From Geotalea daltonii FRC-32 (GTDB lineage: Bacteria > Desulfobacterota > Desulfuromonadia > Geobacterales > Geobacteraceae): a stretch of DNA of 32,000 nucleotides. The notes under the pieces are model-generated. The model made no database searches. It had not been told where the DNA came from and was given only the letters and a program-made list of their open reading frames with translations. The stretch covers positions 390,001 to 422,000 of the forward strand of contig NC_011979.1 of the NCBI RefSeq assembly GCF_000022265.1, in the 5' to 3' direction. Of this stretch, positions 1 through 32,000 are shown one piece after another. A program made the translations under genes and the position numbers. Each line of letters opens with the position of its first letter. The first letter of the stretch is position 1.

Positions 1-1146
1 GAGAAAGAAAGATGGCAGGGCCAGCACGTAGCGGTGCATCCCCTGGGCGGCCCCTGATGTCAAAGAAAAGAGCAGTATGGCAGCACTGTAAAGTGTCAGG
101 ACCTTGTCGTGGCGGAACATCCAGACCAGGGAGGCTATTCCTGCCGTCAGGCACGCCAGCTCTACAGTGTAGTAGGCCAGAGACTGCGGGTTCGTCGCCA
201 TCAAGCCGACCGCTTCCTTCCACGCGGCCAATGTTCCCTGAATGTTAAGCAGATTGCGGTTGAAGTAATTGCTCTCGATGAAGTGGAACTGGCTGCTCAT
301 GGTCAGGGTGAAAATTCCGTAGGCAAGTGCGGGGGCAAGCATGAAGGCAAAATCCCTCAAGTGACGCCCCTTCCCCATTTGAAAAATAGCTCTTCTGCCG
401 TCGCTTCCATACCAGTAGAGAAAGAGCGGCAAAAGAAGCAACACTCCACCGGCCTTGGTGAAGGTGGCCAGAAAGGCAAGGATTCCTGCCGGGACAAATC
501 GCCGTTCACGTGCGAACATCAGGGCCGAAAAGGATAAAGCAAGGAACAGTCCCTCGGTGTAAACCATGGCCATGAACATGGAGGCGGGCGCGATCAGGAG
601 GTAAAATGAAGCCCTAATCCCGGCGTCCCGATCCAGCATATCGCGACCCAGCCGGTACAGTGCCAGCATTGCTGCCAGCGTACCCCCCAAAGACACCAGA
701 ACCCCTGCTGAAGTGGCGGCTGCCAACTCCTCCATCCCCAGAAGCAAAAACGGGGTCATAAAAATCCGGATCAGCATGGGGTATCCCGGAAAGAAGGCAT
801 AATTCATTGACGTCCAGGAAGGTTTTTCAGCCAATGTCCGGATTACCTGATTCTTCCAATTGAAATCAGGGGGAATTGCACGCATGGCGGGGTCGTCATA
901 TCCGGCTACGGCGATTGAGAGGTAATACTCGGAGTCCCAGGCTACATGGCCATTCAGGAAGGCTCCGGTCAAGTAGGTGTGGCGTGTCTGACTTTCCGGC
1001 ATGGTCGCGGCGGCGGTCCAAGCGAGCGTCCTGTCGGGAGCTACGAGGGTAAAACGGGCTCCCAGGTAAGGTACCAGAATGAGCATTAAGAAAACCCAAA
1101 CAAGCCAGGTCAGAAAGATGGGTCGGTACTCGGTGATCAAGCGCAT
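1..1146 (-). CDS. polytopic membrane protein, GT-C type (PMT_2 / PIG-V-like) glycosyl- or mannosyltransferase candidate; C-terminus lies beyond the window
   Basis: Absent from the ORF track because it has no stop inside the window. Reading the minus strand from ATG at 1146 gives an open frame of 382 codons down to position 1 (MRLITEYRPIFLTWLVWVFLMLILVPYLGARF...YAFFPGYPMLIRIF...LIAPASMFMAMVYTEGLFLALSF...FLATFTKAGGVLLLLPLFLYW...) with many hydrophobic spans. The listed ORF 896..1162(-) is another frame with an implausible composition. Confidence 0.55.
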   Translation of the reverse strand, partial: MRLITEYRPIFLTWLVWVFLMLILVPYLGARFTLVAPDRTLAWTAAATMPESQTRHTYLTGAFLNGHVAWDSEYYLSIAVAGYDDPAMRAIPPDFNWKNQVIRTLAEKPSWTSMNYAFFPGYPMLIRIFMTPFLLLGMEELAAATSAGVLVSLGGTLAAMLALYRLGRDMLDRDAGIRASFYLLIAPASMFMAMVYTEGLFLALSFSALMFARERRFVPAGILAFLATFTKAGGVLLLLPLFLYWYGSDGRRAIFQMGKGRHLRDFAFMLAPALAYGIFTLTMSSQFHFIESNYFNRNLLNIQGTLAAWKEAVGLMATNPQSLAYYTVELACLTAGIASLVWMFRHDKVLTLYSAAILLFSLTSGAAQGMHRYVLALPSFFL

Positions 1147-1295
1147 GATAAAATACTAACATATAACGGAAGAGTTACTATGACCCGTTATTCGACCTTT
1201 TTCCATCATAGTGGGTTTCAGACTCTTCTGCCTAAAACCGCATCCAACCCTAGCAGGCTATGTGCCCCGGCAACCGGTGAGGGCTGAAACCGTAA

Positions 1296-1338
1296 ACAAA
1301 AAAAGTAGCCTTCCAAAGACTGGAAGGCTACTTTTTTA
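1296..1338 (-). terminator. rho-independent terminator after ompA-like gene (bidirectional shape)
   Basis: 11-bp perfect stem GTAGCCTTCCA / TGGAAGGCTAC (1305-1315 / 1321-1331) with a 5-nt loop. It is flanked by an A7 run (1298-1304, a U-run on the minus strand) and T6 (1332-1337). Confidence 0.8.
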
Positions 1339-1358
1339 TTACATGCAACTCATGTTGA

Positions 1359-2726
1359 CTACTGTTTTTCGACCGTCACCGAATCGAGAACCGCGGTAAT
1401 ACGACGGTTCTGCTGACGTCCTGCCTCGGTTCCATTGTCGGCAATTGGGCGGGTCATGCCGTAGCCCTTGGCGGTGAGGCGGTCGGCGGCAATGCCGTGC
1501 TTTTTAATCAAGTAGCTGCGGACGGCTTCGGCGCGGCGCTGGGAGAGCTTCATGTTGGCGGCAGCTGATCCCACATTGTCGGTGTGCCCTTCGATCACCC
1601 CTTTAACCGTAGGGTATTTCTGCATATAATCGGCAACTTTCTTGATTTCGCCGGCATATTTGGGCTGAATGTCGTTCTTCCCGGTGACGAATTGAATGTT
1701 GATGGACATGCTGAGGGTTTCCAGGTCCGGGCAGCCGTCGGCTTTCACCTTGGTTCCCTTGGGGGTGCCTGGGCATTTGTCCAGGTAATCGGCAACGCCG
1801 TCGCCGTCGGAGTCGACTGGGCAGCCATCCTGGTCAACCTGAACTCCTGCGGGGGTACCGGGACACTTGTCCAGGTAGTCGGCGACGCCGTCCTTGTCGG
1901 AGTCAACAGGGCAGCCGTCCTTATCTACCTGAACGCCGGCCGGGGTGCCCGGGCACTTGTCCAGGTAATCGGCAACGCCGTCCTTGTCGGAATCAACGGG
2001 ACAGCCGTCCTTGTCAACCTTGACGCCTGCAGGAGTGCCAGGGCATTTATCCAGGGTGTCGATAACGCCGTCATTATCGGAATCGGCGGGTGCAGGCGGA
2101 GGAGCGACAACAGGAGCGGGAGCCGGAGCCGGTTCGGGGGCTGGTGCTGGTGCCGGTTCGGCTTTGGCAACGGGAGCCGGTTCCTTGGCTGCGCCAAAGG
2201 AGTAGACGAGGCCGAGATTATATTCATAGTTACTGTAGGAGTCCCCTTCATGCTTGAAAATCAGGTGACGGAAATCGCCCCTCAGTGCCCAAGTATCGGA
2301 GATGAAGTACTTGATGCCGGGGCCGTAGTCGAATACGCCGCGGGTCAGCTTGGTGCCGTCATTGCTGTCAAGGGACATGCCGCTGTAGCCGGCGGCGATA
2401 TAGGGCACCAGCCTGTTGTCGGGGAAAATGTGCAGCAATGCATCGGCGCCGTAGCGATAGAAATCGGTTTTCGTCGAGCTCCTGGTTCCTTCAGTGCGGG
2501 TATAGTCGAAGAGTGCCTCGGCGCCAAGGTGTTTGGTGAAGTTGTAGCCGGCCCGGATGCCTCCCACAGGCTGGGTCTCCAGGTGCTGTTTACCGTCAAA
2601 GGTGTATCCTCCCACGATGGGAGAGAGGTAAAAGGCCCCGGGTTCGACTCCTGCAGCCGAAACCGTGCCCACCGAGAGCAGCAGGGTGCCTGCTGCTGCC
2701 AACAGCATGCGGTTGAATAACTTCAT
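1359..2726 (-). CDS. OmpA family outer-membrane protein: N-terminal beta-barrel, Pro/Ala linker, four thrombospondin type 3-like repeats, C-terminal OmpA peptidoglycan-binding domain
   Basis: ORF 1359..2846(-), trimmed to the internal ATG at 2726 (MKLFNRMLLAAAGTLLLSVGTVSAAG signal peptide) preceded by GGAGGAA. Repeats are DSDKDGVADYLDKCPGTPAGVQVDKDGCP. The C-terminal tail has the OmpA_C-like motif (GHTDNVGSAAANMKLSQRRAEAVRSYL). Confidence 0.9.
   Translation of the reverse strand: MKLFNRMLLAAAGTLLLSVGTVSAAGVEPGAFYLSPIVGGYTFDGKQHLETQPVGGIRAGYNFTKHLGAEALFDYTRTEGTRSSTKTDFYRYGADALLHIFPDNRLVPYIAAGYSGMSLDSNDGTKLTRGVFDYGPGIKYFISDTWALRGDFRHLIFKHEGDSYSNYEYNLGLVYSFGAAKEPAPVAKAEPAPAPAPEPAPAPAPVVAPPPAPADSDNDGVIDTLDKCPGTPAGVKVDKDGCPVDSDKDGVADYLDKCPGTPAGVQVDKDGCPVDSDKDGVADYLDKCPGTPAGVQVDQDGCPVDSDGDGVADYLDKCPGTPKGTKVKADGCPDLETLSMSINIQFVTGKNDIQPKYAGEIKKVADYMQKYPTVKGVIEGHTDNVGSAAANMKLSQRRAEAVRSYLIKKHGIAADRLTAKGYGMTRPIADNGTEAGRQQNRRITAVLDSVTVEKQ
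1728..2084 (-). repeat. four tandem ~93-bp coding repeats (TSP3-like Ca-binding repeats) inside ompA-like gene
   Basis: The peptide unit D-x-D-x-DG-V-x-D-x-LDKCPGTP-x-G-x-x-V-x-x-DGCP occurs four times in a row. The units are also highly similar at the DNA level. Confidence 0.85.
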
Positions 2727-2761
2727 TTTTTTCCTCCTTCTTCTGCATTGAATTTTACTTC

Positions 2762-3205
2762 CTATGTTGCCGTCGGCTCCACAGCAGAGGTGCACTGGGG
2801 GCAACGGGATGCTGCCAGAGGTATTGGGCTCAGGCAGAACGGGCACTGCCGGGTGGACGGTGGGGGAGGTGTTTCCGGCCGGCGGAGTCGATTGATCTGC
2901 TTTACCACGAGGAATACGGAGAATGCAACGAGAACGAAGTCGATGATGTTGTTGAAAAAGAGCCCGTAGTTGATGGTGGGGATGCCGGCGGCCTTTGCCT
3001 TGGCTACCGTGTCCACAGGGGTGCCGGAAAGATTGATGAACAGGTTGCTGAAATCCATTTTCCCGGTAAGCAGCCCGAGGGGGGGCATGAGGATATCATT
3101 GACGAGGCTGGTGACGATCTTGCCGAAGGCCGCACCGATGATGACACCGACGGCCAGATCAACGGCATTTCCCTTGACGGCAAATTCCTTGAACTCCTTG
3201 AACAT
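2762..3205 (-). CDS. mscL: large-conductance mechanosensitive channel MscL with C-terminal CxxC-x10-CxxC extension
   Basis: [44 protein letters not shown]... is the canonical MscL N-terminus and TM1. The product is 147 aa and the tail is [22 protein letters not shown]. Confidence 0.9.
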
Positions 3206-3354
3206 GGAAAAATCCTTTAGTGAAGAGATTAATGATAATTGAGTTTATCCCTGGTGGTGGGGGTTGTCAATCGGGGTATTAACCCGTTAGTTGTTGGAGG
3301 GGCTTGTAGTGCTGTCGGAAACGGATGAGTCGTATGGGAAAAGAGCGGAGTGGA

Positions 3355-3378
3355 GAGGCTGCTGTTGAAGGCAGCCTC
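3355..3378 (-). terminator. hairpin downstream of PEBP gene (weak U-tract)
   Basis: 8-bp stem GAGGCTGC / GCAGCCTC immediately after the stop at 3384. On the minus strand it is followed by TCCACTCCGCTCTTTTCCC. Confidence 0.4.
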
Positions 3379-3383
3379 CGGGG

Positions 3384-3911
3384 CTATTTCTTCTGATACG
3401 TGCCCATGAGCTCGGCGGTCTCGATGATGTGCGGCTGAAGGGCTTTTTCCAATTCGGCCCTGGTGGCATGTCCGGCTGTTTGCAGAACTGCATCCAGGGC
3501 ATAAAGCCTGAAGAAGTAACGATGGGTGCCCGATGGGGGGCAGGGGCCACCGTAACTGTTGTGATAGAAGTCGTTTTTGCCGACAATTGCCTCCCTTGGG
3601 GCGGCGTTCTCGGCCAGTTCCCGGGTGCGGGGGCTCATGTTCCAAACTATCCAGTGGGTCCATGTGCCCGCCGGCGCATCGGGGTCATCGACAATCAGCG
3701 CCAGGGACTTGGCCCTTGCGGGGATGTTTTCGAATCTGAGGGGCGGGCTGATGTTGTTGCCATTGCAGGTATATCGGTCGGGAATGCTCTGGCTGTCGGT
3801 AAAGGCAGGACTGGATATCTTCATTTTCATACCCCCTTTTTTTGCTCCGCCGGCAATAGCCAAGGCGGTACAGGCAAGGATAATCATCATGGCGGCCAAT
3901 ATCTTCTCCAT
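3384..3911 (-). CDS. YbhB/YbcL family Raf-kinase-inhibitor-like (PEBP) protein, secreted
   Basis: Signal peptide MEKILAAMMIILACTALAIAGG. PEBP motifs DDPDAPAGTWTHWIVWN and GPCPPSGTHRYFFRLYALD. Confidence 0.85.
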   Translation of the reverse strand: MEKILAAMMIILACTALAIAGGAKKGGMKMKISSPAFTDSQSIPDRYTCNGNNISPPLRFENIPARAKSLALIVDDPDAPAGTWTHWIVWNMSPRTRELAENAAPREAIVGKNDFYHNSYGGPCPPSGTHRYFFRLYALDAVLQTAGHATRAELEKALQPHIIETAELMGTYQKK

Positions 3912-3921
3912 CCGTTCCCCC

Positions 3922-4578
3922 TCATTTTCCCCAGGTGCCGATTACCTCGGGCAGTTCGCCGAGAGCGGATATGGTGGCGCCGGGGGGCAGCCCGGGGAAA
4001 GGCCAGCGACGGTCTCTGTTCATGACCCAGACCGTGTGGAAGCCGGCTGCTGCTGCGCCATAAATATCCCAACCGTGGGCGGCCACCATCCAGCAGTCTT
4101 CCGGTTCGGCACCCAGGCGGTCCATTGCCAGCAGGTAGGTGGAAGGGTGGGGCTTGCACTTTTCCACCTCGTCGGTGGAGACGATCATCTCGAAATGTGT
4201 TGCCAGGCCGGAACGTTCCAGCAGGGCAACCGCTGCCGGTTTGCCGCTGTTGGTCAATACCGCCAGCCTTGCCTTCTGGCCTTTGAGCTTCTTCAGGCAC
4301 TCCACGGCTCCCGCCATGGGCTGCAGCTCTTTAAGTTTTTCCATGACGGCCGGTATGGACACCGCCGTCAATCCGTGGATCTCCACCAGATTGGTCAGGG
4401 AGAGTTCGACCACATCGCGAAAGGGGAGGTAGCGCTCGGCCAGTGTTGCTGCCATGGCGGTCTGGATGCTTTCCTGAAACCAGCTGTCCCCCTTCAGTCC
4501 TTCTTTTTCCAGAAGCCTGTTAACCGTCTCCAGTGAAAACAGCGTCCCCACCAGGTCAAAAATTACCACCTTGGCCAT
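3922..4578 (-). CDS. HAD-superfamily hydrolase, haloacid dehalogenase type II-like
   Basis: N-terminal motif [14 protein letters not shown], later LTNSG and a C-terminal WMVAAHGWD motif. 218 aa. The stop is 10 nt upstream of the next gene's start. Confidence 0.75.
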
Positions 4579-4601
4579 GGCTGCCCCCTTCCTTCAGACT
4601 C

Positions 4602-5012
4602 TTAAACGTCTTCCACCTTAAGCAACTTCACATGAAACACCAACCAGGCGCCAGTGGCCACTCGGGGTTTTGCCCAACGTGAATGCGGCTGGCTTGGTGT
4701 TACGGCATCGCCGTCTGCTCCGGGGGCGAATTCATAACCGTTGGGAGCCCGGCTGCTCCCTGCAGGGATTCCTGCCGTGGAAGAGGTGCCTGGCGCCACC
4801 AGGGGAAACGCGTCCACTTCCGTTGCGGGCAACCGGATCGTCCTGTGTTCGCCACGGCTCATGCCGATCACCCCTGCGTCGAGACTCGGCAGGGTATGAC
4901 CTTGCCCCACGATAAAGCTGAGCATGGTCGCTTCGGTAAAGTCATAGAGGGTGCCGTCTTCCAGCCTGCAGACGAAGCTGATAGTTACCCTTTTACCCAT
5001 TTCAGCCCGCAT
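4602..5012 (-). CDS. FKBP-type peptidyl-prolyl cis-trans isomerase (SlyD/FkpB-like with inserted flap)
   Basis: KRVTISFVCRLEDGTLYD...FIVGQGHTLPSLDAGVIGMSRGEHRTIRLP...VFHVKLLKVEDV follows the FKBP pattern. AGGTGG lies 7 nt upstream of the ATG at 5012. Confidence 0.65.
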   Translation of the reverse strand: MRAEMGKRVTISFVCRLEDGTLYDFTEATMLSFIVGQGHTLPSLDAGVIGMSRGEHRTIRLPATEVDAFPLVAPGTSSTAGIPAGSSRAPNGYEFAPGADGDAVTPSQPHSRWAKPRVATGAWLVFHVKLLKVEDV

Positions 5013-5181
5013 TGGTCACCACCTGGAGCACGTTAGTACAATGGTCGATGATATTTGTCTAATTTAATGTTACCCGGATGAGAGAAGGTTGCAAACGGGG
5101 AAGGAAAAATTAATCGCAGGTTGCGGGAGGGGTGCGGGCAGTGCAGGTGAGGTGGGGCAGGAAGTTTTGGTCGCAGGCGGG

Positions 5182-5215
5182 AAAATAAAAGGGCCGGAAG
5201 GAGGTCTTCCGGCCC
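5182..5215 (-). terminator. rho-independent terminator after membrane-protein gene
   Basis: Stem GGGCCGGAAG / CTTCCGGCCC (5191-5215). On the minus strand it is followed by TTTTATTTT (complement of 5182-5190). Confidence 0.8.
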
Positions 5216-5245
5216 TTGACTGGGGCCGATGCAGGTTTTTCTGTG

Positions 5246-6085
5246 TCACCCCCTATGAAAGATCGGACTGCGCCTTTTTATGGCAGCTTTTGAGCCGACA
5301 GCACCTCCTGCAATACCTAAGGCCATGGATAACAGCACTCCTCCGAACAGCCCCCACGAGACCTTGGTCAAGCCGGAAACGGCTGAAGATGCGGCTCCGC
5401 GAGCCTGCTCGGGAAGGTTCCGGGCAGAGCCGAACAAAGCCATGCCCTGGTTAACCATCGATTCAGCCCGATCCTGTGTAAAGCCCATGTCGCTGACCAT
5501 GACGTTGACGGCACCTTCCCGGTCGCCGCTGGAGAGCCTTTGCTGGAGGGTGGCCACCGACTCTTTGCTGATGTCCCCTTTTCCGGAGGACCCTTTCAGT
5601 AGCGACTCAAGCTGGGTCTGTGCTCCCGGAGAACCAGATACTCCTCCCGCCGTTACTGCTGCTCCGCCTGTAATCGCTTTCGCCCCCTGACCGAACACGG
5701 AAAAGGCTCCACCGATCACTGAGCCGATGGAGGTGGTGATGACAAAAGCAAAAACGAGGGTACTGACGCTCCAGGCTACCAGGCCATGCAGCATCCCATC
5801 GGCTAGCCTGGTCAAACCGGACATGCGTGCCGCCACATAGCCGCCGACAAACGCCGACAGGACCAGACTGACACTGGTCCAGATGCCGGTAATGAGGGAA
5901 GCCTTGCCGACCGGCTCTGCGGATTGGGGATCCACTGCCGTAAGTCCTGCCGCCAGTCCCAGCAGGGCCAACAGCAAGTAGGTTCCCATGCCGCTGGCCA
6001 GCCCCCCGAAAATAGACCCCCAGCTGATCCAGGGGAAATAGGTTCTTTTCTCAGTTGTGCGGGTTTCAATTGTTCGAGTTTCCAT
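5246..6085 (-). CDS. hypothetical integral membrane protein (Gly/Ala-rich TM segments plus a soluble central segment)
   Basis: 279-aa ORF with several clear hydrophobic spans (WISWGSIFGGLASGMGTYLLLALLGLAAGL, ITGIWTSVSLVLSAFVGGYVAA, ...) and its own terminator. I do not recognise a family. Confidence 0.6.
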   Translation of the reverse strand: METRTIETRTTEKRTYFPWISWGSIFGGLASGMGTYLLLALLGLAAGLTAVDPQSAEPVGKASLITGIWTSVSLVLSAFVGGYVAARMSGLTRLADGMLHGLVAWSVSTLVFAFVITTSIGSVIGGAFSVFGQGAKAITGGAAVTAGGVSGSPGAQTQLESLLKGSSGKGDISKESVATLQQRLSSGDREGAVNVMVSDMGFTQDRAESMVNQGMALFGSARNLPEQARGAASSAVSGLTKVSWGLFGGVLLSMALGIAGGAVGSKAAIKRRSPIFHRG

Positions 6086-6257
6086 TGGAACCTCCTTGTT
6101 TTCTAATGTTGCCTCCTGACGCCTCCATTATGGAAATGGCCTGCCCGCAATTTTTCAGCTAACACTTAAAGTTTAGGCCTTTCAGCATGCATTGCAAATG
6201 CTCCCGGACCACCGGCCCAGTCAGCGGTGGTTCAAAAAGAATGGTTCCTGGCACTGT

Positions 6258-8747
6258 TTACAAACGCTCCAGTGTTTCAATGCAGCGTTCCATATGGATG
6301 CCGGGGCCGAGCACACGGACGAAGATATCGCCCGTTTTTTCAATGCGCCGCGGCACGGTTCTGATGGTAAAATCCCGCGGTTCCAGCCCCGGCGCCACCT
6401 CGCTCCAGTAAAGGGGGGTGGAAACTGTTGCTCCCGTTCTGGGGCGGATGCTGTAAGGAGCGGCAAGGGTCTGGCCCCGCTTGTTCTGCAGAAAATCAAG
6501 ATAGACCTTTCCCTGTCTCTTGGCCGGACTCCTTTCCAGGCTGGTGAAATCCGGCACCAGATGGTTGGCAAGGGTGGCGATGAGGTGGGCGAACCGCCCT
6601 GCTGTTTCATAGTCGTACCTGGCTCCGAGGGGAACATAGATATGCATGCCGGTGGCGCCGGAGGTCTTGGGAAAGCCCACGGCCCCGGCCCGGTCCAGAA
6701 CCTCTTTTACCGCCAGGGCCGTTTCCACTACTTTCTCGAAGCCGATTTCCTCAGGGTCCAGGTCAATTACCAGGTAGTCCGGGTTATCCAGGCTCCCCAG
6801 CCGGGAGAGCCAGGGATTGATCTCGATACACCCCAGATTGGCCATGTAGATAAGGCTTTCTTCATCCTGACAGATGAGGAAGGTGATGGTTTTGTGCTGT
6901 GACTCGGAGTATATGGCCTCGGTCAACGGCCAGTCCGCTACCATGTCCCTGACGTCCTTCTGGAAAAACCCTGCTTCCTCGATGCCGTTGGGGGTGCGGT
7001 AGAGGGACTCGGGGCGGTCACGCAGATGGGGGAGCAGGTAGGGTGAAATCGTGCGGTAATAGTCAATGACGTCCCTTTTAGTGTAGCCTTCTGCAGGCCA
7101 AAAGACCTTGTCCAGGTTGGTCAGCTTAAGCCGCCTGCTGCCGATGGTCAGTTCTTTTTCCGCCAGACCGGCTTTTTCTGCGGACGGAGGTGGCGCCGCC
7201 ATGGGACCGGGAAATGTTTCCCGGATTATAGTCACCGGGTCCTTGTCCTGACGCAGGCCGAGAAAGACAGGTTGCCGCATGACGCCATCGCTGGTCCATT
7301 CGGAAAAGGAGACTTCGCAGACCAGTACCGGCTTCACCCATTGGGCCGGCATCCTTGTCGCGGCCCTGGTTTTGAATGGAGAGTCCCCCTGAACCAACGG
7401 CAGCAGCATGTCATGGAGTTCATTAAGACTCGCCTCGTCAAAGCCGCCGCCACTGGTGCCGATGTATACCAGTTCTCCCTTGTCGTAGGCACCCAGCACC
7501 AGGGTGCCGAATTTTTTCCGGCTTCCCCTTGGCTCCGTAAAGCCGCAGATGATGGCCTCCTGCCGGAGCGTAGCCTTGACCTTTAACCATGCACTGCTTC
7601 TTTTCCCCGTTTCGTAGCGACTATCTGCCAGTTTGGCGACGATTCCCTCCAGGCCGTTATCCTGCGCGGCCTGAAAGAAGGCGATGCCGGTTTCACCGAT
7701 ATGTTCGCAATACCTCACCTGGGGGAGGTCGGGAAGTATTTCCTGCAGGAGGGTCTTTCGGGTAAGGAGCGGCAGGTTGCGCAAATCGCGGCCGTCAAGG
7801 TAGAGGAGATCGAAGATGAAGTAAAGGATCGATCCTTCCCCGGTGCGGTCATGGTTCTGCAGCAGCTGGAAATCGGACCTGCCGTTTTCATCCATGGCCG
7901 TCACTTCTCCATCAAGGATGGCCTCTCTACCTAATCCGGCAAGGGCGGCGGCAATGGTGGGAAACCTGTTGTTGAAAGGGAGCAGATTGCGGGAATAGAG
8001 GAGCACCGACCCGGCAGAGATTTCGGCGATGGTGCGGTAACCATCCAGCTTGATCTCGAAGACCCAGTCGGGGTGGTCGAAAGCATCCTTCACCAGCGTG
8101 GCGAGCATGGGCTTGACGTTGTGGGGCATGGGTGCGGCTTCGCCGGGCATATCGGCCATGACTGGCTCTTCCCCTTCCGGCCCCAGTTCATCCAGCCTTC
8201 GCCCCGAGACCACCGACCGGTCATGCCGTGTGATATCTGCCGCCGTGGCATGTTCATCGTCCTTTTTAACCAGCAGCCAGGAATTGCCCTTTCCACTTCG
8301 GATCTTGACCAGGGCAAATCTGCCCTTGAGCTTGTGGCCGTGGAGAATGAACTTCAGATCTCCCTTTGCCAGCCCCTGGCGCAAGATTCGTTCGCTTTCG
8401 CTACGCTCCTCCGTCCCATAGGCGTGGCAGGTCCCCTCATCCCAGATGATTACGGCGCCGGCACCGTAGTTGCCTGCCGGAATGATCCCCTCGAAATTCC
8501 TGTAGTCGAAGGGATGGTCCTCTACCATCATGGCCAGCCTTTTCACCGCCGGGTCGAGGGACGGTCCTTTGGGCACCGCCCAGCTCTTCAGCACCCCGTC
8601 CAGTTCCAGGCGAAGGTCATAGTGCAGGTGGGACGCGGCGTGTTTTTGCACGACAAAGCGGAGGGCCGGCTCCGATGGGCCTGCTCTCCCTTGAGGCTCC
8701 GGGGTACGATCGAAATCGCGCTTCTTTCGGTAGTCGTCCAAGGTCAT
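6258..8747 (-). CDS. ligD: ATP-dependent DNA ligase LigD, three-domain form (3'-phosphoesterase - ligase - polymerase/primase)
   Basis: 829 aa. The N-terminal PE domain has YRKKRDFDRTPEP...FVVQKHAASHLHYDLRLE. The ligase domain has adenylation motif I EIKLDGYR. The C-terminal LigD-Pol-like region has DLDP...GMHIYVPL. Confidence 0.95.
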   Translation of the reverse strand: MTLDDYRKKRDFDRTPEPQGRAGPSEPALRFVVQKHAASHLHYDLRLELDGVLKSWAVPKGPSLDPAVKRLAMMVEDHPFDYRNFEGIIPAGNYGAGAVIIWDEGTCHAYGTEERSESERILRQGLAKGDLKFILHGHKLKGRFALVKIRSGKGNSWLLVKKDDEHATAADITRHDRSVVSGRRLDELGPEGEEPVMADMPGEAAPMPHNVKPMLATLVKDAFDHPDWVFEIKLDGYRTIAEISAGSVLLYSRNLLPFNNRFPTIAAALAGLGREAILDGEVTAMDENGRSDFQLLQNHDRTGEGSILYFIFDLLYLDGRDLRNLPLLTRKTLLQEILPDLPQVRYCEHIGETGIAFFQAAQDNGLEGIVAKLADSRYETGKRSSAWLKVKATLRQEAIICGFTEPRGSRKKFGTLVLGAYDKGELVYIGTSGGGFDEASLNELHDMLLPLVQGDSPFKTRAATRMPAQWVKPVLVCEVSFSEWTSDGVMRQPVFLGLRQDKDPVTIIRETFPGPMAAPPPSAEKAGLAEKELTIGSRRLKLTNLDKVFWPAEGYTKRDVIDYYRTISPYLLPHLRDRPESLYRTPNGIEEAGFFQKDVRDMVADWPLTEAIYSESQHKTITFLICQDEESLIYMANLGCIEINPWLSRLGSLDNPDYLVIDLDPEEIGFEKVVETALAVKEVLDRAGAVGFPKTSGATGMHIYVPLGARYDYETAGRFAHLIATLANHLVPDFTSLERSPAKRQGKVYLDFLQNKRGQTLAAPYSIRPRTGATVSTPLYWSEVAPGLEPRDFTIRTVPRRIEKTGDIFVRVLGPGIHMERCIETLERL

Positions 8748-8771
8748 GAAGTTCTCGAAAGAGGCTCAGTA

Positions 8772-8938
8772 GGCAGTCGTGGTTTCGGGAGTGAGTGACA
8801 GCGCCGGAGCGGCGAGCGGACACCCGCCATAGGTCATTGGACGAAAATAGCGGATAACGGCGTTTCCGGAGCTGGGAAAGACGTCACTGCCAGGTCCGCA
8901 GCTCCGGCGCAGAACGAACGGACGAAGCCGCGACTGCC
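8772..8938 (+). repeat. structured intergenic repeat, copy C (inverted relative to copies A and B); candidate ncRNA or MITE-like palindromic element
   Basis: It fills the ku-ligD spacer. With the reverse complements of 27261-27433 and 28599-28770 it shares GGCAGTCG, GGGAGTGA, AGCGGCGAGCGGACACCCGCC, AGGTCCGCAGC, CGAACGGACGA and CGACTGCC in the same order. The 16-bp closing stem (8772-8787 with 8923-8938) contains two T-G pairs that are wobble-compatible only on this strand. Confidence 0.85.
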
Positions 8939-8953
8939 GGCCGCACCCCTGTC

Positions 8954-9733
8954 CTACGCCGCCTTGCGCTTTTTCTCCTCCAGACTCTTCTTCAACAGGG
9001 CCATCATGTCCACCACATTGGAGGGCTGGGGGCGTTTCCCCTGGGGCTGGGGTTGAATGCCCTGTGCCTTCTCCTCGATGATTCTTTTCAGATCATCCAT
9101 GTAGCTGTCCTTGTATTTGGCTGGGTCGAACCTGGTGGAGTACTGGTCGATAAGCATGAGGGCCAGGTCGATTTCCTGCTGGCGGAGGTTTTCACCCTGG
9201 GGAAGCTTCAGCTCGGCATGGCTTCGTACCTCCTCCTGGTAGCGCATCTGATTGAGAACCAGCACATCCTCCAGCGGCTTGACGATGCCGATGCTTCCCC
9301 TGTTGCGCAGGACGTAGGAGGCGATTCCCACCTTGCCCGATTTCTTCAGTGCTTCCCGCAGCAAGGCATACGGCTTGGCACCTGTCTTGTCCGGCTCCAG
9401 GTAATAGGGTCGCTCGAAGTATCTGCTGTCGATCTCCTGTTCGTCGACGAAATCGAGAATGTCGATGAGGTGGGTCTTTTCCACGCTGGCAATTTCAAAA
9501 TCCTGCTCGGTAAGAACAATATATTCGCCGCTGGCATGCTGGTAGCCTTTGACGATCTCGCTCATGGGTACTTCCCGGTTCTCAGCCTTGCAGACTTTGA
9601 TATAGTTTATGGGGTGCAGGTCGGTTTTGTGCAGCAGGTTCAGGTCCAGTGAGTTGCTTTCGGAACCGCTGAAAAGTTTCACCGGAATGTTAACCAGGCC
9701 GAAACTGATGGAACCGGTCCAGATGGCTTTCAT
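8954..9733 (-). CDS. ku: Ku protein (non-homologous end joining)
   Basis: MKAIWTGSISFGLVNIPVKLFSG... is the canonical bacterial Ku N-terminus. 259 aa with a basic C-terminal tail. GGGAGG lies upstream of the ATG. Confidence 0.95.
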   Translation of the reverse strand: MKAIWTGSISFGLVNIPVKLFSGSESNSLDLNLLHKTDLHPINYIKVCKAENREVPMSEIVKGYQHASGEYIVLTEQDFEIASVEKTHLIDILDFVDEQEIDSRYFERPYYLEPDKTGAKPYALLREALKKSGKVGIASYVLRNRGSIGIVKPLEDVLVLNQMRYQEEVRSHAELKLPQGENLRQQEIDLALMLIDQYSTRFDPAKYKDSYMDDLKRIIEEKAQGIQPQPQGKRPQPSNVVDMMALLKKSLEEKKRKAA

Positions 9734-9817
9734 AGGTGCCTCCCTGGTGTTATGAACAGCAGCTTGTCTGATAAAACATTACCATTTGCCATGGGCTTTG
9801 CAACGGGGAGGAGCAGG

Positions 9818-11011
9818 ATGGAAACAATGGAAGTCGCCGACCTGGAGCTGATAGAAGTCTGCTATGAAAAGGCGGTTCTTCTGCTCCATGCCAATTCCAG
9901 CGAAGCGGGTATTCTGGCGGCAACCATAACCAGGAAAGCAGCAGGGCGCAACTACACGGCCATCTTCGGACGGGACGCGGCCATCTGCGCCCTCGGCATG
10001 CTGGTCTCCGGAGACGTGGAACTGGTGCGGGTCGCCCGGCAGGGGCTCGCCACCCTGGCACAGTACCAAGCGCCCAACGGGCAGATCCCCAAATATGTGA
10101 AGCCCGAGACCGGGGAGGTGGATTTCTGGTACACCGGCTGTATCGATGCCACCCTGTGGTGGCTGATCGCCGTCAGCTTTTACGACCGCCTCTGCCCGGA
10201 AGAACACCTTGGCGCAGGCCTCGCCGAAAAATCGGCATTGGCCTTGAATTGGCTCCAATGCCAGGAGCACCAGGCCTGGTACCTTCTCCAGCAGAATGAG
10301 GCCAGCGACTGGGCCGACATCATGCCCCGATCCGGGTTTGTCCTTTACAGCAATGTGCTCTGGCACTGGGTGAAAAGGCTCTACAACCTCCCCACCGCCT
10401 GTCACACCAGGGATTATGCTAACCTGCTCTTTAACCCATATGGCAACGTCGTTCCCGAAAAGCGCCGCCCCCGACTCCTTGTCCATTACATCCGCAACCG
10501 GTCCAAAGGTACCCCCTTTTACCTCAGCTTCGTCAATTTCACCGTCTGGGGGATGGAGATCGACGTCTTCGGTAACGTCCTTGCAGCCTTGACCGGGCTG
10601 GCCGCTCCATCGCGGGGATGCGAGCTGGTCAGGGCCATTCTGGCCCTGGAGGCGCACCGCCCCTTTCCGCTCCGGGTGGTGGGGCGGCCGATCCAGATCC
10701 GTGAGCCGCTCTGGCGGCTTTACATGCACCGCCACCGCCAGAACTTCCCGTGGCAGTACCATAATGGCGGCATCTGGCCCTTTGCCGGCGGATTCTGGGT
10801 AATGCTGCTGGCCCGCCTGGGCAAGAGGGAAAAAGCCCTGGTCGAATTGACCCGGTTGGCTCGGGCCAATCAGGTGAACGACTGGGAGTTTAACGAGTGG
10901 TTCCATGGCGTGACCGGAGAGCCCTTGGGCATGGTGGGACAGTCATGGAACGCAGCCATGTTCATCCTGGCCTTCCGCACGGTCATCGACAAAAAGCGCT
11001 ACGTTTACTGA
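9818..11011 (+). CDS. (alpha/alpha)6-barrel glycoside hydrolase, GH100 (alkaline/neutral invertase) / amylo-alpha-1,6-glucosidase-like
   Basis: Motifs AIFGRDAAICALGM, NGQIPKYV, WYTGCIDATLWWLI, NEASDWADIMPRSG, YHNGGIWPFAGGFW and GQSWNAAMFILA. The track ORF starts at 9752, but the ATG at 9818 (METMEV) has GGAGGAG 4-5 nt upstream and leaves room for the divergent ku promoter. Confidence 0.7.
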   Translation: METMEVADLELIEVCYEKAVLLLHANSSEAGILAATITRKAAGRNYTAIFGRDAAICALGMLVSGDVELVRVARQGLATLAQYQAPNGQIPKYVKPETGEVDFWYTGCIDATLWWLIAVSFYDRLCPEEHLGAGLAEKSALALNWLQCQEHQAWYLLQQNEASDWADIMPRSGFVLYSNVLWHWVKRLYNLPTACHTRDYANLLFNPYGNVVPEKRRPRLLVHYIRNRSKGTPFYLSFVNFTVWGMEIDVFGNVLAALTGLAAPSRGCELVRAILALEAHRPFPLRVVGRPIQIREPLWRLYMHRHRQNFPWQYHNGGIWPFAGGFWVMLLARLGKREKALVELTRLARANQVNDWEFNEWFHGVTGEPLGMVGQSWNAAMFILAFRTVIDKKRYVY

Positions 11012-11106
11012 ACGGATGGCGGGCGCGGTTGCCCCCCCGGCCGGGTCTGGTATGCTTCTAAAAAGACTTGTATATTCGCCACCGGTAAAATCTGCGGGAG
11101 GTAATC

Positions 11107-11499
11107 ATGGCAAAGCTTTTGTCGGAACAGTTCGAGATCACGGCGGACGATCTTAAATCAAGGATGAAGAGCGGCAAGCCGGTTTTTCTCGTCAACCTGC
11201 GCCATCATGGGGACTGGGATGTCGGCCTGATCAAGGCGCGGGGGGCGCTGAGGGTTGCCGATGACGAGTTGGAGCAGCATCTGGGGGAAATTCCCCATGA
11301 CCAGGAAATAGTCATCTGCTACCTGGGACCGGGAGATCGACCAAGCGTGGAAGTGGCGCAGATGCTGCAACGAAAGGGTTGGCGGGATGTGCATCCTTTG
11401 AGGGGGGGATTCAGCGCCTACCTGGATGCCGGGCTGCCGGTGGAAGACCTGAAGGGAAGAAGTATCGCCAAAAAGAGGATGCTGCTCAGCGGCGCCTGA
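11107..11499 (+). CDS. rhodanese-like domain protein
   Basis: 130 aa. Pattern ...VFLVNLR...GLIKARGALRV...EIVICYLGPGDRPSVEVAQML...GWRDVHPLRGGFSAYLDAGLPVE, with a Cys-containing active-site-like loop. GGGAGG RBS. Confidence 0.7.
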   Translation: MAKLLSEQFEITADDLKSRMKSGKPVFLVNLRHHGDWDVGLIKARGALRVADDELEQHLGEIPHDQEIVICYLGPGDRPSVEVAQMLQRKGWRDVHPLRGGFSAYLDAGLPVEDLKGRSIAKKRMLLSGA

Positions 11500-11518
11500 G
11501 GGTCGAATTCAGCATCGG

Positions 11519-12280
11519 TTACTCCCATTTCCCTTCAAAAAGCGGCTTCACCGGATGCTCCTTCCTGTTCAGCTTGAGATCAGTGAAAATATCGGCCGAG
11601 GCCCCGGTTTCCTTATCGGTGCTGAGGCCGATCCCCAGTTCCTCCCCCGGTTTCTCCTCTGCCCCGATCAGCATCAGCTCCGTTCCCGGATAGTCCAGCA
11701 ATTCGGGAGGGTCGGCATCGGCGAAGCGGCGATCGCGAAAAGCAGCCAACAGTTCCTGGGGATATCCCGCCTTTTGTCCGCTCTTGAGGCCGGTCCCGGG
11801 GGGTGAAGTCTTGCCGGGGTTCTTGACGCTGATGATGTAGCTCCCTTCGGTTGCGATGTTCAAGGCGCGCTGCACCTGACGCGGTTGCTCAGGGAGTTCG
11901 AGGGAATAGGCCAGATGGGTGTGGTTGTCGTGCCTGACGATAGCATAAATTCCTTCCCCGGCAGGCCTTGCCGCAGGCACCTCCCGTTCTCCCCGGGTCT
12001 TTGTGGAATATTCCAGCTCCCCAAACTCCTCTTCCAGTTCCTTGGCCTGCCGGGTGACATTTTTGACGAAAGCCCAGTTCCGTTCCTTTTTCCTGATGCC
12101 CGGCAGGGCCTTCTGACCGATGATTATCTCACGAAAGATGTTTTTCCCCTCAGGGCTCAGGACCATGTAGAAGCGCTCCACATCACGCTCCCCCCTGGCC
12201 TGCTCCTTTTGCACCTTGGGGCGGTAGAGGAAATAGATATTGCCCCGTTCGAGGATGCCCGTTCCTTTTATTTGAGCCAT
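11519..12280 (-). CDS. conserved hypothetical protein (253 aa), third gene of the holin-X/DUF3618 operon
   Basis: Clean ORF whose start shares one base with the upstream stop (TGATG). Sequence blocks GNIYFLYRPKV, ERFYMVLSP, GIYAIVRHDNHTHLAYSLELP and GSYIISVKNP look like a globular conserved protein, but I cannot name the family. Confidence 0.6.
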   Translation of the reverse strand: MAQIKGTGILERGNIYFLYRPKVQKEQARGERDVERFYMVLSPEGKNIFREIIIGQKALPGIRKKERNWAFVKNVTRQAKELEEEFGELEYSTKTRGEREVPAARPAGEGIYAIVRHDNHTHLAYSLELPEQPRQVQRALNIATEGSYIISVKNPGKTSPPGTGLKSGQKAGYPQELLAAFRDRRFADADPPELLDYPGTELMLIGAEEKPGEELGIGLSTDKETGASADIFTDLKLNRKEHPVKPLFEGKWE

Positions 12281-12816
12281 CAGTACACGTTCTCCCTCAC
12301 TGTTTCGGGAAAGGCACCGGCACGGGGCACTTCCGTAACGGTGACTGCCTTCGCCCCGGCCGGTGTCCTTTGCCCGCTTTTAGACTGCAGATAAATAGCT
12401 CTGGCAGCGGTTCCGGCGGCAATGGCAATTCTCAGGATCGACAGGTAATGTTTCATGGTTTTGACCGGGTTCTTCTTCATTTTACGGGGCATTACCTCCA
12501 TCAGTGCGGCACCTGGAAGTTCCGCCTCAGGCCGGGGTTTCTTTTTCTTGCGGAAGATGAGCCACAATGCACCCACTCCGATCAGGGCTGCGGGGACGGG
12601 TTTCTTTTTCACCGCCTCCGTTATCTTGACCAGCCCGGTAAGCGAATATTCCCTCAGTTTTACCTTCGCCTCAGCCTTCATATGGGCCGGTGCGAACCGT
12701 TTCTCGATGGTTTGCAGGGTATCCGTTATCTCTGCTTCCGTGTAACGGATCTCTTCCCGTATCCGGTCGGTCTGGTTCGGCGTCACCTGACCGGTTTCAT
12801 CTGTGCTTTTGCCCAT
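12280..12816 (-). CDS. DUF3618-domain membrane protein
   Basis: MGKSTDETGQVTPNQTDRIREEIRYTEAEITDTLQTIEKRF..., then a basic TM segment PVPAALIGVGALWLIF. The ATG at 12816 has AAGGAG 8 nt upstream and overlaps the upstream gene by 34 nt. An alternative GTG at 12786 gives a GTGA overlap. The track's 12951 start was rejected. Confidence 0.7.
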   Translation of the reverse strand: MGKSTDETGQVTPNQTDRIREEIRYTEAEITDTLQTIEKRFAPAHMKAEAKVKLREYSLTGLVKITEAVKKKPVPAALIGVGALWLIFRKKKKPRPEAELPGAALMEVMPRKMKKNPVKTMKHYLSILRIAIAAGTAARAIYLQSKSGQRTPAGAKAVTVTEVPRAGAFPETVRENVY

Positions 12817-13181
12817 TGAGCAGTCTCCTTGAAGGTCTCTTTGGATTTTTCCGGCGCCAGCTTCATCTGCGACACATCTTTTTTTGCCTTGACCAGCAGC
12901 GCACCACCGATACCGATGAAGACAATGCTGATCAACAGGGCGGAGAGCCACAGGGGAATGAAGACAGCCAGACCGAAGACCATGGCGGCAATAAATGTCA
13001 ACAGCCCGGCGTAAAGCAAGACAGCGGCGATACCTACGGCTACCAGATCCTTCTTGAGTCCTTCGACTTTCTCCGAGAGCTCGACCCTCATCAACTCTAC
13101 TTCTTTTTTGAAGAGAGTCCTGGTTTCCTGGATCAGTTCCGAAAACAGATCACCTAAAGGCCTGTCTTTTTTTTCTGTCAT
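12783..13181 (-). CDS. phage holin family protein (Holin-X / holin superfamily III-like, PF07332-type)
   Basis: MTEKKDRPLGDLFSELIQETRTLFKKEVELMRVELSEKV... followed by two TM helices and ...ETFKETAQWAK. This is the typical architecture of the family. The start was trimmed to the ATG at 13181. Confidence 0.7.
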   Translation of the reverse strand: MTEKKDRPLGDLFSELIQETRTLFKKEVELMRVELSEKVEGLKKDLVAVGIAAVLLYAGLLTFIAAMVFGLAVFIPLWLSALLISIVFIGIGGALLVKAKKDVSQMKLAPEKSKETFKETAQWAKAQMKPVR

Positions 13182-13329
13182 AAGCGCCCCCTTTCTGCCA
13201 ATGATAGCAGAGGCTTGGTTAGCTATATTTAATTTTATTGGCCGCAACAGGTAATGTCAATGAAGCTGCCTGACAAAAAGTTGGGAGGCTAAACAATTGT
13301 GTCTCTAATAAAAAAATACTAATTCTGCA

Positions 13330-13357
13330 TTGACAGGCCAACGACGTCGATTACACT
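13330..13357 (+). promoter_or_regulatory. sigma70-like promoter candidate for the lipoprotein gene
   Basis: TTGACA (13330-13335), a 16-nt spacer, then TACACT (13352-13357), about 80 nt upstream of the ATG at 13435. Confidence 0.35.
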
Positions 13358-13434
13358 CAAAATTAGAAGTCAGTCCTCACTTTTCATCATTCCCAGCAGC
13401 CTGACGTTGCTATCAACATAAAAAGGAGAATCGG

Positions 13435-13842
13435 ATGAAAAAATACATGTTATTGGCGGCAGCATCTCTCTTCCTCGGTCTGACCGGCTGCGCGAAAGAA
13501 GTTGTAGTTCCTCCTTCAGCGGAATTGCCCGCAGTAATTGGCGAGGCAAAGGCCACTAAAGACCCCAATGGTAATACCCGTGTCCGTCTAAGGGTGGAAC
13601 ACATGGCTCCGCCGCAGAATCTGCAGCCGCCAAAGTCCGTATATGTGGTCTGGGTCGAGACGCCGGAAAAACAAAGATTCAACCTGGGTCAGCTCCGGGT
13701 CGACGAAAAACGGCGGGGGCAGCTGGATGCCACAACTGCTTTCAAGGTTTTCAGGCTGGTTGTCACCCCGGAGGACTTCCCCACGGTTACCGAGCCGACC
13801 GGTCCGGAAGTGCTTGCAACCGGGGTGCTGGAAGCCAAATAA
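13435..13842 (+). CDS. hypothetical lipoprotein
   Basis: MKKYMLLAAASLFLGLTGC has a signal peptide plus a lipobox (LTGC). AAGGAG RBS. 135 aa. Confidence 0.7.
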   Translation: MKKYMLLAAASLFLGLTGCAKEVVVPPSAELPAVIGEAKATKDPNGNTRVRLRVEHMAPPQNLQPPKSVYVVWVETPEKQRFNLGQLRVDEKRRGQLDATTAFKVFRLVVTPEDFPTVTEPTGPEVLATGVLEAK

Positions 13843-14049
13843 GGAGCATGAAAAACGACATCTTAGCTGTTTCCATCCGGAAAGGGTTCTTTTCTGCCTT
13901 GGCGGCGTCAATCTGCGGGCTTGCTTGTGCTGCGTACCGATGTACGCCTCCGCGCAACCCCTTGATTTCCTTGCCAGGACAAAAAATCCCTCATTTCCGG
14001 TCTGGAAACTGCTAGTGTCACATCCGGAGTTTCCGGATGGACACTAGCT

Positions 14050-14077
14050 AAAAACAAAGGCGGCCTGCGGGCCGCCT
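14050..14077 (-). terminator. rho-independent terminator after DUF1328 gene
   Basis: Stem AGGCGGCC / GGCCGCCT (14058-14065 / 14070-14077). On the minus strand it is followed by TTTGTTTTT. Confidence 0.75.
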
Positions 14078-14096
14078 CGCAAATCGTGCCGGAAAC

Positions 14097-14276
14097 TTAG
14101 TGCCGGGTGATCTTGGTTCCCGCTGTGATGCCGAGGATCAGCATGATGAGAGCAACCACCAGGAAGAGGATGAAGAGAAACTTTGCGATACCGGCAGCGG
14201 CAGAGGCTATTCCGGTAAATCCGAACACAGCAGCGACAATGGCTATGATGAAAAAGATAGCTGCCCAACGTAGCAT
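14097..14276 (-). CDS. DUF1328 (UPF0391, YtjA-like) small membrane protein, 59 aa
   Basis: Below the 60-aa cutoff of the ORF track. The minus-strand translation is [66 protein letters not shown] lies 7 nt upstream and a terminator lies downstream. The listed ORF 14044..14286(-) is the wrong frame. Confidence 0.8.
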
Positions 14277-14436
14277 GGCGATTCACCTCCCCATTGATTT
14301 GCCTTCATAATAAGTATATCACCGTGAAAGAAGATGCAGCAACAGGCTGAAATCTTCTGGGAAGGAAGGAGATGCATGTTCGATGCGATCATCTGGAGAG
14401 GCATTTTCGTGGGTTGCTGACATTTGCACCAAATGA

Positions 14437-14462
14437 GAGCCCTTCAATGAATTGAAGGGCTC
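14437..14462 (-). terminator. hairpin after the Gly/Thr-rich lipoprotein gene (no clean U-tract)
   Basis: 11-bp perfect stem GAGCCCTTCAA / TTGAAGGGCTC with a 4-nt loop, 7 nt after the stop at 14469. Confidence 0.5.
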
Positions 14463-14468
14463 CTGTAA

Positions 14469-14762
14469 TTATCTTCCGCCACTGGTCATGACGCCAAACG
14501 TGCCACCGGCGCCAGTGCCGGTATCCGTGCCGCCGCCTGTGCCGGTACCTGTGCTGCCGCCGGTTCCGGTGCCGCTTGTCCCACCAGTATCAGTTCCGGT
14601 TCCTCCTGTCGATCCGCCGGTTCCGCTACCGGAGGTGCCACCTGTATCACCGCCGGTTCCACCACCGGTACCCCCCTCTTTTTTACACCCGGTGCTAAAG
14701 ACCATTCCACCTAGAGCAATCAGCGCTGCAATTGTATAAACCGCTTTTTTCACACTTTTCAT
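14469..14762 (-). CDS. small secreted/lipoprotein-like protein with Gly/Thr/Ser-rich low-complexity repeats
   Basis: MKSVKKAVYTIAALIALGGMVFSTGC signal with a Cys, then about 65 residues of (G/T/S)-GG-type repeats. GAGGAGG RBS. The overlapping + strand Pro/Val ORF is its mirror image. Confidence 0.6.
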   Translation of the reverse strand: MKSVKKAVYTIAALIALGGMVFSTGCKKEGGTGGGTGGDTGGTSGSGTGGSTGGTGTDTGGTSGTGTGGSTGTGTGGGTDTGTGAGGTFGVMTSGGR

Positions 14763-14923
14763 CGCTGTCCTCCTCTTTGGTATCGTTTGTCTTTTCGCTC
14801 ATATGAAAGTCTAACTGATAATTCCGGACAGTAAATATATTTTAATATTGCCCGGCGCGATCTGAAAGATGTTGTAAAATTGCCTATTGAGAATCTGAGT
14901 TCAGGATGCTGCGAGGTACCTGT

Positions 14924-16006
14924 ATGGATAAAAGAGTTTACCTCAGTATAATCGGCGCCATTGCCACTGCCGGAATTGCCGCCCTGCTCGGTCTTCTGGC
15001 AGCACCCATCCTGGAGCCCCTCGCCTGGGCACTGATCATAGGCATCGCAACAATACCCTATTACAACCGGTTGACACAGAGAATTCCAAATAGGCCAGGG
15101 AGATGCGCCGGACTGATGGTGCTGGCCGTAACCGTCTGTTTCGTCCTGCCCATTGCCGGACTTATCACCACCATTGCCCAGAATGCCCCGGCATGGTTTC
15201 AGACGGCCCAGGGGCTGGTAAGAGATTTTGCCACGTCGGGATCTACCATCCTGCACCGCATTCCCTTCATCGACAGAATAACTTCGTTGGTGGAAAAGAG
15301 TGGTATCGATGTGGGGGGCTATGCTGCCAAGTCTGCCGGGCCGATCTCCGGCGGAATCGTCAATGCTGCTACCAACATGGCCAAAGGTCTGGCAGAACTG
15401 ATGTTCATTCTGGTCGTGGCCCTGTTCATTCTCTTCTTCGTTTACCGCGACGGCGAAAGAGTCATGTCCACGGCCGTAACCCGCTTTGCTCCGGATGGAA
15501 ACAACATGCGCCGCTACCTTTCCCGGATCCGAGCCACGACAACCGCCGTAGCCGTGGGCACCCTCTTTACCTGCCTGGTTCAGGGAATCATCGCCGGCAT
15601 CGGTTATTTTTTCGCCGACGTCCCGGCACCGGTTCTCTTTGCCGGCCTGACATCCGTTGCAGCGTTGGTGCCCGTGGTCGGGACAGCTATCATCTGGGTT
15701 CCCCTTGCCGCTTATGTGGCTTTCAAGGGGGCATACGTTACAGCCGGCCTTCTTGCCCTCTGGTGCGTCTTCATGGTCGGTCTTGCCGACAACGCCATCC
15801 GTCCCATCGCCGTTGGGGCCAAGGGGAACGTGCCTGTCCCGGCAGTGGTGCTGGGGGCAATCTGCGGTGTGACCACCATTGGTCTTCTCGGCCTGATTCT
15901 CGGGCCTATCATTTTTGCCACGGTTATCAATCTCTGGCATGAGCTGGCCACCGTTGAAAGGTCGGAGACCGCTCAAGGGGAAGAGACAAGACCCCCATCA
16001 GACTGA
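14924..16006 (+). CDS. AI-2E family transporter (PerM/UPF0118)
   Basis: About 360-aa polytopic protein with the family's usual layout (...FILFFVYRDGERV...ALVPVVGTAIIWVPLA...). The ATG at 14924 has GAGG 7 nt upstream. The track start at 14906 is possible. Confidence 0.85.
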   Translation: MDKRVYLSIIGAIATAGIAALLGLLAAPILEPLAWALIIGIATIPYYNRLTQRIPNRPGRCAGLMVLAVTVCFVLPIAGLITTIAQNAPAWFQTAQGLVRDFATSGSTILHRIPFIDRITSLVEKSGIDVGGYAAKSAGPISGGIVNAATNMAKGLAELMFILVVALFILFFVYRDGERVMSTAVTRFAPDGNNMRRYLSRIRATTTAVAVGTLFTCLVQGIIAGIGYFFADVPAPVLFAGLTSVAALVPVVGTAIIWVPLAAYVAFKGAYVTAGLLALWCVFMVGLADNAIRPIAVGAKGNVPVPAVVLGAICGVTTIGLLGLILGPIIFATVINLWHELATVERSETAQGEETRPPSD

Positions 16007-16026
16007 AATCCGGAAGTGCAGGTGTA

Positions 16027-17784
16027 ATGGGAAACAAAGGTGCATACCTCATTGCCATGCTAATTGCCCTGCTTGCCTTTCTGCCGCCGGTTTCGATGGC
16101 GGCAGAGTCGGTGGAAATCGTCGTCACCGGGGTGGAGGATGAGGCGCGGACCAACGTGCAGGAAGCCCTCGCCTTGCCACCGGGAATGGTGCGGGAGGGA
16201 AAGGTCGATCGCCTGTGGCTTGAGCGCTTTGCGCGCCAGGCACCGGACAGGGTGCGCACGGCACTGCAGCCGTTCGGCTATTACAACGCCCAGGTTGAAA
16301 CGAACCTTTCGGAGGAGAGAGGATACTTTCGCCTCATGGCACAGGTTTCTCTGGGGGAGCCTGTGCGTATATCGGCACTGGATGTGGCTCTGACAGGGGC
16401 CGGGGCAGGAGAAGGGCGACTGAAAGACCTTGTGGATGTCTTTCCCCTGGAGAAAGGGGATATATTGCTGCAGCAGCCCTATGACCAGGCCAAGGGGGGG
16501 CTGGAAGCGGCAGCCGAGGAATTAGGCTTCCTGGATGCCCGGTTCACAGCCCACGAGATCCGCATTGATCCTCCCAGAACATCGGCCCGAATCCGGCTCG
16601 TCATGGATACGGGGGAGCGGTATTTCTTCGACGGTGCGACCATCGAAGGTGCACCCGATTATCCCGAGTCCTTCCTGCGCCGCTATCTGAGCTTCAAGTC
16701 GGGGGAGCCTTTTTCCTACAGCCGCCTGGGTCAGACCCAGCTCAACTTCAATAACTCGGAGCGTTTCAAGGAGATCGTTGTTACCCCCCACAAGGAGGAG
16801 GCCGCCAACAATACCATACCCGTTTCGGTGCAGCTGAAACAGGCCTACCGCCGCAGCCTGAGGCCCGGACTCGGCTATGGAACGGATACCGGTGGCCGTT
16901 TCTCCCTCCGTTACCGGGATCTGAACATGCTGCACCGGGGCCACGAATACTATGCCAATCTCTTCATTTCCCAGCGCCTGCAAGGCTTTGCCAGTGGTTA
17001 CGTCATCCCCGACGCCGACGATATCCGTAGCTCCACATCGTTGCAACTGAATCTGCAGCGTGAGGAAACCACTTACGTCAGTCGTCTCGTGGCACTGGAG
17101 CTGGACAAGAACCGCAGTTTCGGCAGGGGGGAGCTTGGAACTGCTTACATCAGACTGCAGCGGGAAAGCTTCACCATCGGCAGCGAAAATTCCAGTTCCA
17201 GGCTGGTCCTGCCCGGCCTGCGTTTCACCAAGGACCATTACGGCGACCTCATCAGGCCGGAGAGGGGCTTCCGTTATTTTTTCGATGTGCGCGGCACCCA
17301 CCAACTGATAGGTTCCGACGTGGGGCTGATCCAGCTGATCACGGAGGGAAGCGATCTGATGCCGCTGCCGTGGCGACTGTCGCTCCACACCAGGGCCAAA
17401 GTTGGCCTTACCCTGCTTAATGATCCCATGGCTGATCTGCCGGCCTCGCTACGCTTTTTTGCCGGCGGCGATCAGAGCGTCCGCGGTTATTCCTACAAAA
17501 GTCTCGGCCCCCGCGATGCCACCGGCGAAGTGGTGGGGGGCAGGCATCTGCTGGTCGGCAGCATCGAGCTGGAGCGCGCCCTGTTCAAGGACTGGGGCCT
17601 CTCGGTGTTTTATGACATCGGCAATGCCTTCAACAGTTTCACTTCCGTCAAACTTTACAGCGGTGCCGGGGTGGGGGTCCATTACTATACCAGGGTCGGC
17701 GTGGTCAATCTGTCCATAGCCCGGCAGTTGGGGGTCGACAATCCTGCCTTCCACATCCATTTCACCATAGGGTTGGAACTGTGA
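16027..17784 (+). CDS. tamA: translocation and assembly module outer-membrane protein TamA (Omp85 family)
   Basis: 585 aa. Signal peptide, POTRA-like N-terminal region (VEIVVTGVEDEARTNVQEAL...) and a C-terminal Omp85 barrel (FFAGGDQSVRGYSY...). Followed by tamB with a 4-nt overlap. Confidence 0.85.
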   Translation: MGNKGAYLIAMLIALLAFLPPVSMAAESVEIVVTGVEDEARTNVQEALALPPGMVREGKVDRLWLERFARQAPDRVRTALQPFGYYNAQVETNLSEERGYFRLMAQVSLGEPVRISALDVALTGAGAGEGRLKDLVDVFPLEKGDILLQQPYDQAKGGLEAAAEELGFLDARFTAHEIRIDPPRTSARIRLVMDTGERYFFDGATIEGAPDYPESFLRRYLSFKSGEPFSYSRLGQTQLNFNNSERFKEIVVTPHKEEAANNTIPVSVQLKQAYRRSLRPGLGYGTDTGGRFSLRYRDLNMLHRGHEYYANLFISQRLQGFASGYVIPDADDIRSSTSLQLNLQREETTYVSRLVALELDKNRSFGRGELGTAYIRLQRESFTIGSENSSSRLVLPGLRFTKDHYGDLIRPERGFRYFFDVRGTHQLIGSDVGLIQLITEGSDLMPLPWRLSLHTRAKVGLTLLNDPMADLPASLRFFAGGDQSVRGYSYKSLGPRDATGEVVGGRHLLVGSIELERALFKDWGLSVFYDIGNAFNSFTSVKLYSGAGVGVHYYTRVGVVNLSIARQLGVDNPAFHIHFTIGLEL

Positions 17785-20700
17785 AACGTGCCATCGCATA
17801 CGGGCTGGCTGTTCTGCTGGCGGTGCTGCTAACTGCGGCCATTGTGGCAATGGGCTGGATTTTTGGCACCACAGCCGGTGCCCGCTGGACACTGCAAAGC
17901 CTTTCACGGTACACCCCGTTGCAGATATCGGCGGCAAGGGTGGAGGGGAGGCTGCTGGATAGCCTGCGGCTTGAGGGGGTAAAGATCCGTAGCGGCCTGA
18001 AACAGGCAACCATTGGCCAGCTGGAGTTCCAGTGGCGACCGGTTTGGCTAGTGACGGGAAGTCTGGTTGTTGATGAGCTGGTGTTAGCTGCCGTAGCTGT
18101 ACGGGATGATACTCCGTCGACCAAAAAGCCGCTGGACCTGAGCTGGCCGCGACTGCCGGGGTTGGCGGACCATGTGGATGCGGAAATCAGAAGCTTGCGG
18201 CTGACGGATTTGCGCTATCGTCATGCGGATGCCGAGCCGGTACAGGTGAAAAACCTTGCAGCAACCATCTCCTGGCGCGATGGCGTTCTATCCCTTCCAT
18301 CAATGACCATGACTACCGATGGGGGAAAGGTTAAGGGGAAAATGGCGGCTGGATTCCATCGGCCGTCACTGGCTATGGATCTGGTGATGACCCCGGCAAA
18401 GCCGGTGGCGCAAATGGACTCATTGTCAGTTTCCGGCCGTCTGCTGCCCGCCACTGCTCCGGAGCAACTGGTGGGGCCGGTTCTTGTTACCGGTCGCGCC
18501 AGGGGTGCTCCACAGCTGGAAATAAAGACCGAGCTGGGCTTGACCCGAAACGCCTTGAACCTGCGCCGGCTGAAGATAATCAGGCCGGGGAGCCGGGGAG
18601 CCATTACCGGTGAAGGAAGCATCAATCTGGCAGCTGTCGAGCCGGAGGTGAAGCTGTCTCTTATCGCTGCTGACCTGGACCTGTCCCGGGAACTGAAGAT
18701 GCCGACCGATCTATCCGGCAGCCTGACACTGACGGGAAGCAGTAAAAGATATCAAGGGCAGTTCAGCATCGGCAATCGGGGGAAAGGGTGGCGGGACGCG
18801 TCCCTTGCCGCAACCTTCCGTGGTGGAGATAAAGGACTCAGCCTGGCGCCCCTCAATGGCTCAATGCTCGGCGGCACTGTGGCTGGTATGCTGGAAGTGG
18901 ACTGGCTTGGCGGCATCACCGCCAAGGGCAGATTGCAGGGGAAAAACCTGGATCCGGCACGGCTGGCCAAGGACTGGACCGGCAACGTCAATTTCAATGC
19001 CGCTGCGGAAGTGGCAGTGCCGAAGCAGGGGAGCCTGCAGGGGAAGGCGGATGTGGTTTTGCTGGAGAGCCGCCTTCATGGACAGCCCCTCAGCGGCAGG
19101 GTCAAGGGGGAGCTTGCCGGGAAAAATCTGCAGATAGCAAATCTGGACCTGCACGGCAGGGGGTTTGATCTGCACGGCTCAGGGGATGTGAGCCGGCGGT
19201 TTGACTTGGCCGCGGTGGTGACCGATCTGTCCAGGCTGGTGCCGGAGACCGCCGGAGAGTTGCGGCTGGCAGGGTGGGGCGTCTGGAAGGATGGCAGCGC
19301 AGCCGGCTCCATCAGCGGCAGTGGTCGTAAACTCAAGGGACGCGGCCTGGGCATCGAAAACGTCAACTTTGAAGGAAGGGTTCCCCAGGGAAAGGACCAG
19401 CCGGTCCACCTTGCCGCTTTCCTGCAGAAGGCGGCGTACCGCCAGTTCCAGGCCGACTCGATCCGGCTGAAAATGGATGGCAGGATTTCCGACCATTTGC
19501 TCAGCCTGGAGATGACCGCCCCGGAGGCGAGTATTAACCTGGCCCTGGCCGGCAGTTACAGCGGTGGGTCATGGCAGGGTACCATCAACCGGTTTTACGG
19601 CCGGGATCGCATCGGCCCGTGGAGACTGCTTGCTCCCACCAGGCTGCAGGCAAGTTCGGCAAAGCTGTCGCTGGCACGGATGGCCCTTGCCGGAACAGGC
19701 CGGGAACGCCTTGAAGCCCGGGCCGAGTTCAGTCCGGGGCCGGTCACTGGAGACGTGGATGTGCAATGGGAGGCGATCAGCCTGAACAGGCTAACCCCAT
19801 GGTTGCAGGGAGTGCAGGTTACGGGACTCAGTAACGGCGCCATGGCCGGTTCCGTCCTCTCCGGCGACCGGCTCTCATTCAACATCAAAGCAGGGGGGCA
19901 GGCAAAGGTAACCAGGGAGGGGCGTACCGTCACTATTGAACGGGCGAACCTCAATGGCGCTGGGAGCGAGAAGGGGATACACCTTGACCTTGATGTGAAG
20001 GCAGCCGAAGGGGTGCAGCTGGAGGCGAAACTTGCCACCGCCGCCCCTGCGAGACTTGCCCTGCCGGAGCAGGGAACCATGGAGCTGAAATGGAGAGTTG
20101 CCGATCTGGCATTACTGCAGCCCTGGATGAAGGGCAACATCAAGGTCGCCGGTGGTCTGGAGGGAGCGGCAAAGGGTAAGTTCCTGCCGGAAAACCGCCT
20201 GGAGATGACTGGCGATGTGACCCTTACCGGAGGCAATCTCCACTGGCAGAAACCGGAAGGAGAGGGAACCATGGCCCTGAAGGATGCCTCCCTCAAGTGG
20301 TCATGGCGTGGTGATACCCTGCGGGGCTCAGTGGGGCTGACCCTGGCGGAGTTCGGCCAAGCGAGGGGCAGTTTCACGTTACCGGTGCCCGCAGCCTTCC
20401 CGGTCTCCCCGGATCCCCATGGTGCGGTCTCGGCGGCCCTCTCCGGCCGGGTCCAGGAACAGGGGGTATTGTCCGCGTTCATGCCAGGTCTGGTCCAGGA
20501 AACCCATGGGCAGGTGGATGTGGATCTTGGAGTCGGCGGAGTTTGGCAGGAGCCGAGGCTCCATGGCAAACTGCAGCTTTCCCAAGCCGGCGCCTACCTG
20601 CCCGCAGCCGGCATCACCCTGAGGGATGTGACGCTGTCGGCCAATCTGGACAAGGACCAGGTGGGGATAACCCTTAGTGCAATATCAGGCCCCGGTCGGC

Positions 20701-21767
20701 TCAAAGGAGAGGGGGTGGCCCTTTTGAAAGGGTGGCAGCTGGACAGCTATCGGGGGATCATCACCGGCGACCGCTTTCAACTCATTCATCTGCCGGAACT
20801 GGAGGCTTCAGGTTCGCCACAGCTATCCTTCGATGGCACCCTGAAAAAACTGGCGGTGCGCGGCGAGGTGCGCCTGCCGGTACTTCTTATTCACGGGCAG
20901 CCTCCCCGTGCCGGCATCCAGCCTAGCAATGACGTGATCCTGGAAGGGGCGCCGGCAGAGAAAAAAGCGCCGCCACTGGCACTGGATATTCAGGTCCGGG
21001 TCACCCTCGGAGACCGGGTGCTGGTCAAGGCGGAGGGAATCGATGCGCAGATGGGGGGAAGCATGGACCTTACCCTTGCCAGCTTGGACAACATCAGCAG
21101 CAAGGGGGAGATCAAAGTTGTCAAGGGGCGCTACAAGGCCTACGGCCTTGATCTGGCCATCGCCCGTGGGCGGGTTTTCTATGCCGGCGGACCAGTCAAT
21201 GAACCGCTGCTGGATATCCTGGCCCTGCGTACGGTCGGAGAGGTGCGTGCCGGGGTTACGGTTAGCGGCACTCCGCGGACGCCGGTGATAAAGCTCTATT
21301 CGGTCCCGGCGATGCCGGATATGGATATCCTTGCCTACATGGTACTGGGCCACCCTCTGGGTGCCAGCAGCGAACAGGCGGGTCTCATGGCCCAGGCGGC
21401 GGGGCTGCTTCTATCCACCGGGCAGTCGGTGGTGCTCCAGGACCAGATCAAGAACCGGCTCGGCCTCAGCACCATCGAGATCGAGAGCGGCAAGCAGGAC
21501 GCGGCAGAAAAGATGGGCTACAAGCAAATTCCGGTCACCCCCAGCGGCGTCGCACCTGCCAAACAGGCCGATGCCGGTGTCTCCCAATCGATCCTCACCC
21601 TCGGCAAATACCTGACGCCACAACTTTATATCAGTTACGGCCGCTCCCTTTTTACCGGCGCGAACCTGTTCCGTCTCCGTTACGATATCTCAAGGCGGCT
21701 GCAGCTGGAGACGGAAACCGGCAGTGAGAGCGGCGTCGACCTCTACTACAAGATGAACTTCAATTAG
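17781..21767 (+). CDS. tamB: translocation and assembly module protein TamB (DUF490)
   Basis: 1328 aa. N-terminal anchor MKRAIAYGLAVLLAVLLTAAIVAMGW, a long beta-rich body, and a DUF490-like C-terminus (...LGKYLTPQLYISYGRSLF...LRYDISRRLQLETE...). The GTG start overlaps the tamA stop. Confidence 0.85.
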   Translation: MKRAIAYGLAVLLAVLLTAAIVAMGWIFGTTAGARWTLQSLSRYTPLQISAARVEGRLLDSLRLEGVKIRSGLKQATIGQLEFQWRPVWLVTGSLVVDELVLAAVAVRDDTPSTKKPLDLSWPRLPGLADHVDAEIRSLRLTDLRYRHADAEPVQVKNLAATISWRDGVLSLPSMTMTTDGGKVKGKMAAGFHRPSLAMDLVMTPAKPVAQMDSLSVSGRLLPATAPEQLVGPVLVTGRARGAPQLEIKTELGLTRNALNLRRLKIIRPGSRGAITGEGSINLAAVEPEVKLSLIAADLDLSRELKMPTDLSGSLTLTGSSKRYQGQFSIGNRGKGWRDASLAATFRGGDKGLSLAPLNGSMLGGTVAGMLEVDWLGGITAKGRLQGKNLDPARLAKDWTGNVNFNAAAEVAVPKQGSLQGKADVVLLESRLHGQPLSGRVKGELAGKNLQIANLDLHGRGFDLHGSGDVSRRFDLAAVVTDLSRLVPETAGELRLAGWGVWKDGSAAGSISGSGRKLKGRGLGIENVNFEGRVPQGKDQPVHLAAFLQKAAYRQFQADSIRLKMDGRISDHLLSLEMTAPEASINLALAGSYSGGSWQGTINRFYGRDRIGPWRLLAPTRLQASSAKLSLARMALAGTGRERLEARAEFSPGPVTGDVDVQWEAISLNRLTPWLQGVQVTGLSNGAMAGSVLSGDRLSFNIKAGGQAKVTREGRTVTIERANLNGAGSEKGIHLDLDVKAAEGVQLEAKLATAAPARLALPEQGTMELKWRVADLALLQPWMKGNIKVAGGLEGAAKGKFLPENRLEMTGDVTLTGGNLHWQKPEGEGTMALKDASLKWSWRGDTLRGSVGLTLAEFGQARGSFTLPVPAAFPVSPDPHGAVSAALSGRVQEQGVLSAFMPGLVQETHGQVDVDLGVGGVWQEPRLHGKLQLSQAGAYLPAAGITLRDVTLSANLDKDQVGITLSAISGPGRLKGEGVALLKGWQLDSYRGIITGDRFQLIHLPELEASGSPQLSFDGTLKKLAVRGEVRLPVLLIHGQPPRAGIQPSNDVILEGAPAEKKAPPLALDIQVRVTLGDRVLVKAEGIDAQMGGSMDLTLASLDNISSKGEIKVVKGRYKAYGLDLAIARGRVFYAGGPVNEPLLDILALRTVGEVRAGVTVSGTPRTPVIKLYSVPAMPDMDILAYMVLGHPLGASSEQAGLMAQAAGLLLSTGQSVVLQDQIKNRLGLSTIEIESGKQDAAEKMGYKQIPVTPSGVAPAKQADAGVSQSILTLGKYLTPQLYISYGRSLFTGANLFRLRYDISRRLQLETETGSESGVDLYYKMNFN

Positions 21768-22291
21768 ATTTTTGCCATGCGCCGGCCGAATTGATCCACC
21801 TTTTCCCAGTCGGTGAACTCAATGACAGTCTTGGGATCGGTCGGCCCCTTGGTCATCCACATGATCAGCCTGATCATGAAACGATCGAAGGGAGTATAAC
21901 TGGGGTAATCGATCTTGCCGGCGAAGACCGCAAGTTCCCTGGGCTTCCAGGAAATACGTCGGAGAAATTTTTGCAAGTAGGGGTTTTTTTCGGGGATGTT
22001 CTTCTCCGGCTTGCGGGCCACGACGTTGACGGAGAAAAAGGCGTTGGGCTTGCTCTCCAGGAGGGTGCGGTTCTTCTCGATGAAGCGGGTGATGAGCGGG
22101 CTGTGCTTGCCATAGCGGATGCTGGCGCCGATGACGATTTTATCGTAGGAGGCAAGGTCGATCCGGTCCGCATCCTCAACGGGTACCATGGCCACCTGAT
22201 GCCCCTGCTGCTCCACAACCTGCTGCAGCCTGTGGCATATTTTCCTGGTCTGGCCGTCGGTGGTTGAATAGACAATGAGGAATTTTGCCAT
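21764..22291 (-). CDS. hemG: menaquinone-dependent protoporphyrinogen IX dehydrogenase HemG (flavodoxin-like)
   Basis: MAKFLIVYSTTDGQTRKICHRL...VIGASIRYGKH...FFSVNVVARKPEK...YDRFMIRLIMWMTKGPTD...TDWEKV closely follows E. coli HemG. The start was trimmed from 22501 to the ATG at 22291. Its stop overlaps the convergent tamB stop. Confidence 0.85.
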   Translation of the reverse strand: MAKFLIVYSTTDGQTRKICHRLQQVVEQQGHQVAMVPVEDADRIDLASYDKIVIGASIRYGKHSPLITRFIEKNRTLLESKPNAFFSVNVVARKPEKNIPEKNPYLQKFLRRISWKPRELAVFAGKIDYPSYTPFDRFMIRLIMWMTKGPTDPKTVIEFTDWEKVDQFGRRMAKI

Positions 22292-22344
22292 GGGTATCAT
22301 CCTTTCTATTGTTGTTCCGGGAGTGTTCAAGAGGGCCGGAAGGG

Positions 22345-23028
22345 TCAATACTTGACCGGTCCCCAGACGAAGCGGCCGGAATGATCGATGTATCCCTTTT
22401 TCCCGTCGATTTCCACCAGCGCCAGTCCGTCGACGAAGGCATCGGCGTTTTCGAAGGCAGGCTGGATGGCGATTTTTCCGCTCTTGCCCACATAGCCCCA
22501 TTTGCCGTCAGACTTGATCCTCGCCAGCCCTTCGGTAAAATCGTCCACATCCTTGTATTGAGCGGGAACGACCTTCCTTCCGGCTTTGTCGACAAAGCCC
22601 CAGCGGCCATCGATCTTCACTTTTGCCATGCCGTCCCTGAAATTACCCGCATCTTCGAATTCAAGGGGAATTTTTACCTTGCCGCCATGGTCCACAAAGC
22701 CCCACTTCTTTTTGCTCCTCACCTTGGCCAACCCTTCGGAAAACTCGTCGTTGTCGTCATAGACCGGTGAAACGACCACCTTGCCGCTCCTGTCCATGAA
22801 GCCCCACAGGTCATTTACCTGGACCCGGGTCAGCCCCTCGATGAAACCGCCACGCACGTCATCGAACCTTGGAGCGATAACCTCTTTGCCCTGGTGGTTG
22901 ATAAAGCCGATTTTGCCGTCCCGCTTGATTTCGTAAAGGACAGCTCCCTGCTTCTTCTGCTGACCGCCAAAGGCGGGCAGCGCCAGGGAAAGCACGAGAC
23001 AGGCAAGAGAGAAGATCAGTCGTTTCAT
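22345..23028 (-). CDS. WG-repeat (KWG) containing secreted protein
   Basis: Signal peptide MKRLIFSLACLVLSLALPAFG, then about six repeats of the form K/R-WGF-V/I-D-x-x-GK-x-V-I-x-P-x-F/Y-D/E-D. AGGAGG RBS. Confidence 0.8.
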   Translation of the reverse strand: MKRLIFSLACLVLSLALPAFGGQQKKQGAVLYEIKRDGKIGFINHQGKEVIAPRFDDVRGGFIEGLTRVQVNDLWGFMDRSGKVVVSPVYDDNDEFSEGLAKVRSKKKWGFVDHGGKVKIPLEFEDAGNFRDGMAKVKIDGRWGFVDKAGRKVVPAQYKDVDDFTEGLARIKSDGKWGYVGKSGKIAIQPAFENADAFVDGLALVEIDGKKGYIDHSGRFVWGPVKY

Positions 23029-23281
23029 GGGTGGACCTCCTGGATGAATTAAGTCTATTCTGGTTACTTTGTCAGCGATTAACGGGGCTGCGCTTGACCT
23101 GCGGGCGGTTTTATCGCCCGGTCACTGTCTGAGCGCGTGTTGGGCATTATATGCTCTCCGGATGGTTGGCGACTCCTTTATAATACTTTTATTTTTATAA
23201 CATGTATGATATATTTGAGTCTTGGTTTTTCGACTTTAATATTACAACGAAGCTGTCGAGGCCGAGCTTGATGCTTGGCCT

Positions 23282-23554
23282 GTGGGCTTGCGTGCGCGCT
23301 TCCGAGCTTTGACCATACGCATGGAAGAATACGGCCCAAATCTGGGAATGCCCCATACACGGGCGCTTGGCAATGGTCTTTTTGAAATCCGCGCCAAAGC
23401 GGAAGAAGGAATCGGAAGAGCATTTTTCTGCACCATGGTTGGGAGAAAGATCATAATTCTACACAGCTTCATCAAAAAGACGGACAAGACACCAAAACGG
23501 GAACTCGGTGTAGCGCTTGCTCGTCAGAAGGAGGTAATCAATCATGAGCTATAA
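23282..23554 (+). CDS. type II toxin, RelE/ParE superfamily, Gp49 (DUF891)/HigB-like; N-terminally shortened by an in-frame TAA (possible pseudogene)
   Basis: ...EEYGPNLGMPHTRALGNGLFEIRAKAEEGIGRAFFCTMVGRKIIILHSFIKKTDKTPKRELGVA matches the Gp49-like toxin pattern. The only in-frame start after the TAA at 23237-23239 is GTG at 23282. Family-like residues (YYNEAVEAELDAWP) continue upstream of that GTG. Confidence 0.65.
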   Translation: MGLRARFRALTIRMEEYGPNLGMPHTRALGNGLFEIRAKAEEGIGRAFFCTMVGRKIIILHSFIKKTDKTPKRELGVALARQKEVINHEL

Positions 23555-23858
23555 ACCGGTTTCGTACCACCCCAAGAAAGAATTGGAGAAAGATCTTCAA
23601 GACCCCAATTTCAAACAGGCATGGGATGCCTTGGATGATGAATTTGCAGCCTTGGATGCCCTGCTGGCGGCACGCAAGCAGGCGGGACTTACCCAAGAGC
23701 AGGTGGCCGCTAAAATGGGTGTTTCACAGCCATCGTTGGCGAGGGTTGAGGCTTCGCTCGGTTCTCACCGCCATTCCCCATCTCTGGAGATGCTTCGCAA
23801 GTATGCAGCCGCTGTTAACTGTAAACTTGAGATAAAACTGGTACCACAGCGTTCATGA
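23544..23858 (+). CDS. XRE-family helix-turn-helix antitoxin (HigA-like)
   Basis: 104 aa. HTH segment LTQEQVAAKMGVSQPSLARVE. It overlaps the toxin gene by 11 nt, and the order is toxin first (HigBA-type). Confidence 0.8.
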   Translation: MSYKPVSYHPKKELEKDLQDPNFKQAWDALDDEFAALDALLAARKQAGLTQEQVAAKMGVSQPSLARVEASLGSHRHSPSLEMLRKYAAAVNCKLEIKLVPQRS

Positions 23859-23882
23859 CCTAACCAGGTTTCTTACGAGGAA

Positions 23883-23900
23883 GCCGCCTTTTAAGGCGGC
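23883..23900. terminator. short GC hairpin between convergent higA-like and purH-like genes
   Basis: GCCGCC-TTTTAA-GGCGGC. There are no strong U-tracts on either side. Confidence 0.35.
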
Positions 23901-23930
23901 CTGCATAGCGGAAAAGGGGTCAGCCCGGTC

Positions 23931-25097
23931 TCAATGCAGGAACAGCCGCAGTCCCGTATGCAGCATGGTCATGTCGTACTGTTTTGCCGCTTCGGTAACC
24001 TCTTCATCACGCAGGGAGCTTCCTGCATGCGCCACGAACTGCACGTTGCTTCTGTTCGCTCGGTCGATGTTGTCACGGAACGGGATGTAGGCATCGGAAG
24101 AGAGGCAGATACCCGGAAACTGTTTCACCCATTCCAGCCGTTCCTGTGCGCTGATCGGATCAGGTTCTTTCATGAACCCCGTACGCATCTGCTTCTTTTC
24201 CGCTTCCGATAGTTGATCCCACAGGAGGAATTGATCCACGATATTTGCCTTGTCCGGTTTCTTCAACCCTTCTCTGAATGCCAGATTGAGCGTCTTCGGG
24301 TGCTGTTGCAACAGCCACTTGTCGGCCTTGTCACAGGCGAGGCGGGTGCAGTGGACTCTGGATTGTTGACCGGCACCCATACCGATTACCTGCCCCTCGT
24401 AGGCAAGACAGACGGAGTTGGACTGCGTAAATTTCAGGGCAATTGTCGCCACAATGAGCGTTTCCGTAATATCAGGCGAAACCGACTTGCCGATTGTCAC
24501 GCTGTTTTGGAACAGAGCTGCTGAAACCGGGGCGGTATTCCGTTTTTGCTGAAGCCCGAAGCCGAAAACCTCGCGCTGTTCAATTTCGGCAGGTTCGTAG
24601 TCAGGGTCGATCTGAAGGATAAGATACGTGCCCTGCTTTTTGGCTTTGAGTATTTCCAGGGCAGCCGGTTCGAAGCCCGGTGCGATGATGAGGTCAGATA
24701 CCTCGCTTTTCAGGACGTTTGCCAGGGATACGTCAACAATGTCACTGACGGCGGCCACGTCGCCAAAGGAACACATCCGGTCTCCCCCTCTGGCTCTGAC
24801 GTAGGCGGTGGCGACCGGTGAAAGATCGCTCTGCGACAGGAATTGCGATGCGCAGTATGAATCCGGAAGAGCCCCGGCAACGGCAGCTCCGGCGGGGCTG
24901 GTGTGTTTGAATGAGGCGGCACCCGGCTTGCTGGTGGCAATTTTGAGTTCACGGGCAAGTTGCCATGCACCGAGGGCGTCGAGGATATTGATGTAGCTCG
25001 GTGTGCCGTTCAGAACCTGAAAGCCGGAATTTTCGGGAATGATCAGGTTTGCTGGTGTTTGATGGGAGTTGCAGCCGTATTTGAGTTTGATTTCCAT
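23931..25097 (-). CDS. stand-alone AICAR transformylase domain protein (PurH C-terminal domain homolog lacking the IMP cyclohydrolase/MGS domain)
   Basis: 388 aa. Blocks KLKYGCNSHQ, SFKHTSPAGAAV, LIIAPGFEPAALEILKAKK, IGMGAGQQSRVHCTRLA and SSDAYIPFRDNIDRA...FVAHAGSSLRDEEVTEAA...TMLHTGLRLFLH parallel the AICARFT half of bifunctional PurH. AAGGA RBS. Confidence 0.8.
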   Translation of the reverse strand: MEIKLKYGCNSHQTPANLIIPENSGFQVLNGTPSYINILDALGAWQLARELKIATSKPGAASFKHTSPAGAAVAGALPDSYCASQFLSQSDLSPVATAYVRARGGDRMCSFGDVAAVSDIVDVSLANVLKSEVSDLIIAPGFEPAALEILKAKKQGTYLILQIDPDYEPAEIEQREVFGFGLQQKRNTAPVSAALFQNSVTIGKSVSPDITETLIVATIALKFTQSNSVCLAYEGQVIGMGAGQQSRVHCTRLACDKADKWLLQQHPKTLNLAFREGLKKPDKANIVDQFLLWDQLSEAEKKQMRTGFMKEPDPISAQERLEWVKQFPGICLSSDAYIPFRDNIDRANRSNVQFVAHAGSSLRDEEVTEAAKQYDMTMLHTGLRLFLH

Positions 25098-25136
25098 ATG
25101 TTCGTCCTTTCAACTAGTTATTGACCGGTTAGAGCA

Positions 25137-25284
25137 GGTTCCTTATATAGGAACCCGCTTGCCTGTATAGGTGATTTGATCCTCATATAGGGAACTAGAG
25201 TGGTTCCTTATATAGGCCATTTTTAAACAAATTTTGCTTATCCGTGGGCTCCTTATATGGGTAATTTCTTGCCTGTATAAGGAG
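25137..25284 (-). promoter_or_regulatory. array of six TATA-centred CCT-N4/5-RGG boxes, including a 19-bp palindrome and a duplicated 35-bp promoter-like module, upstream of the purH-like gene
   Basis: GGTTCCTTATATAGGAACC (25137-25155), CCTGTATAGG (25162-25171), CCTCATATAGGGAAC (25181-25195), GGTTCCTTATATAGG (25202-25216), CTCCTTATATGGG (25249-25261) and CCTGTATAAGG (25272-25282). On the minus strand two modules read TATACAGGCAAG-N-ATATAAGGA, that is TATACA-N16-TATAAG. Confidence 0.5.
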
Positions 25285-25290
25285 CTTCCT

Positions 25291-25637
25291 TCATGCCGGG
25301 ATGATTCGCTCTTCCAACTTTGTGCCACGAATCTTACCGTAGGGGACAAGCCAGACTTTTCCCTGTGGGTCCCATTTGGCGCCCGTCGATTTGAGCTGGT
25401 TCCGAAAGGCCTTTTCCGTATAGGCCACGATGACGGGAACTACGTCTCATCCTGGTATGGTGAGCGTCTGCATGGCTTTTCTTCGACGATGTTCTCGACC
25501 GTCTTCAACCGAACTCCTCGCTTTTCATCATACCGGTACCGTACACAAAGGAGCGCATCGCCGTACTGCTCCACAAGCTGCTTTGTCCCCTTTTGCCCCG
25601 GTTTCAGGTGGGTCTGCGTTTTCATATCCTTCAGCAT
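25291..25637 (-). pseudogene. small basic protein with a C-terminal DUF5710-like motif, interrupted by a -1 frame change near 25440
   Basis: Frame 1 reads MLKDMKTQTHLKPGQKGTKQLVEQYGDALLCVRYRYDEKRGVRLKTVENIVEEKPCRRSPYQDET and stops at 25440. The -1 frame then continues VVPVIVAYTEKAFRNQLKSTGAKWDPQGKVWLVPYGKIRGTKLEERIIPA, with its stop at 25291-25293. The two halves together look like one compact protein. Confidence 0.5.
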
Positions 25638-25931
25638 TGATTCCCCCGCCTCAGGCAGCTCAAATTTATGGGCTGCCGTCGCTATCCGGCATAATGGAAA
25701 CATAATTAAAGCATGACAACATCTACACCAATAACTGGTCGCTTTCAATTGAAATATCGCCATTTTAGCGCAGCAGGGGTGTAAATTTTTTTTACAACTT
25801 CAAAGAAACTATAAGGAAATAAAGGGGATATACGGTGTTATTTTCTGCTCATGAGGAGTGCACTGCAGCATTGACATCGTCCCGTTTGCCGCCAGACTTA
25901 AATTGAACCATAGCTGCAGAGGAGGTCTGCG

Positions 25932-26426
25932 ATGCGCCTATGTCTGTTGTTGGTGCTGATGATGATGAGTCTTTCCGGTTGTGCCGGGGTCTTCAGCGAC
26001 GAGACCCTGAACAGGGTGGAGTGGGATGTGCCGTTCAGCGTGCTGCGGGTGCAGCCCGAGCAATATGAAGGGCGCCAGTTTCTCCTTGGCGGTGCGATTG
26101 TCGCGGTGCGCAACGGCCGGCATGGGGGAGAGCTGGAAGTGGCGCAACTGTCCACCGATGATAATGGCCACATTAAGGACAATCCCACCTCTGGAGGGCG
26201 CTTTCTCGCCAGGAGCGGCGATTTCCTCGATCCGGCCATTTTTCGGCGGGGGATGCTGGTGAGCCTGGTGGGTCCGGTGACGGGGAAGGAGGTCAGGGAA
26301 CTGGCGGGGCGGGACTATGCCTATCCGGTGCTGGAGATCCGGGAAATCCACCTCTGGCGGCCGGAGGAACGAAGCCGCGAGCCGCGTTTTCATTTCGGCT
26401 TTGGCATCGGTACCTTCATCCATTAG
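25932..26426 (+). CDS. slp: Slp family outer-membrane lipoprotein
   Basis: MRLCLLLVLMMMSLSGC has a lipobox. The Slp/YeaY-like body is ...PEQYEGRQFLLGGAIVAVRN...GGRFLA...DPAIF..G..V...G. GGAGG RBS. Confidence 0.8.
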   Translation: MRLCLLLVLMMMSLSGCAGVFSDETLNRVEWDVPFSVLRVQPEQYEGRQFLLGGAIVAVRNGRHGGELEVAQLSTDDNGHIKDNPTSGGRFLARSGDFLDPAIFRRGMLVSLVGPVTGKEVRELAGRDYAYPVLEIREIHLWRPEERSREPRFHFGFGIGTFIH

Positions 26427-26486
26427 CAGGTTGTTGAAAAACTGTTGCGGGTCCGATCTGCTGCGTTATCACTCGCTCAAAACCTC

Positions 26487-26516
26487 AGCGTACAGTGGGT
26501 ACGCTTCGGCTTTTCG
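26487..26516 (+). terminator. terminator candidate after slp
   Basis: 7-bp stem AGCGTAC / GTACGCT (26487-26493 / 26499-26505) with a 5-nt loop, followed by TCGGCTTTTCG. Confidence 0.45.
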
Positions 26517-26554
26517 TTCGCTTAAGCCTTGCATATCGGCCTCCTCTCGACGTT

Positions 26555-27136
26555 TTACAACAACCTGTTAGGGGTCATGGCCTTTTTCAACTGGTGCAGC
26601 AGGTCGTAAGTGATTCCCCAGAGCTGCCGTTGCCGGGGTCCGGGGATAGAGACTGCCGGGAAGCTCCTCATGCGTCCCTTGAACAGGAACCTGATCCGGG
26701 CATGGCCCGCCGGGTCATCCATGTTCCGGAGGGGAAACCAGAAGGCCTCGGCCACCTCCTGGGGGGCCGGGTGCAGTACCGGCTCATCCCGAAGGGCGTA
26801 AACGAAGCAGGATACGACGATATTCAAACCGCTCGGGGCAATGTCGTTGAGGCGCCCCAGGTAGCGGGCGACGGACAGGTCCAGGCCGAGTTCTTCCCGG
26901 GTTTCCCGCTGGGCGGTGTTCATGGGGCCGTTGTCGGCGCTTTCCGTTCTCCCCCCCGGCAGGCCGATCTGGCCTGACCAGTAGTCCTTTTCGTTGACCG
27001 ATCGCTGGATGAGCAGGACGCTCAGGCCGTCCCGCCGCTCGCGCAGGATCATGGCCACTGCGGCATGGTCGCCGGGCTTCCCTGTCCGGGGGCGATGGCG
27101 GCCGAGCACGCGCTGAATCTGCTCGAACGAGTCCAT
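26555..27136 (-). CDS. Nudix hydrolase, CoA pyrophosphatase (NudL)-like
   Basis: Nudix box GGRTESADNGPMNTAQRETREELGL preceded by LLIQRSVNEKDYWSGQIGLPGG (NuCoA-type motif). The start was placed at ATG 27136 (MDSFEQ, GAGGA upstream). The track's TTG at 27229 or the ATG at 27217 cannot be excluded. Confidence 0.75.
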   Translation of the reverse strand: MDSFEQIQRVLGRHRPRTGKPGDHAAVAMILRERRDGLSVLLIQRSVNEKDYWSGQIGLPGGRTESADNGPMNTAQRETREELGLDLSVARYLGRLNDIAPSGLNIVVSCFVYALRDEPVLHPAPQEVAEAFWFPLRNMDDPAGHARIRFLFKGRMRSFPAVSIPGPRQRQLWGITYDLLHQLKKAMTPNRLL

Positions 27137-27260
27137 GCTGCCTGTCCTCAGCCCTTGCTGACGCTCTGGTCGTGGTGAAATGGCTTGTATCTTCATTGTA
27201 TAACTCTTTGCTTTCATGGCTATGTCCAAAAAAAGGTCATCCGTGAATTACGTGGAATAA

Positions 27261-27462
27261 AAGGCAGTCGCACCATCGTCCGTTCGCTCTGTCGCCACAG
27301 CTGCGGACCTTGCGGGGCCGCCCGCGTTAATGGTGCACGATTCTTGAATTGGTTGGTTGCCTCCGTTCCACATGCGGCGGGTGTCCGCTCGCCGCTGTAG
27401 CTCATCGTTCACTCCCGCCGTCCCGACTGCCTTTCCTTAAAGTGTCTGAAGAACACAAAAAA
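27261..27462 (-). repeat. structured intergenic repeat, copy A; candidate ncRNA or MITE-like palindromic element
   Basis: The core 27261-27433 is bounded by AAGGCAGTCG ... CGACTGCCTT and aligns along its whole length with 28599-28770. The shared 3' flank TGTCTGAAGAACA plus an A-run abuts the CDGSH terminator. The strand is assigned from a G-U pair in the internal helix (GCUACAGC / GCUGUGGC on the minus strand). Confidence 0.85.
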
Positions 27463-27492
27463 GGCCGGACCGGCAATGCGCCCGGTCCGGCC
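27455..27492 (-). terminator. rho-independent terminator of the yceI-CDGSH operon
   Basis: 11-bp stem GGCCGGACCGG / CCGGTCCGGCC (27463-27473 / 27482-27492). On the minus strand it is followed by TTTTTTGTGTT. Confidence 0.85.
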
Positions 27493-27517
27493 TTGTCATG
27501 CCGCATGTTTTACTGCC

Positions 27518-27736
27518 CTACTTGGCGCAGCTCCCGTCGCAGAAGGGGGCGTTAGCGGTCTTGCCGCAGTTGCAGAGATATACCTGCTGCTTCTCCTTGA
27601 CTTCAAAGGAGATGGGGGTGCAGTCGGTCACCTGGTGGGCGCCGTCACAGAAAGGTGTGGCGGCTTTTCCGCAGGTACAGCGGTAGTAGGTTCCCGGTTC
27701 CAGTTCCAGTACGATCGGTCCTTGTGCTTGGGTCAT
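27518..27736 (-). CDS. CDGSH iron-sulfur domain protein (two motifs; the second reads CDGSC)
   Basis: 72 aa. CTCGKAATPFCDGAH and CNCGKTANAPFCDGSC. Confidence 0.85.
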   Translation of the reverse strand: MTQAQGPIVLELEPGTYYRCTCGKAATPFCDGAHQVTDCTPISFEVKEKQQVYLCNCGKTANAPFCDGSCAK

Positions 27737-27757
27737 GGTAAGTTCTCTCCTTGGTGC

Positions 27758-28348
27758 TTATTTATTTTTGATCAGTTCGATTTCGAGAATTATGGCGATT
27801 TCTTCACCAACGGCTACCCCACCGGTTTCAAGGGCGGCATTCCAGACCAGGCCGAAATCCTTGCGGTTGATGGTAGTGGTTGCTGTGGTGCCGCGGCGGA
27901 AGTTACCCCAAGGGTCCTTGCTTTCTTTGGTCAGGGCATCCACATCGAGCACCACTGGACGGGTCACTCCGTGCAGAGTCAGATTGCCGGTAACTTTAAG
28001 CTTTTTCCCTGCTTTCGCCACGCTTTTGGAAACGAAAGTCATGGTCGGGTATTTGGCCACATCGAAGAAATCGGCGCTGCGCAGGTGTTCGTCACGCTTG
28101 GCGGCGTTGGTGTTGATGGATGCGGTGTCGATGGTGACGTCAACCTTGGACTTGGTGATGTCCTTGTCGTTGAGCTCAAGGACGCCAGCTACCTTCTCGA
28201 AGCTCCCCTTGACATTGGAGACCATCAGGTGGCGGACTTTAAATCCCACGTTGGAATGATCGGCGTCGATCTTCCAGCTGGAGGCCGAAGCGATGACCGG
28301 CAGGGACAGGGCGATGATTGCTGCGATGGATGTGACAATGCGTTTCAT
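27758..28348 (-). CDS. yceI: YceI family polyisoprenoid-binding periplasmic protein
   Basis: Signal peptide MKRIVTSIAAIIALSLPVIASA, then WKIDADHSNVGFKVRHLMVSNVKGSF...RDEHLRSADFFDVAKYPTMTF...LTLHGVT, typical of YceI. AAGGAG RBS. Confidence 0.9.
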   Translation of the reverse strand: MKRIVTSIAAIIALSLPVIASASSWKIDADHSNVGFKVRHLMVSNVKGSFEKVAGVLELNDKDITKSKVDVTIDTASINTNAAKRDEHLRSADFFDVAKYPTMTFVSKSVAKAGKKLKVTGNLTLHGVTRPVVLDVDALTKESKDPWGNFRRGTTATTTINRKDFGLVWNAALETGGVAVGEEIAIILEIELIKNK

Positions 28349-28516
28349 GGTTGTTTCTCCTTTTGTTGTGTTGATAATAAATTGTTTAATATTGAACTTA
28401 TTGCCTAAAAAATTTTTCTGCCTGGATCTTATGGGTACTGTCGGTGTGCTCCTCCTTTATATTTTTTCGGGGTGATACGCTCGCAATTGATTTAAAATCA
28501 TATCGTTTGAACTTAA

Positions 28517-28543
28517 ACTATATTTTTCTGAAACAACTGTCAA
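28517..28543 (-). promoter_or_regulatory. sigma70-like promoter candidate for yceI operon
   Basis: The minus strand reads TTGACA (28543-28538), 15 nt, TATAGT (28522-28517) in an AT-rich stretch. The spacer is short, so this is tentative. The inverted repeat CAACTG...CAGTTG overlaps the -35. Confidence 0.3.
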
Positions 28544-28598
28544 CTATTTTTTTCAGTTGGGCAAAAAAATTCTTCCAGACGTTTCCTGGGGACATAAC

Positions 28599-28798
28599 AA
28601 GGCAGTCGTGGCGTCGTCTGTTCGCTCTGTCGCTACTGCTGCGGACCTTGCTGTGTCGCCCGCGTAACGGTGCACGATCCTTCAAGTGACGGATCGCCTC
28701 CGTCCAACATGGGGCGGGCGTCCGCTCGCCGCTGTAGCTCGTCGCTCACTCCCGACGCCACGACTGCCTTCCTCGGAAATGTCTGAAGAACAAAAAAA
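28599..28798 (-). repeat. structured intergenic repeat, copy B; candidate ncRNA or MITE-like palindromic element
   Basis: The core 28599-28770 has a perfect 18-bp closing stem AAGGCAGTCGTGGCGTCG / CGACGCCACGACTGCCTT. It aligns with copy A throughout (by eye roughly four-fifths identical). It has the same flank TGTCTGAAGAACA plus an A-run next to a different terminator hairpin. Confidence 0.85.
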
Positions 28799-28830
28799 TC
28801 GCCAACGGCTATGGATAGGCCGTTGGCGAT
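28790..28830 (-). terminator. rho-independent terminator downstream of the ABC-transporter operon
   Basis: 12-bp stem ATCGCCAACGGC / GCCGTTGGCGAT (28798-28809 / 28819-28830). On the minus strand it is followed by TTTTTTTGTTCTTC. Confidence 0.8.
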
Positions 28831-29008
28831 TACAGCAGCACGGAAACGGGGGATATTTTGTCCTGGCAAGGAATACAGGGGATTGCGCGGAGACGTACGG
28901 ACCCTCTCTCTATCTCTCTCTCATAGGGAGATAGCATTCTTTGCTTCCCCCTTTATGGGGGAAGATAGAAGGGGGGATGGGTACGCCCCGCAAGCAAGGC
29001 CGCAGAGA

Positions 29009-29812
29009 CTAGATTGTGTATTCAGCGGCCATGGCCGCACGTTTATGCACCAGGTGGAATTCTTCGAAGAGTTCACGGCGAACGGTGGCGAAATCGTCCG
29101 AGGTACGGTCCCGGGGATGGGCGAGGGGAATGTTGAGCACCTTCTGTACCCGTCCCGGGCCGGAAGCCATCAGGACGACCCGCTGGCCGAGTGCTATGGC
29201 TTCATCCAGATCGTGGGTGACAAAGACGACGGTGGAGCGGGTCTCTTCCCAGATGCGCAGCAGTTCGTCCTGCAGATGCAAACGGGTGAAGGCATCCAGG
29301 GCGGCGAACGGCTCGTCCATGAAAAGGATGCTCGGCTCCACGGCCAGTGCACGGGCGATGGCCACCCGCTGCTTCATGCCTCCCGAAAGCTCATGGGGGT
29401 GCTTTTCGGCAGCATGGGCAAGCCCGACCAGTTCCAATGCGGCCAGCGCCCTTGGTCGGGCCTCGGCCGCGGAGATTCCGCGGGCCTGCAGGCCGAAGAG
29501 GACGTTGCCGAGGACCGAGCGCCAGGGATACAGGCCGTAGTCCTGGAAGATCATGATGTGGTCCGGGTCGGGGCCGCTGACCGGTTTGCCGTCTATGGTC
29601 ACCAGACCGCTCGAAGGGCGCTCGAAACCCGCCATGAGGTTGATGAGCGTTGTCTTGCCGCAGCCGCTGGGGCCGACCAGGCAGACGAATTCGCCGGCTC
29701 CTATCTGCAAATCCACCTGGGTAAGAGCGGTCTGCATCTCTCCACGGGCAGAACGGAAGCGTTTTTCCACCCCCTCCAGAACAATCTGAGCAGTGTTTGC
29801 AGCAGCATTCAT
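29009..29812 (-). CDS. ABC transporter ATP-binding protein, NitT/TauT (nitrate/sulfonate/bicarbonate) family
   Basis: Walker A GPSGCGKTT, signature LSGGMKQR, Walker B ILFMDEPFAALD and the H-loop VTHD. ATGA overlap with the permease stop. Confidence 0.9.
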   Translation of the reverse strand: MNAAANTAQIVLEGVEKRFRSARGEMQTALTQVDLQIGAGEFVCLVGPSGCGKTTLINLMAGFERPSSGLVTIDGKPVSGPDPDHIMIFQDYGLYPWRSVLGNVLFGLQARGISAAEARPRALAALELVGLAHAAEKHPHELSGGMKQRVAIARALAVEPSILFMDEPFAALDAFTRLHLQDELLRIWEETRSTVVFVTHDLDEAIALGQRVVLMASGPGRVQKVLNIPLAHPRDRTSDDFATVRRELFEEFHLVHKRAAMAAEYTI

Positions 29813-30576
29813 TGGCTTACCCCCCAGCGCCGGCCGATAATTCGCTCCAGCGATTTCATCCCCCTGTAGATGGCCAGACCGAGCAGGCCGACCAGCAGCA
29901 TCCCGGCCATGATCTGGTCGGTACGCAGGAAGTTGCGGGCATCGACGATCATGAAGCCGAGCCCCGACTGGGCTCCCAGCATTTCCCCTGCCACCAGATG
30001 GATCCAGCCGGTTCCCACCGCTATGTGCAATCCAACCATGATCCCCGGAAACGCTGCCGGGACGATGACCCGTAGAAAGGTCATGTCTGCCCGGGCGCCG
30101 AAGTTGCCGGCCACTTTGAGATAAACCGGTGGAACGGCCCGTACTGCACTGATAGTGGCAAGCAGCACCGGATAAAAAGATGCCAGGAAAATGATGAAAA
30201 CCGCCGGTGCATTGCCGATACCGAACCAGAGAACTGCAAGGGGAAACCAGGCAATGGGGGAAATGGGGCGGAGCACCTGGATAAGCGGGTCAATGGCTTT
30301 GTGGCAGCGGATGAAACGGCCAAGGAAAAGCCCCAGGGGAATCCCTGCCAGTACTGCCAGTAGATAGGCCGCCCCGAAGCGGGCCAGGCTGATGCCCATG
30401 TGGCTCCAGAGGGTGCCCATGTCTGCAAGCTCAACAATGGCGCGCACCACATCGCTCGGGGCGGGGAACTGTTCGGGTGGGTAGCGGCGGGCAGCCACCT
30501 GCCAGAGCAGGGTGAAGGCGATCAGGGAAGTCAATGGCAGTGCCAGTCGGGCCAATTTGCTGATGAAACCATTCAT
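29809..30576 (-). CDS. ABC transporter permease, NitT/TauT family
   Basis: 255 aa with about six hydrophobic spans. The binding-protein-dependent transport (EAA-type) loop region is ...ATISAVRAVPPVYLKVAGNFGA.... Confidence 0.85.
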   Translation of the reverse strand: MNGFISKLARLALPLTSLIAFTLLWQVAARRYPPEQFPAPSDVVRAIVELADMGTLWSHMGISLARFGAAYLLAVLAGIPLGLFLGRFIRCHKAIDPLIQVLRPISPIAWFPLAVLWFGIGNAPAVFIIFLASFYPVLLATISAVRAVPPVYLKVAGNFGARADMTFLRVIVPAAFPGIMVGLHIAVGTGWIHLVAGEMLGAQSGLGFMIVDARNFLRTDQIMAGMLLVGLLGLAIYRGMKSLERIIGRRWGVSQ

Positions 30577-30607
30577 AAGCGTTTTTCTATCCTTTCACAA
30601 CAGGCAA

Positions 30608-31561
30608 TCAGGCAAAGCGGCCGTCCAGGTAGCCGGCTAGGTCGGTCTTGCTTTTGGCAATACCGAACTTGATCATGTAGTCCTGGGTGGCGGCAAAATC
30701 AGCCCTTGCCGGCGCCAGGTTCAGAAAGCTCAGCCGGTCGCGGGGAGAGGTGAGGACCTTCTCGATCAGTTCGGGACGCTGGCCGAGGATACGGGTAGAT
30801 GCCTTGGCGGCCGCGGCGGGGTTCCCTTCGATGAAGGCGGCGGTGCGGGTGAAGCCGGTAACCAGTTCCTGTACCGCTTCGGGATGGGAGTTGATGACCG
30901 TCTCCCGCAGATTGAGAACGCAGCAGATGTGGTTGGGCCAGATGTCCTTGGAAAGGGTGAGGATCTTGCCCACGTTCCGGGCTTCGGCCTGGGCGCCGAA
31001 GGGCTCGGCGACGATATAGCCGTGGATTCGGCCGGTGGCCAAGGCATTGAGCATCTCCGGCGGGGCCATGTCGATGATCTTTACGTCCCGCGCCGGGTCC
31101 ATGTGCTTATCGGTCAACAGCTTCCTGAGCAGTATGTTATGGGTGGAAAAGGGGCTGGGAACGGCAATGGTCTTCCCTTTCAGGTCTTCGACCCGGTTGA
31201 TGCCGATGTTGTTTCTAACGGTAACGGCGCTGCCGTTGCGATGTCCCAGCAGCACTGCCTTCACAGGTACCCCCTTCTGCCGCAGGGTGAGGGCGATGGG
31301 GGTGAGGAGGAACGCGCCGTCGATAGCGCCATTTTTCAGTGCCTCGGCAATTTCGGGCCAGGAAGAGAACTTGACCGGTTTGATGCCAACGGTTCTGAAC
31401 TGTTCACGCTCGGCGGCGATCATCAGCAGGTGGTCCGACAGGGGAAGGTAGCCGATCTTGAGGTTGACCTTGCTGCCGGCAAATACGCTGCCGATCAGTC
31501 CGGGGGCGGCGGTTGCCGCCAAGGCAAGGCCGGATGCCTTGAGAAATTGACGTCTATTCAT
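30608..31561 (-). CDS. ABC transporter substrate-binding protein (NMT1/THI5-like, NitT/TauT family) with twin-arginine signal
   Basis: The start was trimmed to ATG 31561, giving MNRRQFLKASGLALAATAAPGLIGSVFAGS (RRxFLK Tat motif). GGAGGA lies 8 nt upstream. The ATG lies inside the last codons of the upstream gene (8-nt overlap). Confidence 0.85.
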   Translation of the reverse strand: MNRRQFLKASGLALAATAAPGLIGSVFAGSKVNLKIGYLPLSDHLLMIAAEREQFRTVGIKPVKFSSWPEIAEALKNGAIDGAFLLTPIALTLRQKGVPVKAVLLGHRNGSAVTVRNNIGINRVEDLKGKTIAVPSPFSTHNILLRKLLTDKHMDPARDVKIIDMAPPEMLNALATGRIHGYIVAEPFGAQAEARNVGKILTLSKDIWPNHICCVLNLRETVINSHPEAVQELVTGFTRTAAFIEGNPAAAAKASTRILGQRPELIEKVLTSPRDRLSFLNLAPARADFAATQDYMIKFGIAKSKTDLAGYLDGRFA

Positions 31562-32000
31562 GGTTGTGATCCTCCGTGTCGTTATGGGTATGGGGATGCC
31601 CGTGGAGATGGGCATGGCTATGTTCCTGTTGCCTCTGCAGCGCCGACAGGCGGGTTGTGGCAGGTTCACTCCCTTTGTCCCAGCCGAGGGCGGCCCTTCT
31701 TTCGTCAAAGTCGGCAACGATCCGCCGTGCCAGTGCGACCGGGTCTTGATCGATCACCATAACCGCACCGAGCAGTTCCCGGGTGTCCTCGTAAATGAAG
31801 CGGGCGACCTTTTCCGAACCATCCACCGGCGGGGCAATGCAGTGATAGGAGTTAAGGCCCAGCAGGCGGAAACCGAGAGCGGCCCCCAGCCCCTTTTCGT
31901 TGGACCATTCCGGGCTGGAAAAGGCCAGCGGCAGACGCTTGAGCGGTTCATTGGCGGCATTGGATATGGTGCGGAAAAAAACCGAGGCGCGGGCATTGTC
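31554..32000 (-). CDS. C-terminal part of an anaerobic Ni-CO dehydrogenase catalytic subunit (CooS)-like protein with His-rich tail; N-terminus lies beyond the window
   Basis: The frame is open from position 32000 down to the TAG at 31554. LPLAFSSPEWSNEKGLGAALGFRLLGL...APPVDGSEKVARFIYEDTRELLGAVMVIDQDPVALARRIVADFDERRAALG parallels the CooS C-terminus pattern (LPL..SAPE..SEKA...G...PPV.GS..V......L.G...V..DP......I..RR..LG). The tail is EHSHAHLHGHPHTHNDTEDHNHE. Confidence 0.6.
   Translation of the reverse strand, partial: DNARASVFFRTISNAANEPLKRLPLAFSSPEWSNEKGLGAALGFRLLGLNSYHCIAPPVDGSEKVARFIYEDTRELLGAVMVIDQDPVALARRIVADFDERRAALGWDKGSEPATTRLSALQRQQEHSHAHLHGHPHTHNDTEDHNHE

What the first reader, a model, noticed from the sequence alone, without database searches (positions are those of the whole stretch)
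8772..8938. Divergent inverted copy C in the ku-ligD spacer supplies compensatory changes and a strand call
Copy C keeps the conserved blocks but has a completely different P2 helix. It reads GCGCCGGAGC ... GCTCCGGCGC (10 perfect bp). Copies A and B have GCTACAGC ... GCTGTGGC / GCAGTAGC at the same place, between GGAGTGA...GGCGA-GCGGAC and GTCCGC-A. Several base pairs were therefore replaced on both arms while pairing was kept.

Strand evidence:
- The P1 of copy C has two T-G pairs (8780 with 8930, 8783 with 8927).
- The P2 of copy A has one T-G pair.
- All three are G-U wobbles on the same sense (plus strand for C, minus strand for A and B) and would be A-C mismatches on the other strand.

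This points to a folded RNA, or single-stranded DNA, of that polarity. For copy C that polarity is antisense to the ku-ligD transcript. The element occupies most of the 206-bp spacer and ends 24 nt before the ligD start codon, so it could also affect ligD translation or operon processing.
Basis: partly seen in the sequence, partly recalled or inferred. Interest (0 to 1): 0.66.

Follow-up and report, generated by a model that had tools for sequence, protein, structure and literature searches.

The report
Structured mobile repeat in ku-ligD spacer
The hairpin between ku and ligD is one copy of a roughly 220-bp non-coding jumping element of Geotalea bacteria, unusual because evolution keeps one specific strand of its body folded; it is not a dedicated regulator of the DNA-repair genes.

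Summary
Copy C (8772-8938) has a 16-bp P1 with two T-G pairs and a perfect 10-bp P2, and shares conserved blocks with copies A and B.

It is a dispersed repeat. One pattern scan found about 47 further copies in four Geobacteraceae genomes. Full copies are 217-225 bp, with imperfect terminal inverted repeats of about 22 nt and 9-bp target duplications. Insertion is mostly into the T tract of intrinsic terminators. Relatives keep the uninterrupted terminator at the site of A. One relative has a 12-bp ku-ligD spacer and two others carry unrelated repeats there. C is therefore a lineage-restricted insertion, not a conserved ku-ligD regulator.

The strand call holds on 50 copies:
- 97% of cells are paired and 15 of 33 pairs show compensatory changes.
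- Changes to G-U outnumber changes to A-C 53 to 11.
- Symmetric G·A loops are nearly invariant.
- The same strand folds better in all 50 copies.
- The bias does not depend on orientation relative to host terminators.

Selection therefore acts on a single-stranded form. I favour RNA but cannot exclude ssDNA. No Rfam family matches and no partner transposase was found. It is the same class as the Chunjie MITE, but identity could not be checked.

The parts
8772..8938 (+). Core of copy C, 167 nt. The plus strand is the folding ('R') polarity. It is antisense to ku-ligD.
   Evidence: nhmmer E = 1.4e-33.
8772..8787 (+). P1 5' arm. It pairs with 8923-8938 (16 bp; T-G at 8780/8930 and 8783/8927).
   Evidence: In the family, helix 1 is 96.6% paired and 10 of 15 pairs show compensatory changes.
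8923..8938 (+). P1 3' arm.
8788..8800 (+). 5' side of the purine-rich non-canonical segment (GGAGTGAGTGACA). It faces 8911-8922 (AGAACGAACGGA). Symmetric GGA/GGA and GA/GA tandem G·A mismatches are separated by 2-bp Watson-Crick steps.
   Evidence: G·A or A·G at these positions in 45-50 of 50 copies. The short helix 20-25/154-159 is 96.5% paired, and pair 25/154 covaries.
8911..8922 (+). 3' side of the purine-rich segment.
8801..8810 (+). P2 5' arm (GCGCCGGAGC). It pairs with 8901-8910 (GCTCCGGCGC).
   Evidence: In the family, P2 is 8 bp. The two central pairs take the forms GC/AU/GU and CG/AU/GC/GU/UA/UG.
8901..8910 (+). P2 3' arm.
8816..8821 (+). P3 5' arm (GCGGAC). It pairs with GTCCGC at 8894-8899. 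The helix is invariant, so no covariation is available. An alternative local hairpin GCGG-ACAC-CCGC competes with it.
   Evidence: 99% paired, never varies.
8822..8893 (+). Variable apical domain. It differs almost completely between subfamilies.
   Evidence: Alignment A2.
8748..8771 (+). Degenerate remnant of the outer arm (type-2 terminal repeat). It abuts the ligD ATG (...CGAGAACTTC|ATG on the minus strand).
   Evidence: Comparison with the arm consensus by eye. The automatic arm score was low, so this is weak.
8939..8953 (+). Degenerate remnant of the other outer arm, between the core and the ku stop codon.
   Evidence: weak.
27237..27455 (-). Copy A, full element of 219 bp (core 27263-27431). 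The folding strand is minus, co-directional with yceI/CDGSH and NUDIX.
   Evidence: An empty-site comparison shows a precise insertion.
27227..27236 (.). Target-site duplication of A, left copy (CAAAAAAAGG on the plus strand).
   Evidence: Relatives have a single GGCC-TTTTTTTG-GACATAGCC.
27456..27464 (.). Target-site duplication of A, right copy (CAAAAAAGG). It is the T tract of the upstream terminator.
27461..27494 (-). Intrinsic terminator whose T tract received copy A.
   Evidence: 13-bp stem, 10 G-C pairs. It is conserved in L084, L085 and L086.
28571..28790 (-). Copy B, full element of 220 bp (core 28601-28768), with both arms of type 2.
28562..28570 (.). Target-site duplication of B, left copy (CAAAAAAAT). 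It is an exact 9-bp repeat of 28791-28799.
28791..28799 (.). Target-site duplication of B, right copy. It is the T tract of the ABC-operon terminator hairpin (28798-28830, minus strand).
6258..8747 (-). ligD (context).
   Evidence: Pfam LigD_N, ligase and Prim-Pol domains.
8954..9733 (-). ku (context).
   Evidence: Pfam Ku, E = 2.6e-48.

Best explanation
Copy C is an old copy, with decayed arms, of a roughly 220-bp non-autonomous transposable element (a MITE) found in Geotalea and related Geobacteraceae.

Shown:
- The element is multicopy: about 17 copies in Geotalea sp. SG265 and about 26 in a Geobacter MAG among the copies retrieved.
- It has imperfect terminal inverted repeats of about 22 nt.
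- It makes 9-bp target duplications.
- It lands mainly in the T tract of intrinsic terminators, in either orientation.
- It is present or absent at orthologous sites.

Inferred: it is moved in trans by a DDE-type transposase that makes 9-bp staggered cuts. That partner was not found.

The 165-172-nt body folds as a rod. From the outside in, it has a 16-bp P1, a segment of symmetric tandem G·A mismatches, an 8-bp P2, a 6-bp P3 and a variable tip.

Shown: evolution keeps this fold on one strand only, the plus strand of C and the minus strand of A and B. The bias is the same whichever way the copy faces the host terminator.

Inferred, and my preferred reading: the selected molecule is an RNA of that polarity that matters for the element itself, for its spread or for control of its partner, rather than for neighbouring genes. 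In the window's subfamily this RNA would end at P1 followed by a U-rich tract.

At ku-ligD the operon mRNA carries the complementary strand, which is slightly less stable. Any effect on ligD would be a side effect of the insertion.
For: Family and mobility:
- The genome scan gave 54 loci, 46 of them from Geobacteraceae. nhmmer found only one further copy in those loci.
- The arms and flanks were aligned.
- Copy B has an exact 9-bp repeat, CAAAAAAAT.
- Copy A is a precise insertion in a terminator T tract, with CCTTTTTTG duplicated. G. toluenoxydans, SG265 and a third relative have the intact terminator there.
- Flanking direct repeats are enriched (permutation p = 0.001).
- 42 of 50 copies have an A5+ or T5+ run within 50 nt, against 20% at random positions in the same loci (p = 3e-22).
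- ku-ligD spacers: SG265 has a copy. A relative whose Ku is 96% identical to SG265's has other repeats. One relative has a 12-bp spacer.

Fold and strand:
- 97.2% of cells are paired, and 15 of 33 pairs show changes on both sides. No measure was reached in any of 500 shuffles. Slid controls gave 25-54% paired.
- Parsimony counts 53 WC-to-GU events against 11 WC-to-AC (p = 1e-7), plus 40 double compensatory events.
- Unpaired columns show no transition strand bias (179 against 153).
- The bias holds on terminal branches for both orientation classes (17:4 and 15:1).
- The R strand is more stable in 50 of 50 copies with RNA parameters and 49 of 50 with DNA parameters.
- The G·A positions are nearly invariant.
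- In subfamily 1 the 10 nt after P1 hold 5.2 T on the R strand against 2.7 on the other strand.
Against: - No promoter for the R strand was found in or next to the element (plus inspection).
- Subfamily 2 has no U tract after P1.
- G·T and tandem G·A are also tolerated in DNA hairpins, so ssDNA is not excluded.
- No autonomous element with matching ends was found, and no transposase or RAYT gene recurs next to copies.
- Many copies have imperfect or missing duplications.
- Copy C shows no duplication and only weak arm remnants.
- The events counted on 'terminal' branches may include evolution in unsampled source copies or gene conversion between copies.
- No expression data were available.
Confidence: 0.7

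Rival explanations
1. It is the same mobile element, but the strand-specific fold is needed in single-stranded DNA. One strand would fold during excision, integration or replication of the element, as in hairpin-dependent recombination systems. No RNA would be involved.
For: - The R strand is also more stable with DNA parameters in 49 of 50 copies.
- G·T and sheared G·A pairs are among the most stable DNA mismatches (established knowledge).
- No promoter was found.
- The polarity does not depend on host transcription direction.
Against: - The 9-bp duplications and terminal inverted repeats point to double-strand staggered cuts. Known ssDNA transposons of the IS200/IS605 and RAYT type leave neither.
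- No HUH/Y1 gene lies near any copy.
- The U-rich tract after P1 in subfamily 1 fits an RNA 3' end.
Confidence: 0.2
2. The repeats are kept by the host for local functions, such as back-up terminators, 3'-end stabilisers or insulators between transcription units. Selection would then act on each inserted copy.
For: - 84% of copies lie next to T or A tracts and terminator hairpins.
- Copies A and B follow terminators in the direction of the upstream genes.
- In subfamily 1, P1 plus a U tract looks like a terminator on the R strand.
- Window B and the SG265 copy at the same site differ by two compensated P1 pairs (read from alignment A2).
Against: - Both orientations relative to the T tract occur (25 against 13). 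The G-U bias is just as strong in the minority orientation (15:1).
- At the B site G. toluenoxydans carries the core inverted.
- Sites are empty in close relatives with no visible replacement.
- The nearly invariant G·A loops and P3 go beyond what a terminator needs.
Confidence: 0.15
3. Copy C is a dedicated cis-regulatory RNA of the ku-ligD operon that controls ligD translation or processing.
For: - The element fills most of the 206-bp spacer and ends 24 nt from the ligD ATG.
- SG265 also has a copy in the same spacer and the same orientation.
Against: - The selected strand is antisense to the operon.
- A relative whose Ku is 96% identical to SG265's lacks the element. A relative with 84% Ku identity has a 12-bp spacer. 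Two others hold unrelated sequence.
- The window and SG265 copies differ almost completely in the apical domain and sit at different distances from the ku stop, so they may be independent insertions.
- The same element sits at many unrelated loci.
Confidence: 0.05
4. There is no selection on folding. The apparent covariation would come from DNA-level processes in an imperfect palindrome, such as template switching within quasi-palindromes or gene conversion between copies.
For: - The whole element is an imperfect inverted repeat.
- Arm types are exchanged in some copies, and the core is inverted at one orthologous site. Both point to recombination between arms or copies.
Against: These processes are symmetric between strands. 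They cannot explain any of the following:
- 53 G-U-making events against 11 A-C-making events.
- The absence of any such bias in unpaired columns.
- The nearly invariant asymmetric G·A loops.
- The R strand being more stable in 50 of 50 copies.
Confidence: 0.05

Closest known systems
Chunjie MITE of Geobacter (Geotalea) uraniireducens Rf4 (Chen et al. 2008, Genetics 179:2291, as summarised in PMC3184786, PMC10969869 and PMC6042816)
   Same: - Same bacterial genus.
- Same class of element, with no coding capacity.
- Size: Chunjie is 178-235 bp, with a reference copy of 219 bp. Here A is 219 bp, B is 220 bp and the family spans 217-225 bp.
- Terminal repeats: about 21 bp in Chunjie, about 22 nt here.
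- Both make 9-bp direct repeats.
- Both have very stable predicted hairpins. Chunjie is reported at -98 to -130 kcal/mol. This family gives -77 to -113.
- Both have tens of copies, mostly intergenic.
   Different: - The Chunjie sequence could not be obtained.
- The two-block pattern present in 50 of the 51 copies found gave no hit in any G. uraniireducens record in the species-representative genome scan. I could not confirm that Rf4 is in that collection.
- The cited Chunjie duplication, ACGACCGGT, is G+C-rich. Here the duplications are A or T tracts of terminators.
- Chunjie is described as A+T-rich. This family is 60% G+C.
- The secondary sources report no strand-specific covariation for Chunjie.
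REPINs/REP elements mobilised by RAYT transposases
   Same: They are non-autonomous intergenic repeats near gene ends, and their hairpin is preserved by compensatory change. Selection on a single-stranded form is inferred for them too (from my own knowledge of that literature).
   Different: - REPs are units of 20-40 nt with a GTAG head, and they leave no target duplication.
- They are tied to a RAYT gene flanked by REPs.
- Here the body is 165-172 nt with several helices and conserved G·A loops, with 22-nt arms and 9-bp duplications. No RAYT-like neighbour was found.
Correia/NEMIS, ERIC and RUP-type bacterial MITEs
   Same: They are short, have terminal inverted repeats and target duplications, are multicopy and fold as long hairpins when transcribed. 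They often sit at gene boundaries and can add terminators or processing sites.
   Different: - There is no sequence relation, and no Rfam match.
- This family targets terminator T tracts.
- Its internal region is more conserved than its arms, and it carries a clear one-strand signature.
Transposon-encoded structured RNAs (IS110 bridge RNA; IS200/IS605 and IscB omega/reRNA)
   Same: They are structured RNAs of about 150-200 nt encoded in non-coding transposon ends, with stems separated by large conserved internal loops. The RNA serves the element rather than the host.
   Different: - No recombinase or nuclease gene lies next to any copy.
- Those elements lack 9-bp duplications.
- There is no Rfam match to HEARO or related models.
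- No complementarity between the loops and the element ends or targets was demonstrated.
- This is a resemblance of concept only.

Membership tests
Bacterial MITE | Short (under about 500 bp), with no coding capacity | tested here: met
   Full copies are 217-225 bp. No reading frame is open in all copies.
Bacterial MITE | Terminal inverted repeats | tested here: met
   The arms are GGTTCATCCGGGAATTCCGGGG and GGTTCTTCCGACATTTCCGGGG, complementary at 18 of 22 positions. Both arms were recognised in 22 of 50 copies. They are degenerate in the others, including copy C.
Bacterial MITE | Target-site duplication | tested here: met
   B has an exact 9-bp repeat. A has a 9-bp repeat confirmed against empty sites. 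For the family, permutation p = 0.001. Many copies are decayed, and C shows none.
Bacterial MITE | Multicopy, dispersed, with presence/absence at orthologous sites | tested here: met
   (about 50 copies in five genomes). Empty sites are shown.
Bacterial MITE | A cognate autonomous IS with the same ends | tested here: inconclusive
   All Geobacteraceae hits were complete short elements. No transposase recurs among the neighbours. The metagenome scan with the arm pattern gave only chance hits.
Chunjie MITE | Sequence identity to the published Chunjie copies (e.g. NC_009483:2632106-2632324) | not testable with these tools
   The paper and its sequence are not held. That genome cannot be read here.
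Chunjie MITE | Many copies in G. uraniireducens Rf4 | tested here: inconclusive
   No Rf4 record appears among the 54 hits of the family pattern. This argues against identity, but I could not verify that Rf4 is in the collection.
Chunjie MITE | 178-235 bp, about 21-bp terminal repeats, 9-bp direct repeats | tested here: met
   compared with the descriptions in PMC3184786 and PMC6042816.
REP/REPIN-RAYT | Short REP units with a conserved head, no duplication, and an associated RAYT gene | tested here: not met
   The unit is 165-220 nt, duplications are present, and no Y1-type gene recurs among the neighbours.
IS200/IS605-derived PATE | No terminal inverted repeats, no duplication, insertion 3' of a fixed 4-5-nt target | tested here: not met
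   Terminal repeats and 9-bp duplications of varied sequence are present, for example AAGTT, CTATTTT and CAAAAAAAT.
Any Rfam RNA family (riboswitch, leader, sRNA, HEARO/omega RNA and others) | Match to a curated covariance model | tested here: not met
   No hit in the whole window at gathering thresholds. No hit over A or B at E <= 10 on either strand.
cis-regulatory 5' leader of ligD | Conserved position and sense orientation upstream of the regulated gene across relatives | tested here: not met
   The element is absent from four of five related ku-ligD spacers. The selected strand is antisense. The orientation is not fixed at other loci.
Intrinsic terminator | G+C-rich stem immediately followed by a U tract | tested here: inconclusive
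   On the R strand, P1 is followed by sequences such as UUUUAUU in subfamily 1 (mean 5.2 T in 10 nt) but not in subfamily 2 (2.4), and not at copy C.

The most novel reading that the evidence does not exclude
The conserved body may encode a structured RNA of about 170 nt that works as a cofactor for the element's own mobilisation. For example, it could be a scaffold or guide bound by a still unidentified recombinase encoded elsewhere in the genome. The symmetric tandem G·A loops would be the protein-binding platform. Copies would then be selected for RNA function at the level of the element lineage. That would make this an RNA-dependent, non-autonomous bacterial transposon that homes to terminator T tracts.
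Probability: 0.12. Interest if true: 0.8.

Novelty: new member of a known kind. Interest (0 to 1): 0.42.

Why it matters
The finding moves a candidate regulatory RNA of the bacterial end-joining operon into the class of mobile intergenic repeats. This prevents over-interpreting the ku-ligD spacer.

The family is a clean natural example of three things:
- A MITE that homes to the T tract of intrinsic terminators, a site where insertion leaves the upstream terminator intact.
- A short mobile element whose interior is constrained on one strand only. The covariation signal is as strong as in many curated RNA families, and the G·A loops are nearly invariant.
- A spacer (ku-ligD) that different repeat families have colonised repeatedly in sister lineages.

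If the folded strand is an RNA that serves the element, that would be a new kind of dependency for a bacterial MITE. Even if it is not, about 50 aligned copies give a ready-made covariance model for annotating Geotalea genomes and avoiding false small-gene calls over the repeat.

Tried and rejected
- Rfam: the whole window at gathering thresholds, and 27100-28900 at E <= 10, gave nothing over the elements.
- Sigma-70 promoter scan around A and B: only one weak site, outside the elements. By eye I saw no sigma-54-like or ECF-like promoter in the arms.
- Metagenome scan with the arm pattern GGTTCTTNNNGACATTTCCGG, meant to find an autonomous partner or more copies: 22 hits, all chance matches in unrelated coding DNA, none with the core.
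- All-against-all BLAST of ORFs within 3 kb of every copy, looking for a recurrent transposase or RAYT. It found only spurious ORFs over the repeat and generic families: ABC-F, NifS-like, TolC-like and NtrC-type.
- Retrieving the Chunjie paper by PMC id and DOI, and its sequence from the MUSTv2 supplements: none are held.
- Full-text search for sequence strings from the element: no relevant paper.
- The Geobacter genome papers on 'multicopy nucleotide sequences' cover other species and do not address this family.
- A SINE-like retro-element reading was rejected, because flanking A tracts and T tracts occur on both sides of the folding polarity.
- A replication-orientation explanation was rejected, because both orientations occur within 20 kb of the window.

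Full report
**1. The observation**

- P1 pairs 8772-8787 with 8923-8938. It is 16 bp, with T-G at 8780/8930 and 8783/8927.
- P2 pairs GCGCCGGAGC (8801-8810) with GCTCCGGCGC (8901-8910), 10 perfect bp.
- GCGGAC (8816-8821) can pair with GTCCGC (8894-8899).
- Pfam confirms ligD (6258-8747, minus) and ku (8954-9733, minus). The spacer is 206 bp and the core ends 24 nt from the ligD ATG.
- The plus strand folds at -86.4 kcal/mol (z = -4.6). The minus strand folds at -77.2 kcal/mol (z = -3.7).
- Copies A (core 27263-27431) and B (28601-28768) are reverse-complement relatives.
- A two-block pattern taken from the conserved blocks hits exactly these three places in the window, against 0.00 expected.

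**2. It is a dispersed repeat, not a feature of this spacer**

The same pattern was scanned over one genome per bacterial species and returned 54 loci. Eight are chance hits in unrelated phyla. The other 46 are:
- Geotalea sp. SG265, 16 loci.
- A Geobacter sp. MAG (clean984), 26 loci.
- G. toluenoxydans, 3 loci.
- A Geobacteraceae MAG, 1 locus.

A profile search of all these loci found only one extra copy that lacks the pattern. The two blocks are therefore nearly invariant in the family.

The exact Ku protein of the window lies on a contig of 4,304,501 bp. From memory, that is the chromosome length of Geotalea daltonii FRC-32. This identification is an inference.

**3. Anatomy of a full copy**

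Most copies carry outer arms beyond P1.
- In the register of A and B, the left arm reads GGTTCATCCGGGAATTCCGGGGAAAGG.
- The right arm, read inward from its outer end, is GGTTCTTCCGACATTTCCGGGGAC.
- Together they form an imperfect terminal inverted repeat of about 22 nt, complementary at 18 of 22 positions.
- Full copies are 217-225 bp and 60% G+C.
- Some copies have the same arm type on both sides (window B, L011) or have the arm types exchanged (L033).

**4. Evidence that it moves**

*Site A.* G. toluenoxydans (L084), SG265 (L085) and a third relative (L086) all have an uninterrupted terminator followed directly by the next gene. It reads GGCCGGACCGG...CCGGTCCGGCC-TTTTTTTG-GACATAGCC-ATG. In the window, the 219-bp element A sits inside that T tract, with CCTTTTTTG on both sides.

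*Site B.* The element is 28571-28790, flanked by an exact 9-bp repeat CAAAAAAAT (28562-28570 and 28791-28799). The right copy of that repeat is the T tract of the terminator of the ABC-transporter operon.
- SG265 has a copy at the same site in the same orientation.
- G. toluenoxydans has the core in the opposite orientation within the same outer boundaries.
- A fourth relative has none.

*Across the family.*
- In the 22 copies with both arms recognisable, flanking direct repeats are longer than in mismatched flank pairs (permutation p = 0.001).
- Examples that are not homopolymers include AAGTT, CTATTTT, TTTTGC and AGAA(A)TAAG.
- 42 of 50 copies have an A5+ or T5+ run within 50 nt, against 20% at random positions in the same loci (p = 3e-22). 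The background was not restricted to intergenic DNA.
- Many of these runs abut G+C-rich hairpins.

The target is therefore mainly the T tract of intrinsic terminators. Both orientations occur: 25 copies have the T tract on the folding strand and 13 have it on the other strand.

**5. The ku-ligD spacer in relatives**

| Relative | Ku identity to window | ku-ligD spacer |
|---|---|---|
| SG265 (L048) | 93% | A family copy, same orientation as C |
| L059 | 93% | 224 bp of unrelated CCCTCTCC...GGAGAGGG palindromes |
| L058 | 86% | 131 bp of the same unrelated repeats |
| L060 | 84% | 12 bp (TAG-CCGGGGCAGACC-ATG) |
| L061 | 76% | 145 bp of unrelated sequence |

- The Ku of L059 is 96% identical to that of SG265.
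- The SG265 copy has a different apical domain from C and lies at a different distance from the ku stop codon.

C is therefore a lineage-restricted insertion, or two independent ones, in a spacer that several repeat families have colonised. It is not a conserved part of ku-ligD control. C shows no clear duplication and only weak arm remnants. This fits an old copy.

**6. The fold and the strand**

I call the plus strand of C the R strand. The results below are on 50 aligned copies.

*Pairing and covariation.*
- RNAalifold recovers P1, a short helix inside the 'loop', and P2.
- With P3 added, 97.2% of 1641 cells are standard pairs, and 15 of 33 pairs have changes on both sides.
- No measure was reached in any of 500 shuffles. 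Sliding the partners gives only 25-54% pairing.
- The most variable pairs are 4/175 (UA 31, AU 18, GC 1), 6/173, 13/166 and 25/154, plus the two central P2 pairs. Those take the forms GC/AU/GU and CG/AU/GC/GU/UA/UG.

*Direction of change.*
- Parsimony on a neighbour-joining tree counts 53 changes from a Watson-Crick pair to G-U, against 11 to A-C (binomial p = 1e-7). It also counts 40 double changes from one Watson-Crick pair to another.
- Transitions in unpaired columns show no such bias (179 against 153). The asymmetry is therefore selection rather than mutation bias.
- On terminal branches the ratio is 17:4 for copies whose R strand runs with the flanking T tract and 15:1 for copies that run against it. 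The polarity belongs to the element, not to host transcription.

*Stability.*
- The R strand is more stable than its complement in 50 of 50 copies with RNA parameters (-76.6 against -67.5 kcal/mol).
- It is more stable in 49 of 50 copies with DNA parameters.

*The conserved 'internal loops'.* They are symmetric purine mismatches: GGA/GGA, GA/GA and GACAGA/GACCGA. G·A or A·G occupies these positions in 45-50 of 50 copies. On the other strand they would be C·U mismatches.

**7. RNA or ssDNA, and for whom**

- No Rfam family matches on either strand.
- No promoter is evident.
- In the window's subfamily, P1 on the R strand is followed by a U-rich tract such as UUUUAUU. The mean is 5.2 T in 10 nt, against 2.7 on the other strand. 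In the second subfamily the difference is small.
- The frequent, reversible G-U states resemble functional RNA helices. There are 165 G-U cells against 13 A-C cells and 34 cells with other mismatches.
- G·T and sheared G·A pairs are also tolerated in DNA, so this does not settle the question.
- The 9-bp duplications and terminal repeats argue for a double-strand DDE-type insertion rather than a known ssDNA transposition pathway.

I favour an element-intrinsic RNA, at roughly 60:40 over ssDNA. This is an inference.

A host-level terminator or insulator role is possible for individual copies. It does not explain the orientation-independent polarity or the nearly invariant loops.

**8. Comparison with known elements**

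The class is a bacterial MITE. All defining features that could be tested are met, except a cognate autonomous IS, which was not found.

The closest named element is Chunjie of G. uraniireducens Rf4.
- Shared features: 178-235 bp, terminal repeats of about 21 bp, 9-bp direct repeats and very stable hairpins (PMC3184786, PMC10969869, PMC6042816).
- Points against identity: no Rf4 hit in the pattern scan, the G+C-rich example duplication ACGACCGGT, and the description 'A+T rich'.

I therefore file this as a new member of the MITE class, with an unresolved possibility that it is a Chunjie relative. To my knowledge the strand-specific structural constraint has not been described for Chunjie. I could not read the primary paper.

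**9. Verdict**

- The structural and strand inference is confirmed.
- The implied link to ku-ligD is not supported.

The feature is real and moderately interesting. It is a terminator-homing MITE family whose body is constrained on one strand. Its molecular role is still open.

Noticed in passing
window 13921-14004 (+) and 28836-28995 (-): A second, unrelated dispersed repeat. 63 nt are 84% identical in inverted orientation (TACGNCTCCGCGCAANCCC..TTCCTTGCCAGGACAAAA..), and the similarity extends further. One copy lies just downstream of the ABC-ATPase stop codon, next to the terminator that received copy B.
   Followed up: partly
window 28905-28975; L058:2280-2412; L059:2280-2505: There are short C/T-rich palindromes (CTATCTCTCTCTCATAGGGAGATAG, CTTCCCCCTTTATGGGGGAAG) beside copy B. 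Similar CCCTCTCC...GGAGAGGG hairpin repeats fill the ku-ligD spacers of two relatives that lack the element. This may be a further REP-like family that competes for the same spacers.
   Followed up: partly
L084:2079-2236 compared with window 28601-28768 and L085:2077-2244: At the orthologous ABC-operon/yceI intergenic site, G. toluenoxydans carries the core in the opposite orientation to the window and SG265, inside the same outer boundaries. This could be inversion by recombination between the arms or an independent insertion into the same T tract.
   Followed up: partly
L033:2947-3118, L011:603-773, window 28571-28790: The two arm types are not fixed relative to the core. L033 has them exchanged. 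L011 and window B have type 2 on both sides.
   Followed up: partly
window about 28515-28543 (-): A near-consensus sigma-70 promoter (TTGACA, 17 nt, TATAGT) lies upstream of yceI. It is conserved in all four relatives and sits just downstream of copy B, so yceI does not depend on transcription through the element.
   Followed up: partly
window about 27500-27757 (-): By synteny with relatives, a 72-aa zf-CDGSH gene lies between yceI and the terminator that received copy A. My ORF list, which had an 80-aa cut-off, did not show it.
   Followed up: no
window 1762-2084: Three tandem 90-nt repeats (80-83% identity) lie inside an OmpA-family outer-membrane protein gene with thrombospondin type 3 repeats (1359-2846, minus).
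   Followed up: no
window 22472-22807 and 14524-14661: Two further in-frame periodic repeats were seen. One has a 102-nt period with 4 units. The other is a short Pro/Gly-like CCGGT-rich array. Both probably encode repeat domains.
   Followed up: no
all copies (A2 alignment): The element is stop-free in one or another reading frame in up to half of the copies (frames R1 and F0). Spurious ORFs of at least 90 aa spanning the repeat formed the largest 'protein' clusters among the neighbours. Gene callers are likely to annotate false hypothetical proteins over these repeats.
   Followed up: partly

Follow-up and report, generated by a model that had tools for sequence, protein, structure and literature searches.

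Intergenic repeats of Geotalea daltonii FRC-32 are very probably copies of a miniature transposon with ISL3-type ends and a conserved folded core

Three similar, strongly folding intergenic sequences in the genome of Geotalea daltonii FRC-32 raise the question of whether they are members of an RNA gene family or copies of a mobile element. They lie in a 32,000-nucleotide stretch of contig NC_011979.1 (positions 390,001 to 422,000 of the forward strand; hereafter the window, to whose first letter the coordinates refer), for which a sequence-only reading had described a structured repeat of about 170-200 nt as a candidate new RNA family, with a MITE/ERIC-type element as the alternative. The three copies were found where that reading had placed them, with 27261-27462 (copy A) and 28599-28798 (copy B) in the same orientation at 81-85% identity and 8772-8938 (copy C) matching their reverse complement, and alignment showed the listed sequence blocks and their order to be correct in all three. 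Patterns taken from the two ends, GGCAGTCG-N6-CGGGAGTGA and CGAACRGACGA-N5-CGACTGCC, matched exactly at the three copies and nowhere else in the window, apart from one further, unrelated match to the first pattern with three mismatches; shuffles predicted 0.17 and 0.02 matches and reached the observed count in 0 of 100. Open reading frames within the element are short and without conservation, and the window contains no transposase by Pfam, as had been noted from the letters.

The borders of the repeat were given by a contig (L120) from a strain about 98% identical, which was found through the CDGSH protein encoded next to copy A and lacks precisely this copy. The empty site reads ...CCGGTCCGG CCTTTTTTTGG ACATAG and the filled site in the window ...CCGGTCCGG CCTTTTTT [220 bp] CCTTTTTT TGG ACATAG, so that one CCTTTTTT in L120 corresponds to two around the insert and the largest possible duplication is exactly 8 bp. 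By this alignment, the whole inserted element of copy A (5′ arm, core and 3′ arm) occupies 220 bp of the minus strand at 27237..27456, between target-site duplications at 27229..27236 and 27457..27464, where the same 8-mer (AAAAAAGG on the plus strand, which is CCTTTTTT on the element strand) stands on both sides of the filled site and once in the empty site (GGCCTTTTTTTGGACA). Its core (GGCAGTCG...CGACTGCC) is a rod-like hairpin at 27263..27431 on the minus strand, scoring 165.5 bits with the covariance model. Copy A was inserted inside the T-tract of the intrinsic terminator of the CDGSH gene (27518-27736, minus strand), whose hairpin (27461..27494, minus strand) was located by a terminator scan, has a 13-bp stem with 10 G-C pairs followed by a T-run, and is also present in L120.

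Copy B was delimited by sequence reading as a 221-bp element at 28570..28790 on the minus strand, with near-perfect terminal inverted repeats TTCTTC(C)AGAC(A/G)TTTCC (TTCTTCAGACATTTCC / GGAAACGTCTGGAAGAA) and arms 0.92 and 0.94 identical to the family consensus. An identical 8-mer, CAAAAAAA, flanks it at 28562..28569 and 28791..28798, and its core at 28601..28768 (minus strand) has a 16-bp closing stem, a minimum free energy (MFE) of -87.1 kcal/mol (z -6.2) and a covariance-model score of 182 bits. As a correction to the earlier description, the unit extends past the closing stem, the inserts of A and B measuring 220-221 bp. Copy B also lies in a T-tract, that of a terminator-like hairpin (ATCGCCAACGGC...GCCGTTGGCGAT; 28798..28831, minus strand, by sequence reading) between the ABC-transporter genes and the element, where a permissive Rfam search gave matches to terminator-containing sRNA models on the minus strand. 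Look-ups for an empty site of copy B with YceI and the ABC ATPase returned the same strain only.

Copy C has its core at 8772..8938 on the plus strand, in the spacer between ku and ligD (both identified by Pfam) and antisense to both genes; it scores 144 bits with the covariance model and belongs to a subfamily with its own P2 sequence. The Ku protein of the window shows 100% identity to the one encoded by G. daltonii FRC-32. Its decayed 5′ arm (GAAGTTCTCGAAAGAGGCTCAGTA; 8748..8771, plus strand) abuts the ligD start codon and is 0.58 identical to the arm consensus, compared to 0.54 for random background, while its 3′ arm is a truncated remnant (8939..8953, plus strand) that ends at the ku stop codon and aligns with the longer 3′ flank of the copy in the same spacer of Geotalea sp. 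SG265.

Other repeats were seen in the window as well. Just beyond the terminator adjoining copy B lies one member of a second repeat family, a 63-nt inverted pair at 28836-28898 and 13942-14004 that is 84% complementary (CGGAAAyGrGGGATwTTTTGTCCTGGCAAGGAA..CArGGGrTTGCGCGGAGrCGTAC). Three tandem 90-nt units, 80-83% identical, stand at 1762-2084 inside an OmpA-like gene (1359-2846, minus strand), whose product has Pfam thrombospondin type 3 repeats at residues 340-363 (about 1758-1829) that overlap the first 90-nt unit only, and a 102-nt periodic repeat occupies 22472-22807 in the gene of a WG-repeat protein.

To find further copies, one genome per species was scanned for GGCAGTCG-N6-CGGGAGTGA, giving 118 loci, nearly all of them chance matches; the true family loci came only from Geotalea sp. 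SG265 and Geotalea toluenoxydans. A profile search of the scanned loci yielded 17 copies beyond those of the window, 20 in total, with at least 15 across 6 scaffolds of SG265, and the copies were clustered, a second one being present in 4 of 13 8-kb blocks and three in the 32-kb window. The scan did not return G. daltonii FRC-32 itself despite the three exact matches in the window, this genome apparently being missing from the scanned collection or masked in it, and the absence of matches in other Geotalea species is to be weighed against that. The covariance model found only the window's three copies; applied to another 13 kb of G. daltonii sequence and to 21 kb from G. uraniireducens, it gave no match. 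In the data searched, the family is restricted to Geotalea. The whole element had no match in a plasmid collection, and the 34 matches to the arm GTTCTTMAGACATTTCCG in metagenomes were all due to chance, with 0 continuing into the core. One copy (L055), considered as a full-length parent, was rejected because it is truncated by a gene. The conserved sequence strings of the family occur in no paper of the literature library searched, and the family goes unmentioned in two Geobacter genome papers with catalogues of multicopy sequences.

When the 20 copies were aligned with their flanks, conservation extended outside the closing stem, with GGTTCTTCAGACATTTCCGGGGAA upstream and TTTTATTTCC..GAATTCCCGGATGAACC downstream. 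The element consists of a 5′ arm (consensus GGTTCTTCAGACATTTCCGGGGAA), a core of about 168 nt and a 3′ arm ending ...GGATGAACC, and its two ends are inverted repeats of each other (family consensus GGTTCTTC... / ...GATGAACC). Duplications of 8 bp flank copy A (CCTTTTTT, empty site checked), copy B (TTTTTTTG) and two further copies, L006 (TTTTTTGA) and L030a (AAAAATAA/G, empty site checked); they are not recognisable in older copies, and several copies have arms at random-background similarity. L030a lies in SG265 between the cysteine-desulfurase gene (iscS) and mnmA, flanked by AAAAATAA and AAAAATAG, and the corresponding site in G. daltonii lacks the copy and has a single AAAAATAG. The copy is also absent from two metagenome relatives (L173 and L174), in which, as in G. 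daltonii, only 4-15 nt are found. A further SG265 copy (L030b) lies in the T-run after the mtaB terminator and is absent from G. daltonii; in L173, the A-run that borders this terminator hairpin on its opposite side holds an independent copy. The element is mobile, and because copy A differs between near-identical strains, its copies are useful as strain markers in G. daltonii, a subsurface metal-reducing bacterium.

Two side observations concern this neighbourhood. After mtaB in G. daltonii (L171, about 9810-9930), a palindromic repeat, CCCCCCTATTTCATAGGGGGG, occurs twice with AAGCGAACGGAGTGAGCAGG between, and AAGCGAACGGAGTGAGCAGG resembles the two conserved unpaired blocks of the element's core joined together (GCGAACGGA + GAGTGAGC), which may be coincidence. 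In G. uraniireducens Rf4 (L172 1-296, 8784-9959), an IS4-type DDE_Tnp_1 transposase is located between mnmA and mtaB, with a group II intron reverse transcriptase nearby and no copy of the element.

The ends of the element were compared with a plasmid collection using a 39-nt query that joined the consensus 5′ arm to a few bases of flank and gave weak matches only. The two matches inspected closely, from Cupriavidus and Xanthomonas, coincide exactly with the ends of genes annotated as ISL3 transposases, three more Cupriavidus matches lie in or beside ISL3-annotated genes, and the transposases of the matching insertion sequences carry the Pfam domain DDE_Tnp_ISL3. Over their outer 24-30 nt, the arms agree with the terminal inverted repeats that bound annotated insertion sequences of the ISL3 family (GGTTCTTCA....TTCCGGGGAAGGC), with 26 of 32 positions of the Cupriavidus end (TTTTTTTT directly followed by GGTTCTTCACCGATTTCCGGGGAAGGCC; termini also read ...GGCAGCG) identical to the arm (GGTTCTTCAGACATTTCCGGGGAAGGCAGTCG) by manual count. 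The Xanthomonas terminus is TTTTTTTT directly followed by GGTTCTTCACCCAACTCCGGGGAAGGCAGCG, and the other ends of the insertion sequences, GGTTCTTC / GGTTCATC, agree with the 3′ end of the Geotalea element (reverse complement of GATGAACC). On its complementary strand the 5′ arm reads GCC TTC CCC GGA AAT GTC TGA (...AFPGNV*), so the C-terminal frame of the transposase and its stop codon are kept; a manual reading of the Cupriavidus counterpart gave ...GGA AAT CGG TGA. The core showed no similarity to the interior of the plasmid ISL3 elements, the end of about 30 nt alone being in common. No ISL3 transposase with these ends was found in the Geotalea sequences examined; a protein search for ISL3 transposases gave thousands of matches that could not be sorted by organism. 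As a separate observation, three metagenome contigs (L121, L129 and L130) have a hairpin, GCGAACCC....GGGTTCGC, followed by the 18-mer GTTCTTCAGACATTTCCG of the arm and then by divergent sequence, the 18-mer being either a chance match or a distant ISL3-type end.

The autonomous ISL3 elements and the Geotalea copies also agree in their insertion sites. All three autonomous elements have 8-bp A/T-rich duplications (TTTTTTTT twice and AAAAGAAA once): T8 stands on both sides of the Cupriavidus and Xanthomonas plasmid elements, and the Pseudomonas aeruginosa element, with AAAAGAAA on both flanks, adjoins a terminator hairpin, two of the three being beside terminator-like hairpins. Among the 20 Geotalea copies, 7-8 lie directly after a unique host terminator hairpin and T-run, and 4-5 abut an A-run and hairpin at the other end, with both orientations relative to the neighbouring genes represented. 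A heuristic that called the orientation of neighbouring genes by the longest open reading frame was discarded, as it miscalled genes of the window. A preference for T/A-tract targets is common to the miniature element and its autonomous relatives, and the duplication of 8 bp of the tract preserves the T-run of the host terminator.

Taken together, these results make it very probable that the repeats are copies of a miniature inverted-repeat element (MITE) of about 220 bp that stems from an ISL3-family DDE transposase, by which it is presumably mobilised in trans. The MITE/ERIC-type alternative of the sequence-only reading was hence the correct one, given the ISL3-matching arms, the 8-bp duplications and the strain polymorphism of copy A. 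The arms represent ISL3 inverted-repeat ends, and the 5′ one retains the last transposase codons and the stop codon. Insertion generates an 8-bp target duplication and takes place, in either orientation, within stretches of T or A, for the most part T-tracts of Rho-independent terminators, and it leaves the host terminator intact. Mobilisation would be due to an ISL3 transposase resident in Geotalea, and the expected parent would be an ISL3 element of about 1.3 kb ending in GGTTCTTCAGACATTTCCGGGGAAGGCAG, with a transposase ending ...AFPGNV*. In this account, autonomous and miniature members of an ISL3 lineage furnish an explicit case of targeting to T-tracts beside intrinsic terminators, which are safe sites because the 8-bp duplication rebuilds the tract. 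Several findings count against it: the searches met no ISL3 transposase with these ends in Geotalea sequences, similarity to the plasmid ISL3 elements is confined to the end of about 30 nt, several copies combine background-level arms with no recognisable duplication, and the promoter scan gave nothing within the element. In addition, the arms diverge more than the core, unlike simple neutral MITE decay, and an extra assumption of selection on the core is needed.

The fold of the core was evaluated in the 20 copies. Each core (minus strand in A and B, plus strand in C) is a rod closed by GGCAGUCG/CGACUGCC. The closing stem, P1, has 16 bp in copies B and C, which reach MFEs of -87 and -84 kcal/mol (z -6.2 and -5.6), while its inner half is degraded in copy A (3 of 8 pairs broken; z -2.1); the rod proposed earlier is largely right. 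P1 and P2 are real, and the description of helices that change sequence was borne out by covariation across the 20 copies. The proposed P3 (GCGGAC/GUCCGC) is invariant in sequence as described, though RNAalifold favours GCG/CGC together with a GCGG/CCGC hairpin instead, and P4 (CCCGC/GCGGG) is weak. In the consensus structure, 96.9% of cells are paired, compared to 27-59% in slid-partner controls. Eight pairs and 24 cells are changed on both sides; examples are three P2 pairs, columns 13/163 (G-C/A-U/U-A) and columns 25/151 (C-G to U-A). These values are reached by 0-1 of 500 shuffles, a significance that is overstated because the copies are mutually related.

The two strands of the core are not equivalent. 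Mismatches comprise 57 G·U cells in 18 columns versus 7 A·C cells in 5 (binomial p = 0.01 by columns), 19 of the 20 copies show better folding on the element strand than on the complement, and the composition-controlled energy z is -3.4 for the element strand versus -2.1 for the complement. The unpaired blocks are conserved, as the first description held, and are almost all purine, since the element strand is strongly purine-rich (roughly G61 A38 C48 T21); they form symmetric loops, GGA/GGA and GA/GA. Because copies occur in both genomic orientations, the asymmetry is not attributable to a mutational strand bias. In agreement with the earlier statement that no RNA family fits, Rfam 15 gave no match at the gathering threshold over the whole window and none on copies A and B at E<=10 over 27200-28900, where the permissive search found only terminator-like matches beside the elements. 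A CsrA-sponge RNA was considered and rejected, the number of GGA motifs being as predicted by base composition, as were 6S, SRP and other known rod RNAs, which had no Rfam match.

Conservation also differs between core and arms. Identity to the consensus is 0.92 in the core versus 0.73 in the arms, with a random background of 0.55 (Wilcoxon p = 1e-4), and mean pairwise identity is 0.84-0.88 and 0.36-0.43, respectively, the apparent core conservation being somewhat inflated because copies were ascertained through the core pattern and core profile. Cores remain at 0.86-0.98 identity even in copies whose arms are at background. The stronger conservation of the core, the covariation, the G·U excess and the purine-rich loops argue for selection on one single strand, probably RNA.

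The main competing explanation is an ordinary neutral MITE, in which long inverted repeats and common descent would account for the hairpin and its apparent covariation, and the core conservation would come from ascertainment. The discovery of copies through the core and their relatedness, which weakens the shuffle controls, both fit this explanation, and recurrent insertion in one spacer has been shown, so that the G. daltonii and SG265 ku-ligD copies need not be orthologous and are no proof of conservation in place. Ascertainment, however, acted on 17 bases only, whereas the other conserved core positions, about 90, stay at 0.86-0.98 where the arms are at background. Neutrality also predicts equal G·U and A·C mismatches, as opposed to the 18 and 5 columns observed, and in every copy the two arms differ in their conserved unpaired blocks. 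We therefore regard a wholly neutral element as rather unlikely.

The ku-ligD spacer bears on the same point. In SG265 this spacer holds, in the orientation of copy C, another member of its subfamily; two other relatives have none. This SG265 copy was located by synteny, not by its core. The core halves of the two copies are nevertheless 53/57 and about 45/51 identical, compared to 67% at ku third codon positions, which also speaks against neutrality; the apex is unalignable. Differences within the stems keep the pairing, either by compensation, with A-U replaced by U-A in P1, or as G·U, with G-C replaced by U·G in P2. If both copies are orthologous, this pattern shows purifying selection in place, on the strand antisense to ku and ligD. 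On the gene phylogeny, a gain followed by a loss and two independent gains are equally parsimonious and, with recurrent insertion in one spacer documented, orthology is uncertain. In the relatives without the element (L161 2290-2400, L163 2290-2500), the spacer was seen to hold a different palindromic repeat (CCCCTCTCCCCTCGTGGGAGAGGGCTAGGG.GAGGGG), and the ligD-proximal part of that spacer sequence also stands beside the SG265 core, at the place expected for the 5′ arm.

Selection on the core would act on it as a folded single strand, most likely RNA transcribed from neighbouring genes. Such an RNA could serve as a stable hairpin, for example as a signal for processing, stability or termination in the manner of ERIC/REP sequences; alternatively, the hairpin might have a role in transposition itself. 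Tentatively, the core of about 168 nt may represent a functional RNA module, carried by an ISL3-derived transposon and retained by selection once the ends have decayed. Its possible roles include a processing or stability signal, a protein-binding rod with GGA/GGA and GA/GA loops, and a small regulatory RNA. RNA made by read-through alone fits poorly with the occurrence of copies in both orientations relative to neighbouring genes and with the antisense position of copy C to ku and ligD. If selection on the core is real, the family would offer a clean system for a mobile element that spreads a structured RNA signal through a genome, and if the core is indeed an RNA module, the transposon would sow ready-made structured RNA at gene 3′ ends and inside operons across Geotalea genomes.

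Free-standing non-coding RNA genes, each a rod of about 170-200 nt with its own promoter and terminator and spread by duplication rather than transposition, are improbable. The covarying helices, conserved purine-rich internal loops, strand-biased G·U pairs, better folding of one strand and lack of an Rfam match would all suit such genes, as would the U-rich stretch after the closing stem in most copies. However, that stretch pairs with the 5′ arm and is not a free terminator tail, a promoter scan found no sigma-70-like site in or before any element of the window, and copies stand in both orientations relative to neighbouring genes. RNA genes are further opposed by precise presence and absence between strains and species with 8-bp duplications, and by ends that match ISL3 termini. 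Because of the ISL3-end match, the duplications and the copy A polymorphism, this is not a conventional RNA gene family; what survives of the original proposal is a conserved, structured single-strand core, and the match to a known insertion-sequence end overturns the rest. A false lead is thereby removed, the apparent new RNA gene family being a transposon-derived repeat.

A single-stranded-DNA hairpin moved by an HUH/Y1 transposase (REPIN/RAYT or IS200/IS605-type), or an integron attC-like site, is highly improbable, for although the strand-specific wobble bias and conserved unpaired bases resemble folded single-strand substrates and the copies are clustered, such systems lack target duplications like those of copies A, B, L006 and L030a, and the termini agree with ISL3 ends, which are of the DDE type. 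The copies are scattered in both orientations, not arrayed as cassettes, and have the wrong core sites for attC, and Pfam detected no HUH transposase or integrase in the window.

The MITE family supported here can be placed among known systems, beginning with the ISL3 insertion sequences that were read (Cupriavidus pinatubonensis plasmid p2, NZ_CP080769; Xanthomonas sacchari plasmid, NZ_CP010410; Pseudomonas aeruginosa, RJAF01000006). It shares with them 8-bp duplications, insertion in T/A tracts and the make-up of the ends, with GGTTC(T/A)TC... as terminal inverted repeats, TTCCGGGGAAGGC(A)G as an inner repeat and, within the right end, the stop codon that closes the transposase frame; unlike them, it has no transposase gene, measures 220 bp compared to about 1.3 kb, and has an unrelated core. 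ERIC/IRU of enterobacteria, Correia of Neisseria, and RUP and BOX of pneumococci are MITEs of other bacteria that adopt long, imperfect hairpin folds and act at the RNA level. Like the Geotalea element, they are short, non-autonomous, intergenic and imperfect palindromes over their whole length, are co-transcribed with their neighbours, as the Geotalea element probably is, and have an interior more constrained than expected for junk DNA. The Geotalea element differs from them in its parent family and ends, its pronounced preference for terminator T-tracts, its conserved purine-rich symmetric loops, covariation and G·U strand bias, and its occurrence in one genus. REPIN/RAYT and IS200/IS605 derivatives resemble it as extragenic hairpin repeats, often near terminators, with strand-specific folds, but they have neither target duplications nor DDE-type termini, both of which it shows, as 8-bp repeats and as ISL3 ends. 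Class C bacterial group II introns insert after intrinsic terminators and so share its site directly after a hairpin and T-run; remnants of such introns were rejected as a source for the repeats, which have no Rfam group II match, no intron domains and no reverse transcriptase and, unlike these introns, carry a target duplication on a unit of 220 bp.
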